DNA from: a virus
Direction: 5' to 3' (one strand)
Virus record (IMG/VR): IMGVR_UViG_3300008952_001755
Location: 7,361-71,360 of that record
Length of the DNA stretch: 64,000 bases
Shown: in pieces, positions 1-64,000 of the stretch
Layout: each line of letters starts with the position of its first letter
Position numbering within the stretch: position 1 is the stretch's first letter
Program-made: the position numbers and the translations under genes
The notes under the pieces: generated by a model
What the model saw: only the letters and a program-made list of their open reading frames with translations
Told to the model about the DNA's origin: nothing
Databases searched by the model: none

Positions 1-298
1 CAGTATTGCCTACAGTAGAGGTGTCTACATTATTAATGTAAGAAAGCTCATCCTCATAGTCGGATGCGTTCTCCCTAGCACCCAGCGTGGGCTTAATGTC
101 CTGGATGATAAAATCATCAGTCGGGAGCTTCCCGTACTTCTCATAATGCTCCTTGACCTTACTAAAGATCTTAGAGTGAGAGGGGAACTCAAAGTAATCA
201 GGCTGAACCAGATTAATAATTTGTAGATAGAAATCTTTATTAGACTTCAAGAGGTAAAGGATACCCCTTTGAATGTTCTCGCTAAAATCGTAAGCCAT
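1..298 (-). CDS. Replicative DnaB/gp41-like helicase, N-terminal part (runs off window start)
   Basis: Hand-translated from ATG at 298: MAYDFSENIQRGILYLLKSNKDFYLQIINLVQPDYFEFPSHSKIFSKVKEHYEKYGKLPT..., open to the edge; resembles helicase N-termini (L-x-P-x-Y-F ... Y-x-K-Y-x-K-x-P-T); lies in the replication cluster. Confidence 0.7.
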   Translation of the reverse strand, partial: MAYDFSENIQRGILYLLKSNKDFYLQIINLVQPDYFEFPSHSKIFSKVKEHYEKYGKLPTDDFIIQDIKPTLGARENASDYEDELSYINNVDTSTVGNT

Positions 299-299
299 G

Positions 300-821
300 C
301 TAAGTTGGTTTGTTTTTGTTGGGTTTTGCTATATCTAGTTTAGTGCTACCAATGTCTTTATAGCCCATCTTGTTCGCTCTATCATAGGCTTCTTCGGTCA
401 GTTTTTTAGACCTTTCTATCTTATTTCTAGTCTCTCGCTCTCCCACTTTTTTAAGCCCTCTTGAGTCAGCGAATTTATCCCAGTCAACATTAGCAGACAA
501 ATAACGGAAAGATTCATCGTCTGTAGCTTCCTTGGTTTTCTTAATACTCTGGTGAAGCCACTTGTTTCCTGAGTCTTTATCGTAACCCTCCTTAAAATGC
601 TTATGATACCTGCGTCTTACCGTATGGAAATCTTGGACCCCTGGGTTATTCTGGTTTCCTGTCCCATCATCCTTAAAGGAAATTGCAACTTCTTGTTGCC
701 AGTATCTATTTGATAGCTTTTCACATTTAGGGCAACGGGTTCTATCAGGAGCCTTTCCGAAACGGCACTCCCTATCCCACCAAATGTTACACTCTCTACA
801 AATCCATTCGTATGTTGCCAT
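300..821 (-). CDS. FmdB-like zinc-ribbon protein
   Basis: N-terminal MATYEWICREC...CPKCEK matches the MPxYEYxCxxC...CPxC zinc-ribbon pattern. Confidence 0.6.
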   Translation of the reverse strand: MATYEWICRECNIWWDRECRFGKAPDRTRCPKCEKLSNRYWQQEVAISFKDDGTGNQNNPGVQDFHTVRRRYHKHFKEGYDKDSGNKWLHQSIKKTKEATDDESFRYLSANVDWDKFADSRGLKKVGERETRNKIERSKKLTEEAYDRANKMGYKDIGSTKLDIAKPNKNKPT

Positions 822-872
822 TCTTATTCCTCCCAGTTTGGGTCATCCTCAGTCGGCAAGTTCTCAAACTCC

Positions 873-2786
873 TCAGGCTCCACAATCTCCTCCTGCGAGG
901 GAACAAGCCTCCCCTGTTTGCAACTTAACCTCATAGTCTTCTGTCTCTTGAGATCCCATATGCTTTTCTATATTTTCCATAGATAAAGGGATAATTCTAA
1001 GAGGCTCATCTTCTTTAGACCCTGCACGGTAAACAGTAAGCCCCTTAAGATAGGGAGCGTAGTCTAATGCGGCTTGAGAAAACTCTTCAGGCGTTGAAGT
1101 ACTCGGTAAATTAATTGTTTTTGATATACAGGAGTCGATAAATTTCTGTACCGTAGCCTGTACTTTGATGTGGTCCTCTGGAGGTACATCATACGCTCCA
1201 ACGAAGGCTGTGAGGGATTTTTCCTGGTCATAGTATTCTTGAAATAACGGGTCAACAACTAATTTCTCTTTCCAAATATTGTTATGCCTATAACGGCGGT
1301 TATACATAGCAGAAAAGATAGGCTCGATACCTGAACTAACCCCGTGGAGCATTGAGATAGTGCCGCAAGGAGGAATAGTGAGCATAACAGCATTTCGAAT
1401 CCCGTGTCGTTTGATAAGCATTCTAATACGAGCAGGGAGAGTTTTTGCGAAATCTTCTTCAAGATATTTTTTATAATCAAACTCTGGGAAGGGAGCCTTG
1501 TCCCTTGACAGGTATATAGACATCTTATAGGCTTCATCTCTGATAGTACTGAATAATCTTTCTAAAAATTCTAGGCAGGACTCGCTACCGTACCGTAAGC
1601 CTAGTTTAATTAACATATAATGTAGTCCAGTTACCCCCAACCCAATCCTGCGGGAACGCTCTCCTACCTTCTTACACTCTTCTGTTGGAAAAGTATTTAT
1701 TGTTAAGACATTATCTAGAAACCTAACACCATTTCTGACAGTCTTTGCCAAGCGTTTCCAATCCAAATCACGGCCATCATCAAGTACCATATTAGAAAGA
1801 TTGATATTGCCCAGACAACAATTTCCATAAGACGGTAAGGAAATTTCACCACACGGATTCGTTGAATCCAATTTTTCAAAGTACGAAACATTAGTATACT
1901 TATTGGCTAAATCAATATTATATATGCCTGGATCACCAGACTCTACAGAATTCTTCCAGATCATATCCCACAATTCTCGGGCTTTAATATCCCTTTGACC
2001 CACCACCTCCAAAGTATCGGCCCACTCAACCTTATAAAAATTTTCAGCACGGGCTAAAGCATCCTCTTCATCAAATCCTAATACTCGGATTCCCTCCACT
2101 CTATCTGGTCCCCTCCTTACAATATCAAAGGAGTGATACTCCTTATTGTTGAAAGTAAAATACCAATCCTCTCCAAATTCAACAGCCTCAAGGAAACGGT
2201 TAGTAATAGCTACAGAAATATTAAAATTATTAAGCTCACCCTTGTCTAACTTAACACTCAGGAATTCCATGAGGTCTGGGTGGTTGATATTCAGAATGCC
2301 CATAAGAGCGGTGCGCCTATTCTTTCCCGCTCGTACATGATTACCCACTTCATTGATCATTTGAAGAACCGACACAGCCCCAGGAGCAGAGGTCTTTACG
2401 CTACCAATATCATCTCCCTTAGGACGAATCTTAGATACATTAAAACCTACTCCCCCTCCAGCGCAAGAAATCTTATACATATCCTGTACAGTTTTTCCAA
2501 TTGAATCCACATTATCCTCAGGGACAATAACATAACAATTGAGAAGATTATGATGACCCCGACTCCTACCAGCACCAAATATAATCCTCCCACCAGGAAT
2601 AAGATCACCAGATCCAATGGATTCGTAAAATAGTTTCTCAATTTTTTCCTTGTCCTCGTCACTCTCAGCGGAAGCCACAGTTTTGGCAATTACTTTAGCT
2701 CTCTCTGACCATTTTGTTTCTCCTGGGTAAGCGTACCTGCTTTCAAAAATTTCTTGTCCTATGCCTTTTAGAGTTGTATTAACCAT
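873..2786 (-). CDS. nrdJ: Class II (adenosylcobalamin-dependent) ribonucleotide reductase
   Basis: PGGRI, LLNCYV, GGGVG, TNPCGEISL, CCLGNINL, RRIGLGVTGL, TIPPCGTIS, SSGIEP, ISKTINLP, KGLTVYRAGS motifs; C-terminal Cys pair; no adjacent beta-subunit gene. Confidence 0.85.
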   Translation of the reverse strand: MVNTTLKGIGQEIFESRYAYPGETKWSERAKVIAKTVASAESDEDKEKIEKLFYESIGSGDLIPGGRIIFGAGRSRGHHNLLNCYVIVPEDNVDSIGKTVQDMYKISCAGGGVGFNVSKIRPKGDDIGSVKTSAPGAVSVLQMINEVGNHVRAGKNRRTALMGILNINHPDLMEFLSVKLDKGELNNFNISVAITNRFLEAVEFGEDWYFTFNNKEYHSFDIVRRGPDRVEGIRVLGFDEEDALARAENFYKVEWADTLEVVGQRDIKARELWDMIWKNSVESGDPGIYNIDLANKYTNVSYFEKLDSTNPCGEISLPSYGNCCLGNINLSNMVLDDGRDLDWKRLAKTVRNGVRFLDNVLTINTFPTEECKKVGERSRRIGLGVTGLHYMLIKLGLRYGSESCLEFLERLFSTIRDEAYKMSIYLSRDKAPFPEFDYKKYLEEDFAKTLPARIRMLIKRHGIRNAVMLTIPPCGTISMLHGVSSGIEPIFSAMYNRRYRHNNIWKEKLVVDPLFQEYYDQEKSLTAFVGAYDVPPEDHIKVQATVQKFIDSCISKTINLPSTSTPEEFSQAALDYAPYLKGLTVYRAGSKEDEPLRIIPLSMENIEKHMGSQETEDYEVKLQTGEACSLAGGDCGA

Positions 2787-2787
2787 T

Positions 2788-4374
2788 TTATTTTCCTGTT
2801 AGTCTAGAAATACCGTTGGTCTTTATTATAGTGAGGGTCCTTGCATTATCCATTAGGGATTTGAGATAATTATTGTGCGTAATTACGAACAAACTCTTCT
2901 CTTTCTTTAATTCAGACAGTAGTATGTAGAGTCCTTCCAGCCCTTCTTGATCAAGATTTTCAGCAACTTCATCGAAAAACATGAGGTTTGTTTTTTGATT
3001 GTGAGAAATCTTCAAAAGCTCCTGCAACCCCAGCATGACAGACAAACTAATCTTCTTTTTCTCCCCTCCAGACAGAGAGATATACTGGATCCCTTTCTTG
3101 TTATGGGTGACAGTTTCCTTCAAGCTCTCGTCAAACTCTATAAAAAACTTGCCTTGTGATAGGTGGGATAGATAGAAGTTTACCTTAGCGTTAAAGTAAT
3201 CTAACACATTCTTGATAATGTATTTAACTATACCTGATTCAGAGAATGCCTTCTCCCAGAATCGCATGATCTCATACTTACTGTTGTACTCCTGCTTAAC
3301 ATCGTGAGATTCTTGAATCTTAGCAAGGGTGTCAGTCTTAATATCCTCAAAGGTTTCAGCCTCCTTCTTGAGTTGGTTGTACTCAATGATTTGGTGGTAC
3401 TCAGTAGAGCTAATGGGTACATCCTTTATTTCTTCTCTGTACTTTACTTTATCTGCTTCATGTTCAATAACATACCCCCTACACTCTTCTATTTCAAGCG
3501 CAAGTCTTTTGGGATGAAACGGAGCATCGACAGGTTGACCACACACATCACAGTAATCACGCTTCTCGGGCTCATGTAACTTAGAAGTTAGGTGTGAGAT
3601 CCTATCTTCTAACGCACCAATCTCCTTATTAGAAGCTGCTATCTTCCAATCAATAGAGGTGTTATCATTCTCTAGCTTTATAACCTCAGGAAGAGATAGG
3701 GATAAGGTAGACTCATCATATACCCCCTCTACTTCTTTTCGTAAATTATTTAGGACTTTTAATTTACTATCGTAGGACTTTATGCTCTTTTCATGCTCCT
3801 GAATAATAGCGTCCTGCTTTCTGACCGTCTGGGAGAATTGGGATTTCAAATGCTTAACAGATTCCCTAAGTGAAAACAGATCATCCAAGTTCAGGAAATT
3901 CTTAATGATAGTTCTCTTGTCCTCTGGGGTAGCGTTGATGAACTCAATATTATTTTGCTGCCCGAACACGGTAGACGCTAAGAATACTTTATAGTTTGTT
4001 TGGAGAAGCTCATCAATAAATGCTTGAGTATTCAATGCATTGTCTCTAGTGATCTCCTTGTCTCCCTTATGCAAGCGTAAGAATACAGGCTTCTTGCCCC
4101 TCTCAATTACAATATCATCATTGACCGTAATTTTAACAGAGCAATCCTTCTTCACCTTGTTATTAATTAAAGCTTCTTCAGTAGACTTGCGAATAGTCTT
4201 ACCAAAGAGACCCCATACTACAGCTTCAACTAAAACACTCTTGCCTGATCCGTTGCTGCCTTTTGTATCCTTATTCTTCCCCTCAATTAAAACAATGCCT
4301 TTATACTTATCAAAGTTTAATGTAACATTTTTTATAGAGTAAAAGTTATTAATTTCTATCTTGTTGATTTTCAT
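2788..4374 (-). CDS. SbcC/Rad50-like recombination ATPase (T4 gp46-like)
   Basis: Walker A GSNGSGKS, zinc hook CDVCGQ, signature LSGGEKK, Walker B FFDEV, VITH. Confidence 0.92.
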   Translation of the reverse strand: MKINKIEINNFYSIKNVTLNFDKYKGIVLIEGKNKDTKGSNGSGKSVLVEAVVWGLFGKTIRKSTEEALINNKVKKDCSVKITVNDDIVIERGKKPVFLRLHKGDKEITRDNALNTQAFIDELLQTNYKVFLASTVFGQQNNIEFINATPEDKRTIIKNFLNLDDLFSLRESVKHLKSQFSQTVRKQDAIIQEHEKSIKSYDSKLKVLNNLRKEVEGVYDESTLSLSLPEVIKLENDNTSIDWKIAASNKEIGALEDRISHLTSKLHEPEKRDYCDVCGQPVDAPFHPKRLALEIEECRGYVIEHEADKVKYREEIKDVPISSTEYHQIIEYNQLKKEAETFEDIKTDTLAKIQESHDVKQEYNSKYEIMRFWEKAFSESGIVKYIIKNVLDYFNAKVNFYLSHLSQGKFFIEFDESLKETVTHNKKGIQYISLSGGEKKKISLSVMLGLQELLKISHNQKTNLMFFDEVAENLDQEGLEGLYILLSELKKEKSLFVITHNNYLKSLMDNARTLTIIKTNGISRLTGK

Positions 4375-5368
4375 GAATCAGTTTCAATCCAGAAAGGAGA
4401 TCTTCTTTATTAATCTTTGTTTTACTTGAGTTAATATAGTAATCAATTAACTCATCATTGAGGGCAGTTGTAAACTCTCTGCCATCAGTTTCAAACTCTT
4501 CTTTGTCATCCAATAAGGGTTTATACTTAACCTCAATAGATCCAACCTCTAGTTTATCACACAGGTCTGCTATGCGGTCTTGATCTTCATCAATTGTATT
4601 GATATTAATTCTTAGTAAAGTAAAGTATGTGCCATTACCCTCATCATTAATCCAATCCAGATTATCCTCTACATTGTCATAGTCTATAACTAAGTGTCTC
4701 GGTCCCCACCTGGAGGGTAACTTATCCAGCCTGTTTTCGTCCAGTACCCCGTAGAAGCAGTCCTTTCCAGCTTCTCCAAAGTTTGTAGAGTAGGGGGTTC
4801 CGAGGACGGAGACTGATCCATTCCTACCTTCTTTGTGAATGTGCCCAAGAATTGTAGGGTTTTTAAAATCGGATATAGACAAGCTAAAATCAGCATCCCC
4901 AGCAGAGTTAAGCACCCCATAATAACCAAAGTGACCGAACACAGTATAACCCTCAGGGGCAGAAGTAAGTTCCTTTTTAATTTTTTGTTCATCTTCATAG
5001 TGTGGGATAAACACCCACTTATTTAGGTTATCAATGTAAGTATGGGTTATTACTTTTATCATGTCACTCTCTAAGAGAGTTAAAGCAGTAACTCCATCAT
5101 CGGACTTGTTTACACTATCATGGTTCCCTCGTAGGATAAAAACCTGTTTTGTCCTGCTCACCTCATCCATCACTTCCTTCAAGGCTAGTAGTACTGCGGG
5201 TCTTGGGTTCCTGTGCATCATAAGGTCGCCCAAAAATATAACCTTAGAACAATTGTTATTATCTCTACAAATTTGGAGTACGGCTTTCTTCTGAGCAGCA
5301 AGCAACCCTACAGGCTTGTCCTCGAAATGCAAGTCTCCAATTACAAGAGTTTTCATACTTCTTACCAT
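4349..5368 (-). CDS. SbcD/Mre11-like nuclease (T4 gp47-like); start possibly at the second Met (MKTLVIGDLH)
   Basis: Metallophosphoesterase motifs GDLH, LGD, GNHD, GHIH; adjacent to the gp46-like gene. Confidence 0.9.
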   Translation of the reverse strand: MVRSMKTLVIGDLHFEDKPVGLLAAQKKAVLQICRDNNNCSKVIFLGDLMMHRNPRPAVLLALKEVMDEVSRTKQVFILRGNHDSVNKSDDGVTALTLLESDMIKVITHTYIDNLNKWVFIPHYEDEQKIKKELTSAPEGYTVFGHFGYYGVLNSAGDADFSLSISDFKNPTILGHIHKEGRNGSVSVLGTPYSTNFGEAGKDCFYGVLDENRLDKLPSRWGPRHLVIDYDNVEDNLDWINDEGNGTYFTLLRININTIDEDQDRIADLCDKLEVGSIEVKYKPLLDDKEEFETDGREFTTALNDELIDYYINSSKTKINKEDLLSGLKLIHENQQDRN

Positions 5369-5562
5369 TTATCTATCGGACACCTTTCAGTCTCCATCTT
5401 AGTTTTATATTTTAATACGCACCCACAAAGAGAACATTTTCCTGAGGAGAAATGCTCACAGAGTTTACAAATTTGCATACGATCTTCAGCCGAGTAAGAT
5501 ACACGGCAACCACCAACGGCCCAGCAGTAAACAGCCTTTATTAATCTAAATAATCTCCTCAT
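5362..5562 (-). CDS. Small Cys-rich (zinc-binding) protein, 66 aa
   Basis: Start trimmed to ATG 5562 to avoid a long thyX overlap; RMQICKLCEH...CSLCGC...CPIDKW pattern. Confidence 0.6.
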   Translation of the reverse strand: MRRLFRLIKAVYCWAVGGCRVSYSAEDRMQICKLCEHFSSGKCSLCGCVLKYKTKMETERCPIDKW

Positions 5563-6235
5563 GATAACATAATGCATCCCAACTAATAGGAAACAATTCA
5601 GACATAATTTTTCCAATAGCCCTGGCGTACTCCTGTGTCTCCCATTGAGTATGCTCTTCTGTCCTAAGTTTATATAGGTGATGCCACCCGAGGAGGGTGC
5701 CTGTAGTAACCGTTGTGGTAAACATAGCTTGAGGAAGAACCATTCTAGCTTGTTCTGGGCAGACACCTAGCTCAAGCATTGTATTATAGGTAGCTGCTGC
5801 CTTACAATAAAGAGCATCTACCTTATCATCTACAAGAATAGCGTCATCATTTGATAAACCCCCTTCTATACTCCCCTGCTTTATGTTGAGGGGTCTCTCC
5901 CGCCACTCGTTAGCCATAGGGTAATAAAAATCTGGGTCAGAATCAATGTACCGTCTTGATACTTCACTCCAAGAGAACCCTACTTGGTGCTTACCTAACT
6001 GACGCAGTACAAAAAGAGGAGCATGGATGCGTAAAGTACATACAGGGTGGCGAAACGGGAGAAAGTGTCCATGTTCTGCCAAGTAGTTGATAAGTTTCCC
6101 ATCTTTATCAGGATCATAGCTCTCATGTTCTTTATCAAAGGAACACCTCGCTGCATTTACTACTAGTAAATCTCCGTCTTCTGTGTGGCTCATCAATTCA
6201 ACTGAACCTTTATATAATATATGTTTTACTTCCAT
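5546..6235 (-). CDS. thyX: Flavin-dependent thymidylate synthase
   Basis: VVNAARCSF, H-x-x-PFRH, RQLGKHQVGFSWSEVSRRY, EQARMVLPQ, HTQWE motifs. Confidence 0.92.
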   Translation of the reverse strand: MEVKHILYKGSVELMSHTEDGDLLVVNAARCSFDKEHESYDPDKDGKLINYLAEHGHFLPFRHPVCTLRIHAPLFVLRQLGKHQVGFSWSEVSRRYIDSDPDFYYPMANEWRERPLNIKQGSIEGGLSNDDAILVDDKVDALYCKAAATYNTMLELGVCPEQARMVLPQAMFTTTVTTGTLLGWHHLYKLRTEEHTQWETQEYARAIGKIMSELFPISWDALCYHEEII

Positions 6236-7317
6236 AATACAGGGACTCCATTTTCAAACTGAACTTCTTTACCATCACCAAAAGACTTGCCAACCTCTGC
6301 GTCAATCGCAAGAGGCACATCAAAATGGATATTAAAAATCTCCTTGATCTTAGGGTAATTAACCATTTCATCGTAGAGGATAGTGAGTGTATCTTTCACC
6401 TCTTCTTGAGGACAAACAATCTCAATCGAGTCATGCACCGTAGCTACTGGCTTGGCTTGGAGTCCTGCCTCCTTGAAGCGTTCCGAAGCTCCTAGGAGAG
6501 AGGTCAGGAGTATGTCAGAGGCTGCACTCTGGATAGTAAAGTTTAGCCCCTGTCTTAGTGCCCTGTTAACGACCGAACGATCCCTGCTACCCACATCAGG
6601 TAGGTTACGCTTGCGCCCAAAAATAGTATAAGCATACCCATTATTTTTAATGAAGTTATTAACAAATTCCATGTAGGAAAAGATTCCAGGATAAACATTT
6701 TCATAGTCTCTAATAATTTTCTCTGCTCGGCGCATAGGGATGCCCACAGTCTCACTCAGATTAAAAGCTCCTCCACCATAGACGATTAGGAACGAAACCG
6801 TCTTAGCAATCTGGCGTTCCTGCTTACTAATTTTTTCTTTATTGAACAGCAACCTTGCGGTGTAGGTATGGAGATCTGCCCCTTGGTTGAATGCCAGTTG
6901 CATATTACCTTCCTTCGCAATATGAGATAGCACCCTCAGTTCCATGGCTGCGTAATCCGCAGCAATAAATGCCCAGTCCCCAGGGGCTCTGAAAAGGCTC
7001 CTAATGTTGTTCTTAGTTTCACGGGGTAAAGTATGGAAAGATACTCCCATCGCTTTCTGAGCGTTGTACGCAGCGCATGAGAGCCTTCCTGTGGAAGTAC
7101 CGTCAAAGCGGAAGTCCACGAAGACTTTATTCTTCTCATTATACGCAATAGCATTCTTAGTTCCCTCAATGTAAGTCTTGGTGAGCTTCTCAGACTTACG
7201 GAGATCCAACAGACCTTTCAGGAATTTCTTAGCTTCTTGAAGTTCTTCTGTTGTCTTGGAAGCAACAACAGACTTGCTTATCTTTTTCCCTTCGTCTCTA
7301 TGTTGCCACTTAGACAC
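6226..7317 (-). CDS. polA: Family A DNA polymerase, fragment 3 (distal thumb, palm, fingers)
   Basis: GTSTGRLS, motif A ADYAAMELRVL, motif B RQIAKTVSFLIVYG, NFTIQSAASDI, motif C TVHDSI; GTG start with GGAG about 10 nt upstream. Confidence 0.9.
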   Translation of the reverse strand: MSKWQHRDEGKKISKSVVASKTTEELQEAKKFLKGLLDLRKSEKLTKTYIEGTKNAIAYNEKNKVFVDFRFDGTSTGRLSCAAYNAQKAMGVSFHTLPRETKNNIRSLFRAPGDWAFIAADYAAMELRVLSHIAKEGNMQLAFNQGADLHTYTARLLFNKEKISKQERQIAKTVSFLIVYGGGAFNLSETVGIPMRRAEKIIRDYENVYPGIFSYMEFVNNFIKNNGYAYTIFGRKRNLPDVGSRDRSVVNRALRQGLNFTIQSAASDILLTSLLGASERFKEAGLQAKPVATVHDSIEIVCPQEEVKDTLTILYDEMVNYPKIKEIFNIHFDVPLAIDAEVGKSFGDGKEVQFENGVPVLWK

Positions 7318-7789
7318 GCTTCTCTAGCTCCGCATCAATATGTTCAAGAAGTAGTTTAAGTGTGGGGGCAGACACAGATGGTTTACCTTTGGCTGTTTTG
7401 TCAGGGGGATATAATCCCATAGCATTTTCTCTGGTGTAAAGAATTTCAATAAGGTCGTTGTTAGAAGAGAGGTTGTCTGTTTTTGTTACCCCTTTACAGG
7501 TGTATAGGAAATCCTCCTCGTCCATGTTAGTAGTTCGTAACTGCTTCCCAACGGAATCAAGGGTATCCATGTCAACATCCAACCCATTATACTCCATCTC
7601 TGCGAAAGTTTCAAGAGAGGGCATAACAACACCCTCTAGGAGCTTCATTACGGGCTCGTCCCCTAGCCTCTCCATGATGAGATCGAACAGCTTGAGGGTG
7701 AAGTAGGTATCCATCGCGTTGCCCTCACAGCAATCGGATAGATCCATGTTAGCCCAATCGAATTTTTTAGGATTGTCTATGGTCAGCAT
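7310..7789 (-). CDS. Family A DNA polymerase, fragment 2 (ExoIII region and proximal thumb)
   Basis: NAMDTYFTLKLF (ExoIII-like), MEYNGLDVD, NLSSNNDLIEILY, KTAKGKPSV correspond to PolA MExxGxxxD, NxxSxxQLxxxLF, KTxxGxxST. Confidence 0.82.
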   Translation of the reverse strand: MLTIDNPKKFDWANMDLSDCCEGNAMDTYFTLKLFDLIMERLGDEPVMKLLEGVVMPSLETFAEMEYNGLDVDMDTLDSVGKQLRTTNMDEEDFLYTCKGVTKTDNLSSNNDLIEILYTRENAMGLYPPDKTAKGKPSVSAPTLKLLLEHIDAELEKRV

Positions 7790-7822
7790 AGCTATATAAT
7801 AGAACCACTAGGGGTGATTTTT

Positions 7823-8806
7823 ATGAACGAATACGAAAGAATAGGAGAATCTATCTGGGATACCTATAGAAGTATTGGTGCTGTTTTAACTGAAGCTAGA
7901 CGCATGACTAGAAAAGAACTTAAAGATGTAGCTACTGAAGTTCATGGGACTACCGAAGAACCAAGTAAAATTGCTGCTGGTGCGGGGTATACTCCTAAGA
8001 GAACAAAAAAAGAAACTAGACGAGCGGAAAAGCGTGGAGCCACTCCACTATCCAAGGAAGATGTTGCTGGAATGTCCTCAGCAGACCTAGCACAAAATAT
8101 TAAACCTGGAATTAGAGGCCAAGCTAAACTCGTAGGAAGAGCTATAAAACAATGGCCGAAGAGAGGATACCTACAAAATATTCCTAAGATGGTAAGGACA
8201 ATGAAAAGAGATCCTGGTGAATTCCCAGCGGCAGTTTCCTTTTCAGCGGATCAAAGAACAGAAGGACAACCTGGGCACAAAACTAAGGCTAGACCTACTG
8301 CCGTTACGGGAAGAACTAGATTGGCTGTAGCGAGTACGACAGGTAAGGAAGCTCATGGTATAACTCTGCCATCAGAACGCTACGCAAGAAGCGCAGAAAG
8401 GCATAAAGACTGGGTTGATTCTGGGGGGAAGGCAAGAAGAGAAGCACAACTCGCAGCTAAAGGTAAAAAGTTAAGGGGACAAGACCCTAGAAATGAATCA
8501 GTTTTGAATACCTATAGAAGTATTGGTTATCTTATAGCTGAGATTGCTAGAGTGCCCAACCCCGAAGAACCTAAAGGGAACCCCAGAGTTTGGTCTGATG
8601 AGGAAAGAGAAGCGAGAAAGAAAAAGAGAGCGAAAAGGAAAAGTTTTGATGATGTTGTGAAACCCCCAAAACCCCCCGCAGCAAACCAACAGGTTCCTGG
8701 TATGTTTAATGTAGCTGGCGGTGTTAAGAAGTTTAAGGATTGGATTAAAAGAAAACTGTCTGGGAATAGCACCGAAGATGAACCTAAAGATCCTCCAACT
8801 CGTTAG
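7823..8806 (+). CDS. Basic (Lys/Arg-rich) protein, putative internal head protein; central part may be a degenerate ParB-like domain
   Basis: ATG 7823 follows AGGGGTG; two TYRSIGxxL/IxE motifs; VTGRTRL weakly resembles ParB xGxxRL; antisense to and between polymerase fragments. Confidence 0.6.
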   Translation: MNEYERIGESIWDTYRSIGAVLTEARRMTRKELKDVATEVHGTTEEPSKIAAGAGYTPKRTKKETRRAEKRGATPLSKEDVAGMSSADLAQNIKPGIRGQAKLVGRAIKQWPKRGYLQNIPKMVRTMKRDPGEFPAAVSFSADQRTEGQPGHKTKARPTAVTGRTRLAVASTTGKEAHGITLPSERYARSAERHKDWVDSGGKARREAQLAAKGKKLRGQDPRNESVLNTYRSIGYLIAEIARVPNPEEPKGNPRVWSDEEREARKKKRAKRKSFDDVVKPPKPPAANQQVPGMFNVAGGVKKFKDWIKRKLSGNSTEDEPKDPPTR

Positions 8807-9806
8807 CGAAGTAAAGTTTAGTAAGATCCATCAAACTCTTAGGCATATTCTCATCCAGTAAGTGATGCATGATCTTAGTGTCCCACACATTCTTAGTGTA
8901 AATCCCATAATTAATCAAGAACTTTAGGTCAAACTTAGCGTTGTGGAATACCTTCTTGTTCTTTGGGTTCTCTAAGATGCGGCGAAGAATAACCCAGACC
9001 TCTGCGTAGTGGGGTTCCCCCTTCCTAAACGGACTGTCCTTATGATCCAGGGGGATAACCCAGGTCTGATCCTTTGAAGTAAAGGAGATCGTCATAATAC
9101 TATCCTTCAAGAAGTTCAGCCCTGTAGTCTCTGTGTCGATTGCTATTGTCTCATACGAATTTTTTAGCTTTAGACCTAATTCCTTAACCTCTTCGATCTT
9201 AGTGAGGACCTTGTAGGTAAAGTTCCCGTCAACTGTTTTGCCAAGTACATATTTTTCATACGCATTTTGAATGTCTGTTCTGAACAAGGCTGTGTGACGA
9301 GGCTCTTTAATACAGGAGTAAGGATGAAAAAGAGGCACAACGATGCAGCGATGCCCATTAGCAGTAGTGAATTCATAAGATTTCCCTCTCTTATTTGTGA
9401 TGCCACTCTTCTTGATTAGCATCTTCATAGCTAGATTTCCACAAGGGAATACCAGCTTGGGTTTTACTTTGTCTATAGTCGCTTCTAGATGGTTGCGACA
9501 CAGGCCCATATTTGTTGGAGTCATGTCTGCTTCTCTAACCGAAGGACACTTAACAGACGCAGCCATCTTATAGTTCTCCTTATAGCAATCATCAATTAAA
9601 GCTATCTCAACTTTTGAGAAAGGAGATATAGTTCCAAGTCTATAGTTAAGTGAATCAGAGAGAAACAAAACAGGAGCTTCTTCAAGATCCTCATAGTCCA
9701 TGACTGAATGACAGGGTTTACTTTTCTCCAGAACGGAACACCCCTCACATAAAGGATTATCCCCATGGGTTTTGTGTCCTGCGTACAATTTATCAAGATC
9801 GAACAT
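8784..9806 (-). CDS. Family A DNA polymerase, fragment 1 (family-4 UDG-like domain plus ExoI/ExoII of the 3'-5' exonuclease)
   Basis: CEGC, VKCP, LCRNHL, KPKLVFPCGNLA, LFHP (UDG4 fold); IAIDTETTGL (ExoI), FHNAKFDL (ExoII), WDTKIMHHLLDEN. Confidence 0.85.
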   Translation of the reverse strand: MFDLDKLYAGHKTHGDNPLCEGCSVLEKSKPCHSVMDYEDLEEAPVLFLSDSLNYRLGTISPFSKVEIALIDDCYKENYKMAASVKCPSVREADMTPTNMGLCRNHLEATIDKVKPKLVFPCGNLAMKMLIKKSGITNKRGKSYEFTTANGHRCIVVPLFHPYSCIKEPRHTALFRTDIQNAYEKYVLGKTVDGNFTYKVLTKIEEVKELGLKLKNSYETIAIDTETTGLNFLKDSIMTISFTSKDQTWVIPLDHKDSPFRKGEPHYAEVWVILRRILENPKNKKVFHNAKFDLKFLINYGIYTKNVWDTKIMHHLLDENMPKSLMDLTKLYFANELEDL

Positions 9807-9808
9807 GG

Positions 9809-9817
9809 CTATAATAG
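9809..9817. promoter_or_regulatory. Near-palindromic CTATAATAG element in a 14-bp divergent gap; candidate bidirectional promoter
   Basis: Lies between ATG 9806 (-) and ATG 9821 (+); same element at 10941-10949 and 63940-63948. Confidence 0.5.
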
Positions 9818-9820
9818 GGT

Positions 9821-10168
9821 ATGAAAAATCATTACATAGATAACAAGAGATTTGAAGAGATCATCCTATTATACCAGCAAGACCCAGAAACTTACGAGGA
9901 TGATCTAGTTTCTTTATTTGATCTATTGATCACCAACATAATTGAATCTTTTAGATTCAAGGTAGATCCTGATGATGCGAAGCAAGAATGTTTCGCCTTA
10001 GTTCTCAAGACTGTTAAAAACTTTAAGCCTAGGAAGGGAACAGCGTTCAACTATTTTACAACCATCGTAATCAATAATCTAAAATTGATGTACACTAGGG
10101 ACAAAAAATACAGGCAAAAAATCGACAACTATATCGAAAGAAAGAAGGATGATTTTATACAACCCTGA
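9821..10168 (+). CDS. Late-transcription sigma factor (T4 gp55-like), short
   Basis: HYIDNKRF N-terminus; DAKQEC...KNFKP...AFNYFTTI resembles the gp55 region 2 AFxYFT motif. Confidence 0.75.
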   Translation: MKNHYIDNKRFEEIILLYQQDPETYEDDLVSLFDLLITNIIESFRFKVDPDDAKQECFALVLKTVKNFKPRKGTAFNYFTTIVINNLKLMYTRDKKYRQKIDNYIERKKDDFIQP

Positions 10169-10475
10169 GATTTTTCATCACCATCGACAAATAATCCTCT
10201 GAATGTATACCCTTCTTAGCTAGGCGTACAAGGTGAGGTAGCTTCGTTGTGTTATATATAACAAAGCTGTGTGGCATACGGAAGCTGTCTACAATGTAGA
10301 CGGGTTGGCCTCGATCAACATTTTTATACTTTTCTTTGAGCTTGTCTATCAAAGTATTAGAATGCTTGTCCCATAAAGAAACAAACAAGATGTTAATGGG
10401 AGTCCTATCTTTCTTGTAGGATCTAATGATCTTATTCAGATCATTCTCTTTTCTAAGGAAGTGTAATTTATACAT
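10155..10475 (-). CDS. Hypothetical protein, possible Cys-less thioredoxin-like fold
   Basis: INILFVSLWDKHS ... VYIVDS ... TKLPHLV follows thioredoxin spacing without CxxC. Confidence 0.4.
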   Translation of the reverse strand: MYKLHFLRKENDLNKIIRSYKKDRTPINILFVSLWDKHSNTLIDKLKEKYKNVDRGQPVYIVDSFRMPHSFVIYNTTKLPHLVRLAKKGIHSEDYLSMVMKNLRVV

Positions 10476-10936
10476 TAGCCTTCGTATTTCTTAGGTTCTT
10501 TGGATTTAATAACATCCTCGTTAAGAGTCTTCTTAATAGAACCTCGGTCCATAAAATTTTCAGGAGTAGTTGTGGGTGCAGCCCCAGAAAGATCATGTTC
10601 AAGAACTGCCGTCTCGGCTAACTTAACTTCACCGTCATCATTCTCAATCACGGTGATCCCTGACGCAGCCAGTTCCTCTTTGTTCTCTGAGGCGTACTTC
10701 TGTACCATGTCTGATAGCTGCTTGTTAAGTGCTTCGATGCCTGTCACGAAGACAGTTTTGATAAAGTCTGCGTCAGTAATCTCCTGAGGCTTACACACAT
10801 CAGCAAAATTCTTGAAGGCAATAGCCTCATCCTTCGAAAGTTTAATTTGTAGTTTCATACGATCCTTACTCCGCTCATCTATACGAATTCTCCATTGACT
10901 GACATCCAGCTTAATACTTGTTTGCTCGGGATCCAT
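10475..10936 (-). CDS. Hypothetical protein
   Basis: 153-aa ORF preceded by TATAAT-N6-ATG; stop overlaps the next start. Confidence 0.6.
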   Translation of the reverse strand: MDPEQTSIKLDVSQWRIRIDERSKDRMKLQIKLSKDEAIAFKNFADVCKPQEITDADFIKTVFVTGIEALNKQLSDMVQKYASENKEELAASGITVIENDDGEVKLAETAVLEHDLSGAAPTTTPENFMDRGSIKKTLNEDVIKSKEPKKYEG

Positions 10937-10940
10937 CTAA

Positions 10941-10949
10941 CTATTATAG
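10941..10949. promoter_or_regulatory. CTATTATAG/CTATAATAG element at a divergent junction
   Basis: Minus strand reads TATAAT-AGTTAG-ATG(10936); plus strand reads element, AGGTG, then ATG 10965. Confidence 0.5.
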
Positions 10950-10964
10950 TGTAGGTGATAAATT

Positions 10965-11477
10965 ATGGAAGACAATTATGATTTTTCTGCGTTAAAGAAA
11001 AAGAAAAGGGTAAACAGCAGGGCTAAGGGGTCCTCGTTTGAAAGGTCCGTAGCCAAGATACTTAATGATAGATTCAACACCACAGAATTTTCAAGAACTC
11101 CTGGATCGGGTGCCTTCGCTACCACACACGCGCTCCCAGACCACCTTAAAATTTATGGGGACTTGATCACACCACTAAACTTTAAGTATTGTATAGAGTG
11201 CAAGAAAGGATACAATAAAGAAAACTTATACAGTCTATATAATTATAGTTCAGACTTCTGGAAATTTGTAGATCAATGTGAAAAAGATTCGGAAAAATGC
11301 CACAAGATACCAATGGTAATATTTAAACAAGATAGACAGAAAACCCTGGCTATAGTCCCCTATAATATATTATATAAATCTAATAATTACATAGAGATAC
11401 ACAAAGAAGAAAAAACATACAGAGTATACCTCTTTGATGATCTCCTTAAAGAGCTTGATTACTTTTGGATTGATTGA
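10965..11477 (+). CDS. PD-(D/E)xK nuclease, Hjc-like Holliday junction resolvase
   Basis: NSRAKGSSFER, RTPGSGA, GDLI, IECKK, PMVIFKQDR motifs. Confidence 0.75.
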   Translation: MEDNYDFSALKKKKRVNSRAKGSSFERSVAKILNDRFNTTEFSRTPGSGAFATTHALPDHLKIYGDLITPLNFKYCIECKKGYNKENLYSLYNYSSDFWKFVDQCEKDSEKCHKIPMVIFKQDRQKTLAIVPYNILYKSNNYIEIHKEEKTYRVYLFDDLLKELDYFWID

Positions 11478-14013
11478 TCAAAGTCTCAAGTAATCTCATC
11501 TGTCCCACCATGTACTGATACATAGTATCATCTTTTAGGCCCTCTTCTGTATCATCTTTTAGGCCCTTTTCTGGTAGTCCTTCGAATATTGTTCCCATTC
11601 TTTTCATACTTTCTAGGTCAACATCACAAACTGTGCGTGTCTCTCTTTTTCTAGTATCAGGCTTTCCTGTTTTAGGGTTGGCTTCACTTCCGCTCCAAGT
11701 GCCTTCAAAACCAAGTTTACAGGAAATACCACCAACACTTATTTGAAGCTTGAGTAGGTCACTTCCCACAGGACTAATAATAACTGTGTCCTCTATTGTC
11801 TTCCCCTCTGCCCGTGCTGCTATATCAGCATTGTTAGCCTCTGTCATCTTATGAAATATTTCATTGTGTCGGAAAACGAGTGATTTGTTATCATCATGAG
11901 AGGTTATATCCGTAACTATATCTCTATAGTTTCCTCCCGTCATAATTGCGTTTCTAATAACCCAATCTCTTGCAGCTTGTTGTGTTTTGGGATCACTAGC
12001 ATCAGCTAGAGCTTTTTGGACCTTCCTAAGTCTAGCTTGTCTACCAATTAACTCCGCTGCCCTACCTCTATCTGCTGCATTTTTAAAATTTACATCCTGT
12101 AAAAAAGTTTTACCCAGTTCAGTATCTACCGCTTGGTCATAGGATAACTTATCCTTTACAATTGTTTCCAACTCAGCACAGGCTTGATCAGGTTGAACAG
12201 ATTTTATCTTGCCATCAACTGTATAGGTTTTACCGTCATTAATTGTGGATTCTAGACTAGCTACCTCAGCTTCTAACTCTTCTTCAAACTCCAAGAATGC
12301 ATCCCAGCGTTCCTTTCCTGCACCCTGTGTAATATCACCAAACTGTAGTTCGTCTGCCCATTCAGTAAAGCCTTCCTGGAACTTTTTATCTTCAGCCGCT
12401 TTTGGGCCAAGCTCCCCACGAATAGATGCTCTCCTTCTTGCATTAGTATTGTATTCTCCAATTTTAGCATCTCCCAGCTTATCCATTTTATCTTTTTGAC
12501 CAACACCTAGCTCCCAGCCATAATTAGGATCATCACTTTTTGTGATTGCTAGTGCTGGTTCCAGCCCCAGTAATTCTGCCGCTGCATCAGCCCTGGCTTT
12601 TCCATCAGGTGTGTTACTGTAGTACAAAACAGTATCACTCCTCCCTCCTGAGCCTCCTCCTTTACTCAAATCTCCAGCAGAATCAGCACCCATAGCTTTA
12701 GCAAAAGCCATGTGTCTGGCTATGGTCATCATGGTATATCTAACTAAGGGTTTCCCGCCATCTGTTGAAGCCATCTCAGCTTGTTCCATAAGGATTTGTT
12801 CTTCAGAATCAAGCTCAAAAGTTTTATATGCATCTTCTTCAGTAACCTTACCCTTTGCATACTCTATAAGTTTTTGTCCTTTTTCCCGTATGTAAGCAGC
12901 TATATCTTTCATAGCAGCATCCCTTTTAACTGGATCGGTTCCTGCCTCTGCAAGCTTTACAGCAGCAATCATACACTTCTCATCAACAGTTGCTCTAATT
13001 GTATTTAAATTCTGTCCTCCTTTAGATGCTGGTCCTGTTAAAGCCTTTTCTTTATAAGCTTCTTTACAAGTTTTTTTAAGAGCCTCTAAAGCGTCCCTTT
13101 GTAAAGCATTTTTGGTGTTAATTACCACCCCTGTTTCTTGGTTATCCCCAAATAAAAATAACTTACCATCGTAAGTACCAACTTTTTTACTAATTGTATC
13201 ACAATCCCCTTCACCTGTTAGAAATTTCATAAAATCTCTATGATGCCGTGCTGCTGTAACTACTAATCCAGGATGAATATGTTCCTGCTCACCGTCTGGG
13301 CCTATGGCTTTTCCGTTAGCTAGTTTATAACCAAAGGCTGCTGCTGATTGACCCGTTAAATATCTTCCAGGAGACTCACAATACCTAGGCTTAGGTTTAG
13401 TTGTTATAGCAAGACAAAAATCCTTTAAATCATCGTAGGTGTCTTCTATAGCCTCTATGGCACCCTTAATATTATTATCATTATCTTTATCAATATTATA
13501 TACAGCTTCCCCAGTTGCTTTATTTATCTGTTCTAAGAAAATTGTTTCTGGCCTTGCTAGTGCATCATATCGAGCAGCTTCTTCTTCCGCTTCTATTTGC
13601 TCTCTACTTAATTCTTCGGCACCCCCATCTTTAAACCAATTAACAAGCATTGTCCATGCTTCTGAGCTTACATCTGGATTTCCTCCTGCGTCTGCTATAG
13701 GTTTCGGCCACCCTGCACCTACAGGTCCTCCTACTAAATTAATTTTATTAGTTTTAACCCCTAAATAAGCGTAGGGCTCGCCCCCCTTTACTTGTTTAGA
13801 TGGATCATGCTTCTGTACTGCCCCTGCTGCAATAACTTCTTGCGCTTTAGCTTCAGCGTCTTTCTGAGACGCAGCATCTACATCCTCCTGACTGGATTTT
13901 CCATTGTCAGGTTTGACTTTTTGGGGTTTCTCTGCTTCTGAGATATAAGTAAGTTTGAATGTACGCTTCTTAAGCTTTTCGTAACTCTCCATTAGGTCTG
14001 AGAAGTAATCCAT
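11446..14013 (-). CDS. Large hypothetical protein (855 aa), possibly virion-internal
   Basis: Long ORF downstream of the tail tube; N-terminal LMES/ISEA resemble gp21-type processing sites; no family recognised. Confidence 0.6.
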   Translation of the reverse strand: MDYFSDLMESYEKLKKRTFKLTYISEAEKPQKVKPDNGKSSQEDVDAASQKDAEAKAQEVIAAGAVQKHDPSKQVKGGEPYAYLGVKTNKINLVGGPVGAGWPKPIADAGGNPDVSSEAWTMLVNWFKDGGAEELSREQIEAEEEAARYDALARPETIFLEQINKATGEAVYNIDKDNDNNIKGAIEAIEDTYDDLKDFCLAITTKPKPRYCESPGRYLTGQSAAAFGYKLANGKAIGPDGEQEHIHPGLVVTAARHHRDFMKFLTGEGDCDTISKKVGTYDGKLFLFGDNQETGVVINTKNALQRDALEALKKTCKEAYKEKALTGPASKGGQNLNTIRATVDEKCMIAAVKLAEAGTDPVKRDAAMKDIAAYIREKGQKLIEYAKGKVTEEDAYKTFELDSEEQILMEQAEMASTDGGKPLVRYTMMTIARHMAFAKAMGADSAGDLSKGGGSGGRSDTVLYYSNTPDGKARADAAAELLGLEPALAITKSDDPNYGWELGVGQKDKMDKLGDAKIGEYNTNARRRASIRGELGPKAAEDKKFQEGFTEWADELQFGDITQGAGKERWDAFLEFEEELEAEVASLESTINDGKTYTVDGKIKSVQPDQACAELETIVKDKLSYDQAVDTELGKTFLQDVNFKNAADRGRAAELIGRQARLRKVQKALADASDPKTQQAARDWVIRNAIMTGGNYRDIVTDITSHDDNKSLVFRHNEIFHKMTEANNADIAARAEGKTIEDTVIISPVGSDLLKLQISVGGISCKLGFEGTWSGSEANPKTGKPDTRKRETRTVCDVDLESMKRMGTIFEGLPEKGLKDDTEEGLKDDTMYQYMVGQMRLLETLINQSKSNQAL
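11525..11567. repeat. 19-nt direct repeat (period 24) encoding GLKDDT twice
   Basis: gtatcatcttttaggccct at 11525-11543 and 11549-11567. Confidence 0.85.
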
Positions 14014-14037
14014 ATTATATAATAGCCAAGTTAATCA

Positions 14038-14069
14038 GGCTCAGTCTGCTTGCAGTAACAGACTGAGCC
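14038..14069 (-). terminator. Stem-loop downstream of the tail tube gene
   Basis: GGCTCAGTCTG-N10-CAGACTGAGCC, perfect 11-bp stem; U-tract weak. Confidence 0.55.
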
Positions 14070-14096
14070 CTTAGATACCTAAACATCACCTCCTGA

Positions 14097-14693
14097 TTAG
14101 GATGTTGGGTTAGCGTAGTCGTAAACATTCATGAAATCATACTTGAAGTTCACAGTCAGTTGGTGAAATGCGTTCGTAGAATAGTTAAACTCTGAAGCGG
14201 TCCAACTAGTGGGATAAACACCGTAAAGCTCCACAGTAGAGTGTGGGGTCATGGTGTTATCCAACATAACCACTTCAACTTTATCAGCTTTAAAGGTCTG
14301 ACCAGCAGTACCTCCAGGCTGTGCGCTCTTTGTCATCTCACCAGTGAGAGGATCATAAGTGTGACGGAAGTAGCGATAAAGATCAGAAGCAGTTTCACGA
14401 AGGTATAGGTTATCAAAGTCCACAGTAAGCTCACCAGGGGTGGTCTTACCAGGATAATGGACCTTATCGTTAACGCGATCAACAACAATTGCCTCGTTCT
14501 TCATTTCCAAACCACCAACTTTCTTAGCAGCAAGAGTTAAATCAGGTTGATTCGTAATATCTTCAGGAAGCCCAAAGAAGTGAATCTCAAATTGATATGT
14601 CCTTACTGAATCTAGATCTGTAGAGATGGTAGGAAGACCCTGACCAGGGGTGAAATTTCGGTCGTATTTAGTCTTGTAATAAGATGTTGCCAT
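14097..14693 (-). CDS. Tail tube protein (gp19-like)
   Basis: VHYPGK, LTVDF, LYGVYPTS, FNYS, LTVNFKYD; immediately follows the sheath gene. Confidence 0.88.
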   Translation of the reverse strand: MATSYYKTKYDRNFTPGQGLPTISTDLDSVRTYQFEIHFFGLPEDITNQPDLTLAAKKVGGLEMKNEAIVVDRVNDKVHYPGKTTPGELTVDFDNLYLRETASDLYRYFRHTYDPLTGEMTKSAQPGGTAGQTFKADKVEVVMLDNTMTPHSTVELYGVYPTSWTASEFNYSTNAFHQLTVNFKYDFMNVYDYANPTS

Positions 14694-14704
14694 TATTTAA
14701 TTCC

Positions 14705-16915
14705 TTAAAGTGATCCTAACTGAGCCGACTGGTTAGTTAGGTTGATTTCGAAGATGAGGATCTCAGCAGTCTTGGTAGGCTTAATGAGAACCTTAGTCCA
14801 AAGTTCGTTGCGATCAATTCTAAGCGGAGTGTTAGTAGTTTCATCACAAACAACACGGAACTCGGTGATGCCTCTTCTTCTACGGATATCATCGAGGAAG
14901 GGGTTCAGAACACCTTCGATCTGTGCCCAAGTGAACTCATCGTTAGGCTCGAAAACAAACCGTTGGGTAGCTGCAAGGATAACCTTGCGAATGTAGATCA
15001 TTAGTCTGCGGATATTAATTCTATCCAGAGCAGTAGCAGATCTTTGAGAGGTTCTTTGACCAAAGATAGTGATGCCTTGTTGCGGGAAGGAAACGATTGG
15101 GTTAACAACATTTCCACCACTGTAAAGACTGTCTCTATCACCTTGGTTCAGTTTGACCTCGACCTCTGTAGGCTTAGTGAGGCGACCTCTACGGTATCCC
15201 GCAGGAGCAAACCAGCTATCAGCCACAGCGTCCGTGAAAGCCATCTGACGGGCTCCGAAGATCGCAGGATCGTACCAGCGATCAAGTCCGTCAAAGGTAC
15301 TGAACACCTTCACCCAAGGCCAGTAGATAGCAGCATAAGAACTATTAATCGCAGCGGTTCTCGACCCACCAGTAGAGGAAGACTTACCGTTACTCCAATC
15401 AATTGCATCCTGAACCGTACCCACTGCAACAGGAGGTGAAACAAGAGCAAGGAAGTTTTGAGTAGTTTCAGCCAGAGTAATAAGATTATTCTGAACCGAT
15501 TGAGTTTGAATTCCAGGTACTAAGGCGATTCCAATGTTAAGAGTAGGATCATCTAGTGATTGCATTCCCGTCTTAGGATCAACAGAAGCATCTCCAATCA
15601 GCGCAGCAGCAGCAGTTCCAGATTCATCACCATTCAAACCACCAGTTAAAGCTTTACCAGTATTGGGAACCACTTTATTGAATCTACTACCAGTACCACC
15701 TGTGGTTGTTTCTGTGAGGGTTTCTGGGGCAGCAGTGCCCGTTGGCGAGTTAGCTGGGCTTAACCAACGAGAAGTAATAGTAAAGGTGTTGGTAGCTAAA
15801 AGGCTTCCAAGTGTACCAGTATAATTATCAAGCTTGGCTGCGGCAATATCAGCATCATCCTTCAGCAAGTTACCTTTAATGATATCAGAAGTAGTATTAG
15901 TTTCTCCAGTGTTAATAACATCTTCAATGAACGCACCCGAACCAACGAAACTGCACTTGAAAGTTTCATCCGTAATACCATTTTGATTAACATTAATATT
16001 AAAGTTTTGTGAACCTAAATCAGCAGCAGTAATAGTATTACCACTAGCAGTTCCATCTGTCTTAGTACCACCATTATACCCCGTTCCAGGATGTAAGGAT
16101 TCCACTTTATAAGCAGCAGAGTTTGTACCTGATAAAATTACGCTTCCACCATAAACTCTTACAGCCGAAGCGTAGAGTCCAGAGGCACCAAAACCAGCAG
16201 TAGATCCACTAGGAGCCCAGGTTGCCATTAAAGCTGAACAACCAGTAGTTCCTGGAGTAAATGTAGTCGAGCTACAAGCTGATACTCCAATAGAAGCACC
16301 AGAACCAGCATAGCTTCCGACAATTGCGCCAGAAAGACCTATACCAGCAGCATCAGAACCAACTCCCCCATCAAAGAAGCAACCAACTTTATCAGCATCT
16401 AAGCCTCCACCAACAATCTTTCTAATGGCTTCAGCTTGGCTTGTAGCGGTGCCAGCAGGGATGCTAAAGTCCTTACCTGCACTGGAGTTATCAGCAAATT
16501 GTGCCACCCCTGCGTCATCATAAACTTGAATTCTTAAGGTAAGGGCACTCAACACACCAAAGCCTTCTCCCGTAGCAAAAGTATCTACACCCGATACTAA
16601 AACAGCAGGACAAGAACCGAGTCCCATAAGAGCAGAAGCATCAGCAGCAGTGCTGGCTGCGGCTCTTACAAAATACATACTGTTGGTTTGCTCTAAGATT
16701 TCGAGTCCACCCTCAAGACCTTGACCAGTAAGACCTTCGCTGGGCTCACCAAAAGTCCTGATAAGGTTATTTTGGCTAGTGATTAAAGTAGCCTTATTCG
16801 TGGGGCCTTTACCAGCAAACCCTACAATACCAACGATGGAAGTATTGATTGACGGGGCATATTCTGAAATATCTTTCTCAATGGTGTATACACCAGGGCT
16901 TACATAATTTACCAT
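14705..16915 (-). CDS. Tail sheath protein (gp18-like)
   Basis: YVSPGVYTIEKDIS, SSYAAIYWPWV, WFAPAGYRRG, LDRINIRRL, FVFEPND, IKPTKTAEIL. Confidence 0.95.
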   Translation of the reverse strand: MVNYVSPGVYTIEKDISEYAPSINTSIVGIVGFAGKGPTNKATLITSQNNLIRTFGEPSEGLTGQGLEGGLEILEQTNSMYFVRAAASTAADASALMGLGSCPAVLVSGVDTFATGEGFGVLSALTLRIQVYDDAGVAQFADNSSAGKDFSIPAGTATSQAEAIRKIVGGGLDADKVGCFFDGGVGSDAAGIGLSGAIVGSYAGSGASIGVSACSSTTFTPGTTGCSALMATWAPSGSTAGFGASGLYASAVRVYGGSVILSGTNSAAYKVESLHPGTGYNGGTKTDGTASGNTITAADLGSQNFNINVNQNGITDETFKCSFVGSGAFIEDVINTGETNTTSDIIKGNLLKDDADIAAAKLDNYTGTLGSLLATNTFTITSRWLSPANSPTGTAAPETLTETTTGGTGSRFNKVVPNTGKALTGGLNGDESGTAAAALIGDASVDPKTGMQSLDDPTLNIGIALVPGIQTQSVQNNLITLAETTQNFLALVSPPVAVGTVQDAIDWSNGKSSSTGGSRTAAINSSYAAIYWPWVKVFSTFDGLDRWYDPAIFGARQMAFTDAVADSWFAPAGYRRGRLTKPTEVEVKLNQGDRDSLYSGGNVVNPIVSFPQQGITIFGQRTSQRSATALDRINIRRLMIYIRKVILAATQRFVFEPNDEFTWAQIEGVLNPFLDDIRRRRGITEFRVVCDETTNTPLRIDRNELWTKVLIKPTKTAEILIFEINLTNQSAQLGSL

Positions 16916-16925
16916 TTAATTTCTC

Positions 16926-17102
16926 CTAAGCGTTAGAAATCTTAAAGACCCTACGCCGATGCAGGGTTCTGATTTGTTCTGTGATGTAGCTCTCGGGAAC
17001 TACAAGGCTTTCCCCAGGCTGCATGAACCTCTCCTTACAACCTTTTTCAGTACTAAAGTAGACGGTTATGGACTGAAGACAATCATTTTTTACAACTTTC
17101 AT
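16926..17102 (-). CDS. Small hypothetical protein (58 aa; not in the ORF track)
   Basis: Hand-translated MKVVKNDCLQSITVYFSTEKGCKERFMQPGESLVVPESYITEQIRTLHRRRVFKISNA*; AAGGAAGG upstream; fills the gap before the sheath. Confidence 0.7.
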   Translation of the reverse strand: MKVVKNDCLQSITVYFSTEKGCKERFMQPGESLVVPESYITEQIRTLHRRRVFKISNA

Positions 17103-17162
17103 AACTAATTCCTTCCTTTATTATGTACTAATGGGACTATACTTTTGTGAAAACTTTTTTTA

Positions 17163-17966
17163 TCAACAGTTATTATCTACAGTAATAGTTATTGTGGGGA
17201 GACTGTTGTTCTCATCGGGCTCTGTTGCCGTATTATAAATATCAGCGTAAATACCAAACGCATAAGTACCTACATTAGTGTAGTATAGATCATTATATTG
17301 GAATGTATTTGAATAGGAGGTCCCAGGAGGCATAGACCCTACTGATTGTTCAGCAACTAACTCCACTTCTGGGTAGAAATCTAGAGCATCCAGAGTAAGA
17401 ATAGCTGTGTTAGGAGCATTAGCACCATCTAAGAACCTCCAGAAGCCTACAACAAACGGTTGGGCTGCATCGTTGCCGTTATTTTCAATAGTATACGAAT
17501 AGGTTACAGTTGGAGGAGGAGGATCATTTACAAACCCAGTACCAGCAGGATAACAGTAATTATAAGCTGCTTGCATATTGGTTGGAGGATAATATCCTTG
17601 ACCAGAAGCATGAAGTGATAATAAACTAGCTGCAAAAGAGGTCGTTTCAATGTTGGGGCTAGGAGCATCTCCAGTTGTTTCAGGTTGATCAACCGCAAAA
17701 CCTGTCCCCGCAGTTACTGTAGATTGTCCTGCTATCGTTGTGGCAGCCGCATGAGGGCTCTTTCCGTGGGTAGTTATTGCATCTCCAGGAAGAGATACCT
17801 TAATTCCTTCTACAAAAACATTCTGAGAACCAGGGCCAATAATTAGCCCCCCAGCAGTATCAGTTTCGACCCTACAAACACCCTTATTTTCAATAGTTAC
17901 TTTACTACTTCCAGTTTGTGAGTGTCCACAAGTTGCAGCGGTAGTTGCTACACAGATATCAGGCAT
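17163..17966 (-). CDS. PAAR-like spike-tip protein with C-terminal CARDB/Ig-like domain
   Basis: CGH...GSSKVTIENKGVCR...GSQNVFVEG...GDAITTHGKSPH (PAAR-like); YTIENNGNDAAQPFVVGF...ADIYNTATEPDENN (CARDB-like). Confidence 0.75.
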   Translation of the reverse strand: MPDICVATTAATCGHSQTGSSKVTIENKGVCRVETDTAGGLIIGPGSQNVFVEGIKVSLPGDAITTHGKSPHAAATTIAGQSTVTAGTGFAVDQPETTGDAPSPNIETTSFAASLLSLHASGQGYYPPTNMQAAYNYCYPAGTGFVNDPPPPTVTYSYTIENNGNDAAQPFVVGFWRFLDGANAPNTAILTLDALDFYPEVELVAEQSVGSMPPGTSYSNTFQYNDLYYTNVGTYAFGIYADIYNTATEPDENNSLPTITITVDNNC

Positions 17967-19096
17967 CAGCAATTCTCCACTTTAAATTCTTCAATCTTAC
18001 CAGTAGAAGTATACAAGAACTTAGGACTAGGAATGTATGTTCTGAGGACTATGTTCATGGTTTTTTTAAGAACCCTATCTTCTTTATCAGCTACACTTAT
18101 CTGTCCTACATCATCCTCAGAGTCTAAATATGCTTTGGCTAGTGTGGAGAACTCTGTAGGCACCTGCATTTCAGGATTAAATTTTAACCTAATCTGTTCA
18201 AGAATTTGATCCATGTCGGACATATACTTAGTCCAGATGTTTACTTGATACTTAACATTCACTGCCCTAGGGGCTAGACTAAGAACTCTGAAAGCTCTAT
18301 GCTTTTCTGCATCCCAGTACTTCTCATTAACTAAAAGACTCTCTGTTTTCTGTCTAGCAGCATCATTATCCGATACTGTCTGACCTATGGAAATGATAGG
18401 CAGGATGATGTTATTCTCTTGCTTCAGCTTGGCAATAGCCCTCTCAGCATTAGCATGGATACACATGATACTATTAAATTTCTCCTCTGAATCAATGTAT
18501 CCTACATCATTAAAGGATGCGATCATAGAGCGTAGAGATTCTCTGTAAACAAAAGAGATATTACTCTTAGCTTGGGTCATTTTGTAAATTACTTTACGCA
18601 CATCTCCTTCCCTAGTATCCCACCTCCTACTCCTACTTTCAAAGGAGGAAGGATCCCAAGTAGTAAGAACAGTCTCAGGCATTGATACGGTGTTAAATGA
18701 GGTTGCTTGAGAAGGGGTTAAAAAATTTAGGGGCTTGTTAAAGGATCCACCTCCTGCTGGGGTAAACCCTGTTTCATCATTGGTCATACTATGAGAACCA
18801 ACAGGGAAAGTGTAATACCCACCAAGAGAAGCACTATAGGTAGGTTCTCCAGAAACCCGCAAGGTCCAGATTAATCCAGCATCATCGCCAGTAATAGGCT
18901 GTAAAGCAATTAAAGAATCCTGTCCTATAGCCTTTAACTCATCTAAACGAGAAACTCCCGCATTATCGGTAGTAGAAATCCAAAGATTTGCTACTGTCCC
19001 TACTGCGGTACTCTGTGTATCAGTGGTTAAACCTCCTAGTGCAATATTTCCTTCTGCTAAGGACTTCCACTTCCACTCTGCAAGTTTAGAACTCAT
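17966..19096 (-). CDS. Tail completion/terminator protein (gp15-like) with N-terminal extension
   Basis: LPIISI, PRAVNVKYQVNIWTKYMSDMDQILEQIRLKFNP; follows the neck genes. Confidence 0.7.
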   Translation of the reverse strand: MSSKLAEWKWKSLAEGNIALGGLTTDTQSTAVGTVANLWISTTDNAGVSRLDELKAIGQDSLIALQPITGDDAGLIWTLRVSGEPTYSASLGGYYTFPVGSHSMTNDETGFTPAGGGSFNKPLNFLTPSQATSFNTVSMPETVLTTWDPSSFESRSRRWDTREGDVRKVIYKMTQAKSNISFVYRESLRSMIASFNDVGYIDSEEKFNSIMCIHANAERAIAKLKQENNIILPIISIGQTVSDNDAARQKTESLLVNEKYWDAEKHRAFRVLSLAPRAVNVKYQVNIWTKYMSDMDQILEQIRLKFNPEMQVPTEFSTLAKAYLDSEDDVGQISVADKEDRVLKKTMNIVLRTYIPSPKFLYTSTGKIEEFKVENC

Positions 19097-19664
19097 CGCT
19101 TATACCTGCATACCCCCCAAGCTCATCACTGACCTGGGTAAGAGGAGTGTCCTGAACATCAGGAGCATCACGGAGGAGTTTAGCAGAGCATACTAAATGG
19201 TACACACCATACGACTCAAAGCTATCCTCAACAACTTCGAAAATTTCATACCTTTGATCTTGGAAAAAAGGTTTCACAACATCTCCAGGGATGACAGACC
19301 TACCAATCTTCCTTTCAATATAACTCTTGTTGAAAGTAAAGAGTTGATCATTGGTTAACTCAATACCAAACTGGGTAAGCTCCTCACTCATAGAGATTGG
19401 ATCGTAGTGACCATGAACTGTAAGTGCTTGTTTAGCTACAGGCTTGTTACGAGACTCCATATAGACAGGATCATAATCAGCAGACTGATAGTACTTGTAG
19501 AAAGAGAACTTAGAACCAGCAAGACGAATCATCTCATCATCAACCAAGTTGAAGAGGTTAATGTCTGGATTATCCTGATCGAAGAGGTTGAGTAAACTCT
19601 CTCCTTCATCAAGATCAGGAAGCTCAGGGAGCTTCGTAGTTGCTTTGTAGTTCTTCTTTGCCAC
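19086..19664 (-). CDS. Neck protein (gp14-like)
   Basis: DPVYMES, LTQFGIELTND, PGDVV, YEIFEV; synteny gp13-gp14-gp15. Confidence 0.7.
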   Translation of the reverse strand: MAKKNYKATTKLPELPDLDEGESLLNLFDQDNPDINLFNLVDDEMIRLAGSKFSFYKYYQSADYDPVYMESRNKPVAKQALTVHGHYDPISMSEELTQFGIELTNDQLFTFNKSYIERKIGRSVIPGDVVKPFFQDQRYEIFEVVEDSFESYGVYHLVCSAKLLRDAPDVQDTPLTQVSDELGGYAGISDEF

Positions 19665-19668
19665 TTAA

Positions 19669-20661
19669 TCACCCATCAGGACCTGCCCTTTTCTTTCTAT
19701 CATCTGCATCCAGTGCTGCCTGAGTTTTTTTATCTAATTCAGGGAAAATACTATCCGGCTCCCTGCTCCTGCCTTTCTTCTTACCAGACTTCGCAGCCGC
19801 TGCTCTTTCCCTTCTTGCTTTCATTCTAGCATTAAGATGCACTTGGACCATGTGTTGAGCTTGGGGGTTAGTAGACCCAGGCTTTACTTGAAGCTTCTTT
19901 TCCATCCTTTTCTTAGCTTTTTTTGCGCCCTTCCTCTTGACTGGATCTTTTATCGCTTTAGAGGATCTTTTTGCTCCTCCTGATGAACGAGCTATTGGAT
20001 GAGCAAATCCTGTTGGATCGCTAGTTCCTTTTGCCCTCGGATCGGCTTCATGGGCCTCCATTAATTTTTTAATATATCTATTCATAATTTTACCTTCTCC
20101 CTGTAATTCCTTTTTCTTTTGCTGTATTAACTCCTCGGCCCTTCTTTCACCAGAAGCATAGCTACCCCCAACTTCATCCTCTTCCTCTGCTTGGTTCCCT
20201 TGTGCTTTTTGTGCTATTCTATCTTTAGCCATTTGGATTGCTTTTCTCTTAGCCATCTTACCACCAGTCTTAAGAGCCCCTCCAACTGCTTTAGCACCAG
20301 CCTTCGCAGCCCCCACAGCCCCTTTACCAACACCAGCCGCAATCCTAGCTGCTACCCCACCTGCTGCTGCCGCTGCTGCCCCTAGAGGGGCAAGAATGGC
20401 TATCTCATCAACTCTATAACCCATAGCTTCGGCTAAATATAAGCCTAGTCTTTTGTACTCGGTAGATGAGTTAACTTTCGTAACCGTTTTAATAGGTCGT
20501 TGTCTTTTTCTTTTATCAGCCACCTCTTCAGGGCTAACAGGTTTACTAGGGGATCCAGCCCGTACTCTCTGGGCTGTAATTTCTCTCGTTAATTCTTCAT
20601 CAGATTTAGTTTTGCGGGGTCTTCCCCGTTCGCTTCCGTATGTTCCTGGACCTTTAGGCAT
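19669..20661 (-). CDS. Basic protein, putative internal head protein
   Basis: Lys/Arg/Ala-rich; STEYKRLGLYLAE and RYIKKLMEA motifs. Confidence 0.55.
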   Translation of the reverse strand: MPKGPGTYGSERGRPRKTKSDEELTREITAQRVRAGSPSKPVSPEEVADKRKRQRPIKTVTKVNSSTEYKRLGLYLAEAMGYRVDEIAILAPLGAAAAAAGGVAARIAAGVGKGAVGAAKAGAKAVGGALKTGGKMAKRKAIQMAKDRIAQKAQGNQAEEEDEVGGSYASGERRAEELIQQKKKELQGEGKIMNRYIKKLMEAHEADPRAKGTSDPTGFAHPIARSSGGAKRSSKAIKDPVKRKGAKKAKKRMEKKLQVKPGSTNPQAQHMVQVHLNARMKARRERAAAAKSGKKKGRSREPDSIFPELDKKTQAALDADDRKKRAGPDG

Positions 20662-20663
20662 GA

Positions 20664-21551
20664 TTAAAATAGTGTGAACGCAGGAGGTTCTTCAATTTCT
20701 GAGAGAAGCTCTTCTTTAAGCTTATCCTTTTCGGCTACACTTTGTTGTGCTAACTCTGCGCCGTTTAAACTTGCGCCTCCACCTGGAGACGGAAGTGATT
20801 TATATTTCCCTCTTACTTCTCCTAAGATTCCTTTGCATACAGCTAAAGCGAAGCGTTGAATCCAGTTCTTATAATAGGGGTGCATGGTATATGTATCTAG
20901 GGCTCTGTAAATTAAGATAACAGTTTGGCTATTGCTGACAGGGGTTGGATACAGTTGTAAAACATTTCCGTTTACTACATCCCAGGAGCCCTCCTGGCTT
21001 AGAATTTTTCTAATCATCTCTAAGTGCTGCTGCATTAGATAGAAATCAGACACTTGGAAATTACTAAAGAGGAAATTATCTTGGAAGTATTTGATAAAGA
21101 AATCAAACTCTAATGAACCCGCCATGTTCTGGAGACTGAGTAATGATTTCTTATACACAACATAGGAGAGGTTATAAGCTATATGCATAGGAAGCATATA
21201 AGCTCCCACTCCTGCTGAACATTCGAATGTAGCACACTGCGTTGTCCAAAAAGGAGCATGATAATCTAGGTTAGTTACAGCTTCATCAATTGCAGTCTTA
21301 ATTTGAAAAGGGGTAAGCTCTACCCGAACAACAGGATGCCCTAGTCTAGCGAGAACAAAATCGTGAACAGTTTCCTCAAAAGGATCAAGCTCAACTCCAT
21401 CCGACAATAGACCTTTATTTAGTTTAAAAGAATCAATAGCGGTAGAATAGATATCAGTGTCCCCAAGGTTCCTACCACCGTAGGTGCCAAAGGTATCACC
21501 ATATCCCACCAGCCTAGGATCAACTTTCGGTGCCGCTGCCGCTCTTGCCAT
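20664..21551 (-). CDS. Neck/head-tail adaptor protein (gp13-like)
   Basis: LARLGHPVVRVEL...QIKTAIDEA, WIQRFALAVCKGILGEVRGKY, PGGGASLNG. Confidence 0.82.
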   Translation of the reverse strand: MARAAAAPKVDPRLVGYGDTFGTYGGRNLGDTDIYSTAIDSFKLNKGLLSDGVELDPFEETVHDFVLARLGHPVVRVELTPFQIKTAIDEAVTNLDYHAPFWTTQCATFECSAGVGAYMLPMHIAYNLSYVVYKKSLLSLQNMAGSLEFDFFIKYFQDNFLFSNFQVSDFYLMQQHLEMIRKILSQEGSWDVVNGNVLQLYPTPVSNSQTVILIYRALDTYTMHPYYKNWIQRFALAVCKGILGEVRGKYKSLPSPGGGASLNGAELAQQSVAEKDKLKEELLSEIEEPPAFTLF

Positions 21552-21756
21552 GATTTTCCTCTATAAAGATATTTGGTTTGGAGATCTTTACGGGTCTCCC
21601 TTTCTTCTTCTTCTCTACTGGTTTATTAATTAACTCTAAGTATCTTGAACTAACCAATGATTTTGATTCAAACAATTCTGAAGGTCTAATCTCTACTACT
21701 TCACCATCAATGTGAAGAAGCATATTCCACCTGCATTTGCTTCGATATTTATACAT
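21520..21756 (-). CDS. Small basic hypothetical protein
   Basis: 78-aa ORF after the capsid terminator; KKKKGRP. Confidence 0.5.
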   Translation of the reverse strand: MYKYRSKCRWNMLLHIDGEVVEIRPSELFESKSLVSSRYLELINKPVEKKKKGRPVKISKPNIFIEENHGKSGSGTES

Positions 21757-21780
21757 AATAGTCTACAGTATATAGGAAAG

Positions 21781-21816
21781 AAAAGAGGGCCAGAGGACAA
21801 AAAACCTCTGGCCCTC
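21781..21816 (-). terminator. Rho-independent terminator after the major capsid gene
   Basis: GAGGGCCAGAGG-N8-CCTCTGGCCCTC 12-bp stem followed by TTTTCTTT on the minus strand. Confidence 0.85.
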
Positions 21817-21840
21817 GTAATTATTTACTTACTTGTCTAA

Positions 21841-23529
21841 TCAGACAGTGGTAGCAGCACCCAAGTTAGCATCGTTACGAGAGAACGGGCTGAACAGGTA
21901 GTTACTCGTAGGACCGATAATACGGATCACACGATAGAACCTGTTCATAGGCTCAATCTGTACCTTACCATAGCGGGTCAGAATACCTTTCCTGGGCTGG
22001 AAGGACTCAGGATCAACAATAGTTGGGAGTTGCTGGAGCGGAATGTACGGGGCATAAATATACCCAGCATCCATAGCGTTAGAACCTTTGTAGCCGACAA
22101 GAATCTCATCAGTCGGGTACATCGGATCAACATACAGATCATAACGACCCATAAACTTGCCCTTATACTCAATGCTGTTACGACCAATGTTGGTAGGACC
22201 ATCATTAGGCATTACACCACCTTCAAGCTTGGCAGCACTCTCAAGGAGAGAAGCAACAAGCGGAGAGGTCAAAAGCCAATTACCAGGACCACGCATGGTC
22301 GTGCGGTAAATATCTTGCGAAGCTAGGTTAATGATAGCAAGCAAGTTAGCATACACTTCGCCAACATGACGAGGATACATGCTAAGGCTAGACTGACTAA
22401 AATCAATCACGAAGATATTGGAATCCACTTTGGCAGAACCAAGAGAAGTGGCTGTTCCAGTACCTTCTGCACCATCGAAATCATAGGTAAACTGAGCGGG
22501 AACGAAAGTACCCGTAGCAGCAGAGTTACCATCAAGACCAGGGAAAATCCCATCGCCTGCGTTACCCAAGCTGATGTAGTTAGAATCCATAAGATTCTGA
22601 TCAACACCACCCAGGTTCCTGTCACGCAAACCATACGCAATCATGCGAAGGTCTTCAATGAGTTCACGGTCGATCTCAAGTTGAAGTTCCTTCGAAAGAA
22701 GCTCAGTAAGCTCACGCTCAAGGTCAAGGTTGTGATAAGCCTTAAGGTCTTGAGAAGCCTCAAGAGTCCAAAGAGCCCTCATCTTACGAGTGTTAGCCAC
22801 AACAGCTTCTTGCTCGATGTGGAAGGTCATCTCAGGGATGCCCGTTCCAGTCAGACGCTCACCACCAGACAGGTTGTAGCCTCCAACGAATTCGGTGTTA
22901 GGCCACGCAGCGATCTGACCACCCATCGTACCAGAACCAGCACCAGCACCTTGGATTGAAGTACCAGAACCAGCCAAGACATTGGAAACATCAAAGCCTT
23001 CATCAGCAATATCACCATCAAGACCAGCACCCGCAGTCCCGAACTGGGTGCCATCCTTAGCAAGGAATGTACCATCGTCAGCAGCAATATTACCCAAATC
23101 AGCAACAGCAGGACCAGAAGCAGAACCGATACGCTGTGCAACATTACCAGCGTAGGTCAGGTTGAACTTACTGAAAACCGCTTGGTTAGTAGCTCCACCT
23201 TCTTTAGCGCGAGAGTTACCCAGATAGAAGACCTGTGAGACAGGACCCTGCATGGGCTGAACACCAACAAGACTGTTGGCTAAAAGTTTAGGGTAAACCC
23301 TACGAACGAGAGGGAAAGCAAACTTTTGGAAGGTTCCAAGCTGACCAGTAGTGGTAGCAGCAGCGGTAATTGCTTCGTCAATATTTTTAACTTTCTCGTC
23401 AATGATAGATTTCGCTTGGTTCTCAAGAAGTTGAGCAGTCACTCTACGGGTATAATCACTATCAATACCCTCCAGCACTGGCTCCCACTTCTGGACAAGC
23501 GTTCCATCAGTTTGATGCATAATATCCAT
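21841..23529 (-). CDS. Major capsid protein (gp23-like)
   Basis: KWEPVL, LLENQ, PLVRR, GVQPMQGP, QDLKAYHNLD, EIDRE, GYIYAPYIPL, SFQPRKGILTRYG. Confidence 0.96.
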   Translation of the reverse strand: MDIMHQTDGTLVQKWEPVLEGIDSDYTRRVTAQLLENQAKSIIDEKVKNIDEAITAAATTTGQLGTFQKFAFPLVRRVYPKLLANSLVGVQPMQGPVSQVFYLGNSRAKEGGATNQAVFSKFNLTYAGNVAQRIGSASGPAVADLGNIAADDGTFLAKDGTQFGTAGAGLDGDIADEGFDVSNVLAGSGTSIQGAGAGSGTMGGQIAAWPNTEFVGGYNLSGGERLTGTGIPEMTFHIEQEAVVANTRKMRALWTLEASQDLKAYHNLDLERELTELLSKELQLEIDRELIEDLRMIAYGLRDRNLGGVDQNLMDSNYISLGNAGDGIFPGLDGNSAATGTFVPAQFTYDFDGAEGTGTATSLGSAKVDSNIFVIDFSQSSLSMYPRHVGEVYANLLAIINLASQDIYRTTMRGPGNWLLTSPLVASLLESAAKLEGGVMPNDGPTNIGRNSIEYKGKFMGRYDLYVDPMYPTDEILVGYKGSNAMDAGYIYAPYIPLQQLPTIVDPESFQPRKGILTRYGKVQIEPMNRFYRVIRIIGPTSNYLFSPFSRNDANLGAATTV

Positions 23530-23544
23530 TTTTATATAATCCTA

Positions 23545-24189
23545 TTAAGATTGGGAGGAGAAGGGCATGAACTTCATGACCTCATCGTTTAAGAACTCAT
23601 TAGAGTAATGAGTTCTTTCTTCGTTGATCTCTTTGTCCGCACTGGAGACAACAATTGCTCGTTCGGAAGAGAGAAATTTCTCCTCAGAAGCAGCTTCTAG
23701 ATTCTCAACTTCTTCAAGAAGCTGTTCTTTTTGGCCTTCAAGATCATGTACCGTATTTTCAGTAACAGAAACCTTACCATCTAAAACTTTAACAGTGTTT
23801 TGAAGGTTTTCGTTTTCACGAACAAGCAAATTAACTTGATCCGTTAAAACATCAAACTCTTCCTGAAGCTCACCATGTTGGTTCGTCATTTCAGAAAGGG
23901 CAGTATCTTCATCACCACTATTTAATTCCAGGGCCATCAAAGTTCTTACTGATTCAAAAAGTCTAGCGTTACGGAACACTTCGCTTTCTTCACTAAGTTC
24001 AGAAAGAGCTTGGTCTTTTAATTGATCCACTTTAGTTCTAAGGTAAGCGTTTACCTTAGCTTCAAGTAGGCTGATTTTCTCCGAGACTTGTTCATTAATA
24101 GCAGAATCCACCATTCCGAAAATAGCTTCGACAGTGGATTCATCAAGTCCTTCTGGTAGAATATCAGCGATATTCTTCACATTACTCAT
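23545..24189 (-). CDS. Prohead core scaffold protein (gp22-like)
   Basis: Acidic coiled-coil between protease and capsid genes; AGGAG RBS. Confidence 0.75.
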   Translation of the reverse strand: MSNVKNIADILPEGLDESTVEAIFGMVDSAINEQVSEKISLLEAKVNAYLRTKVDQLKDQALSELSEESEVFRNARLFESVRTLMALELNSGDEDTALSEMTNQHGELQEEFDVLTDQVNLLVRENENLQNTVKVLDGKVSVTENTVHDLEGQKEQLLEEVENLEAASEEKFLSSERAIVVSSADKEINEERTHYSNEFLNDEVMKFMPFSSQS

Positions 24190-24212
24190 AAGTAAAATCT
24201 CCTAGGTTATTA

Positions 24213-24219
24213 TATTTAT
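24213..24219 (-). promoter_or_regulatory. T4-like late promoter candidate (ATAAATA) upstream of scaffold/capsid
   Basis: AATAAATATAAT in an AT-rich gap about 24 nt before ATG 24189; close to the gp55 consensus TATAAATA. Confidence 0.5.
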
Positions 24220-24263
24220 TATTTAATTTTAAATAATATGTTTTTTTTTAAAAAATGTAGGCG

Positions 24264-26774
24264 TTAGAATTCCTTACCTGATTGTACCAGATCAACTTTA
24301 ACTTTCCTCTGCCTCTCTTTCTCCGCAGTAGGGTTCCTGTGGGGTCTCTTGAACTTCTTATGTCCAGGTAAGAAAGATTGCTCTCGCTTCCAGTCCGCGT
24401 CTGCCGTAGCCAGTTCCTGAGGACCCATACTCTTGTATGTTCTCCTGATCTCATTAAGACCTAACATCTCAGCGAGTATAGAACCGATTTGAGCATACTC
24501 AGTACTTGCTCGTTGTTGTGTCGCTAAATTAAGAGCTTTCTTCTTCTTTCGGGGAAGACCTTGAGCCTCTGGAGAACTCCAGTGGGCTTGTCTACTTTTC
24601 TGCCTCTGAATCTGAGAGGATCTAGCTCCTGCCGTACTACCTTTCTTTCTTAGGTCCCTGAGTGCTGCTACATCTGTTGCTCTTTGAGCGATATTCTTAG
24701 TACTTCTTTTGGTAGGAGCGAACCTTGTAGGCTTTGCTTGCCGAAGGGCTCGGGATCGTCCTTCAGCGGCTTCCTGACCACCCCATCGGTCAACAGCAGC
24801 CTGATTCCTGGCTGCTAGATTCTTTGAACTAATAGGTCCTTTATCAAGCGCACCACCAAATTCCCTTTTAGCTTTATGTTCCGCTGGTGTTTTACCATCT
24901 TTCCCAGATTGAGGCTTATCTTGGGGAATATCGGAAGCAGGAGGAGTCTTAGGAGTCGTAGTATCCTTGGCTGTCTCGGGAGTCGTAGTATCCTTGGCTG
25001 TCCCGCGCCTCTTCTTTATAAAGCTTCTAACAGCCCGACCAGCCCGACCAGTAAGCTGACCAGCCTTACGCCCTAACTCAGGAAGTTTCTCGGCAGATTT
25101 CACGGCCAAATCACGGGCTTGACCATGCGCCCCCCTCACTACCCCAGCCCCACTTCTGAGCGTCAAGCCTTGGCTTGCGACACTTCCTTCTGGAGCCGCA
25201 GCCCTCTCTTTTGCCCGTAACGCTTGTATGTTAGTTTGTTTATGTTGAACATCACCAGTTTTAGTAGCCTGTTTTGCGCCTGCTCTATCCGCTTTACCCT
25301 GTGTTTTTACATCTCCGAGGGCTGTAATCCTATCGGTGGTTACACCGCTTTTAGCTTGGATTTTAGAAACCTTTGCATCAGCTTTGGCTTTGGTTTTAGA
25401 AGCCGCTGCCTCACCTTTAGCTTGGGCTGCTGGCAATTTTTTAGCTTGGGTTCTCGCATCTTTTGCCAGACTTAGCCCTTGTCTTCGCTCCTGGGAATGC
25501 CGAACAGCACGGGCAATAAAACCTTCTCTTCCCTGACCTCCAGCACCTCCACCTTGGCTCCTATTTAGGGCTCTTGCTTGTCTTTTTGCTGCCTTTGCTG
25601 TTTCCTCTGCGGCTGATTCTTTCTCTTGAGTAGCGAAATCTTCCATAAGAAGCTTACCTATTTGAAGGTAGGAAGTTCCAGCAGCAATACGAGTAGGTTT
25701 AACATCGTCTTCCCTTTCTGTTTTAGGGAGAGCCCGAAGGACTACAAGTTTTTCTTTTTCACTACCTGCCTCTTTTTTTTTAGCCTTGTCCTCTTTTTTA
25801 GCTTTTTGTCTTTTCTCTGCGCGTTTCTGCGTAAGTGCTCTAGTCCTTACAGGTCTTGTTGCCCTTCGAATCCTTCTTAAAGAAGCCTTCATGCTATCAG
25901 CCTGTTCCTGCTCCTTTGATTTTTTTAATTGAGCAGCGAAGTCTTCTCCAAGAAGAGCTTCTGCAATTCGATGCCAAATACCATCAGCTTTCACTAACTC
26001 AAAAGCGTCAGATACTGCTTGTGCTTGTGGTCGTATAAGAGGGTACTTCTTCCTCTTCTGGTTTAAGTCCGCAATCTGATCTTTAAGAGTTTTTGGTTCC
26101 TCTGATTCCTCTGATTTCTTTGGTTTCTTTGGTTTCTTTGGTTTCTTATTTTGCTTGGCCTCTTCAATCCAAGGCTGATAAGCATCACGCATCTTAGACT
26201 CAAGCATGGTAACAAAATTGCTTTCTTTCTTAAGCTTAGATTGAGATTCACGAACAAACTTCGACTGAGTAGACTCAGCTAGAGCAGGATATGCTCCCCT
26301 TGTTGATGGATCAGCAACGAGATCGAAGGTTACAAGACGGAAATCCTCGTTCACAATCTTGTCTCCATTGTGGTCCTCAGAAAGAGTACCCATTCCTCTA
26401 GAAGAAATACCAACCTTAACTCCACCTTCCACTAAGGCTTTAGCAGTAAGCCCTGCGGGGGTTTTAAGGATTTCAGCCTCACCAATAAGCTCATTACCTT
26501 TCATTTCAAGTTTAGTGACTAGGTGAGAAGCATTGGCTAATTTAACCGTGTCGTTCTGGGGGTGATCAAGCTCACCACATAATCTTCGTTCTGCGATAAG
26601 AGGCTTTACTTTTTCAAGTTGGCCCTCCAGGACTGCTGTAGGGTAAATTCTTCCGTTGTTATTCTTCTCATTACAACGACCGAAGATTCCACGAATTTTC
26701 ATGGGGCCATCAGCTTTTCCTTCATTTATAACTTGAAGTTGTTCAATGATAAAAGTATCTTGTAGTAATTGCAT
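24264..26774 (-). CDS. Prohead protease (gp21-like) with ~620-aa basic C-terminal extension
   Basis: KNNNGRIYP, GELDHP, SHLVTKL, TPAG, GISSRGMG, TFDLVADPS; start set at MQLLQD (26774) after GGGAG. Confidence 0.88.
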   Translation of the reverse strand: MQLLQDTFIIEQLQVINEGKADGPMKIRGIFGRCNEKNNNGRIYPTAVLEGQLEKVKPLIAERRLCGELDHPQNDTVKLANASHLVTKLEMKGNELIGEAEILKTPAGLTAKALVEGGVKVGISSRGMGTLSEDHNGDKIVNEDFRLVTFDLVADPSTRGAYPALAESTQSKFVRESQSKLKKESNFVTMLESKMRDAYQPWIEEAKQNKKPKKPKKPKKSEESEEPKTLKDQIADLNQKRKKYPLIRPQAQAVSDAFELVKADGIWHRIAEALLGEDFAAQLKKSKEQEQADSMKASLRRIRRATRPVRTRALTQKRAEKRQKAKKEDKAKKKEAGSEKEKLVVLRALPKTEREDDVKPTRIAAGTSYLQIGKLLMEDFATQEKESAAEETAKAAKRQARALNRSQGGGAGGQGREGFIARAVRHSQERRQGLSLAKDARTQAKKLPAAQAKGEAAASKTKAKADAKVSKIQAKSGVTTDRITALGDVKTQGKADRAGAKQATKTGDVQHKQTNIQALRAKERAAAPEGSVASQGLTLRSGAGVVRGAHGQARDLAVKSAEKLPELGRKAGQLTGRAGRAVRSFIKKRRGTAKDTTTPETAKDTTTPKTPPASDIPQDKPQSGKDGKTPAEHKAKREFGGALDKGPISSKNLAARNQAAVDRWGGQEAAEGRSRALRQAKPTRFAPTKRSTKNIAQRATDVAALRDLRKKGSTAGARSSQIQRQKSRQAHWSSPEAQGLPRKKKKALNLATQQRASTEYAQIGSILAEMLGLNEIRRTYKSMGPQELATADADWKREQSFLPGHKKFKRPHRNPTAEKERQRKVKVDLVQSGKEF
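24952..25002. repeat. 24-nt direct repeat (period 27) encoding TAKDTTTP twice
   Basis: ggagtcgtagtatccttggctgtc at 24952-24975 and 24979-25002. Confidence 0.85.
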
Positions 26775-26775
26775 A

Positions 26776-27231
26776 TTATTTATCTCCCTTGTCTGCTCTG
26801 CCATCCTTGCCACCGATTCCCCTTTTAGCTTTGATAGTTCTACTTCCGTATTTTTGAGCTAATTTATCAGAGCCCCTTCCGTATCGTAGTAAAGTTCTAG
26901 AAGCGTGTTTCTTAACACTGCTCCACTTTGAGGAAGGAGTAGAACTGCCAGGGGTAAACCCTTTTGCAATCTTACCTCTTCCACTTTTCTTTCCCCACTT
27001 TCCTTTAGAAATTACATACAATCTACCAGCAGCTTTAGTTGAAAAAATCTGACCGTAGGATCCGTCTGTCAAGGCAGACTTTATACTATCGTAAGTTTTT
27101 ACTCTACCTTTGAAAGCCTTCTTCTTATCATCCTTGGTAGCGGATCTAGAGGTGTAAGCTTCCCTACCCTCAGTAGAGCCTCTTCCGCTGGTCCCTTCGG
27201 TAAGATAATAAATTGCCTCTGTCAGTTTCAT
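26776..27231 (-). CDS. Small, highly basic protein (putative core/DNA-binding)
   Basis: K/R/G/S-rich; N-terminal LTEA/LTEG sites; directly upstream of the protease. Confidence 0.6.
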   Translation of the reverse strand: MKLTEAIYYLTEGTSGRGSTEGREAYTSRSATKDDKKKAFKGRVKTYDSIKSALTDGSYGQIFSTKAAGRLYVISKGKWGKKSGRGKIAKGFTPGSSTPSSKWSSVKKHASRTLLRYGRGSDKLAQKYGSRTIKAKRGIGGKDGRADKGDK

Positions 27232-27728
27232 CTCTTCTTCAGTTTACTTCTAATAGCTTGTTTTAAAACTTCTTTTTTTGTTTTAGCAGGTTTTGCACTA
27301 ATGTAACCATACCCCTTCTCGATCTTCTCCCAAGACTCACTACCCTTTTGGGGTCCAGCCATATTAACACCGATGTTACCGCTACTAGTCATAGCAGCAC
27401 TCATCTCTTTAAGAAGACCCTTTACCTCTTCCAGCAAGGGGACGAGTTGTTGGGCAGTCTCTTCAGTTAATGCTTGCGGAGCTTTTGGTTCTTCGGATTG
27501 GTCCCAAACAAGCTCAGGAATTTCCTCTACAGCAGGAGTCTCTTGGGGGTGATAAGCTTCTCCTAAAAGCTCCGTCATGAATGAATCGGGAACTTTAACC
27601 TTAGAAATATCTCGCCCAGCAGGAGCTAATCCGTTGCTTCCAGCACTAGGAGGTAATTCCTTACCTTCCTTAATATTTTCCACTTGATTCAGAATTAGAT
27701 TCTGTGCGAAGTCGCCAATGCTATCCAT
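27228..27728 (-). CDS. Hypothetical head-module protein
   Basis: 166-aa ORF, ATGA overlap with the next gene; LTEE/LKEM sites. Confidence 0.55.
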   Translation of the reverse strand: MDSIGDFAQNLILNQVENIKEGKELPPSAGSNGLAPAGRDISKVKVPDSFMTELLGEAYHPQETPAVEEIPELVWDQSEEPKAPQALTEETAQQLVPLLEEVKGLLKEMSAAMTSSGNIGVNMAGPQKGSESWEKIEKGYGYISAKPAKTKKEVLKQAIRSKLKKR

Positions 27729-27733
27729 GATGA

Positions 27734-28117
27734 CTACTCCTCGTCCAAGTCTTGGAAAAGAAGTTCTTGAATAGTCTCATCAATAACAGTTTCAACATCC
27801 TCATCACCTTCATTCAGTTGGCTTAAACGGTCAACAAGACCAACCACAACATTCAGATGCTCAAGGATACGCTCCTCATCAATAGCTTCGGAAAGCTCGG
27901 AAACGCAAAGGGGGCAAACATGAATAGCCTCTTCGACCACTTCTTCAGCTTCTTCAGCTTCTTCAGCTTCTTCAGCTTCTTCAGCTTCTTCAACAGCTTC
28001 TTCTTCTTCACCACCACCCTTGGTCTCATCAAGACGGGGAGTAATCCCAGCCTTGCCCCAAGCAGCACTTTCCATCAATTGTTGACGAAGTTCGTCACTT
28101 AATTTCATATGATCCAT
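27734..28117 (-). CDS. Acidic hypothetical protein with EEA repeats and CPLC motif
   Basis: Start uncertain (MDHMKL chosen); LMES site; HVCPLC...EH. Confidence 0.55.
   Translation of the reverse strand: MDHMKLSDELRQQLMESAAWGKAGITPRLDETKGGGEEEEAVEEAEEAEEAEEAEEAEEVVEEAIHVCPLCVSELSEAIDEERILEHLNVVVGLVDRLSQLNEGDEDVETVIDETIQELLFQDLDEE
27941..27992. repeat. 9-nt tandem repeat (ttcttcagc), 5 copies plus a partial, encoding (EEA)n
   Basis: Read directly from the sequence. Confidence 0.9.
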
Positions 28118-28160
28118 ATCATTATCTCTCAAAAATAGTTAAGATTTCCATCTCTACACT

Positions 28161-28167
28161 TATTTAG
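28161..28167 (-). promoter_or_regulatory. Late promoter candidate CTAAATA at the head of the capsid operon
   Basis: Intergenic; resembles the T4-like late core TAAATA. Confidence 0.5.
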
Positions 28168-28214
28168 CCTAGTAAGCTAAATTGTTTCATTTTATTTTAA
28201 AAATTGCTAAACAC

Positions 28215-31200
28215 CTACCTTCTAATAGGGCCGAAGGTAGCTTCTCCTGTAGTAGTGGGAGGAACAATAGTTTCTCCATTCTTAGTTCCTTTTATAGAGG
28301 TAAAGGTATCAGCGGGTGCCCCCACCTTCCTCCTAACAAGCTGGGTCTTCTGGAAGCTAACTCTCTTATCCGCTCGACTAATGGGAGGGATCACTTTCAC
28401 TTCTGCAATAAGCCCATTTCTAATCGAAGATTGAATTAATCTAAAGCTCTCTAATCTAGAAAGAAGGTTATATTGTTGTAAAGTTAGTCTACTATAAACA
28501 TCAAACTCAGTTAGAGATTTTCCAATACCATTGAGTCCTAGTAAGTAATTATTATTTAACTCAGTAATAATCTCCTTCACTAACCTAAACCCAGTCTTCT
28601 TCCTAGAAGGAGTATACTTTTCTGCTGATACAAGATTTCCCCTCTCTCTGTACCCTGTTGTAAAAACTTTATCTGTTGGTGCAATTTGAGTTATTCTTGT
28701 CTGGGGGTTGGAATTTCCATATACATCAACCGCTGTTCTACCATTTGTCTGTATCCTAACAAATTTATTGGTTTGTTGTTTGCTAAAATCAGGGACGATT
28801 GAAGTTCTGCAATCCAAAATCCTCCCAACATTACCAGAAGTCTCCAACGAAAAGATCTTAGATTTACTATTAAAAATATTAAAATCACTTCGGTTGGTGG
28901 GGTACACCATAATATACCACGGGATCTGTCTAGTTAAAAGTGGTATAGATTTGTTTTCTTTAGGAGAATCAAAAAGAATATCTGTCTGCTTTAAAGTAAG
29001 AGAAGAAGTAGTTGTTATATAATCTAACATAAGGTCCTCATCATCAAGAATAAATACTCTATGATTTGCTTTGTATTTAATATAATTATTTACACTTCTT
29101 AATCCATTCGTAGTGCTTGTGTCCATCAAGGCATACTGCGCTGTGGAATCTTTAAGTAAGAAAGATCCTCCTAGAGAGGGTTTTGTATCAATGGAGCTTA
29201 AAACACAACTTAGTACATAAAAATCCTGTCTTGGGGCTGATAAGGAGTAATCAAATTCAATATTTGATAAGATACTAGCACTAACTTCTAATGTTCTTCC
29301 TGAATTTCCCCCAAGTAAACTTATTGCTTGTTGTCTAGTTGCTTCGGGAAGAAGAAACGCATGGTCTTTCTCCGACTTAGCGAATATCCTGAATGACCCA
29401 GTTCCCTGTTTAACATCAAAATAATCTCCATCACTTATTCCTAAGGTGGTTCGATCAATAAAGGTATCATCATCTTTAACATAATACTTTATTACCTCTC
29501 CTCCAATGGTTACTTCTATATACTTATCAATATCAGAGGCTAAGGTTTTCCAGTTGGGTAATATGTTTCTCATATTACCCTCTGCCTTAGCGGGATCTAA
29601 TGTGAATTTATTCCTATCAACAAGGGCTAGAGCAGCTACCTCGTTTACTCTATTACTACTACTTCTCTTAATAAGGATGGGTACTCGCTCCTTACTACTA
29701 GTGGCAAGGTCTTGTAAAGATTTAAGAGTAACTTCAGATATAGTTCCATCTAAAATTCTTGTACCTATCATTGAAAATATTTGATTTTTATTTAGCGGAG
29801 TACCATCATAATTTCTAATCTCCCCCAGAATAGTTTGAACCCTAGTTTTCAGGCTATCATATACAGTTGTGGGAGTTACTCCTGCACTTCTAGTACTGTC
29901 CCAGTTACCTGGGCGCACCTTGTTTGATAAAATATATGCAATATTACTATCAATTCTGTCTTTAAATAATTCAGGGTATACTGAATTAGGAACTAAAGTA
30001 GGAAATGTAGGAGTAGTAACAAAAGCAATATCAGGATCCTCAATCCCTGCTGGCATTTCTCTAAGGACCATAGAAACAATAGCGGGATCATTTAAATCAA
30101 CCTCTCCACTTTGTATGGTTTCACTAATTAGAGAACCAGAATCTAACTCAGATTCTACGGATAATGCTCCTCCCGCTAACCCAGAATCTCGGTCAACACT
30201 AACTCCCCCACCTCCTCCTTCCCCACCAAAAAATCCTCCTCCAGCAACTCCTCCCTTAGAGGGGGCTCCATAAGCACCTCCACCAGTACCACCATCAAAA
30301 AATCCACCCCTAGCGGTGCCCCCAGGAACTCCAGCACTTCCTCCTCCACCTCCACCAGTACCACCATCAGCAAGTCCAGCCCCAGCACTTCCTCCAGGGG
30401 CACCACCAGCCCCTATACCTCCCCCTCCAGTACCACCATCACCTAACGACCCACCTTTAGCAGTTCCTCCAGGGGCTCCACCAGCAGCGGTTCCAGTACC
30501 ACGATCAGCAAGTCCAGCCCCAGCGGTGCCTCCAGGATCACCAGCAGCAGTTCCTCCAGCACCACCTCCATCGGGTTCTGTAGGTCCTCCAGGCTGATCA
30601 GACTTAGGGGCTCCAGGAGCAGCACCTCCTCCCCCACCACCAGCGTCTTGAGAAACATCATCCAATCCTCCTGGGCATCGTTTTCTAAGGGTCATATAAG
30701 TATTGGTACAAGTGTTTGTTCCACAAACACAACCCGCTGCACCAGCAGCACCAGTACCCCCTATAGGACTATACCCATCTGCAATAAAACCATCAAAAAT
30801 AGCTCTCCACCCAGACTCAGGGGTTCCTAAAGGAACGCAGGTTTTTAAAAGAGAAACAAAGATAATACAAAAACCATCTAACATAAACGGTCCATTAAAA
30901 ACATGGGTAGTTATAGTACATTTACAAGTTGCTCCTCCAGGGTCAGAAGGGGCAGGGGCACCCCCAGCAGCAGCACCACCACCACCTGGAGGAGGAGGGT
31001 CAGGGGGCTTTATATCAGGGGGACCAGGGTGAGGAGGCTGCCCAGGACCACCACCACCAATTGCTACTCCATCACCAACATCATCAGGGGGATCAGGAGG
31101 ATCAGGAGGATCACCTCCTCCCCCACCATCAATGGTTCCTCCACCATCGAAATCAGAGAAGTTTCCAGGACCCACTCCTGGGAGAAAGGTCCCGCAACCG

Positions 31201-31223
31201 AATGTGGGATCTTCAATAGGCAT
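28215..31223 (-). CDS. Large Gly/Pro-rich protein with a Cys-rich domain (putative virion protein)
   Basis: 1002-aa ORF; N-terminal third made of Gly/Pro repeats around a Cys-rich block; last gene of the fibre cluster. Confidence 0.6.
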   Translation of the reverse strand: MPIEDPTFGCGTFLPGVGPGNFSDFDGGGTIDGGGGGDPPDPPDPPDDVGDGVAIGGGGPGQPPHPGPPDIKPPDPPPPGGGGAAAGGAPAPSDPGGATCKCTITTHVFNGPFMLDGFCIIFVSLLKTCVPLGTPESGWRAIFDGFIADGYSPIGGTGAAGAAGCVCGTNTCTNTYMTLRKRCPGGLDDVSQDAGGGGGGAAPGAPKSDQPGGPTEPDGGGAGGTAAGDPGGTAGAGLADRGTGTAAGGAPGGTAKGGSLGDGGTGGGGIGAGGAPGGSAGAGLADGGTGGGGGGSAGVPGGTARGGFFDGGTGGGAYGAPSKGGVAGGGFFGGEGGGGGVSVDRDSGLAGGALSVESELDSGSLISETIQSGEVDLNDPAIVSMVLREMPAGIEDPDIAFVTTPTFPTLVPNSVYPELFKDRIDSNIAYILSNKVRPGNWDSTRSAGVTPTTVYDSLKTRVQTILGEIRNYDGTPLNKNQIFSMIGTRILDGTISEVTLKSLQDLATSSKERVPILIKRSSSNRVNEVAALALVDRNKFTLDPAKAEGNMRNILPNWKTLASDIDKYIEVTIGGEVIKYYVKDDDTFIDRTTLGISDGDYFDVKQGTGSFRIFAKSEKDHAFLLPEATRQQAISLLGGNSGRTLEVSASILSNIEFDYSLSAPRQDFYVLSCVLSSIDTKPSLGGSFLLKDSTAQYALMDTSTTNGLRSVNNYIKYKANHRVFILDDEDLMLDYITTTSSLTLKQTDILFDSPKENKSIPLLTRQIPWYIMVYPTNRSDFNIFNSKSKIFSLETSGNVGRILDCRTSIVPDFSKQQTNKFVRIQTNGRTAVDVYGNSNPQTRITQIAPTDKVFTTGYRERGNLVSAEKYTPSRKKTGFRLVKEIITELNNNYLLGLNGIGKSLTEFDVYSRLTLQQYNLLSRLESFRLIQSSIRNGLIAEVKVIPPISRADKRVSFQKTQLVRRKVGAPADTFTSIKGTKNGETIVPPTTTGEATFGPIRR

Positions 31224-31226
31224 ATA

Positions 31227-33719
31227 TTAATTCTTTAGGGTAATCGTGGGGTTAGTTCCGTTAAGGTTCCCATAAAGATGGGATGCGTCATCATTGGGAA
31301 TTCCAGAAATTGACCACATCACAGTGGGGTAGGTACACTTGCCAATTCTCGGGTTTCCAACATAACCAAGGTGCGCGGTAGAGCTAATAGGGGCTGTGTT
31401 TGAGTATAATATATCCCCAACAGGAACAACGAATCCACTAAATCTACCACCATCTCTTTGAGATAAAGTAACAGAATTAGAGGAACCTCCACTCTTCTTA
31501 CCACCACCCGTTGTGGTAACAACGGTGTAGGGTGCTGGGAATCCAGGGGTGTGATCGCTTGCACCAGTATTTGGGTCTGCGTAGAAAGCAACATAGATCG
31601 TAAACTCCTCAAAACCCTTCTCTACCCAATGACCAAAATAACCTCCTGGAAGGTCTCTGTTTCTATTAATACTTCGACTATTTTGAGCCAAGCAATTAAC
31701 TAGATCAACATCAACCCTGTAATCAGCTAACCATGCTGGCCTATCGAACTTAATCTTTTTGGCAACATAGTTAAAGTTTACTTTACTTTCCGCGTGTGAG
31801 ATAATCATATTACTAAAGCTGTTAAGCTTCGTAGGAACCCCACCTCCTGTTGTAGTTCCATCATTATAAACTACTTGGCTTATACTTCCTGCCACAATTG
31901 AAGGGTCTGGGGCGCTATCTGGGTCCCCTTGTAAACTAAAGAAAGTATTAACATAATCGTTAGGATATGAACCCTTATCAAGAATATCCTGTTCTATACA
32001 CCACTGAGCTAAGTCCCAATCAGGATAAGATGGAACACTAATTTGTGCAGCAGGACCCCCTATACCATACTTACTTCTGATATACTGCTTAATATAAGCA
32101 TCAGCATTAGTATCTGGGTTTCCATCATCTGCGAAAATTCCTTGATAAAAATCATACAGGGCTCCTTCAGGACCAAAGTTCCAACCACCAAATACATACC
32201 CAGTGGCTAAAATATTCGTAGCTGTTTGCGTATCTGATTGTCCTGCTAAGGTGTCAACCTGACCTTGAATATTATCATAAGCTCGTTTAATCTCATAGTC
32301 TAACTGACCCTTACCAACAGCAGGGTTAGCTAAGGATAGTTGCGGGAAGGCAGCACCGATACCAGCCCGTTCATTGTATGCTAATTCAGCAGTTCTGAAC
32401 AAGGGTCTAATATCAATAACATCTGTACTAAGAACTACTTGGGATCCACTCTGAACCCACACATAGGCTACAGGAAGGATAGACTGACCAACAAGCTCAT
32501 ATGCATTATCCTCTAATCTCTCAGAGATAAGTGGGGCTATGTTTAAGATATCATCAGGGGCGGGGAAAGAGCCCCTCACATCTTGTGTAATATCATTAGC
32601 AGAAGTGGAAGTAAACCCCATGTTTATATTCTTCTGGTCTCCTGGGTGGGCAAGAATTCCATGATCAGCATTTAAATTATCAAGATAGTCTTTGGTAATA
32701 TTAGAACTTTCTTGGAAGTTTGTTTTAATCCCTGCTCCTCGCACAATGCCAAGAGTAGGCTTAGTAATTCCTTCCTTACCTGAAGGCTTTAAGATATTAA
32801 CTCCACTTGAATCAACAGGCTTACTATAGATAAAGACTAAATCAATCCTACTTTCCACTCCTGTAACTTGGGTTGTTCCTCCTCCTGAGTCAGTGTAAGA
32901 AAAATCATCGGGATCAAACTGAGGAACTTCAATAGAAATCTCATCATCTACATCAACAATAGCTAGACGAGAAACTCCTCTCCACCTTTTGATAAAATAA
33001 CTTTCTGTTCTAGGGAACTTAGCCCAACCATTATTTGGGTTAGTAGTTTCAAAACTAGGAAGAAGATAAGCATCTGAAGCAGATCCTTGAGATTTGGCCC
33101 AGATAAGAGCTTGTGTAACCAACATAGGTGAGTAAGCTGCACCTCCTCCTGGGATATTAACATCATCGTCACCATAGGCCAATCCAACTACATTTACTCC
33201 ATCATGATCAATGGGGGTATCTGAATTAATAACAGGCCAAGTAAAGGCTCTTTCCACAAGACCTGTCATACCCATAGCTTCTTGAGCGACTGCTTGTTTA
33301 AAAGTATCTAAAGCTGCTTGAAGAACAGCATTTTTTCCATTAGGAAAGTTTCCTGGGTTGGGGAGTGCAGTAGACCAAGCATCCACATCGCCAATAGCAG
33401 TACCCATAACTTTATTTAGATATGCAAGCGGAGTTTTAGTAGAAGCATCATTAATTCTAGCGGTATACCGTCCAGGATTAACACGAAGTATTCTGTCTCC
33501 TCCCGTAGCATAAGGACGAAGCTCATCTATATCACCTCTCTTAACTCCTAATAGTTTAGAAGAGTCTTTTCTAACTTGATCTTTTAGCCATAAACAATTT
33601 TCTTGAAGCTGCTTGAGGGGAATGTTGTCCACCTCAAAGTAATAAGGATCGTTAGCTTTAAAAAACCTAATCGGATCAGAAAACCGATAGTTACTGTCTT
33701 GATATACTTGTTCAGCCAT
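31227..33719 (-). CDS. Putative tail fibre/baseplate-attached protein
   Basis: N-terminal YYFEVDNIPLKQLQE resembles the neighbour's FYNWEQDNLPLYDLEE; position in the tail cluster. Confidence 0.55.
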   Translation of the reverse strand: MAEQVYQDSNYRFSDPIRFFKANDPYYFEVDNIPLKQLQENCLWLKDQVRKDSSKLLGVKRGDIDELRPYATGGDRILRVNPGRYTARINDASTKTPLAYLNKVMGTAIGDVDAWSTALPNPGNFPNGKNAVLQAALDTFKQAVAQEAMGMTGLVERAFTWPVINSDTPIDHDGVNVVGLAYGDDDVNIPGGGAAYSPMLVTQALIWAKSQGSASDAYLLPSFETTNPNNGWAKFPRTESYFIKRWRGVSRLAIVDVDDEISIEVPQFDPDDFSYTDSGGGTTQVTGVESRIDLVFIYSKPVDSSGVNILKPSGKEGITKPTLGIVRGAGIKTNFQESSNITKDYLDNLNADHGILAHPGDQKNINMGFTSTSANDITQDVRGSFPAPDDILNIAPLISERLEDNAYELVGQSILPVAYVWVQSGSQVVLSTDVIDIRPLFRTAELAYNERAGIGAAFPQLSLANPAVGKGQLDYEIKRAYDNIQGQVDTLAGQSDTQTATNILATGYVFGGWNFGPEGALYDFYQGIFADDGNPDTNADAYIKQYIRSKYGIGGPAAQISVPSYPDWDLAQWCIEQDILDKGSYPNDYVNTFFSLQGDPDSAPDPSIVAGSISQVVYNDGTTTGGGVPTKLNSFSNMIISHAESKVNFNYVAKKIKFDRPAWLADYRVDVDLVNCLAQNSRSINRNRDLPGGYFGHWVEKGFEEFTIYVAFYADPNTGASDHTPGFPAPYTVVTTTGGGKKSGGSSNSVTLSQRDGGRFSGFVVPVGDILYSNTAPISSTAHLGYVGNPRIGKCTYPTVMWSISGIPNDDASHLYGNLNGTNPTITLKN

Positions 33720-36700
33720 TAGTTATCCCTCGATAGATCAAAGATTGCAGAGGATTTAAATCCTAGTGAGCCCGATGCGTCTCCAACATAAGCTTCAGAC
33801 CCCCTATTGTCAGGGAGGTTGCTTCTGGATCTGTAAAGCGTTACTTTTCTAGGTCTTCCTGACATTCCAACACTTGCATTTTTAGAATTAGCAAAAGTAC
33901 TTCCTGCCGACTCATCTAGCATACACTGAGTTGGGTTCTCCTCTACCATTTCAGAGCAGTAGTAAAAACCAGAAGTCCAAAGTTGATCAGGGACCTCATC
34001 CCCATCAGAATCATAGCTGAGTTTTAGTAGATCAGGGTAATCTCCACTAGCGTTTAATTCTCCCGTTGGAACTAAAGCCGATAAGGTAGCAGAACAATTA
34101 TACCCTTGAGCAAAGGTTTGGTAAGCTGGTCCTATAACACCGCTAAAGTCCCCAGCGTGTGGAAACGCTCCCTTAAGATATCCACTTAAATCAGTTTGAA
34201 GAATCTTGGCTCCTGGTTTTGGAGTCCAGTAAATGCGGAAAACACCTTGGTTATTGCTAGTGTTTGCTGCTGCTCCGTATCTATAAGTAGTAGTACCACT
34301 TACATTAATTCCTGCCTCTGCCATAGAAACCGCTGTCTTATCATTAACTATTCCAGAAATGGGATAGAAAGCATCGAAAGGGCTATTAACACTAACACCA
34401 GAGGGAATAACCCATACCGAACTCCCTGCTCCAAATGCATCCAACACACTTAGCGACCCTGTATCAGGTGTGTTTACTGGGGCTCCAGACGCTGGAACCT
34501 CATTAGCATTTCCAGCAAGGACCCCATCCCTAGAAGACGCATAAATTGAACTAGGCCCATGATAATCGGTACTTCCAGGCCACATACCACTAACAGAAAG
34601 GAAGGAAGCGTTTAGTCTAGAACTATCAGCTATATTCCAAATCATTAACTTACTGCAAGCATTTCCACTAGTAGTATAATAAAGCCCATCCATAGGACCA
34701 TTGTTAGTTCCTACAGGGAAATGAACATTTTTAACATTAACAACGCTATCTTGTGTAGCTCGTAAGCACATCCCTCCCTGTGTGAGATTTTCAATATTAG
34801 CGGGAACCAATGGAGTATTAATAACATTCTCAGTAGCAAAGAATCTATTAATGTAGTTTAGAGTAGTAAACACTGGAAAGTTGGGAACAGTGAAAGGCAC
34901 TCCTGTAACCAAATCATCAAGGTTGAGATCCCCTATAGAAGTTGTGTCCTGAGGGTTGGGGTAGAATTGAAGAGAACCAGAACCAGTATAAGCACTAGTA
35001 TTAAAAGTATTAATGGGATAATCAAAACCAGCATCAAGCAATACAGTCCCTGCGGCGGTCCTGCCCCAGTTAGCTGGGAAAGCACCTAAGTCTGCCATAT
35101 TGATCGTAGAGTTTTTATTAGCTACCAAGCAAGCTCTAGTAGAATGAAGTTCAACAGAAGTATGGTTTGCTTGAGAACTTAAATCAAACCCGCTTACTTC
35201 TAAACCAAAAGCATCTCTAGATCTTGCTGGTTCTATGTTAAGTGTAGAGTTATTCTCTACTAGAACATCCACACCAAACTGACCAATGGCCGTAGGTCCA
35301 TGTAAGTTAATTTCTGAAGCCTTATCAGCATAAATTCCTGCCATCTTTTCTTGATAAGTAAATCCTGCTGGACCCCAAACAAAAGTACATCCTGATCCAC
35401 TACCGAAGCAGCTTACTTTAGAATTATCAGTAGCCTTGATAGCTCTTCCATAAGAAGGAACATCAGCTATGTTTTCACTTGCACCATTTACATCAACAAA
35501 AGCATGAAGTAAATCTAGATTAGATCCATCATTTACAGATAAAGCGGGAAGGGGACTGTAGTTAGCTCCATCCCACTTAATAACACCATGAGAAACTTTG
35601 AACTTGGTGTTCCCATATGTAGTAGGAATATTATTTTTTCTTACAAAACCAAAGGAGCTATTCTTCATCAGGTCAATGTGCTGACTATTAGCAGACATAT
35701 CTAATTGTTTACGATCATCCTGTCCCGCCTCCAGCGGGGAGGCTGGGGAATCGAAAAGGAAAGCAGAGTTTCTACACCTAATAGCCTCGTTACTATGAGC
35801 ATCAATGCACAAGTTTTGGAAGGTTACTTTAGATCCGTCAGCTTGAATACCTACATCATCTCCATATACATCAAGAAGACCTTTGATATCCATTTCTGAA
35901 TTATTTAAAAGGAATCCATAGCCTGTGTTTAGTTCCGAACCAATGATGCTACCGTCCAAAGGCTGTATAGCTACCGCTCTCTGAACCCCTCCCGTTAGCT
36001 TAGAGTTATCAAGAACAAACCCTGCATAGTTTCTGGAAGCTATAATGTTACAATCAACTCCCGAACCTCCTGTGTCACCAGCATAAGCTGTGTCAAGCGG
36101 AGTTGGAAGGGAGCTTACTAATACTTCACTATTAACAGCGTGGAATCCGTAACCAGTCTCCGCTTGTCTTGTAGTAGTAGTGAGTAAGTTATAGTTTCTA
36201 TAGGCAGCAGCGGATCTTGAAAGAGTTACTTTAGAGTTATTGAACTTAAATCCAGCTTCTTGTGCCCTGACTCCAGCGCAGTTTTCCAGAAGAACATCCG
36301 AGTTTGTCACTTCAATAGCGTACTTGCGAGTATTTTCTCCATCAGAAAAGAAGTTTCTGATATAAATGGGGCCGTCACAGTTCTTAATGCTGATCTTAGA
36401 GCAACGGTTAAAGTAAGTATTGCCACCAACAGATAGTCTTTCAGGATCTGATAATCCTGCTCGATATATCGTTAAATCAGTGGCTTGATTAGTTGCACTA
36501 ACATCTATAGTTCCTCTAGTTAGATCGGCTGTGTTATTTATGTTCTCATAAGGAGCAAAGGAGAACTTATTTAAAGTACCCGTAAAGGGAGCAGCAGACT
36601 TGAAAGCGACCGTAAGAGGGGCTTTTCTTAAAATATGCTTTGGATAAAAGAATGAATACCCTTGGTTATTTACTCTAGCATCACCAGCCCCTGACAAAAC

Positions 36701-37261
36701 AGTAGTGCTAATATGAACACAACAAGTCTCCAAGTAAGTAGTGCTTAGATCCAAAGAGCTTACAGTAGTCATGAGATCATGAGAGGCATTATAGGTTGGT
36801 GCAAGTACTGTGTCCTCACAATCCCCAGATGCATTATAAACTCTACCAAAGTTTCTATTAATAATCTCAATAGAACCCCCCTCTTCAATTCGGAAATTAT
36901 GTAGCTCTAAGTCTCCAAGATCTCCAAAATTTGCAACTTCAATTAAAACAGGGAAGCGAACCACTTTAGGAATAGCAGCAATACAAGAACTTAAATCCGT
37001 AAAGATATTATTATTAGCAAGTAAGGTTGCGGCTGGGGTATCAGCAGAAACAGTTAAAGCAAACCCTGTTACCCCTGAAGTAGCAAATCCAGCTTGTTCC
37101 CAGTTCTCGTAGGTGCGCTCCTCTAAATCATATAGAGGTAAGTTGTCTTGCTCCCAGTTGTAAAAGGAGCTAGTATCGTACTTGGATACATAAGGAGTCC
37201 AAGAGTTGAATAGCATAACACTACCACTACTGGTATAAATATCATTTCTGTTGAATGGCAT
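33719..37261 (-). CDS. Putative tailspike with right-handed beta-helix (pectin-lyase-like) repeats
   Basis: Recurrent GF-x-x-x-NS-x-V/L units (GFKFNNSKV, GFHAVNSEV, GFVLDNSKL, GFLLNNSEM). Confidence 0.6.
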   Translation of the reverse strand: MPFNRNDIYTSSGSVMLFNSWTPYVSKYDTSSFYNWEQDNLPLYDLEERTYENWEQAGFATSGVTGFALTVSADTPAATLLANNNIFTDLSSCIAAIPKVVRFPVLIEVANFGDLGDLELHNFRIEEGGSIEIINRNFGRVYNASGDCEDTVLAPTYNASHDLMTTVSSLDLSTTYLETCCVHISTTVLSGAGDARVNNQGYSFFYPKHILRKAPLTVAFKSAAPFTGTLNKFSFAPYENINNTADLTRGTIDVSATNQATDLTIYRAGLSDPERLSVGGNTYFNRCSKISIKNCDGPIYIRNFFSDGENTRKYAIEVTNSDVLLENCAGVRAQEAGFKFNNSKVTLSRSAAAYRNYNLLTTTTRQAETGYGFHAVNSEVLVSSLPTPLDTAYAGDTGGSGVDCNIIASRNYAGFVLDNSKLTGGVQRAVAIQPLDGSIIGSELNTGYGFLLNNSEMDIKGLLDVYGDDVGIQADGSKVTFQNLCIDAHSNEAIRCRNSAFLFDSPASPLEAGQDDRKQLDMSANSQHIDLMKNSSFGFVRKNNIPTTYGNTKFKVSHGVIKWDGANYSPLPALSVNDGSNLDLLHAFVDVNGASENIADVPSYGRAIKATDNSKVSCFGSGSGCTFVWGPAGFTYQEKMAGIYADKASEINLHGPTAIGQFGVDVLVENNSTLNIEPARSRDAFGLEVSGFDLSSQANHTSVELHSTRACLVANKNSTINMADLGAFPANWGRTAAGTVLLDAGFDYPINTFNTSAYTGSGSLQFYPNPQDTTSIGDLNLDDLVTGVPFTVPNFPVFTTLNYINRFFATENVINTPLVPANIENLTQGGMCLRATQDSVVNVKNVHFPVGTNNGPMDGLYYTTSGNACSKLMIWNIADSSRLNASFLSVSGMWPGSTDYHGPSSIYASSRDGVLAGNANEVPASGAPVNTPDTGSLSVLDAFGAGSSVWVIPSGVSVNSPFDAFYPISGIVNDKTAVSMAEAGINVSGTTTYRYGAAANTSNNQGVFRIYWTPKPGAKILQTDLSGYLKGAFPHAGDFSGVIGPAYQTFAQGYNCSATLSALVPTGELNASGDYPDLLKLSYDSDGDEVPDQLWTSGFYYCSEMVEENPTQCMLDESAGSTFANSKNASVGMSGRPRKVTLYRSRSNLPDNRGSEAYVGDASGSLGFKSSAIFDLSRDN

Positions 37262-37860
37262 TAGAAGTTAAGGGTCCATCTAAAAATGAGACTAAAATCA
37301 TTAGTCTTTCGTATATTACTAAAGGTTCTGTAGGCTACTAAGATAGGTTGGTCTGCGGCACTCCCTTTTGGATTCTTCATTAATAAGCCTACTTCATTGA
37401 TATTAGCATCATTACTATCTCTAGTAATATTATTACAAGCTTCCTCATCAACAACAAGCGTATATCTAACAGAAGCGTCTGCAATTTTTGTAATCTTATT
37501 AGCAGGAATAAGAGCAGCAGCATTAGAGGTTATCGTTGTATTTGTGATCTGGTCTTTAACTGCTATAAATAGGTTACTACCTGCTCCGTATTCGGCCAGA
37601 GTGGCTGCCCCTGATAGTTCATAGATAGCACTCGTAACCCCACCCGTAGGAGGACCAGATACCCCTACCTGGAATCTATCAATCTGATAATCAAGGACTG
37701 AGTTTGATCCTGACCCAGTAAACATATAAGTGAGACCGACACCCATACCCGAAACAATAATGTTGTGATCATCAAATACAACTTCCTCCTGACCATCAGT
37801 AAATCTTTTAATGATGGTCAGATGACCGTTAATCCCTAATTCTTCTGTAAAATTTTTCAT
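37261..37860 (-). CDS. Baseplate/fibre-attachment structural protein
   Basis: GHLTI...HNIIVSG, INEVGL, LVAYRTFSNIRKTNDFSLIFRWTLNF; start at MKNF (ATGA overlap). Confidence 0.6.
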   Translation of the reverse strand: MKNFTEELGINGHLTIIKRFTDGQEEVVFDDHNIIVSGMGVGLTYMFTGSGSNSVLDYQIDRFQVGVSGPPTGGVTSAIYELSGAATLAEYGAGSNLFIAVKDQITNTTITSNAAALIPANKITKIADASVRYTLVVDEEACNNITRDSNDANINEVGLLMKNPKGSAADQPILVAYRTFSNIRKTNDFSLIFRWTLNF

Positions 37861-40800
37861 AGGAAGTGTAATCTCCACTTAATAGTTAGGTCTGTATAGT
37901 TTAACGCCCCTGCATTAGTGCCGTTATCTTCTATAAAGCCTAAGTTCTTTGTTAAATGTTTCGTAGAAAACAGTTTATATTTCCTAGGATTATTTAGGGG
38001 TCCAAACGAATAAGGGGGAGTATTTCCTGCCTTAAGTGTTTCATCCATATCAATTGTCCATAACCCCATATTATATATACCCCCATACAGGTTAGAATAT
38101 CCCACATCTCCTGAGCCTACGGTAATGGAATATTCAACCGTTCCTGAATTAGTAGCATCTATACCTCCTGATACATGAAGTCCTCCTTCTCCCTGTTGTT
38201 CTGCAACTGTTGGAGAATACCCTATTACAGGCTGGTATTGGGTGGGTAGGGTAATTCCATAAGACAGGGGATGCTGTTCTAATTGCGGGGCATACCAATA
38301 TATTTCTTTGTTGTAAACATCTGAGTCAGCGGCATTGTTGGAATTTCCAATATAAAATATAGGCACCATATTATCTCCTTCAGAAGTTCCTGTATTTGCA
38401 AGTCCCTCCACAGTAATTCCCAACCTATACCAACCATTGGTTACATCTTCAATTGTAGTAGTACTTGAGGCAGCAGGAGTACCATCAATTGTAGGAACAC
38501 CATCTATAAATTCAAAGTCTTCTGAATATGATATAAGAGGAGCGTCTTGGTCATAAATAGCTAATTCAAAATAAGTAGCTGATGTAGTGGGGTTATCATG
38601 TGCTTTTACATAAACACTATAACAGATAGCGGAATCTGCTCTAAAATCTGGAATCCTAGCATAACCAGGGGCAACGGAAAGGGCTTGTCTACCCGTTGGT
38701 GAGGTTCCGTTTGCGCTTAATATTAAAGAGGAAACTCCACCAAAAGGGTTAGTGTACAGTACACTTGAAAATGTCCCCAAATGATTACCAGCAAACGGTG
38801 CCCAAACTGTACCCGTTAAATCAGAATTAAAGATAATTAGTGGGTCTAACGCAGTATCAACAGTATAACCAAACAAGTTAGGATTAGATACCACACCCAC
38901 TTTGTTCTTAGCATCGTAAACCTTTCCAACAAACCCAGACACATCCATAGAACTTGCTTCATTTATGATGCTGTTGTAGGTTCCTGAGACAAAGTTGGGA
39001 TCAGTTCCGTTATCAACATGCAAGTAAGCAGCAGAGTTATCTAAAGAACTCACAAGAGCCCAATTAGATCCTCCTGTACTAGAGCCTTCTGGGTAGCATC
39101 CAAGATAATAGGCTTGAGGACCTATGGAACCCATCGCACTAAAACTATAAATGGTAGGTCCATATAAAGCTGCCCTCCAATCTAAAAATTGCTGCCCATG
39201 CTTTACATTAAAAGAAGAATATAAACCAGCAGCATCGTTTGGATATAAATTAAGGAAGTTTGGAAGTTGACTACCTTGTTCTCTATAAGGAATAACATTT
39301 AAGTTTTGTCCCATATTAAATCCACTAAGAGAAGAAGAGGTATCCAATAAAGCAGTGTTTCCATCCTCTACTCTAGTACTAGCAGGATTGGGAGGACTTG
39401 AAAGATAATTAGTGGGAACATACGAGGAGGTTAGTAAATTATTTTCTACGGAGGTTGGAATATTTGCTGCTACAGCCCTATACTTTGTAGGACCATTTTT
39501 AGTTCCAATAGGCCACTGTTCCACTTGAGGAGAAGAGAGCCATATTCTTTTGTTTGATGTGGCAACACTTCTTTCTGCCCCTGGGGTTGGGCTATCCGAA
39601 CCCATCATAATGTAAACCTGCATAGGATCTCCCTCTACCGTCTCTCCTCCATTATCAGGAGAACCAAATCCGAATCCGCTAACAGTGATATGCATTCGAT
39701 ACCAATCACTACCTACAGCCTCTTGCCCATAAGTTAGAAAATCTTGTCCATAAGACTTATGCGAAGGAACAGTTCCAGCCCACTCCCATTCAATCTTATT
39801 GGAGGAATTCTCACCAGGAGGAGGACCTCCTCGGTCATATAAGCGCAAAGCAAACGAAGAAACCGCATTAGAAGAAGGTTTCTTTACATACCAGCTAAGG
39901 GTAGTATCATAACCTTCTTTCCAAGTTAAAGTGTTCCCTGCTGATAAGGAGGCTATTCCACTGATGGGAATAGTATCCATCATTGGTAAAGAAGCAGTCG
40001 GTGTTACATCTACTGAAGAAAGCTCTGTAACATTTGTTCCACCAAAAGGATCGGTCTGGGTACTTATAGAAGAAAAACTCCAAACATAGGTCGTACCATT
40101 TTGTGTCCAATAATCGCCACTCTTATCTGTAGGATCCACCCAACTTAAACCAGGAGCCCCACCAGGATCATCAGTATAGAAAAGTAAGTTAGGATTGGGT
40201 ATGGGTTCGTTTAATACTCTAACTGTTCCATTATCCTCGACCGCTCCTGAACTATGATCTCGATTTAGTACACTACCTGAAAGGTCCCAATTATTAGCTT
40301 CATATCCTTGATTATTAAATTGTCTGGATGTGGGCCATCTACCTAACTCAAGTTGTTGTCCATATGCATATATACCACCTGAAGTTTCTCCAGTAGGGGA
40401 AGCCTCCCATCCAGCAGGAATGAAACTAATATTAACCCCACTCAACCCTGAAACAGGGGCTAAAACAGAGGTCCAAACCTTATACCACCCATTTCCTGCT
40501 TCCTCTATACCTGCTCCCTCATCCCAGTAATCAATACTATAGCCTCCAGTAGCTTCTCCTCTATTATCTGTATAAAATCCAATGCCAACACTAGAGGGGG
40601 TAGTAAAGTCTGGACTGGCGAGATACGGATCTGTACTTGCTCTCGCTTTTGCAAAACCACCAAGATTATCATAATTCTCCCCAACTAATTGAAGTTTAAT
40701 ATGGGGTCTATTTTTAGGTGCGGTACTAGTATGAGGATAGGGATGAAAAGGCTCATCGGGGACTGGGGATTTTATGTATACTGAGTAACAAAACCAATTA

Positions 40801-41297
40801 TCTTGCCCCCCACTTGTTGACCAGGAGGGGGTGGCTCCCAAAGGACTCCCAAAACTTAAAGCCAGTGACCCGTTTCCAGAAGTACTTATATCAGTTACAG
40901 ATAGCGCATGGGCTATAGAAGACGGAACATTTTCATATTGAGTAGGGGGTAATATTTCAGGAGCCGAACATACTTCAGTGTAGGCTGTATCCCAATAAAC
41001 TTGTCCGTTAGGATCATCCCCCTGAGCAGAGGGAGTACTATAGTAAAGCAAATTCCTTCTACTATTCAAAGCATGAGCATTGTACTGATAAGCAGATGCG
41101 TCCTTACCAAAGGAGATAGCTTGGATGGTGTAGTTAGAAGCGTCTAGAATAGAGGAGGTAGCGTGATCTTCAATACCTGACAAGGAAGGAGAGACTGTCA
41201 TAATGTCAGCTAGTAGTTCTCCTGCCCCATTCACAAGAAGGTTACTTTCCTTGTGAAGAAGTTTGTCTCCATCCCAAATTTCTACTTCGCCTCTCAT
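37857..41297 (-). CDS. Large baseplate-associated protein with three inserted repeat modules
   Basis: Termini parallel the 37261-37860 protein; three NL...GNGWY...QLE modules. Confidence 0.6.
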   Translation of the reverse strand: MRGEVEIWDGDKLLHKESNLLVNGAGELLADIMTVSPSLSGIEDHATSSILDASNYTIQAISFGKDASAYQYNAHALNSRRNLLYYSTPSAQGDDPNGQVYWDTAYTEVCSAPEILPPTQYENVPSSIAHALSVTDISTSGNGSLALSFGSPLGATPSWSTSGGQDNWFCYSVYIKSPVPDEPFHPYPHTSTAPKNRPHIKLQLVGENYDNLGGFAKARASTDPYLASPDFTTPSSVGIGFYTDNRGEATGGYSIDYWDEGAGIEEAGNGWYKVWTSVLAPVSGLSGVNISFIPAGWEASPTGETSGGIYAYGQQLELGRWPTSRQFNNQGYEANNWDLSGSVLNRDHSSGAVEDNGTVRVLNEPIPNPNLLFYTDDPGGAPGLSWVDPTDKSGDYWTQNGTTYVWSFSSISTQTDPFGGTNVTELSSVDVTPTASLPMMDTIPISGIASLSAGNTLTWKEGYDTTLSWYVKKPSSNAVSSFALRLYDRGGPPPGENSSNKIEWEWAGTVPSHKSYGQDFLTYGQEAVGSDWYRMHITVSGFGFGSPDNGGETVEGDPMQVYIMMGSDSPTPGAERSVATSNKRIWLSSPQVEQWPIGTKNGPTKYRAVAANIPTSVENNLLTSSYVPTNYLSSPPNPASTRVEDGNTALLDTSSSLSGFNMGQNLNVIPYREQGSQLPNFLNLYPNDAAGLYSSFNVKHGQQFLDWRAALYGPTIYSFSAMGSIGPQAYYLGCYPEGSSTGGSNWALVSSLDNSAAYLHVDNGTDPNFVSGTYNSIINEASSMDVSGFVGKVYDAKNKVGVVSNPNLFGYTVDTALDPLIIFNSDLTGTVWAPFAGNHLGTFSSVLYTNPFGGVSSLILSANGTSPTGRQALSVAPGYARIPDFRADSAICYSVYVKAHDNPTTSATYFELAIYDQDAPLISYSEDFEFIDGVPTIDGTPAASSTTTIEDVTNGWYRLGITVEGLANTGTSEGDNMVPIFYIGNSNNAADSDVYNKEIYWYAPQLEQHPLSYGITLPTQYQPVIGYSPTVAEQQGEGGLHVSGGIDATNSGTVEYSITVGSGDVGYSNLYGGIYNMGLWTIDMDETLKAGNTPPYSFGPLNNPRKYKLFSTKHLTKNLGFIEDNGTNAGALNYTDLTIKWRLHFL

Positions 41298-44200
41298 CAG
41301 TTATCTATCTCCACATTTTCATAATTATTATGATTAGCTTGTTTAGTTACTCCAGGAGTCCAATCGGGGGCTATACGATAATTCAATCTACTACCACCAC
41401 TTAGTTCTAAAGTGCCTGATGTAATTGTAGCCTCTCTGGAAGCAAGAGTAGTAGCATACATTCCCGTACCTAATCCCGCTAATCCATTATAGAACTTTAA
41501 GACATCTCTAAGTTGGCTTTTATCTAAATAAAGCTTATCCTCTGTTACAAAAGGTCTAAGAGGAATTCCGCTAGTCTCCACTCCATGACCTGTTCCAATA
41601 CCTGTATTCTCTCTCTGGGTGACATCCTGAAGTTCAATAGAATCAATTAGGAGGTACTTGTCTGGGTTATTGTTGGGCATAAAGAAGACTTCCACAATGT
41701 AATTCGTGTCATCCATGTTCACTTGTTCTGTAACCTCATAAACATCATTCTCGATTGGAATAATATCAAGATACTCAAAGTTATTATGTATAGTAAAGTT
41801 TCTAGTATCAAATTCTATTTCAAAGTTTTCAAAATACTCATCCTTAAGATTCTTAAGAGTATTATTATTTATAACTTCACTTGAATCCGAAGTATTACCT
41901 AAACAGAATTCCTCCTCAGAAGGAGGAGGCATCTTGATTGGGAAATCATATATATGAGCTAGAGAGTTCTTAACTCCTGGGATAGATAGGGTACTTTCTT
42001 CTGCAACTTCCCACTTTCCATTTGGAGTCCAAGACCATAGGTATCCATTAGGAGTTATTGCGTCAGGTATATCGCCTACTACTGCTTCGTAAGGAGTAGG
42101 GAGGGTCTGGGTTGCTCCAATGGGCCACTGCTCTAATTGGGGAGAAGAAATCCATAATGTTTGCCCTGAAGTCTCCTCGGCACTGGAGTATATATCATCC
42201 ACTTCAGTTCCCATGTAGAATATAGGTAGCATCTCATCTCCCTCAACAGTATTTCCTCCTGGACTACGGCCAAGACCACTTAACTCTAAACCACATCTAT
42301 ACCAACCATTCCCAACATCCTCAAGAATAGGGACAAGGAAATCCTCAGTATAACTACCCGCCAATGTTAGCACTCCGCTAGTTGCTTGATCATACCCATT
42401 CGGGAAATGGAAATATGCGCCGTGAGATTCGTCAGGAACATCTTTGTCATAAATATTCATAAGAAAGGCAGAAGCTGCATTGTTTTCTGAAGGTCGCTTC
42501 ACATACCAAGTAAATGATGTTTTTACGCCTGATTTAAATTCTCTAGTTCTTGACTCATATCCAGCGGCAACAATATCGTCCTCAGACTTAATTGATAGAT
42601 AAGGCCAAAAAGTTGGTGTTGTTCCATCCGAAATAGTTGCACTAAGTTCTACACTAGAAGGCCCACCAAACGGATTAGTTTCAAGGATAGAAGAAAAAGT
42701 AGGAAGATAGTCCACATTACCATACCAATACACCCCAGCCGTATCTCCAGCAGGAAAATCTAAACCAGGAGAACTTCCAATATCCTCAGTATAAGAAAGT
42801 AAGTTTTTATTCCCATCTAAGTACTTAGGTTTAGTATGAATCCATACGCCTAACTTACCTCCTCCCAATATGGGAGAGTTTTCTTCAGCAACTAAGGACT
42901 TTACATTAAGTTTAAATTTGTGATCTTTAATAAAGTGGTTAGGTCTATCTCCATATGAAGACAAATCAAAGCGCAGTCTTGGCAACCCTCCAAGAGACTT
43001 ACACTTAATAACGCTGTTGTTGATAAGAGCATTCTCCATTCCAGGGGTAGCCTTAGAAGAATCTAATTTAAATACACTAAACTGATTAGCGTTAGGTGCC
43101 CCCGAAGTTTGAACAAACTCAATACCACTTAAAATATGGGGGTTTCTAAACTCTGCGCCATACTCTTGGTAAGGATAAGCTTGGCCTGTGTTTACATTAA
43201 ATGGGGATCTATAAGTACCAATTAGCGGAAGCACGGACTCCTCTGGGCCATAAGCAATGTAAGTTCCCGAAGCAATACCATCTCCATAAAACGCTACAGC
43301 ACAGGTACTGAATACCCCAGACCCGCTATTGTATGCAATAGGAACCACACTAGCAATACTAGATGCGATATAGTTTCCTTCTAAGGTAGTTGCAGCGGAT
43401 CCAGCCAGATCAAAATCACAGTTGTAAAGACCTTTACCAAACACTTGAGCAAATATATTGCCTCCAGTCTTAGCAGCCTCAGTTAATCCCAAAGGATGTT
43501 TAGCAAAATACTTACAATAGTCTCTGTGGGCCTTCTGCAATCCAGTACCGAAGCTAAAGTTCTCATAGTCAGCAAAAGAGTTTAGAACAAAGCCACTAGC
43601 AATAGCTTCATTAGCAAAGCTTTGTCTGTTATTCTTCCAATAAGCATCAGCAGCATAAGCATCCGTATTTAAATTAATTTGTTCATTAGCATAATCATAA
43701 GCCTTAGCTTCGAATAGCTCATGCATGGTGTTATATAATTCAGGAACCTGACCTCTATCTACATACCTAGCGGTGGTTGAACCCTCTTCTGGCATCTTGC
43801 TATTTGATCCAAGAGCAGTTAATCCCCTATAAGGATAAGTTGCGCTAGTATAAACTCCTGAGAACTGACTGGTAGACTCAAGCTTCTCACACTCATGCCA
43901 AACCCCTGATGGGTTGATGGGGTCAAGTATGGGATAGAACTCTCCTGCTGAAGGCACATACCCTAAGGTAAGTTCTCCTCTATCGTTATTATTAGTGGGA
44001 CTGGCTCCTTCTACTGCCTGATATGGGCTAGGGAGTTTATCCCCTTTTGATATAAGCTTCTGCTCTAGTTGAGGAGAAGATATATATAAGTGTTTTGGAC
44101 CGCCAATCTGAAGATAGAAATAGGGGAGTATTCTATCTCCTTCAAAAGTCTGCGGGTCATCTGTTCCAGGGCCACTCGCCCCTAAACCGCTTGTAGATAT

Positions 44201-47200
44201 ACTACATCTATACCAACCATTTCCCACATCCTCCACATAACCTGAGTTTATATCGGGCCAAGTACTTTCACTTACTACTGCTACAGTACCAGCCCCACCA
44301 TTACTCCACCCGAAGGTAACTTCATTAGAGTAAAAGTCTGTAGTATAATCGTAAATGTTTAATCTAAATTCATCAGAAGCATTTGTTGCTGGCTTCTTAA
44401 TATAAAAACTGAATATAGTATAATAAGCTGCCCTATACACAGGATTCCTCTGTGTATTAAGTCCATATGCAAATATAGCTCCCCGACCCCCGGCACTCTC
44501 TGTCGAACTAAAATCCGTAGAAGAGGGTCCACCAAAAGGATTTGTTTCTAATGTGGATGAAAAAGTACCTAAGTTTCCTGGATTACCGTACCAATACTCT
44601 CCTTTAATATCAATGGAACTTCCCCCTGTAGGAGCCACACCCATATCTAGCCCAGGTGAGCCTCCAAGATCCTCAGTGTAAGCGAATAAATTTGGATTCT
44701 GAGCTTCTAGATCCCAATTCACAGGAGAATTGAATCCAGTCCTATCGTAGTATCCTTCATGGGGGAGGAGGTACTTGAGGTTGCGCCTCCTAAGGGCTCG
44801 TCTTCCTACATTTGAAAAAGCAGCAACATTCGTAGTTGAATTTAGGAGGGAATCTCTAATATTATCAACATCACCTCTTTTAAATGTATTTAATCCTCCT
44901 CGCCCATCATTATCTCCTGGTGCAACTGTGCCCATCGAGACTCCGCTATACTCGAAGTTTCCTAGAACAGAGGCTGAAGTATAGGAGGCTCTATTATCAT
45001 CTTTATCAAAACCTAAGTATTCCCACTTAGTACTTGAAGTAGAAAGGGAATCTTCCGCACTTGCAGTTAGGTTTACTCTAGTGATAGCATGAGCAGGAGA
45101 GAACTCTCTTGCTACTCTAGCTGCTTCATACAAAGCATACTTTCCATCACCCTCTAAAGTAGTTTTAGCAAAATCAAAATCAGTATCTTTAAAGTTAATG
45201 AAGAGGTGAGAGGACTTTCCATTCCACAAGCCCAACAAGTTCTTCTCATAGTCGGAGATACTCAGCATCACATCATCAAAGTTTGATGGAATCTGAACTG
45301 AACTGAAGAACATTAGCATCTCATTCAAAGCACCAAGGTCTGAATCATCTGTTACTGCACTACTAAGAATATAATTACCAACCTCATCAGCAAAACTATC
45401 TTTTACTCTGAAACACTTAAGTCTTTCTACCAATAAAGCAACCAGATCAGCAGTGACAGTAGAATCTCTATAGTATTTTACTTCCTCAAACGGAGGCAGA
45501 GGATAGTTTTGTTTATCTCTATAAGTAAATAGGAAATTCAAATCTCCTTCTGGCTTAAGATAGGTTGGTCTCTCTCCCGTAGTTGGATGTTCTGACCCCG
45601 CCATGTACACACCAGAACCTAACGCACCAAACCCTGTCGCAGCCTCAAAAGCCTTACTCTCCCCAAACAGTTTAGCATCTTGTTTGTAAGCTTGATATCC
45701 ATTACTGTTATAAGTATGGATATGGAACGGCTTCATTCTTGGTTCATTAATAATAGTATACAGTTTCGTCTTGCATCCATTACTATCAAGCTCCCATAAC
45801 TCAGGTACAGCAAACTTCTGTCCATGGAATAGGAAATTATCAGGGAAAGCTTTATATAAATCTAACAGAATATTATCAATAACTATTTTAATATTTTCTT
45901 CTAGACTACTAGTGCTGTACGAAATAATTCCTGCTTGATCAGCTAATCCAGGAGTCCAAGTATTTAAGTCTTTAAATAACGGAGATTCTGTTCCTAAGGC
46001 ATACCAAATCAATTGAGGAATATAAGACTCCCAAAGTTCATCCACCTTACCAGAGACATCAAAAACGGAATCAACAATCAACGCATTGATGGCTGCTTGA
46101 ATAGCTCCTAAAGTTCCTGACTGCTTATAAAGATCTAACGCTAATCGTAGTTGGTGTCTCCACTTAGAAGGAGAATTACCACGAAGTTTAAATCCAATAA
46201 GGTCTGCTATGTACTGGATATACTCATCTTTAACATTTTCAATATCATAAATCAAACCAATATTTTCAATTTCATTAGTAAGATCAGCAAACTCGTACCC
46301 CATAAGATTAGTAAACTTTCTATGAGGTCCCTTAGCTACTCTGTTCGATAACATTAATGACGCATCAATATAATTATCAAACGCAGACTTAACAGTATAA
46401 TCCTGCTCGTCAATATAGAGAGGGGAATAAACTACATCCATTAAAGTTTGAAGAGCATCAAGTTTCTGGGTTCCACTAGTATATGTTGGAAGAATTCCCG
46501 CACTAGCTTCCGTAATACCATCCGCTGTTCCAGAAATAAAATCAACAGGAATATATGCACCGAAAGAACAAGTTTCGATATTTCTCCATAGATACTCTGT
46601 TAATCCTTTAACACCATCAACAGTCTCCAAAGTCTTTCCTAAATATAAAGAATTTAAAGAGCTAAGAACATAGCTCGATGGAGAATAATCTAACCCTCCA
46701 TCAGCGGAAGTATTTAAGAAATACATCCATCCCAAATTATCCACTAAGTAATTGTGAACACTACTAGCATTTACATTCCCCGTTAACGCTGAGAGCGTAC
46801 CTATGTTAGCTTGAAGTGGGTTTACCTCAGTAAGAGTCGGGGGTATGATCATAGGAAGCAAAGTCCCAGACAAATAGGTAGTGAACTCTGCGCTCGTATC
46901 GTAGTTTGATAAAGTGGTTCCCAAGGGAAGCAAAATCTTACTTTCAAATAAGAAAGGATTAATCTTAGTCAACCCATTTTGTTTTACGAAGTACTGAGAT
47001 ATTCCACTGATATTTCCTAAAGCACTAGTTTGGCTATTAGCCACCCCCGATAAAGGTATGACATTAGAAATGTTTGCAGCAACATTTATATGAGAATTTA
47101 TTACCTGGGAAACAGGGTTTATCTCAGTCCCACTTAGAGTTAGATCCTCCGTCCTATACACCTCAGGGGTAATAAGTTCCACTAGATCTACAAAGTTTGT

Positions 47201-47245
47201 CTTGTAGTATTTTCTAGGATTTGGTGTGTACTTACTGTCTCCCAT
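41297..47245 (-). CDS. Giant baseplate wedge protein (gp7/P2 gpI-like) with two inserted repeat modules
   Basis: IYDIENVKDEYIQYIADLIGF...WRHQLRLALDLYKQSGT (P2 gpI-like); follows the gp6-like gene. Confidence 0.7.
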   Translation of the reverse strand: MGDSKYTPNPRKYYKTNFVDLVELITPEVYRTEDLTLSGTEINPVSQVINSHINVAANISNVIPLSGVANSQTSALGNISGISQYFVKQNGLTKINPFLFESKILLPLGTTLSNYDTSAEFTTYLSGTLLPMIIPPTLTEVNPLQANIGTLSALTGNVNASSVHNYLVDNLGWMYFLNTSADGGLDYSPSSYVLSSLNSLYLGKTLETVDGVKGLTEYLWRNIETCSFGAYIPVDFISGTADGITEASAGILPTYTSGTQKLDALQTLMDVVYSPLYIDEQDYTVKSAFDNYIDASLMLSNRVAKGPHRKFTNLMGYEFADLTNEIENIGLIYDIENVKDEYIQYIADLIGFKLRGNSPSKWRHQLRLALDLYKQSGTLGAIQAAINALIVDSVFDVSGKVDELWESYIPQLIWYALGTESPLFKDLNTWTPGLADQAGIISYSTSSLEENIKIVIDNILLDLYKAFPDNFLFHGQKFAVPELWELDSNGCKTKLYTIINEPRMKPFHIHTYNSNGYQAYKQDAKLFGESKAFEAATGFGALGSGVYMAGSEHPTTGERPTYLKPEGDLNFLFTYRDKQNYPLPPFEEVKYYRDSTVTADLVALLVERLKCFRVKDSFADEVGNYILSSAVTDDSDLGALNEMLMFFSSVQIPSNFDDVMLSISDYEKNLLGLWNGKSSHLFINFKDTDFDFAKTTLEGDGKYALYEAARVAREFSPAHAITRVNLTASAEDSLSTSSTKWEYLGFDKDDNRASYTSASVLGNFEYSGVSMGTVAPGDNDGRGGLNTFKRGDVDNIRDSLLNSTTNVAAFSNVGRRALRRRNLKYLLPHEGYYDRTGFNSPVNWDLEAQNPNLFAYTEDLGGSPGLDMGVAPTGGSSIDIKGEYWYGNPGNLGTFSSTLETNPFGGPSSTDFSSTESAGGRGAIFAYGLNTQRNPVYRAAYYTIFSFYIKKPATNASDEFRLNIYDYTTDFYSNEVTFGWSNGGAGTVAVVSESTWPDINSGYVEDVGNGWYRCSISTSGLGASGPGTDDPQTFEGDRILPYFYLQIGGPKHLYISSPQLEQKLISKGDKLPSPYQAVEGASPTNNNDRGELTLGYVPSAGEFYPILDPINPSGVWHECEKLESTSQFSGVYTSATYPYRGLTALGSNSKMPEEGSTTARYVDRGQVPELYNTMHELFEAKAYDYANEQINLNTDAYAADAYWKNNRQSFANEAIASGFVLNSFADYENFSFGTGLQKAHRDYCKYFAKHPLGLTEAAKTGGNIFAQVFGKGLYNCDFDLAGSAATTLEGNYIASSIASVVPIAYNSGSGVFSTCAVAFYGDGIASGTYIAYGPEESVLPLIGTYRSPFNVNTGQAYPYQEYGAEFRNPHILSGIEFVQTSGAPNANQFSVFKLDSSKATPGMENALINNSVIKCKSLGGLPRLRFDLSSYGDRPNHFIKDHKFKLNVKSLVAEENSPILGGGKLGVWIHTKPKYLDGNKNLLSYTEDIGSSPGLDFPAGDTAGVYWYGNVDYLPTFSSILETNPFGGPSSVELSATISDGTTPTFWPYLSIKSEDDIVAAGYESRTREFKSGVKTSFTWYVKRPSENNAASAFLMNIYDKDVPDESHGAYFHFPNGYDQATSGVLTLAGSYTEDFLVPILEDVGNGWYRCGLELSGLGRSPGGNTVEGDEMLPIFYMGTEVDDIYSSAEETSGQTLWISSPQLEQWPIGATQTLPTPYEAVVGDIPDAITPNGYLWSWTPNGKWEVAEESTLSIPGVKNSLAHIYDFPIKMPPPSEEEFCLGNTSDSSEVINNNTLKNLKDEYFENFEIEFDTRNFTIHNNFEYLDIIPIENDVYEVTEQVNMDDTNYIVEVFFMPNNNPDKYLLIDSIELQDVTQRENTGIGTGHGVETSGIPLRPFVTEDKLYLDKSQLRDVLKFYNGLAGLGTGMYATTLASREATITSGTLELSGGSRLNYRIAPDWTPGVTKQANHNNYENVEIDN

Positions 47246-48840
47246 TAATCTAATAATACTATATTAATTGTTAAATTATTCAGTTGAACAATTTCATTGA
47301 AATCAATTGTAATATCTTTTTCAACATTATCTATGGTGGAATACCTAACCTCATCCACTTCAAAGATTTGCCTATTCATTTCAGATACATTAAAGTCTTC
47401 TCCGAATTCACGATTATCTACATTCATGTAGGTCAAGATCTTATCTCTAACTCTTGCTTTGATTTGATCCTGATTCTCTTCCTCTTCTCTATCAATTCGG
47501 ATTGTAGTTACTAAGTCTAAAGTTCTAATAAGACCATCCACAATAACAACATCATCAGTTGCCATTTTCTTTTTGTTTATATTAGTTAGTAATTGAGTTT
47601 TAAAGTTTGTAGTTGCTCGTTGCAACTGTAAATCTGATGCTTTCTCTAGAACATAAATGTCAATTATATTAGCAGAAGAGTATGCTTGTCTGGTTGCCGC
47701 AGTAGCCTTACCCACAGTTCCAAAAGTACTGATAAAGGTGTTAGCAAACACTGAATAATCCTCTAAGGTCACTAAGCGATCCTGTCTTCTAAAGTTTAAA
47801 GGAGCAAATCGTTTAGCATGATCTAAAGTCTCAGCATTTGCACCTCCAGTACCTTTTGAAGTGTTTGTTATTGAAACAGTATCCACCGTTGGTGAGCCCC
47901 CAGTAATACGAACAGAAATATTATTATTAATAGTATTCTTCCCTATGTTCCCTCGGGTTCCTCCTCCAACTCTATAAAAGACAGAATAGTTAGAGGTATT
48001 GTCTGGTGATACTCCAACGCTGCCGTCTCCAAAAACCACTGTAGCCAAATAATCATCATCGTAGATAACTTCAAAAATCTTGTCAGAAGATCCAGAAGCG
48101 AAGAACACATTAGGCACTTCAACAAAGGCTCCGTTCTTGGTAGAGTTAGGTCCAGTAGTAAATACCTGAACGCTGCCCTCTACAACAGGACCCTTAGTGA
48201 GCTTAATTGTCTTTACCCCCTCAGTAGCAGCAAAGCTACCTGTATCTTTAACTAAAGCTCCTTCTTGTAAAACCACATTTTCAAAAACTGTTACAGGAGA
48301 TCCCTGTCCTTCTGAATTATTAAGAGTAATTGATCCAGCAGAATTTATCGTATCCACTAAACCATTGACAACTTTATATAAAGTAAAAGTTAATGCTCCT
48401 CCATCTTCAGGAGATGTAGTTTCAATTGTTCTGTCTGCTGCCCCAATCAATAAAGTGGATCCAACTGTCTGAGTGGCAGTAAGTTTAGCATCAGCAGCCG
48501 AAGAAAGAGGACCTTTCATACGAATTCCGATTAGCTGTAAAAGCTTTTTAACACTAGGTCGCTGTGTGGCTGTGGCTAAGAAGTTCTCATTCGCAAGCAT
48601 ATCAGCTTTCATGGACATAACAGATCCCATGTAAGCCACAAGCTCTAGGAACATCATTCCTAAATCAGATTCTACAAAATACTTATAATCTCTAGGATAA
48701 ACTGCCTTAGCATAATCAATTAGAGAATTCCTAAGAGTAAGAAAATCGGTAGCAGCAAAGTTAATAAGAGAAGGTCTCTTTACTACAGGGACTTCTGCTA
48801 ACTTCATAAAGTCCGATGTAATAGTTCCAGAAAAGTTCAT
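47245..48840 (-). CDS. Baseplate wedge subunit (gp6/baseplate J-like)
   Basis: DFLTLRNSL, ANENFLATA, VFGDGSVG, YRVGGG, GGANAET, RQDRLVTLEDY. Confidence 0.9.
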   Translation of the reverse strand: MNFSGTITSDFMKLAEVPVVKRPSLINFAATDFLTLRNSLIDYAKAVYPRDYKYFVESDLGMMFLELVAYMGSVMSMKADMLANENFLATATQRPSVKKLLQLIGIRMKGPLSSAADAKLTATQTVGSTLLIGAADRTIETTSPEDGGALTFTLYKVVNGLVDTINSAGSITLNNSEGQGSPVTVFENVVLQEGALVKDTGSFAATEGVKTIKLTKGPVVEGSVQVFTTGPNSTKNGAFVEVPNVFFASGSSDKIFEVIYDDDYLATVVFGDGSVGVSPDNTSNYSVFYRVGGGTRGNIGKNTINNNISVRITGGSPTVDTVSITNTSKGTGGANAETLDHAKRFAPLNFRRQDRLVTLEDYSVFANTFISTFGTVGKATAATRQAYSSANIIDIYVLEKASDLQLQRATTNFKTQLLTNINKKKMATDDVVIVDGLIRTLDLVTTIRIDREEEENQDQIKARVRDKILTYMNVDNREFGEDFNVSEMNRQIFEVDEVRYSTIDNVEKDITIDFNEIVQLNNLTINIVLLD

Positions 48841-49301
48841 GATATATTTACCTCAACATCAAATGTTTCTAAATCAGCAGTATCTAATTTTAATGATAAG
48901 ATTACTTTAAGTGAGTTTCCCCCTGCTGGTCCTGCTTCTCCTAAAGGAAAGACAGCTAATTTTGCAATCTTGGCTCCTACAATATAATTCTTAAATGAAT
49001 ATTGAATCTCTCTCTTGATTGATTCGAAAGTAGCTTCCTCCAGTGGTTGGAAAAGATATTTTCTTAGATTGCACCCAAAATTGGGAAGCATAACTCGCTC
49101 CCCCCTCTCTGTTAAAAGAAGCTGCTTAACTGCTTCCCTAATCATAACAACACCAGACCGCTTTGAAAAGAACCCTCCTCCTGGAGAAGATCCTAGAGGG
49201 AAAGATAACCCGTAGACCTCCTGCCTGTGGGAGACTGGTCCTTGTTTCATATACCTAGGAGGTATACTTCCAAAAACTGAAACTGTTTGATTAGCTGCCA
49301 T
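48837..49301 (-). CDS. Baseplate wedge subunit (gp25-like)
   Basis: LLLTERGERVMLPNFGCNLRKYLFQP. Confidence 0.9.
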   Translation of the reverse strand: MAANQTVSVFGSIPPRYMKQGPVSHRQEVYGLSFPLGSSPGGGFFSKRSGVVMIREAVKQLLLTERGERVMLPNFGCNLRKYLFQPLEEATFESIKREIQYSFKNYIVGAKIAKLAVFPLGEAGPAGGNSLKVILSLKLDTADLETFDVEVNIS

Positions 49302-52018
49302 TACATCTTAATATTCTTGAAGAAGCCTTGTTGGGCTTTGTAGTTCTTTAAAACTTCTGCATTATCTAGGGCTCTAGAGTAAAATTTCAAGCTTCCTATG
49401 TGACCACGAAGACCACTTGTTATTCCCCCACGATCTCCTCCCAAGAAATTCCCATATCTATACATTCCATCTGTATAGCCTCCCCCAACTATCCAAGGAG
49501 TATAGAAAGTATTTAGTAACGGTCCTTGTTTAAGTACCGTAGGACCATCCACCGTAGTAGAAGAGTACTGGAAGCTATTATCTTTCTTAAAGGAGGGTAG
49601 ATTGGGCGGGATTCCTATATCGACACCGAATACGGCTGATATAGATGAAGTAGCAACTAACGAACCATCAGCAAACATCTTAATAGTATTTGTAGTAGGA
49701 TCACAGGCTATATCAATAAGAACAAACTGGGAAGACACACTCCCAAAGGCTGTAGCAGAGAGATCTACCTTCATCTTATGGAAGGTTTCCAAGTCTTGAC
49801 AATCATCGCTATTAATCCAAGAAGCAGAGGAAGAGTCTCTAGCTTGAGTTGGGGCTATAAAGAAACTCAACGAAGATGCTGGGTCGTTATCGTAATTATT
49901 ATTACTATACCCTGATAATCCTAACCCATACCCAGCCTCTGTAATTCTCCTATCTCTAGTAAAGCCGCAAACCATTCCTCGGACAAACTGCTCACCTCTT
50001 TTATTTTCCAAGAAATCTAAATCTCGCTCGGCTCCAACGCGATCCAAAGCAGATGCCCCAGATGCAGCACCAACATTATCACTAGCCAAAAGAACTTTTG
50101 TTAGTGAGGACGCTGTAGAACTAAGCCACCCAATACCCCCATCCATAATATCAGGAATGTGAGCCCAACATTCCATAGTAAATCCACTTGGCGAATAAGT
50201 TAGATCTTGGAACTCTTTGGTGTCAGGCAGCTTTGCGTAGGATCCAAGAGCGGAGGCAGCAGCAGTATCTGTAGATTTGTTCTTAACAATACCTTCAAGG
50301 TAAGGAATGCTTAAACCTGATACAAATACTGTTCTTTTAGATGATCCCACTAATTGAGCATTATTATACATATTTTCAGTAGCACAGTTTGTTACAGAGA
50401 AATCAACTGAAGAAGGTAATTCTAGAGTGGTCTCAAGAAAATTATATATCGCAAACAAATCTGTATTTACAATCTGATCATTCAAGGATAGGACAGTTCC
50501 AGCATTTGCAGACGAAGGAGAATAAAGAATAGAACCTTTTCCTACTGTAGGTACATTTAAATGTTCAATAGATAAAGAAGGGGGTTTTGCACTTGTCTTG
50601 GCAAACTTAGCATCAATAGGCAAAACAATGCCTACAACATCTGCTTGCTTAAAAATCAAGGCATTCTGTTTTTCAAAGTCTACTGCTAAGTTATAGTCAG
50701 CTAAGTATGAAAAATCATTAATGGGCACCTCTCCAGGAGCAAACCTAGGCCCACTTAAGTCCCCATAAATCTGCGGTGCCTTTATAGCTACTTCAATTTG
50801 TTTCTTTCTTCTATTTATCTTACTATTGTGATTAGCAATTTCAGAAATAATTAATTGCCTTTGGTTTTGTATAACTGATAAGGCTTCTCCATCATCAATA
50901 AAAGTCTGCAAATCGGCAGACAAATCATAAACTAGTTTGTTTCGTTGTTGTTGCAGTACTGAAAGGAAGTGATCCTCGTCATAATACAATTGCAGACCTT
51001 TACTATCATCAATTCTATTAGGATCAAAAATATTATCTGTAAATTGGTTTAGAGACTTAATAGAGACTGTTTGACCTTTGCCGCCTAGGTTGGGATCATA
51101 ATCATACTTCCACTGATCTCCAATAGGAACTATTCCCGAAATAGCTAGGAATACGGGATCCAACCCGCCCGACTGAGAATCGTAATAAAGTCCATCGGAG
51201 GTTAACACATATTGACCAGCAGAAGATTTAGGAGGTCCGTAAGTAAGTCTGAATACTTCTTGTTCTTCTCGTCCAACTTCAGGGTCCTCTAAGGAACATC
51301 TTGTATAAGTAGTTTGATCAAGGAAGGGATCAAGCTCAGAAGAATCTAAGAAACACGGTTCCAGAGAAGGATCCTCTGCTCTTGACTCTAAAATGTTATT
51401 AATAGTACCAGCAGTAGCATCACACTTAGAAATAAAATCAATAGCCTTTGCAAGAGTCTCCTTGTCCCCAGCATACATAGAATCAAATAATTCATCAGCC
51501 GCTGAAGTGTCTAAAGTGGCTCTGGGGTCAGCAGCATTCCCTGATTGAAAAGATTCTAAAGTATTAAATTTCTCCAAACAATCTTCTACACTGCCGATCA
51601 AATCTTGGATATCCTCATAATTTTGATAAAGACCAGTACCAACAGAAATAGCATAATCAATAGCCCCCAACAAACCAGTTAAATTATCACCTTCTTGCTT
51701 ATTATCATTATCTACCCCCATCCAGGAAGTATCTGAAATCCAAGTAAATATCCCCCCTTCAGTAATAATCTCATATACCCCCGTACTCATTCCAAGCTTC
51801 TTGAATACTCCAGCAACTACTTCTTTAGCTTTAGATTTTCCGATATTTACTTTAGATAATATGCCACTCAATACCCCAGAGGGCAATAAACTTAATGCAT
51901 TCCCAGCTATGTTAAACATACAGCTAGGAACACCATAAGCCATCCCCAGGGCTTGGAGCGTTCCAGTCCCTGTCTCTCCTTTAACTTTTAAAAATATTTC
52001 TCGATCAAATGATGCCAT
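49301..52018 (-). CDS. Structural protein with C-terminal LamG/concanavalin-like domain
   Basis: FTMECWAH, IKMFADGSLV, GHIGSLKFYSRALDNAEVLKNY. Confidence 0.65.
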   Translation of the reverse strand: MASFDREIFLKVKGETGTGTLQALGMAYGVPSCMFNIAGNALSLLPSGVLSGILSKVNIGKSKAKEVVAGVFKKLGMSTGVYEIITEGGIFTWISDTSWMGVDNDNKQEGDNLTGLLGAIDYAISVGTGLYQNYEDIQDLIGSVEDCLEKFNTLESFQSGNAADPRATLDTSAADELFDSMYAGDKETLAKAIDFISKCDATAGTINNILESRAEDPSLEPCFLDSSELDPFLDQTTYTRCSLEDPEVGREEQEVFRLTYGPPKSSAGQYVLTSDGLYYDSQSGGLDPVFLAISGIVPIGDQWKYDYDPNLGGKGQTVSIKSLNQFTDNIFDPNRIDDSKGLQLYYDEDHFLSVLQQQRNKLVYDLSADLQTFIDDGEALSVIQNQRQLIISEIANHNSKINRRKKQIEVAIKAPQIYGDLSGPRFAPGEVPINDFSYLADYNLAVDFEKQNALIFKQADVVGIVLPIDAKFAKTSAKPPSLSIEHLNVPTVGKGSILYSPSSANAGTVLSLNDQIVNTDLFAIYNFLETTLELPSSVDFSVTNCATENMYNNAQLVGSSKRTVFVSGLSIPYLEGIVKNKSTDTAAASALGSYAKLPDTKEFQDLTYSPSGFTMECWAHIPDIMDGGIGWLSSTASSLTKVLLASDNVGAASGASALDRVGAERDLDFLENKRGEQFVRGMVCGFTRDRRITEAGYGLGLSGYSNNNYDNDPASSLSFFIAPTQARDSSSASWINSDDCQDLETFHKMKVDLSATAFGSVSSQFVLIDIACDPTTNTIKMFADGSLVATSSISAVFGVDIGIPPNLPSFKKDNSFQYSSTTVDGPTVLKQGPLLNTFYTPWIVGGGYTDGMYRYGNFLGGDRGGITSGLRGHIGSLKFYSRALDNAEVLKNYKAQQGFFKNIKM

Positions 52019-52030
52019 TGTCAATCCTCG

Positions 52031-53272
52031 TTAATATGTAGTGATTCCTTTAGGTTGATAGATACTTTCCTCAGATGGGGTCTCTACAGGAGTTGGGTTA
52101 GCTCCACCCCCTGCTAAATGAATCTCGCTTCCATCCATATTTATTACTCCTTCTGATTTTACTTCTATAGAATTACAGTCAAGACTAAACTTTCCAGTCT
52201 TCATCCTAATCTCCTCATCTGCATTAATATTAAGACTTCCTCCTTCTGCATTCAAAGTAATATCTCCCACAGTTTTTATAATAATACTTCCATCTGTTCC
52301 TTTAGTTTCTATCTGAATTACTTGTCCAGTATTCTTTCCTTCTGGGTCTAAGCATTGAATAAATATTCTTCCTGCTCCTGCGCCCCCCAATGTTAATACA
52401 TTCACATCCCTCCACTTACTTTGAATATTAACACTACCCTGATTAACATCATCTCCCCACTCAACATCATTTGCAAAATTTAGAAGTTGTAACTCACGCC
52501 CATCTTTAGCTACAACAACATCTGTTTGAGAATGACTAACTAATCTTTGGGGTCCCTGTGTATCAACCAAGAAAGCTCTATCTGGAACACCCATACCTGC
52601 TCCAGCCATGGTGTCCCCCCCAGGCGTACTAGTAAGTTTCATTATACTACCATTTCCACTATCGAAAACTATAGAATCAATAGCAGGACTATCATTTAAA
52701 CTAATACTTTTATTTGCAGGTGATTTTAAAGTTGTGTATTTATTAATAGCACCCCTGCTATCAGGTGTGGGGGTTTCATCTAGGTGCTTTATCTGGCGAG
52801 GTGACATCGTAATACCCGCATCCTCATATTGACCTAGTGCTAAGTGCTTTGATCTACTCGTACCTGGGGCGTAATCGTTAGCTATAACAAGTCCTTCCCC
52901 CTCTATACCAGTTAAGAGAGGAGACCCAGGCCCTCCCCTACTCGATTCGGGTGTTCCCGTAGAAGGAGGTCTTGATAAAGGTGGGGTCCGAGCATCAAGT
53001 ATTCCATCACCCGTAGTTTGCCTAGGCTCAGGACTGAAAGTAGAGCCCATATAATACCACGAATCGGAACAAGAAGGTCTAATAACGATTACTTCAACCC
53101 CTACCTCAGGTACTGCTATAAACGCACCCTCTCCATTAGAGGCATAAGGGCTAGTATACATAACTGTCATTTCAGAACCACCTAGAGCGAAAATTCTTGC
53201 TACAAATGATCCATTTTCACTCACATTTGTACGATCTGTAACTTCTGCTAAAGATATTAGTTGTTCAGCCAT
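52031..53272 (-). CDS. Baseplate central spike (gp5/VgrG-like OB fold plus beta-repeat)
   Basis: GAFIAVPEVGVEVIV...WYYMGS (OB-fold motif); C-terminal beta-strand repeats; start set at MAEQL. Confidence 0.7.
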   Translation of the reverse strand: MAEQLISLAEVTDRTNVSENGSFVARIFALGGSEMTVMYTSPYASNGEGAFIAVPEVGVEVIVIRPSCSDSWYYMGSTFSPEPRQTTGDGILDARTPPLSRPPSTGTPESSRGGPGSPLLTGIEGEGLVIANDYAPGTSRSKHLALGQYEDAGITMSPRQIKHLDETPTPDSRGAINKYTTLKSPANKSISLNDSPAIDSIVFDSGNGSIMKLTSTPGGDTMAGAGMGVPDRAFLVDTQGPQRLVSHSQTDVVVAKDGRELQLLNFANDVEWGDDVNQGSVNIQSKWRDVNVLTLGGAGAGRIFIQCLDPEGKNTGQVIQIETKGTDGSIIIKTVGDITLNAEGGSLNINADEEIRMKTGKFSLDCNSIEVKSEGVINMDGSEIHLAGGGANPTPVETPSEESIYQPKGITTY

Positions 53273-55940
53273 CGACTTCTTCCTCCTTCTTAACACTTGA
53301 AAAATCAGGAACATTCTTAAGTAATCTGAACTCTGACTCACAAGCTCCAGTAGAGATACTATGTTTAAATCCCATTATTTTATAAATACCGCTAAAAAAT
53401 GAATTAAGTAATGATCTATTAGGGGGATTACTTTGCATTATCCCAGTTTCTTGAGCAAAAACTACACATTCACGACCCATTGTGTGCTGCGCTGATAGAT
53501 GAAAGAATGGTAAGGTTTTAATAGTCATCTGAAGGGCTTTTCTATACATCTCTTCCATAAAATCAGTTTGAAGCGTCTGAGGATTTCCAGGGAGGTTTTG
53601 TTCAACCTCTACAAATGATGCGTAATTGAAGCGTTCGGCCAACTCTAGGGTTGCTGCGATACCATCAGCCGCCTTCTGGGGATTTGGGAACCACACTGGG
53701 TTCAAGGATTCCACAAGTTCGGGAGTCATCAGTCTTGCTAATTCAGCAACGAGAGCTTGACGCTCTGGTTCTCCTAAACCTAACGAAAAATTCTTTTGTT
53801 TAAGGTATGCCTGCGCGGCTCCTCTACTCCTAATAGGGAAAGATCCAATTCCTAAAGGGAGAACCCCTTCTGCTACTCCAGAAGCCTTTCTTTTCACCAT
53901 TTTTTTAAATTGACCTTCTAATGCAGCAAAATAAATAGGAGCGAACTTAAAATTCATATCTAAAATGTTAGGATTTTGAGTATTGTACCTAAAAATAGGA
54001 ACACCCGCTTCTTCTATGTGCTTTTTTTCCACATCCTTAAAAATAACATCATTATAAGCAAAATCATCAGGAAGATAAGAAATATCTCCAAATGATCCTA
54101 CCCCTGTTACAGGTGGATAGGCAATCTTCCGTATTGCAGTATTATATTCTGAATTAGTGAGGGAAATTTGATCTAATGGATGAAGTGGAATTGCTAGTAA
54201 AGAAGCAATTTTTGCTAAAGTTAATTTCTTTTCAGCAGCAGCCTTATCTTTATAACTTGTAGCAGAGTCTGGGTCATCTAGTTGAGCATATTGATGTATT
54301 CCAGGCGAGGATAGCGTTTCTGCTTCACTTTCTGCTAAAGCTGCTTTCTTTTGTGAATCAGCAACATGTTTATCCTGTCTTTTCGTTGTCATCCTACCAT
54401 AAAGATATTCCTGAATCATAGCTTGATCTCCATAAATTATGGCTTCCTTACTTTCATTAAATAAACTATAGCCTCCAAAAGTAGAAAGCTTATAAGTGGG
54501 AATACCTCCTACGCCTTCTGTCCATAAATTTAATAGGTTTGTATCCGTCTCAGTAAATTTAGCTATTTCAAGTTGATAATTCTCTTTTGAATATTGAAGA
54601 ATTCTGTCAGTAACAGACTGTAGTTTAGCCATATGGTCAGGAATTCCTTTATCACTGGCTCCTTGAATACGAGCAACAAACTTTTTCTTAAAATAATTCA
54701 TATAACTCGCTTGGGCGCAACTAGATTTTTCATAATCTAATCGGTTCAATATGACTGCATTTGGGTATGCTATAGGAAGACCATGAAGAGGTGTATCCTC
54801 CACTGGAGTAAGCTCTAAACAAAAAGATTCTAGAAGTTTTTGTATATAATAATACTTAAATCCTACCTCTCGTTGTCTCTTCAGGTAATTTGGTCCTTTA
54901 CCGAAGTTTCCGAACCCAGTAGGCGCACCTAATGGATCTATCCAAGTTACTCTTGCATTTTTAGCACTTTCCTCCATCCATTGGCTACAAATAATATTAA
55001 TATTAGGTAGTAATACAATAACATTCGGGTTATTAGTAGCATTTTGTATATATTCTCTTAAGGCATCCACGATAATGGAATGAAAATCTAGCTCACCTAT
55101 TTGAGAAGCAGCAAAATCAAGATTGATAGATTCTAATACTTTTTTAGTTTCCTCATTTTTATTCTTTAGAAAAGTGGGGACGGGGTGCAGAGGATTGTTT
55201 GCACCTCCAAGATCTAACCACTCTAAAGGATCATACCTTGGTCCAGTAAGGACTTTATTACCATCTTTTTCAGTATAAAACTGTATAGGTTTGGAGTCTC
55301 CAGCAGTTCTCATGGTAAGACCAGCCAGATTGAAATTTATCTCCTCATTATAAGCTCCTTTTCTGTGACCTATATGAAGATCCTTAGCAGATGGTTGGAG
55401 TTTTATGGTAAGTTTTCTAGCTCCCTCTACCGAAATATCCGCACCTACAAGTACAGTTCTATGAGGACCAGCCCATAAATCTAAATTTTCTCCAGTTCCA
55501 TAAGCCACATATATCTCTTTTGTATTAAACTCATCTATATATTCGTCTAAAAATTCAGCAATATATTGATCACCGTACTCCTGTTGGCTCTCTTGAATTT
55601 TTTTATTAATTATTGTTTGATTATAATTTTTACCTACATTTTTAGAATCGTTATAATAAAATCCTGCTACATTTTTAATAATATTATCTGAAATATAACG
55701 ATTCTCAAACTTCTGCTCTGGATCAATAAAAGTAAGTAACATCTTCCAACCAGACCCCATGTTCATACTATGCTCAAACGAAATAAAATTTGGATTAGAT
55801 ACATTATCAAATAACAGTGTTTCCTCTCCACTAACAGACAAACCCTGAATTAAGCTTTTATATGTTGCTCCAGCAACAAAGAGTCTCTCCATTACCGCTT
55901 TGTTAAAACCTACAACTATATTTACTGTGGGGATTTTCAT
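53265..55940 (-). CDS. Putative baseplate hub protein (gp27/gpD-like)
   Basis: C-terminal FSGIYKIMGFKHSISTGACESEFRLLK typical of hub proteins; between LysM-like and spike genes. Confidence 0.6.
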   Translation of the reverse strand: MKIPTVNIVVGFNKAVMERLFVAGATYKSLIQGLSVSGEETLLFDNVSNPNFISFEHSMNMGSGWKMLLTFIDPEQKFENRYISDNIIKNVAGFYYNDSKNVGKNYNQTIINKKIQESQQEYGDQYIAEFLDEYIDEFNTKEIYVAYGTGENLDLWAGPHRTVLVGADISVEGARKLTIKLQPSAKDLHIGHRKGAYNEEINFNLAGLTMRTAGDSKPIQFYTEKDGNKVLTGPRYDPLEWLDLGGANNPLHPVPTFLKNKNEETKKVLESINLDFAASQIGELDFHSIIVDALREYIQNATNNPNVIVLLPNINIICSQWMEESAKNARVTWIDPLGAPTGFGNFGKGPNYLKRQREVGFKYYYIQKLLESFCLELTPVEDTPLHGLPIAYPNAVILNRLDYEKSSCAQASYMNYFKKKFVARIQGASDKGIPDHMAKLQSVTDRILQYSKENYQLEIAKFTETDTNLLNLWTEGVGGIPTYKLSTFGGYSLFNESKEAIIYGDQAMIQEYLYGRMTTKRQDKHVADSQKKAALAESEAETLSSPGIHQYAQLDDPDSATSYKDKAAAEKKLTLAKIASLLAIPLHPLDQISLTNSEYNTAIRKIAYPPVTGVGSFGDISYLPDDFAYNDVIFKDVEKKHIEEAGVPIFRYNTQNPNILDMNFKFAPIYFAALEGQFKKMVKRKASGVAEGVLPLGIGSFPIRSRGAAQAYLKQKNFSLGLGEPERQALVAELARLMTPELVESLNPVWFPNPQKAADGIAATLELAERFNYASFVEVEQNLPGNPQTLQTDFMEEMYRKALQMTIKTLPFFHLSAQHTMGRECVVFAQETGIMQSNPPNRSLLNSFFSGIYKIMGFKHSISTGACESEFRLLKNVPDFSSVKKEEEVDG

Positions 55941-56245
55941 TAAAACTTAGGAATAATAATCTTCTGATTAACTCTAAAACCTTCTCCTGGATCAGAAATA
56001 CCGTTTACTAGCATTAAAAGCCACCAATTCTTAGGAGTACCGTAAAATACATTGGAAATCAAATCAGGACGATGTTCATAGCCAGCAGGGATATAACCAA
56101 CCTCATAATTATATGCAGATCCCAGGTCTGCTAATATAGAATCGAACTTAGGAGTATTTAGAATAGTAGTAGTTGTAACATTCCTATGCTTTACCATATT
56201 AACATCTAAGCTATAAGGCCCTTTATTTTTTCCTAATGAGGTCAT
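55940..56245 (-). CDS. Baseplate wedge LysM-like protein (gp53-like)
   Basis: RPDLISNVFYGTPKNWWLLMLVNGISDP...IIIP. Confidence 0.82.
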   Translation of the reverse strand: MTSLGKNKGPYSLDVNMVKHRNVTTTTILNTPKFDSILADLGSAYNYEVGYIPAGYEHRPDLISNVFYGTPKNWWLLMLVNGISDPGEGFRVNQKIIIPKF

Positions 56246-57273
56246 GAGAATGCTCCTCCGTACCCAGGATCCATGCTATGTGTCTCGCCTAACACAACAG
56301 CTTCCCATCCCGCTAAATTATCTCGTTTTATAATATTATTAGCGTCTTCTGAATTAAACTCTCCAAAGTCTCCTGTTCTGATTTCCTCTAATTTCATATT
56401 AATTTTTAATTGACGAGGGAGGAGGGTATCTATGTCATATCCCACTGCCTCATTATAGCCAATTGAATAGTTTGTACAAATACAGGGAATATCTTGATAT
56501 AAGATTCCATGTCTTAGTCTTATTATAGGAGGACCATAGATGGGGTTCTTAGAATAATTAACTACACTTGATCTAATGATGTTAGTCCAATAAATAATAA
56601 TATCAATGATTTGATGTTTTAGTTGCATATCTTCATTATACTCAACTGTTTCCTTCTTCCATTTTTGTCCAAATTGTTTAATATTTTTTACCAAACCAGA
56701 TCCAGGATTTGATACAATCTGTTCCAGAAGTAATTCATTAGCAAATTCTGGCCCCAAATTGTATCTGTTAACAAAACGAAATTTGTCTTCACTATTAAAA
56801 GCACCACTTGTCGTAACTTCTAAGGTATTTAAAACTTGTCTAGCGGAATCTCTAGCTAAGTCTTGCGTATATTTAGTTCCTAAAGTAAAAGCCATCCCCT
56901 TAGGAGTTGGGTCATCTTCATTTGGATTAAGAAACTCACGCTTTGCCATTTCTACATTACTTCTATCTGTATCATAATTAATGTAAGAATCTAAATTAAC
57001 ATCAGGATGTTCTTCTAGAATATGAGGAAGGGTTATATTAAAAGACAGATCTATTTGTCTAGAATCCGCTCCTAAGTAACTGTATAAATTACTTGATCTA
57101 GAGATCAAAGAATACTTTTGATATCGAGCTTTTTTCTTTTCTCTAATAACCACATTCTCAAAAAAAGGAAGGGCTACTACATAATAATCCGCACCCTTGG
57201 CAGGAATAGGAAAATAAAACATTAGCTTTGTTCTATTGGGTAATGCTCTGTCAACTATGTGTCTGTTTGTCAT
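56242..57273 (-). CDS. Tail tube initiator-like protein
   Basis: YSLISRSSNLYSYLGADSRQIDLSF, GPPIIRLRHG, CICTNYSI; follows the tape measure gene. Confidence 0.62.
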   Translation of the reverse strand: MTNRHIVDRALPNRTKLMFYFPIPAKGADYYVVALPFFENVVIREKKKARYQKYSLISRSSNLYSYLGADSRQIDLSFNITLPHILEEHPDVNLDSYINYDTDRSNVEMAKREFLNPNEDDPTPKGMAFTLGTKYTQDLARDSARQVLNTLEVTTSGAFNSEDKFRFVNRYNLGPEFANELLLEQIVSNPGSGLVKNIKQFGQKWKKETVEYNEDMQLKHQIIDIIIYWTNIIRSSVVNYSKNPIYGPPIIRLRHGILYQDIPCICTNYSIGYNEAVGYDIDTLLPRQLKINMKLEEIRTGDFGEFNSEDANNIIKRDNLAGWEAVVLGETHSMDPGYGGAFS

Positions 57274-57275
57274 GG

Positions 57276-58985
57276 TTAACTCCTAGGTTGTATAGGTTCC
57301 TGCGCTTCAATTGATTTCCTCATAGCTGCTTCTCTTTGCTCAGTTGCAATCCGCAACTCCTCTAACATCTCTTCTGCCGTAGTATTAACACCGACATTTA
57401 GGATTGCTTCCATACTTCGCCCCAATATATTAGCTGTTTCATCTAAGAATGCAGGGGTAGTAACTTTTGGGGATGTATTTTCAGCAGTCTCTTTAGTATT
57501 CAAGCGAATAGCTGTAGCCGCCTCAAAGTTTCTCTCCATACCATCAATAATGCCACCTAAAAGCCTATTTCCCAACTTATCAGGATTATCGTCATTAAAC
57601 AATTCTTTCCACTTTTCCATAGGGTCTTTCCAAATAATTTCCGCTGCATCAACGATATTCTCCGCAGCCTTATCTAAGCGACCTGAAACCCAAGCAAGTT
57701 GGCTATCAATCCCAGCAGTGCCTATGTCCGCTGATCTCCCGAAAGTAGCTATTGCTCGCACTCTATTATAAGCCTGTATCATCCCCTTAGTAAGCCGAAG
57801 AATTCCCCCATAAAGACCAACAAATGCAGCATCAACCAACCACAGTGATGATCTAAGACTTTGAAAAGGAACTGTTATTCCCAGGTGAACAGCCCAAGCA
57901 ACAACCTTAGCCATAGTCTTCCATTCACCAGCAAGAGCTTTACCCCATTTCCATAACTGAGTAAATACAGGATCAAATACATTAAGTGTTACTCTAAGGC
58001 CATGCGCTAAACCTATAAGGATCTTGTGGAAGAAGGGTATCCCCTTCATTAGAAGTGGGTAAACATTATCAGCTATAGCCTTTCCTAATGGTTGCAAAAT
58101 TTCCTTTCTTAATGTAGAAAGTGATTTAGCAAATAGATCAACCTCTTTTTGCTCCTCTTTCATCCGTTTACCTAAGTTATCTGCAACCGTTGTAAAGTTA
58201 ATGGCTGCTGGGCCAAAAAGCTCTGCTGCTGCGCCTAATAGGAAATATGCTTCATCGGCACCACCAGCTATTTCTTTAAACTTCTTTGAGGCTGTTATGA
58301 AAGCTTCTTTTAAAATTTTGGCTGATTCTTCTGAACTCTTAGAAGCAGAGAGTTGTTCTCTTACTCCACCAATACCAAGCATAGTTAATTTCTCAAAACC
58401 CTTCATACTGGTATCCATAATCATTTTCATGACAGAATCTAACGGTTTCGCCATCTGAGGTCCCATTTCAGCAGTTAATGTGGCAAAAGCTTTCACTGTC
58501 CTATCACCCATACCTGCTAAAGCTTGTGCTGGGAAGGAGTCTTTTAATGCATCCATCGAATTAACAAGCTGATCAGTAGCAACCTGCCAATCCTCCCCTG
58601 TCTCCACTAAACTGACTGCCAAATTATTAGTCTGTTCTCTTGATAATCCTAAAGCAGCTTCCATACCTGCGAAAACTTTAGCGGTCTTAATAGACTGAGT
58701 TCCTGTTAAACGCTGTTGGTTAATTAATCTTGCTATTCCCGCAGTATTCCCTTGAAGACCAGCCTCCATACCTCCAATAGCAGCAGCGAACCTCTCGTTC
58801 ATGTCTCCACGAAGACCCTCCATAGTTGGGCCTAAGGTATCACTAGTTTTCTGAAAAGTCTGACCCAAGGCTAAGGAGGCTTTTTGAGCATTATCTGCAA
58901 AAACAATACTCGCTCGGATAGCATCTTTCAATGCATCCATGGATTGGACCAGGCCAGCCACTCGCAGGGCATCCGTTAGAACCAT
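57276..58985 (-). CDS. Tape measure protein
   Basis: Ala/Leu/Gly-rich helical protein with a hydrophobic central segment; canonical position upstream of tube initiator, LysM, hub and spike. Confidence 0.65.
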   Translation of the reverse strand: MVLTDALRVAGLVQSMDALKDAIRASIVFADNAQKASLALGQTFQKTSDTLGPTMEGLRGDMNERFAAAIGGMEAGLQGNTAGIARLINQQRLTGTQSIKTAKVFAGMEAALGLSREQTNNLAVSLVETGEDWQVATDQLVNSMDALKDSFPAQALAGMGDRTVKAFATLTAEMGPQMAKPLDSVMKMIMDTSMKGFEKLTMLGIGGVREQLSASKSSEESAKILKEAFITASKKFKEIAGGADEAYFLLGAAAELFGPAAINFTTVADNLGKRMKEEQKEVDLFAKSLSTLRKEILQPLGKAIADNVYPLLMKGIPFFHKILIGLAHGLRVTLNVFDPVFTQLWKWGKALAGEWKTMAKVVAWAVHLGITVPFQSLRSSLWLVDAAFVGLYGGILRLTKGMIQAYNRVRAIATFGRSADIGTAGIDSQLAWVSGRLDKAAENIVDAAEIIWKDPMEKWKELFNDDNPDKLGNRLLGGIIDGMERNFEAATAIRLNTKETAENTSPKVTTPAFLDETANILGRSMEAILNVGVNTTAEEMLEELRIATEQREAAMRKSIEAQEPIQPRS

Positions 58986-58987
58986 AA

Positions 58988-59356
58988 TTATAACTTCCTT
59001 ATTCTTCTAAGAGGACCAAAGATATGACTCATAATGTATGTTCTATAGTTATCTTTGGGTAATTCCTTATTTTTATATAGAGTTTCTAGAGAAGCTGGTG
59101 TATAATCTCCACCTTCAGGTATCTTAAATCCTGTTAAAAGGAGATTTCCTGTAGCTGCTTCTCTGGTAATAGGCTCGGTGACTAAAAATAGTCTCTCTGC
59201 TCTACTACCCTTCCCTATACCTAAAATATATCTAAAGAACAAAACATCCCCTGGGTTAGCACAGGAGTCCGATTTGGGTACAATCTGGACATGATGCTGA
59301 TGATCTGCCCCAACAGATTTTAAAAAATCTTGAGTTTGTTTTGAAAATTTAGCCAT
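58988..59356 (-). CDS. Hypothetical protein, weakly like DNA end protector gp2
   Basis: PGDVLFFRY and YRTYIMSHI loosely echo gp2 motifs. Confidence 0.35.
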   Translation of the reverse strand: MAKFSKQTQDFLKSVGADHQHHVQIVPKSDSCANPGDVLFFRYILGIGKGSRAERLFLVTEPITREAATGNLLLTGFKIPEGGDYTPASLETLYKNKELPKDNYRTYIMSHIFGPLRRIRKL

Positions 59357-59362
59357 ATCTCC

Positions 59363-59378
59363 CTATTATATATAAATA
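59363..59378. promoter_or_regulatory. Divergent promoter region with exact T4 late consensus TATAAATA (+) and TATATAATAG (-)
   Basis: ctattatatataaata in the 35-bp gap between divergent ATGs 59356 and 59392. Confidence 0.55.
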
Positions 59379-59391
59379 TTAAGTTTAAACC

Positions 59392-59694
59392 ATGAATAAT
59401 AACCTAGAGATAGAGATTATAGATTTTCTTGATTTGATAAATGAAACACTTAGTTATTCATTCGTAGAGAAGTGGAGACATAAGTACTCTGAGAAGTTTG
59501 TTAAGCATTTTCAGTTGAAAGTTCTGGATGCTATGAATAAACAGAAGCCTATTAAGCTTGAGATGCTTTATAATTATCTAACTAAGAAGTGTAAGTATTC
59601 ACCAGATCAAGTAAATAACTTCTTTAGGTCGGTAGAGATAGATATCTATCACCCTTTTATATATGGTACTTATCCTATGTCTTCTTCTTTCTAG
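59392..59694 (+). CDS. Hypothetical protein
   Basis: 100-aa ORF filling the gap, downstream of TATAAATA. Confidence 0.55.
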   Translation: MNNNLEIEIIDFLDLINETLSYSFVEKWRHKYSEKFVKHFQLKVLDAMNKQKPIKLEMLYNYLTKKCKYSPDQVNNFFRSVEIDIYHPFIYGTYPMSSSF

Positions 59695-60448
59695 CTTTTA
59701 ATTCTTCTATTGTTTTCTGTACTTCATGCATGGTACAGAACTCAGGGCAAGCAGTCTTGTAAGCACACCAATTACAGAACTCATTCCTGTTAGACCTCAT
59801 CTCGTTTTTCTTCTTCTTACGGATCTTCCAGACCTCATCAACGATCTTGCGTAAGTGAGCATTGATTTGAGGAACAGAGTATTGAACATGTACGAAATTG
59901 TTAGTAAGAGGATAGTAGTGAGCAGCTACGATCTTGGAGATGGGAACCTCGTACAGCTTACTGATCGCGTACACATAACCTTTTAGTTGGGTGTCCTGAT
60001 AAAGCTCAACTTTAGACTTCTCCCTTTTAGAAGTCTTGTAGTCGATGATGAGATATCCCCCATCTTCACCCTTAATAATACGGTCAATGATACCATTCAA
60101 GGTGATATCGTCCTTTATGGGAACTTCAAAGACTAGCTCAACCCCTGCTGTCTCCCCCAATTTTGCGTTGAATTTAAGAAAATTATTAATACATCTTAAA
60201 TCCTTGCCCTCATACTTCTTTGATACCTTGTATGAGCCTTTCACCTCTTCAGCGATCAACAGCATCTCATCTTGAGTCTTTGCGTTCACCCCGTCCTCTA
60301 GGACCTTGTGGATATAAGACCCAAAGTGAAGAGCATCGGTGTTGGTCTCTGGTGGTTCGGGGAGACGATCAACATACCGATAACGGTATTTCAGTTGACA
60401 TTGTTTAAAGGTCTGGAACTTAGATTCGGAAATTGTTTTAATGTACAT
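59675..60448 (-). CDS. Cas4/AddB-like PD-(D/E)xK exonuclease with Fe-S cysteines
   Basis: QCQLKY, FGSYIHKVLE, GIIDRI, IIDYKTS, QLKGY, CNWCAYKTAC; GAGGTG RBS. Confidence 0.85.
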   Translation of the reverse strand: MYIKTISESKFQTFKQCQLKYRYRYVDRLPEPPETNTDALHFGSYIHKVLEDGVNAKTQDEMLLIAEEVKGSYKVSKKYEGKDLRCINNFLKFNAKLGETAGVELVFEVPIKDDITLNGIIDRIIKGEDGGYLIIDYKTSKREKSKVELYQDTQLKGYVYAISKLYEVPISKIVAAHYYPLTNNFVHVQYSVPQINAHLRKIVDEVWKIRKKKKNEMRSNRNEFCNWCAYKTACPEFCTMHEVQKTIEELKARKKKT

Positions 60449-61436
60449 AATAGCACCTCAGTTTATTAGAGACTACATCACCCAGAAATTTAGGGATACT
60501 GGGAAACTCTCTGCTAGTGGGCGTGAGTTTATCATGGAGTCTTTGTTCGTGAATAACGACTGGAAGAAGCACATGAGCGTCAATGTAGATAGTGGTATGT
60601 GGCAGTGCTTTAAGACAGGAAGATCAGGAAACTTCACCAGACTCTATTCTGAGATAGAAGGTGTTCCTTACTTCAGGGCTCAACGAGATCTTATTATCAA
60701 GAACTTTGAATTCCTAGGTGAAGAGGTTCCCGAATTAGCTAGAACAGAGAACCAGCTAGAGCTAGACACAAGCAAACTCACCCCTATTACTCTGGGGTCA
60801 GCTTATTCAGAAGATAAAAAAATCCTAGATGCGTGGAGCTTTCTTTGGGGTAGGAAGCTCTTCAATACTGACCATGAAGAACCTGATGCCTTTTACTTGT
60901 GTACTGAGGGGAGGTTTAGAGATCGCATTATCATTCCATTCAAGAGTGATGAAGGAGTGGTTTATTATTTCCAAGGCAGAGCAATATATGATATGTCCCC
61001 CAAGTACTTGAACCCTTCTACGGAGATTGCCCCCAAGCCTTCGGATATCCTGTACCCCTACTCTGAGAACATGGATCACCTAGTTGTCTGTGAGGGGCCT
61101 CTAGATGCTCGTTCCTTGCAACTCCAGGGCGTAAACGCTACTGCTACCATTGGAAGCTCAATCAGCCGTAGACAAGCGGAGATCCTGTCTACCTTCAAGG
61201 GGAAGATTGTTCTAGGCTATGACAATGATGATGCTGGTCAACGGGGGATTGGCAAATTTGATAGAACTAGAAAAGAGTTGAGGATGGGGGGATTTGATGT
61301 GTGTCCTCCCCCTTCAGGGTTTAAAGACTGGAACGAGGCTCATGTGTCAGACGAAGATTTATTCCAATGGGTTATGGAAAAAACTACTTCCTACGATTTC
61401 GAGTATCAGATCAGTAATCAACTAAATTTTGATTAA
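60441..61436 (+). CDS. DNA primase (DnaG/gp61-like TOPRIM)
   Basis: RIIIPF, YFQGRA, PKYLNP, VCEGPLDA, YDNDDAG, KDWNE. Confidence 0.88.
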   Translation: MYIIAPQFIRDYITQKFRDTGKLSASGREFIMESLFVNNDWKKHMSVNVDSGMWQCFKTGRSGNFTRLYSEIEGVPYFRAQRDLIIKNFEFLGEEVPELARTENQLELDTSKLTPITLGSAYSEDKKILDAWSFLWGRKLFNTDHEEPDAFYLCTEGRFRDRIIIPFKSDEGVVYYFQGRAIYDMSPKYLNPSTEIAPKPSDILYPYSENMDHLVVCEGPLDARSLQLQGVNATATIGSSISRRQAEILSTFKGKIVLGYDNDDAGQRGIGKFDRTRKELRMGGFDVCPPPSGFKDWNEAHVSDEDLFQWVMEKTTSYDFEYQISNQLNFD

Positions 61437-61968
61437 AGGTCGGACAACTACTTTCACAAGCCATTAGCACTTGGGCAATATGAGATCCTATGGTAGTTGA
61501 AGTATCATAAGTGGCATTATAGGATCCTGGCAACTTTCCAATAACAACATTTGATGTTCGCTGACAGTTTGATTCTTCGTCAGTATTGAGAATCCATTTC
61601 CTACGAGTGTATCCAGTAGCACTAGTAGTGATAGTCCCAGACAAACCCAAACCACCAACAGCACTATCACTAAAGAGTTGTAGCCCTTGTTTAGTATAAT
61701 TCCCACTACAATAGGAAGCTATTTCTTTTTCCTCCGTAACCTGAACTGAATAGTTAACATCTACATAACTATAAAGAACCTCAGGTGCGCCAGAGAGAAC
61801 CCCATTAGATGGGGTAGGTGTAGTGTCGTAGACAAAGACCCGCTTAAACATCCCATTGATAACTTGCGTGTGGACATGCCAATCAGCAAATTCGCAGGAA
61901 CTAGAATCTCCTGAGGCGTTCAGTCCTGTGGTCGGACTAATTTGTACGGGAGTTAGTTCACTAGGCAT
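61411..61968 (-). CDS. Hypothetical protein (Ser/Thr/Cys-rich, possibly virion)
   Basis: 185-aa ORF with GAGG RBS and upstream CTAGATA. Confidence 0.55.
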   Translation of the reverse strand: MPSELTPVQISPTTGLNASGDSSSCEFADWHVHTQVINGMFKRVFVYDTTPTPSNGVLSGAPEVLYSYVDVNYSVQVTEEKEIASYCSGNYTKQGLQLFSDSAVGGLGLSGTITTSATGYTRRKWILNTDEESNCQRTSNVVIGKLPGSYNATYDTSTTIGSHIAQVLMACESSCPTFNQNLVDY

Positions 61969-62032
61969 AATATTTTTCCTCTACCTTATCTAGGCTATCT
62001 CCTAGATGTTTTTTAAAAAATATTATCTAAAT

Positions 62033-63013
62033 TTAAGTAATCGTGAAATAGAACGGAGGAGTTACATAGTTCTGGGTTAAATAAGAGTACTTAGCCACAA
62101 TGAAATATGTCCCAGCCGCAGCTACCGCGCTAAGGGTATCAAAGTTATAAAGAATTGTGTTATCTGTCGTAACTGTAGCGGGTGTACCCTCGGCAATGAC
62201 ATTGGCCCATGGAGCCGAGTTTATAGCATCATCACTAACTTTTTTGATAGAAATTGTAGGGTTAGTAATTTGATAATCCTTCAAGATATTCTTGGTTTCT
62301 TCTGAAAGAGTACTATTTTGAACCGTAATATCGGTTGTAATCTTCATATCAATCTTTTCCCCATAACGAAGCTTCTTGTTCAGTAGTCTATTGCGAGTAG
62401 TAATCAGAAGCGGTTCTGTGATCGTAGTGAATGTATCGTTGTAGAGACTGAAGTTATTGATAAAGAGTTGGTATTCAGACTCCGCAGCAAGTTTTACAGT
62501 CCAAACATCAATATAATCCTGAACAGAGGAAGCACCATTGGCTACAGTAACTCCAGAATTAAAGGGATATCTAATATTGTAACCACCTGACAAATCGTTG
62601 TTACCGTCTAGAACAGCAACATAGTCTCCAACACCCACTCTGTAGATTCCACTTGCTTGGGGTCCTGGTACATAAGGAGGGAACCAATCTGTATCGCCTA
62701 ATTTATTGCTTGTTACTCTTACTTTTTCCTCTGCGTCTAAAGACCACCCATCATGAATATCAGGAGCAGCACCACCAGAAATCCCAAAGTTCATTAATAC
62801 TACGGAAGTAGAATCACTCTTGATTAACCCATCATCACCGTCAACTATAGAACCAGGGGAATCATTTGATAACTTAGTGAAGATAGTGCAAGCACTAACA
62901 TCATAAGGATCAATGAATTGTCCATCATTGATAAATAGCGTTCTAATGGCTACTTTCCCGAGAACGCTCGGGCGGTTAAATCTATCAACTAGTGTCACTC
63001 CGTTTAATTGCAT
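62033..63013 (-). CDS. Hypothetical structural protein
   Basis: 326-aa beta-rich ORF downstream of the tail chaperone genes. Confidence 0.55.
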   Translation of the reverse strand: MQLNGVTLVDRFNRPSVLGKVAIRTLFINDGQFIDPYDVSACTIFTKLSNDSPGSIVDGDDGLIKSDSTSVVLMNFGISGGAAPDIHDGWSLDAEEKVRVTSNKLGDTDWFPPYVPGPQASGIYRVGVGDYVAVLDGNNDLSGGYNIRYPFNSGVTVANGASSVQDYIDVWTVKLAAESEYQLFINNFSLYNDTFTTITEPLLITTRNRLLNKKLRYGEKIDMKITTDITVQNSTLSEETKNILKDYQITNPTISIKKVSDDAINSAPWANVIAEGTPATVTTDNTILYNFDTLSAVAAAGTYFIVAKYSYLTQNYVTPPFYFTIT

Positions 63014-63185
63014 CTTGTTCTCTCTCTAGATCTTCTCTTAAAAGCTTCAAAAATATTGTCCGCTCTGTACGAGTCATGGTTTTTACATCGGAATATGTAA
63101 ATCTAGCTCGTTTCACAAGTATATAGGCTTCTAGAAGAAGTGAATCAGTATCAATTACTTCATCTAGCTCACATCGAAAAAATTT
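62985..63185 (-). CDS. gp51-like ORF in the -1 frame, probably reached by frameshift from the gp26-like gene
   Basis: Hand-translated (K)FFRCELDEVIDTDSLLLEAYILVKRARFTYSDVKTMTRTERTIFLKLLREDLEREQDAIKRSDTS*; no 5' start codon; begins at the slippery run AAATTTTTTC. Confidence 0.65.
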   Translation of the reverse strand, partial: KFFRCELDEVIDTDSLLLEAYILVKRARFTYSDVKTMTRTERTIFLKLLREDLEREQDAIKRSDTS

Positions 63186-63910
63186 GCGTCAATTGGCAGA
63201 TCTACGACCGACACCCCTCCGCAGTCCTTACAGGCAAATTTAATCTTAGTGTCAACACCATATTCGGACTTTATGGAGTTTAAAATGGTTTTAACATCCT
63301 TTAGAGGAAGTTTATCCATCACTGCGGAAATAATGGACTTGTCAGTATGTCCTTCAATTTCTGTTACAAACCTCCATAATTGGTCTAGGGCTTGTTCTGT
63401 ATCTAAGAAAAACTTTTCATCCTTTACTCTAGGTTGCCTAACTTTAATTTCTTTTTGTGCAATCGGTAGTACAAGAGTAATGGGGTCCTCAAAATCATCT
63501 GGGACTGGGTTAATATTAAGATCAGAAAGTTTAACCGTTGTAGGGTTCTCAGCTTTACATTCTTGACATAGAAGGAGGGTATTATAATCATCACCGTAGG
63601 AGATTTCTCTCAACTTCATAATTAAATAAAGTTTATCCATAGGAAGAAGATCCATTACTTTAACATTAGTAACACATCTTTGTAAAACTAAGTTCACAGG
63701 ATCATCATTCTTTTTAGCTCCTACAATAGCTTTCTCATCCTCAAAGGTCATAGGACGAACTGTAATAGGCATATCTTCATCCTCTAAGGTGTATGCGCGA
63801 CACTCAGAGGGGAGATCTACACTTATAGCGGTGTCGGTAGGCACCTCTTTGAGTAAATCATCAATAATTTTCTGCTTTGCAGCATCGGCATTAGGATTAT
63901 TTGTTATCAT
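63164..63910 (-). CDS. Baseplate hub assembly/tail chaperone (gp26-like)
   Basis: VDLPS, VRPMTFEDEK, DKLYLIMKLREISYG, CQEC, CKDC, terminal NFF. Confidence 0.8.
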   Translation of the reverse strand: MITNNPNADAAKQKIIDDLLKEVPTDTAISVDLPSECRAYTLEDEDMPITVRPMTFEDEKAIVGAKKNDDPVNLVLQRCVTNVKVMDLLPMDKLYLIMKLREISYGDDYNTLLLCQECKAENPTTVKLSDLNINPVPDDFEDPITLVLPIAQKEIKVRQPRVKDEKFFLDTEQALDQLWRFVTEIEGHTDKSIISAVMDKLPLKDVKTILNSIKSEYGVDTKIKFACKDCGGVSVVDLPIDANFFDVS

Positions 63911-63952
63911 ATATAAACTCCATTAAAGGATTATCTAAACTATAATAGTGTG

Positions 63953-64000
63953 ATGAAGATCCATATCGGTACATTAAATTCACACATTGAGACAGATAAT
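63953..64000 (+). CDS. 5' end of a gene running off the window (MKIHIGTLNSHIETDN...)
   Basis: ATG 6 nt after TATAAT; open to the edge; too short to identify. Confidence 0.4.
   Translation, partial: MKIHIGTLNSHIETDN

Follow-up and report, generated by a model that had tools for sequence, protein, structure and literature searches.

A UDG-fused family A DNA polymerase in three genes in a clade of uncultured marine myoviruses

Split DNA polymerases of phages

Family A DNA polymerases (PolAs) are textbook single-chain enzymes. The closest published departures from this state are two-gene splits described in 2023, and the three-gene form that we report here varies that theme. In T7-like cyanophages resembling S-SBP1, PolA is carried by two genes, one for the exonuclease and one for the polymerase (Czernecki et al. 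2023, NAR, PMC10201439); that paper traces the split to a frameshift and a new start codon with no recoding, calls it the first in PolAs, and predicts that the pieces reassemble with their new termini exposed to the solvent. The locus described below is alike in that gene fission has produced adjacent, overlapping genes, but the single break of the cyanophage enzyme falls between the exonuclease and polymerase domains, whereas ours has two, the first within the exonuclease domain, where it separates ExoII from ExoIII, and the second in the thumb; the enzyme is moreover UDG-fused, belongs to a myovirus clade and holds cargo genes in its junctions. In the OM43 phages MEP401 and MEP402, PolA is described as two ORFs with a small ORF of unknown function between them, a split kept in most related metagenomic genomes (PMC10580990), and an uncultured cyanophage lineage is also described with a PolA split into two ORFs (bioRxiv 10.1101/325100). 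The MEP401 break lies within the polymerase domain, ORF13 carrying the exonuclease and the N-terminal part and ORF15 the C-terminal part; both OM43 phages, podoviruses of 43 kb, have just two pieces against three in our case, and neither is among the 18 records of a phage collection matched by our middle piece (F2) in tblastn.

UDG-fused PolAs are recorded in the N4-like cluster 17, SPO1, SP-10 and SP-15/YerA41 (PMC10201439, PMC13697223). As in our enzyme, their N-terminus is a family-4 UDG-like domain and the exonuclease follows it (our first piece, F1, passes the Pfam UDG cut-off), but they are single chains, whereas ours comes in three. Outside family A, the PolB of PhiKZ is split into two genes, whose products form a stable polymerase/exonuclease complex by cryo-EM (bioRxiv 2026, PMC13648687); there, a single break lies in a palm insertion and the genes are non-adjacent, while the present enzyme belongs to family A. 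The S-SBP1-like PolA (PMC10201439) and the PhiKZ PolB (PMC13648687) may be taken as precedents for the reassembly of a split polymerase.

Layout of the three polymerase genes

The window, i.e., the whole 64,000-nt stretch of marine-phage DNA that was analysed, encodes its PolA in three minus-strand ORFs, F1, F2 and F3, with a plus-strand ORF, INS, between the first two (Table 1); the ORF coordinates, strands and end sequences are as given in a preliminary description of the DNA. The usual state of PolA, with exonuclease and polymerase on one polypeptide, is absent here, each of the three ORFs having its own start, and this departure is a variant feature that gives no ground to deny homology to PolA. 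The earlier reading of the three ORFs as one collinear enzyme holds: the PHROG family phrog_17 ('DNA polymerase') matches F1 at positions 525-785, F2 at 794-931 and F3 at 924-1239, in the order F1-F2-F3, and alignment to Klenow agrees with it. F2 and the plus-strand ORF have no match in Pfam.

Table 1. Features of the split polymerase locus (positions are those of the window)
Feature	Position	Strand	Remarks
F3, polymerase piece 3, 363 aa, GTG start	6226..7317	-	distal thumb, palm, fingers; motifs A, B, C
Junction 2, 8-nt overlap GTGTCTAA	7310..7317	-	F3 start codon / F2 stop codon
F2, polymerase piece 2, 159 aa, start MLTIDNPKKFDW	7310..7789	-	ExoIII (GNAMD) + proximal thumb
Divergent spacer, F2 ATG (7789) / INS ATG (7823)	7790..7822	.	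TATA box + sigma-70-like site
INS, antisense cargo gene, 327 aa from ATG 7823	7823..8806	+	fills junction 1
F1, polymerase piece 1, 340 aa	8784..9806	-	UDG-like + ExoI + ExoII; C-terminus ...LYFANELEDL (stop)
Divergent spacer, 14 nt, F1 ATG / sigma-like gene ATG	9807..9820	.	box CTATAATAG at 9809-9817
Sigma-70 region-2-like small protein, 115 aa	9821..10168	+	F1 neighbour; syntenic with F1 in relatives

Pfam UDG matches residues 75-169 of F1 (28.8 bits vs. a cut-off of 24.3) and solved family-4 UDGs match F1 as well (F1 profile against 4zbx, E 3e-12); by these matches, the N-terminus of F1 is a family-4-UDG-like domain set ahead of the exonuclease domain. Four cysteines (C20, C23, C87 and C103) are invariant in the F1 alignment. 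The exonuclease part is matched by Pfam DNA_pol_A_exo1 (2.6e-22, profile positions 2-129 of 173), and its ExoI (D224, E226) and ExoII (D293) residues are invariant in the same alignment. The sigma-70 region-2-like neighbour is context and no part of the polymerase; the CTATAATAG box before F1 is of the same kind as the TATA box before F2.

Pfam DNA_pol_A matches F3 at 8e-77 (259.2 bits vs. a cut-off of 34.3; profile positions 52-380 of 381), and the closest match to F3 in the phage collection shows ~33% identity. Invariant in 12/12 aligned F3 sequences are D121 and Y122 (FIAADYAAMELR), R168, K172 and Y180 (RQIAKTVSFLIVYGGG), and H295 and D296 (TVHDS), which supply the residues of motif A (Asp), motif B (Arg, Lys and Tyr) and motif C (His-Asp) and have equivalents in Klenow. 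PF00476 has a single match in the contig, F3, and no other polymerase was found: neither PolB nor Pol III alpha has a match in the five partial genomes searched, i.e., the window contig (64% complete by CheckV) and four relatives (39-67% complete), whose missing parts might yet hold a second polymerase.

An F2-family profile aligns to residues 159-294 of the Klenow chain (E 4e-21), which assigns ExoIII and the proximal thumb to F2; with ExoI and ExoII in F1, the first break, which holds the plus-strand gene, runs between ExoII and ExoIII as first described. The preliminary description was right as to where ExoIII lies but not as to its tyrosine, since Gly23 of F2 aligns to Klenow Y497, the ExoIII tyrosine, while Asp27 is retained and invariant. 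Compared with the DEDDy 3'-5' exonuclease pattern (ExoI DxE, ExoII NxxxD, ExoIII YxxxD), the enzyme keeps four invariant carboxylates (D224, E226 and D293 in F1, D27 in F2), and the tyrosine is exchanged for Gly23. Searching 1.84 billion representatives with F2 gave 173 matches (E<=0.001). The best 150 of these include 102 stand-alone proteins that are no longer than 200 aa and span the ExoIII motif, 10 F2-F3 fusions (a two-piece form) that start at MLT, the N-terminus kept across the F2 family, and 14 unsplit or internal sequences; a further search yielded 522 clusters of F2 size. Stand-alone middle pieces of ~160 aa are a large metagenomic family. Glycine replaces the tyrosine in 101/102 of the stand-alone proteins and 10/10 of the fusions, i.e., in 111/112 forms split at junction 1 vs. 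0/14 unsplit relatives, 13 of which keep the tyrosine. With glycine invariant at this position in split forms, normal proofreading chemistry is not assured.

Conservation of the split and diversity of the junctions

Two sets of relatives were compared: 29 related loci in addition to the window, in every one of which F1, F2 and F3 stand in separate frames or segments, and 80 distinct viral contigs with 69-93% F3 identity, partly shared with the first set. Related viral contigs reach up to ~130 kb. Conservation of both breakpoints, which the preliminary description had proposed to check in relatives, is borne out in the second set, where 0/70 evaluable first junctions and 0/77 second junctions are fused; the three genes are syntenic in all evaluable cases, and start and stop codons are conserved across relatives. 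Median pairwise dN/dS is 0.068 for F1 (53 pairs), 0.069 for F2 (163 pairs) and 0.055 for F3 (106 pairs), figures that are rough because dS is near saturation (medians 1.6-2.0) and because many pairs were dropped, only those with dS between 0.05 and 3 being kept. Purifying selection on F1, F2 and F3 is strong, with dN/dS ~0.06.

The origin of the window in an incomplete viral contig from a metagenome leaves room in principle for an artefact of assembly or sequencing, or for a decaying pseudogene. Contigs from other runs, however, read through junction 2 and across the F2/INS border without indels: the X2 record 10 contig covers 6768-8186 with 0 differences, the X5 record 17 contig spans 7066-7723 and the X13 record 4 contig spans 7219-7386. 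These runs from other studies, the breaks shared by 80 contigs from many samples, and selection together with the conserved starts and stops refute an artefact or pseudogene, to which we allow a negligible chance. We take it as shown that the split exists, that it is conserved and under selection, and that every piece has a start of its own.

At junction 2, the 8-nt overlap with its change of frame is as first described (CGT GTC TAA in F2 vs. GTG TCT AAG in F3); a GGAG precedes the F3 GTG by 10 nt, and the whole looks like a termination-reinitiation arrangement. F3 is in the +1 frame of F2 across this overlap, and many relatives end F2 with GGG (CGT GGG TAA G), in principle +1 slippery, a GGG-stop that we liken to the RF2 +1 frameshift site; one polypeptide might be made by programmed +1 frameshifting here, by ribosomal bypassing, or by an intron or trans-splicing at junction 1. 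The diversity of the junctions already largely refutes such joining. The final F2 codon is unconserved (GTC in the window; GGG, GAG, GGC or GGT in relatives) and the F3 frame is open for 6 nt only before its GTG. Among 77 second junctions, 55 are GTG 8-nt overlaps (GTGnnTAA), 16 are ATGA, 4 are 23-nt overlaps and 2 contain a gap or insert, and every one of these at least four configurations has its own F3 start; inserts range over 585-588 nt, and that of the relative L029 (588 nt) encodes a DUF6445 protein. Programmed ribosomal frameshifting was rejected on the varying last codon of F2 and on these geometries. The starts that the preliminary description judged plausible for F2 and F3 are conserved start codons in the stop/start overlaps of relatives.

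Junction 1 tells likewise against a joined polypeptide. In the second set, 33/70 contigs have no insert there and show a TAATG stop/start overlap (13/27 in the first set), with GGAGGA or GGAGAA within the final F1 codons, and 37/70 hold 0.15-2.3 kb of unrelated genes, mostly antisense; in some relatives, unrelated genes have been inserted into both junctions. The gene between F1 and F2 thus varies, a point which had been left to comparison: it is missing in the 33 insert-free relatives and other unrelated genes stand elsewhere in its place. Many cargo genes can stand in for one another at junction 1; INS is one of them and lies outside the conserved design. Its longest ORF runs from GTG 7814 to 8806 (330 aa), and homologues point to ATG 7823; the protein is basic, disordered by prediction, and carries two copies of the tag W-x-T-Y-R-x-I-G-x-x-L-x-E, and the gene shares 23 nt with the 3' end of F1. 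In the divergent spacer, the TATA box CTATATAATAG lies at 7792-7802, 3 nt ahead of the F2 ATG; on the plus strand, a sigma-70-like site (TTGTCT, 16 nt, TATAAT) occupies 7773-7800 and AGGGGTGA precedes the INS ATG. A TATATAG-like box stands immediately ahead of the F2 ATG wherever the junction-1 insert is antisense. No Shine-Dalgarno sequence for F2 was found in the window, and ~1 kb of antisense gene separates F2 from F1, so that coupled 1:1 synthesis with F1 is lost.

The statement that no intein or intron is visible also stands: Rfam at permissive thresholds gave 0 matches and no intron over 5500-10500, and a Pfam scan of 15 insert ORFs (13 without match, one 2OG-FeII_Oxy_3, one DUF6445) showed no such domain and no homing endonuclease (HNH, GIY-YIG, LAGLIDADG etc.). 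A SPO1-type group I or II intron was rejected, as insert-free relatives keep the stop, the frame change and the new ATG. A split-intein origin was rejected too, since there is no Hint or intein Pfam match and the end of F1 and the beginning of F2 lie within PolA-homologous sequence; neither piece has spare length for intein halves. T4-like nrdA and gp43 are cases of genes in pieces. Broken genes are described as 'genes in pieces' where a free-standing homing endonuclease is the cause, and as 'fractured genes' where split inteins are present (Dassa et al. 2009, PMC2677866). Our locus resembles them in that the parts of an essential phage gene are translated separately and a foreign gene stands between them; unlike them, it shows no homing-endonuclease or intein domain in any insert scanned, and half of the relatives are split without an insert. 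An origin by homing endonuclease was rejected on the insert ORFs. With no Rfam match, no conserved slippery site and junctions of diverse form, the RNA-level joining or recoding that the preliminary description had entertained is disfavoured, and we regard a single joined polypeptide as very improbable.

Assembly of the three chains and its meaning

Given that the split is conserved in many relatives, the three chains most likely work as a three-protein complex and the gene is not a broken one. All the comparative evidence fits the earlier proposal that the three chains are made separately and that two of them together supply the exonuclease site; from this evidence we infer that the chains assemble. 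In full, it appears highly probable that a UDG-fused replicative family A polymerase was cut by two gene fissions into three genes, that translation of every piece begins at a start codon of its own, and that the chains would reassemble non-covalently into a normal PolA fold; assembly, exonuclease activity and the promoter role of the box are here predicted from sequence. In the basic design, each start overlaps the stop before it (at junction 1 as TAATG, at junction 2 as GTGnnTAA or ATGA), which suggests translationally coupled synthesis, and the proofreading site would combine three carboxylates from F1 with one from F2. Being true intergenic sites, the junctions have become landing places for accessory genes, and antisense inserts carry a spacer with a TATA box, from which F2 and F3 are probably driven anew.

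The same pieces might be functional with no canonical proofreading PolA, e.g., F2 and F3 as an exonuclease-deficient polymerase and F1 as a separate UDG-like or DNA-binding protein, or with a composite exonuclease that is inactive or re-purposed. The near-fixed glycine of the split forms would agree with this, as would the other genes between F1 and F2 in 37/70 relatives, by which F1 expression could be uncoupled; however, the four carboxylates are all invariant, the constraint on F1 is as strong as that on F3, and the three genes stay syntenic where this can be evaluated. Since F1 lacks ExoIII and F2 lacks ExoI and ExoII, the conservation of these residues makes sense only with a rebuilt site, and we consider the loss of canonical proofreading unlikely. 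Within the three-chain polymerase that we favour, we put forward tentatively, and as the less probable view, that the break in the exonuclease is non-neutral: F1 would be a dissociable proofreading/UDG subunit, its active site completed in trans, with the fixed Tyr-to-Gly change accompanying the break, and through its supply the phage may adjust fidelity or the handling of uracil. The transcription unit of F1 differs from that of F2-F3 in half of the clade. Junction 1 would then be a hot spot for swapping promoter-bearing antisense cassettes, which may include capsid-targeted, protease-processed internal proteins such as INS.

The clade of uncultured marine myoviruses is large and widespread, and its sole recognisable polymerase is in three genes. 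For annotators and for surveys that use polA as a marker, the ~160-aa and 340-aa 'fragments' are real genes. The breaks provide natural split sites for PolA engineering, and the enzyme is a test case for proofreading as a separable subunit and for proofreading without the ExoIII tyrosine. Finally, the locus illustrates how gene fission can make an essential gene a landing pad for accessory cargo.

A DNA polymerase encoded by three genes

The window comes from a viral contig of IMG/VR, 71,360 bp long and estimated by CheckV to be 64% complete. Genes for tail sheath, major head protein, prohead protease, RNR, SbcCD-like proteins and ThyX lie in the neighbourhood and, judged by these neighbours, the virus is a tailed myovirus with a full nucleotide-metabolism and replication set. 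A nucleotide search of the phage collection gave a sole match of 74 nt, in ThyX.

The preliminary description had read three minus-strand ORFs as one collinear family A DNA polymerase (PolA), and ORF calling recovered them exactly as described. We refer to them in protein order as F1, F2 and F3, to the F1/F2 break as junction 1, to the F2/F3 break as junction 2 and to the plus-strand ORF inside junction 1 as INS. On the PHROG profile phrog_17 the pieces cover positions 525-785 (F1), 794-931 (F2) and 924-1239 (F3), F2 falling between the other two. A profile of 32 F2-like proteins aligned with chain residues 159-294 of the Klenow fragment (E 4e-21); with a chain offset of 323, checked against the Klenow positions Y497 and D501, F2 extends on Pol I numbering from about residue 475 to about residue 629 and thus comprises the third 3'-5' exonuclease motif (ExoIII) and the proximal thumb. 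The alignment of F1 to Klenow reaches about residue 450, the end of F1 lying ~20 residues beyond; the extents of the two pieces therefore put the first break (junction 1) after ExoII and before ExoIII, and the second (junction 2) within the thumb. Invariant in the alignments are all the carboxylates of the exonuclease (D224, E226 and D293 in F1, D27 in F2) and the polymerase motif residues of F3.

Features of the split polymerase locus and related elements (window positions)
Feature	Position	Strand	Description
F1	9806-8784	minus	340 aa; Pfam UDG and DNA_pol_A_exo1, the latter only over profile positions 2-129 of 173
F2	7789-7310	minus	159 aa; no Pfam match
F3	7317-6226	minus	363 aa; Pfam DNA_pol_A, profile positions 52-380 of 381
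INS	7823-8806	plus	antisense to the polymerase pieces; two tag copies
ThyX gene	5546-6235		6226-6235 shared with F3
Small sigma-70 region-2-like gene	9821-10168		divergent from F1
TATA-type box sites	9807-9820, 10937-10964, 14014-14026, 7790-7822		in the window; loci L033-L112 compared
Head-module ORF	19669-20661		330 aa; one tag copy
Prohead protease	24264-26813		long basic C-terminal extension; two tag copies
Contig of run X2, record 10	6768-8186		0 differences
Contig of run X5, record 17	7066-7723		from another study; no indels
Contig of run X13, record 4	7219-7386		from another study; no indels

Some residues of the pieces depart from the usual motifs. Klenow-type enzymes carry GRLSSxxPNLQNIP at the site where F3 has TGRLSCAAYNAQKAMGVSFHTLPR; motif B of F3 is KTVSFLIVYGGG, its motif C is VHDS and not VHDE, and these unusual residues are invariant across the clade. 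In the UDG-like domain, the N-terminal half of F1, four cysteines (C20, C23, C87, C103) are invariant and HP(Y)S is kept; FLSDS stands where family-4 UDGs have a GEAPG-type motif, and UDG activity of the domain is putative. In a three-chain complex prediction from alignments of F1 residues 185-340, F2 and F3, with F2 as the partner, the control that kept F1 scored high too, and a split gene would tend to pass such a prediction anyway through its likeness to solved PolAs.

A split of this kind could reflect an assembly error, and the earlier suggestion to check the breaks for one turned up none: contigs from other public sequencing runs bridge them with zero insertions or deletions. Nor is the arrangement private to one contig. 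The three pieces lie in different frames or segments in all 29 related viral contigs of a first set (F2 as query, 61-91% identity), and in a second set of 80 distinct contigs (F3 alignment as query, 69-93% identity), some of them common to both sets, junction 1 is fused in 0 of 70 evaluable loci and junction 2 in 0 of 77, so that both breakpoints are conserved among relatives. Median pairwise dN/dS is 0.068 for F1, 0.069 for F2 and 0.055 for F3, with maxima of 0.15, 0.29 and 0.08, values that are rough because median dS is 1.6-2.0 among the pairs retained (dS 0.05 to 3). These low ratios and unfused junctions speak against the case, raised in the preliminary description, of relatives with an intact ORF and fragments under relaxed selection. 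A second PolA, a PolB or a Pol III alpha was found neither in the contig nor in four related partial genomes, all of them incomplete.

The F2 family is broad. Searching 1.84 billion representative proteins with F2 gave 173 matches at E<=0.001; among the best 150 of them, 102 are proteins of <=200 aa in which the ExoIII motif is covered (80 of these begin MLT), 14 lie inside longer unsplit proteins, and 24, mostly fragments, leave the motif uncovered. The other 10 represent a two-piece form (F1, then F2-F3 fused) of 280-563 aa, starting MLT or MLS and running into the polymerase domain. One locus, L032, shows this form in the same neighbourhood, with an F1 ending in KVNDL before its stop, a 92-aa sense ORF and then a 563-aa F2-F3 protein. 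A word-indexed search added 522 further F2-size clusters, on metagenomic contigs of up to 116 kb.

Among the same best 150 of 173 matches, Gly occupies the position of Klenow Y497 in 101 of the 102 stand-alone F2 proteins and in all 10 F2-F3 fusions, and Tyr does so in 13 of the 14 unsplit relatives. The glycine may be a simple marker of one clade; its invariance among F2 sequences down to 28% identity suggests constraint. The F1 tail has an invariant Y332/F333, a conceivable counterpart of Klenow F473 or substitute for the missing tyrosine; the Klenow alignment of F1 ends at residue 318-320, short of this tail.

Junction anatomy and expression of the pieces

At junction 1, the F1 stop and F2 start overlap as TAATG in 13 of 27 first-set loci and in 33 of 70 second-set loci, with an SD-like GGAGGA or GGAGAA within the last F1 codons. 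At junction 2 the form seen in the window, GTGnnTAA/TAG, is the commonest (55/77), the F3 GTG standing 5 nt ahead of the F2 stop with a GGAG ~10 nt upstream; other loci have ATGA (16/77), a 23-nt overlap (4/77) or, in L029 and L110, an insert of 585-588 nt encoding a DUF6445 protein. A 21-nt gap occurs in L064 (4090-4501), where the F2 match is limited to residues 1-88, the gap ahead of F3 measures 21-132 nt, and junction 1 holds 1565 nt with tag-bearing antisense ORFs. F3 in turn overlaps ThyX, whose start precedes the F3 stop by 10 nt, so that each gene in the series F2, F3, ThyX overlaps the next.

These junctions fit separately initiated genes that would be translationally coupled. The alternative put forward earlier, that the fragments are joined at the RNA level or by recoding, does not fit them: F2 ends on different sense codons from locus to locus (GTC, GGG, GAG, GGC, GGT), and ahead of the F3 start its frame stays open over no more than 6 nt, and thus there is no conserved frameshift site. 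Rfam gave zero intron matches around the split locus, and Pfam scans of the pieces and insert ORFs found no intein or homing-endonuclease domain, in agreement with the absence of intein termini and intron-like sequence noted at first reading.

Inserts at junction 1 and the antisense gene

Inserts fill junction 1 in 14 of 27 first-set loci and in 37 of 70 second-set loci; they measure 151-2287 nt, and in L028 antisense genes take up more than 2.1 kb ahead of F2. Whether the intervening gene varies among relatives had been put forward as a check, and it does. The cargo, where there is any, is heterogeneous: basic proteins encoded antisense that bear a W-(N/D)-T-Y-(R/K)-x-x-(G/S/A)-x-x-(L/I/V)-x-E tag, INS included; lipoprotein-like proteins, likewise antisense, of 161-181 aa; in L029, a 2OG-Fe(II) oxygenase in sense orientation; and small sense ORFs in L025, L032 and others. 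In L029 the oxygenase at junction 1 and DUF6445 at junction 2 (5366-5923 and 6452-7078) are both on the polymerase strand. L004 and L005, the nearest relatives by F3 (93% identical), have no junction 1 insert, and in contigs of other runs the 3' part of INS is swapped for other sequence; insert turnover therefore looks fast. Contigs of runs X5 and X6 retain F1 along with the beginning (5' part) of INS, and at 8541-8781 its 3' part is replaced or deleted (213 other letters in X5, two skips in X6), which makes INS hypervariable between strains; a loose end of X6 at 7842 encodes a further tag variant. An F3 tree suggests that inserts were gained and lost repeatedly, but with only 2 of 18 inner branches well supported it is too weak for counting insert events. 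The antisense gene is, in short, an interchangeable passenger outside the enzyme.

A short box, TAT(A/G)TAG-NN, precedes the F2 ATG in 31 of 31 inserts with an antisense ORF as the longest, in 0 of 6 sense-type inserts, which retain the stop/ATG overlap with F2, and in 0 of 33 overlap junctions. Likewise, TAT[A/T]ATAG lies <=20 nt from the F1 ATG in 49 of 52 loci, F1 being divergent from the sigma-70-like gene across a spacer of only ~14 nt. On the window's plus strand, TTGTCT-16 nt-TATAAT is followed by AGGGGTGA ahead of the INS ATG. A TAT(A/T)ATAG-type box also stands 2-5 nt before the ATG of several SD-less genes (F1, F2 and two ORFs with starts at 10936 and 14013) and within tiny spacers (14-33 nt) of divergent gene pairs. 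The box may be a compact two-way promoter of leaderless type, and we infer that antisense cassettes would bring it with them, restoring F2-F3 transcription with a leader very short or absent. The case for it lies in its position in relatives and not in enrichment: in the whole window, exact CTATWATAG occurs 3 times against 1.16 expected (11 of 100 shuffles reached 3), and CTATATAATAG with 1 mismatch 3 times against 2.96.

INS is a real gene because it is conserved, with five metagenomic homologues (67-93% identity) sharing a central block of ~200 aa bounded by the tag. Its relatives come from the protein database only, together with a motif-level likeness of other inserts; tblastn of the phage collection and a related-locus search with INS gave nothing. 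Disorder is predicted for the protein, the ESM Atlas offered no usable match by features, and structure matches all had TM <0.35 from a model of pLDDT 0.46 and are meaningless. The tag, as Y-x-x-[ILMV]-[GSA]-x-x-[LIVM]-x-E, has 5 matches in 38,232 ORF residues, confined to three proteins, and may serve as a signal for cleavage by a protease or for capsid targeting. Internal proteins of T4 have a capsid-targeting sequence at their N-terminus and are cleaved by the prohead protease after (L/I)-x-E. By analogy, our best guess for INS, tentative and somewhat short of probable, is a capsid-targeted, processed internal protein.

Comparison with published split polymerases

Split polymerases have been reported before. 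The available parts of these reports describe an exo|pol fission in S-SBP1-like T7-like cyanophages, presented there as the first case among PolAs (PMC10201439), a PolA of OM43 phages encoded by two ORFs that flank a small one (PMC10580990), an uncultured cyanophage lineage whose PolA is split (10.1101/325100) and a PhiKZ PolB whose two chains form a stable enzyme by cryo-EM (PMC13648687); fusion of a UDG domain to PolA is already known (PMC10201439, PMC13697223). Our literature search found no three-gene PolA or break inside the exonuclease domain, although such cases may figure in supplementary tables of PMC10201439 or PMC10580990. In contrast to those cases as far as the same parts describe them, the present PolA is in three pieces, one of its cuts separates ExoII from ExoIII, and its junctions serve as cargo sites. 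Assembly of the chains and their proofreading activity are putative; the three-gene PolA itself is real, conserved and under selection.
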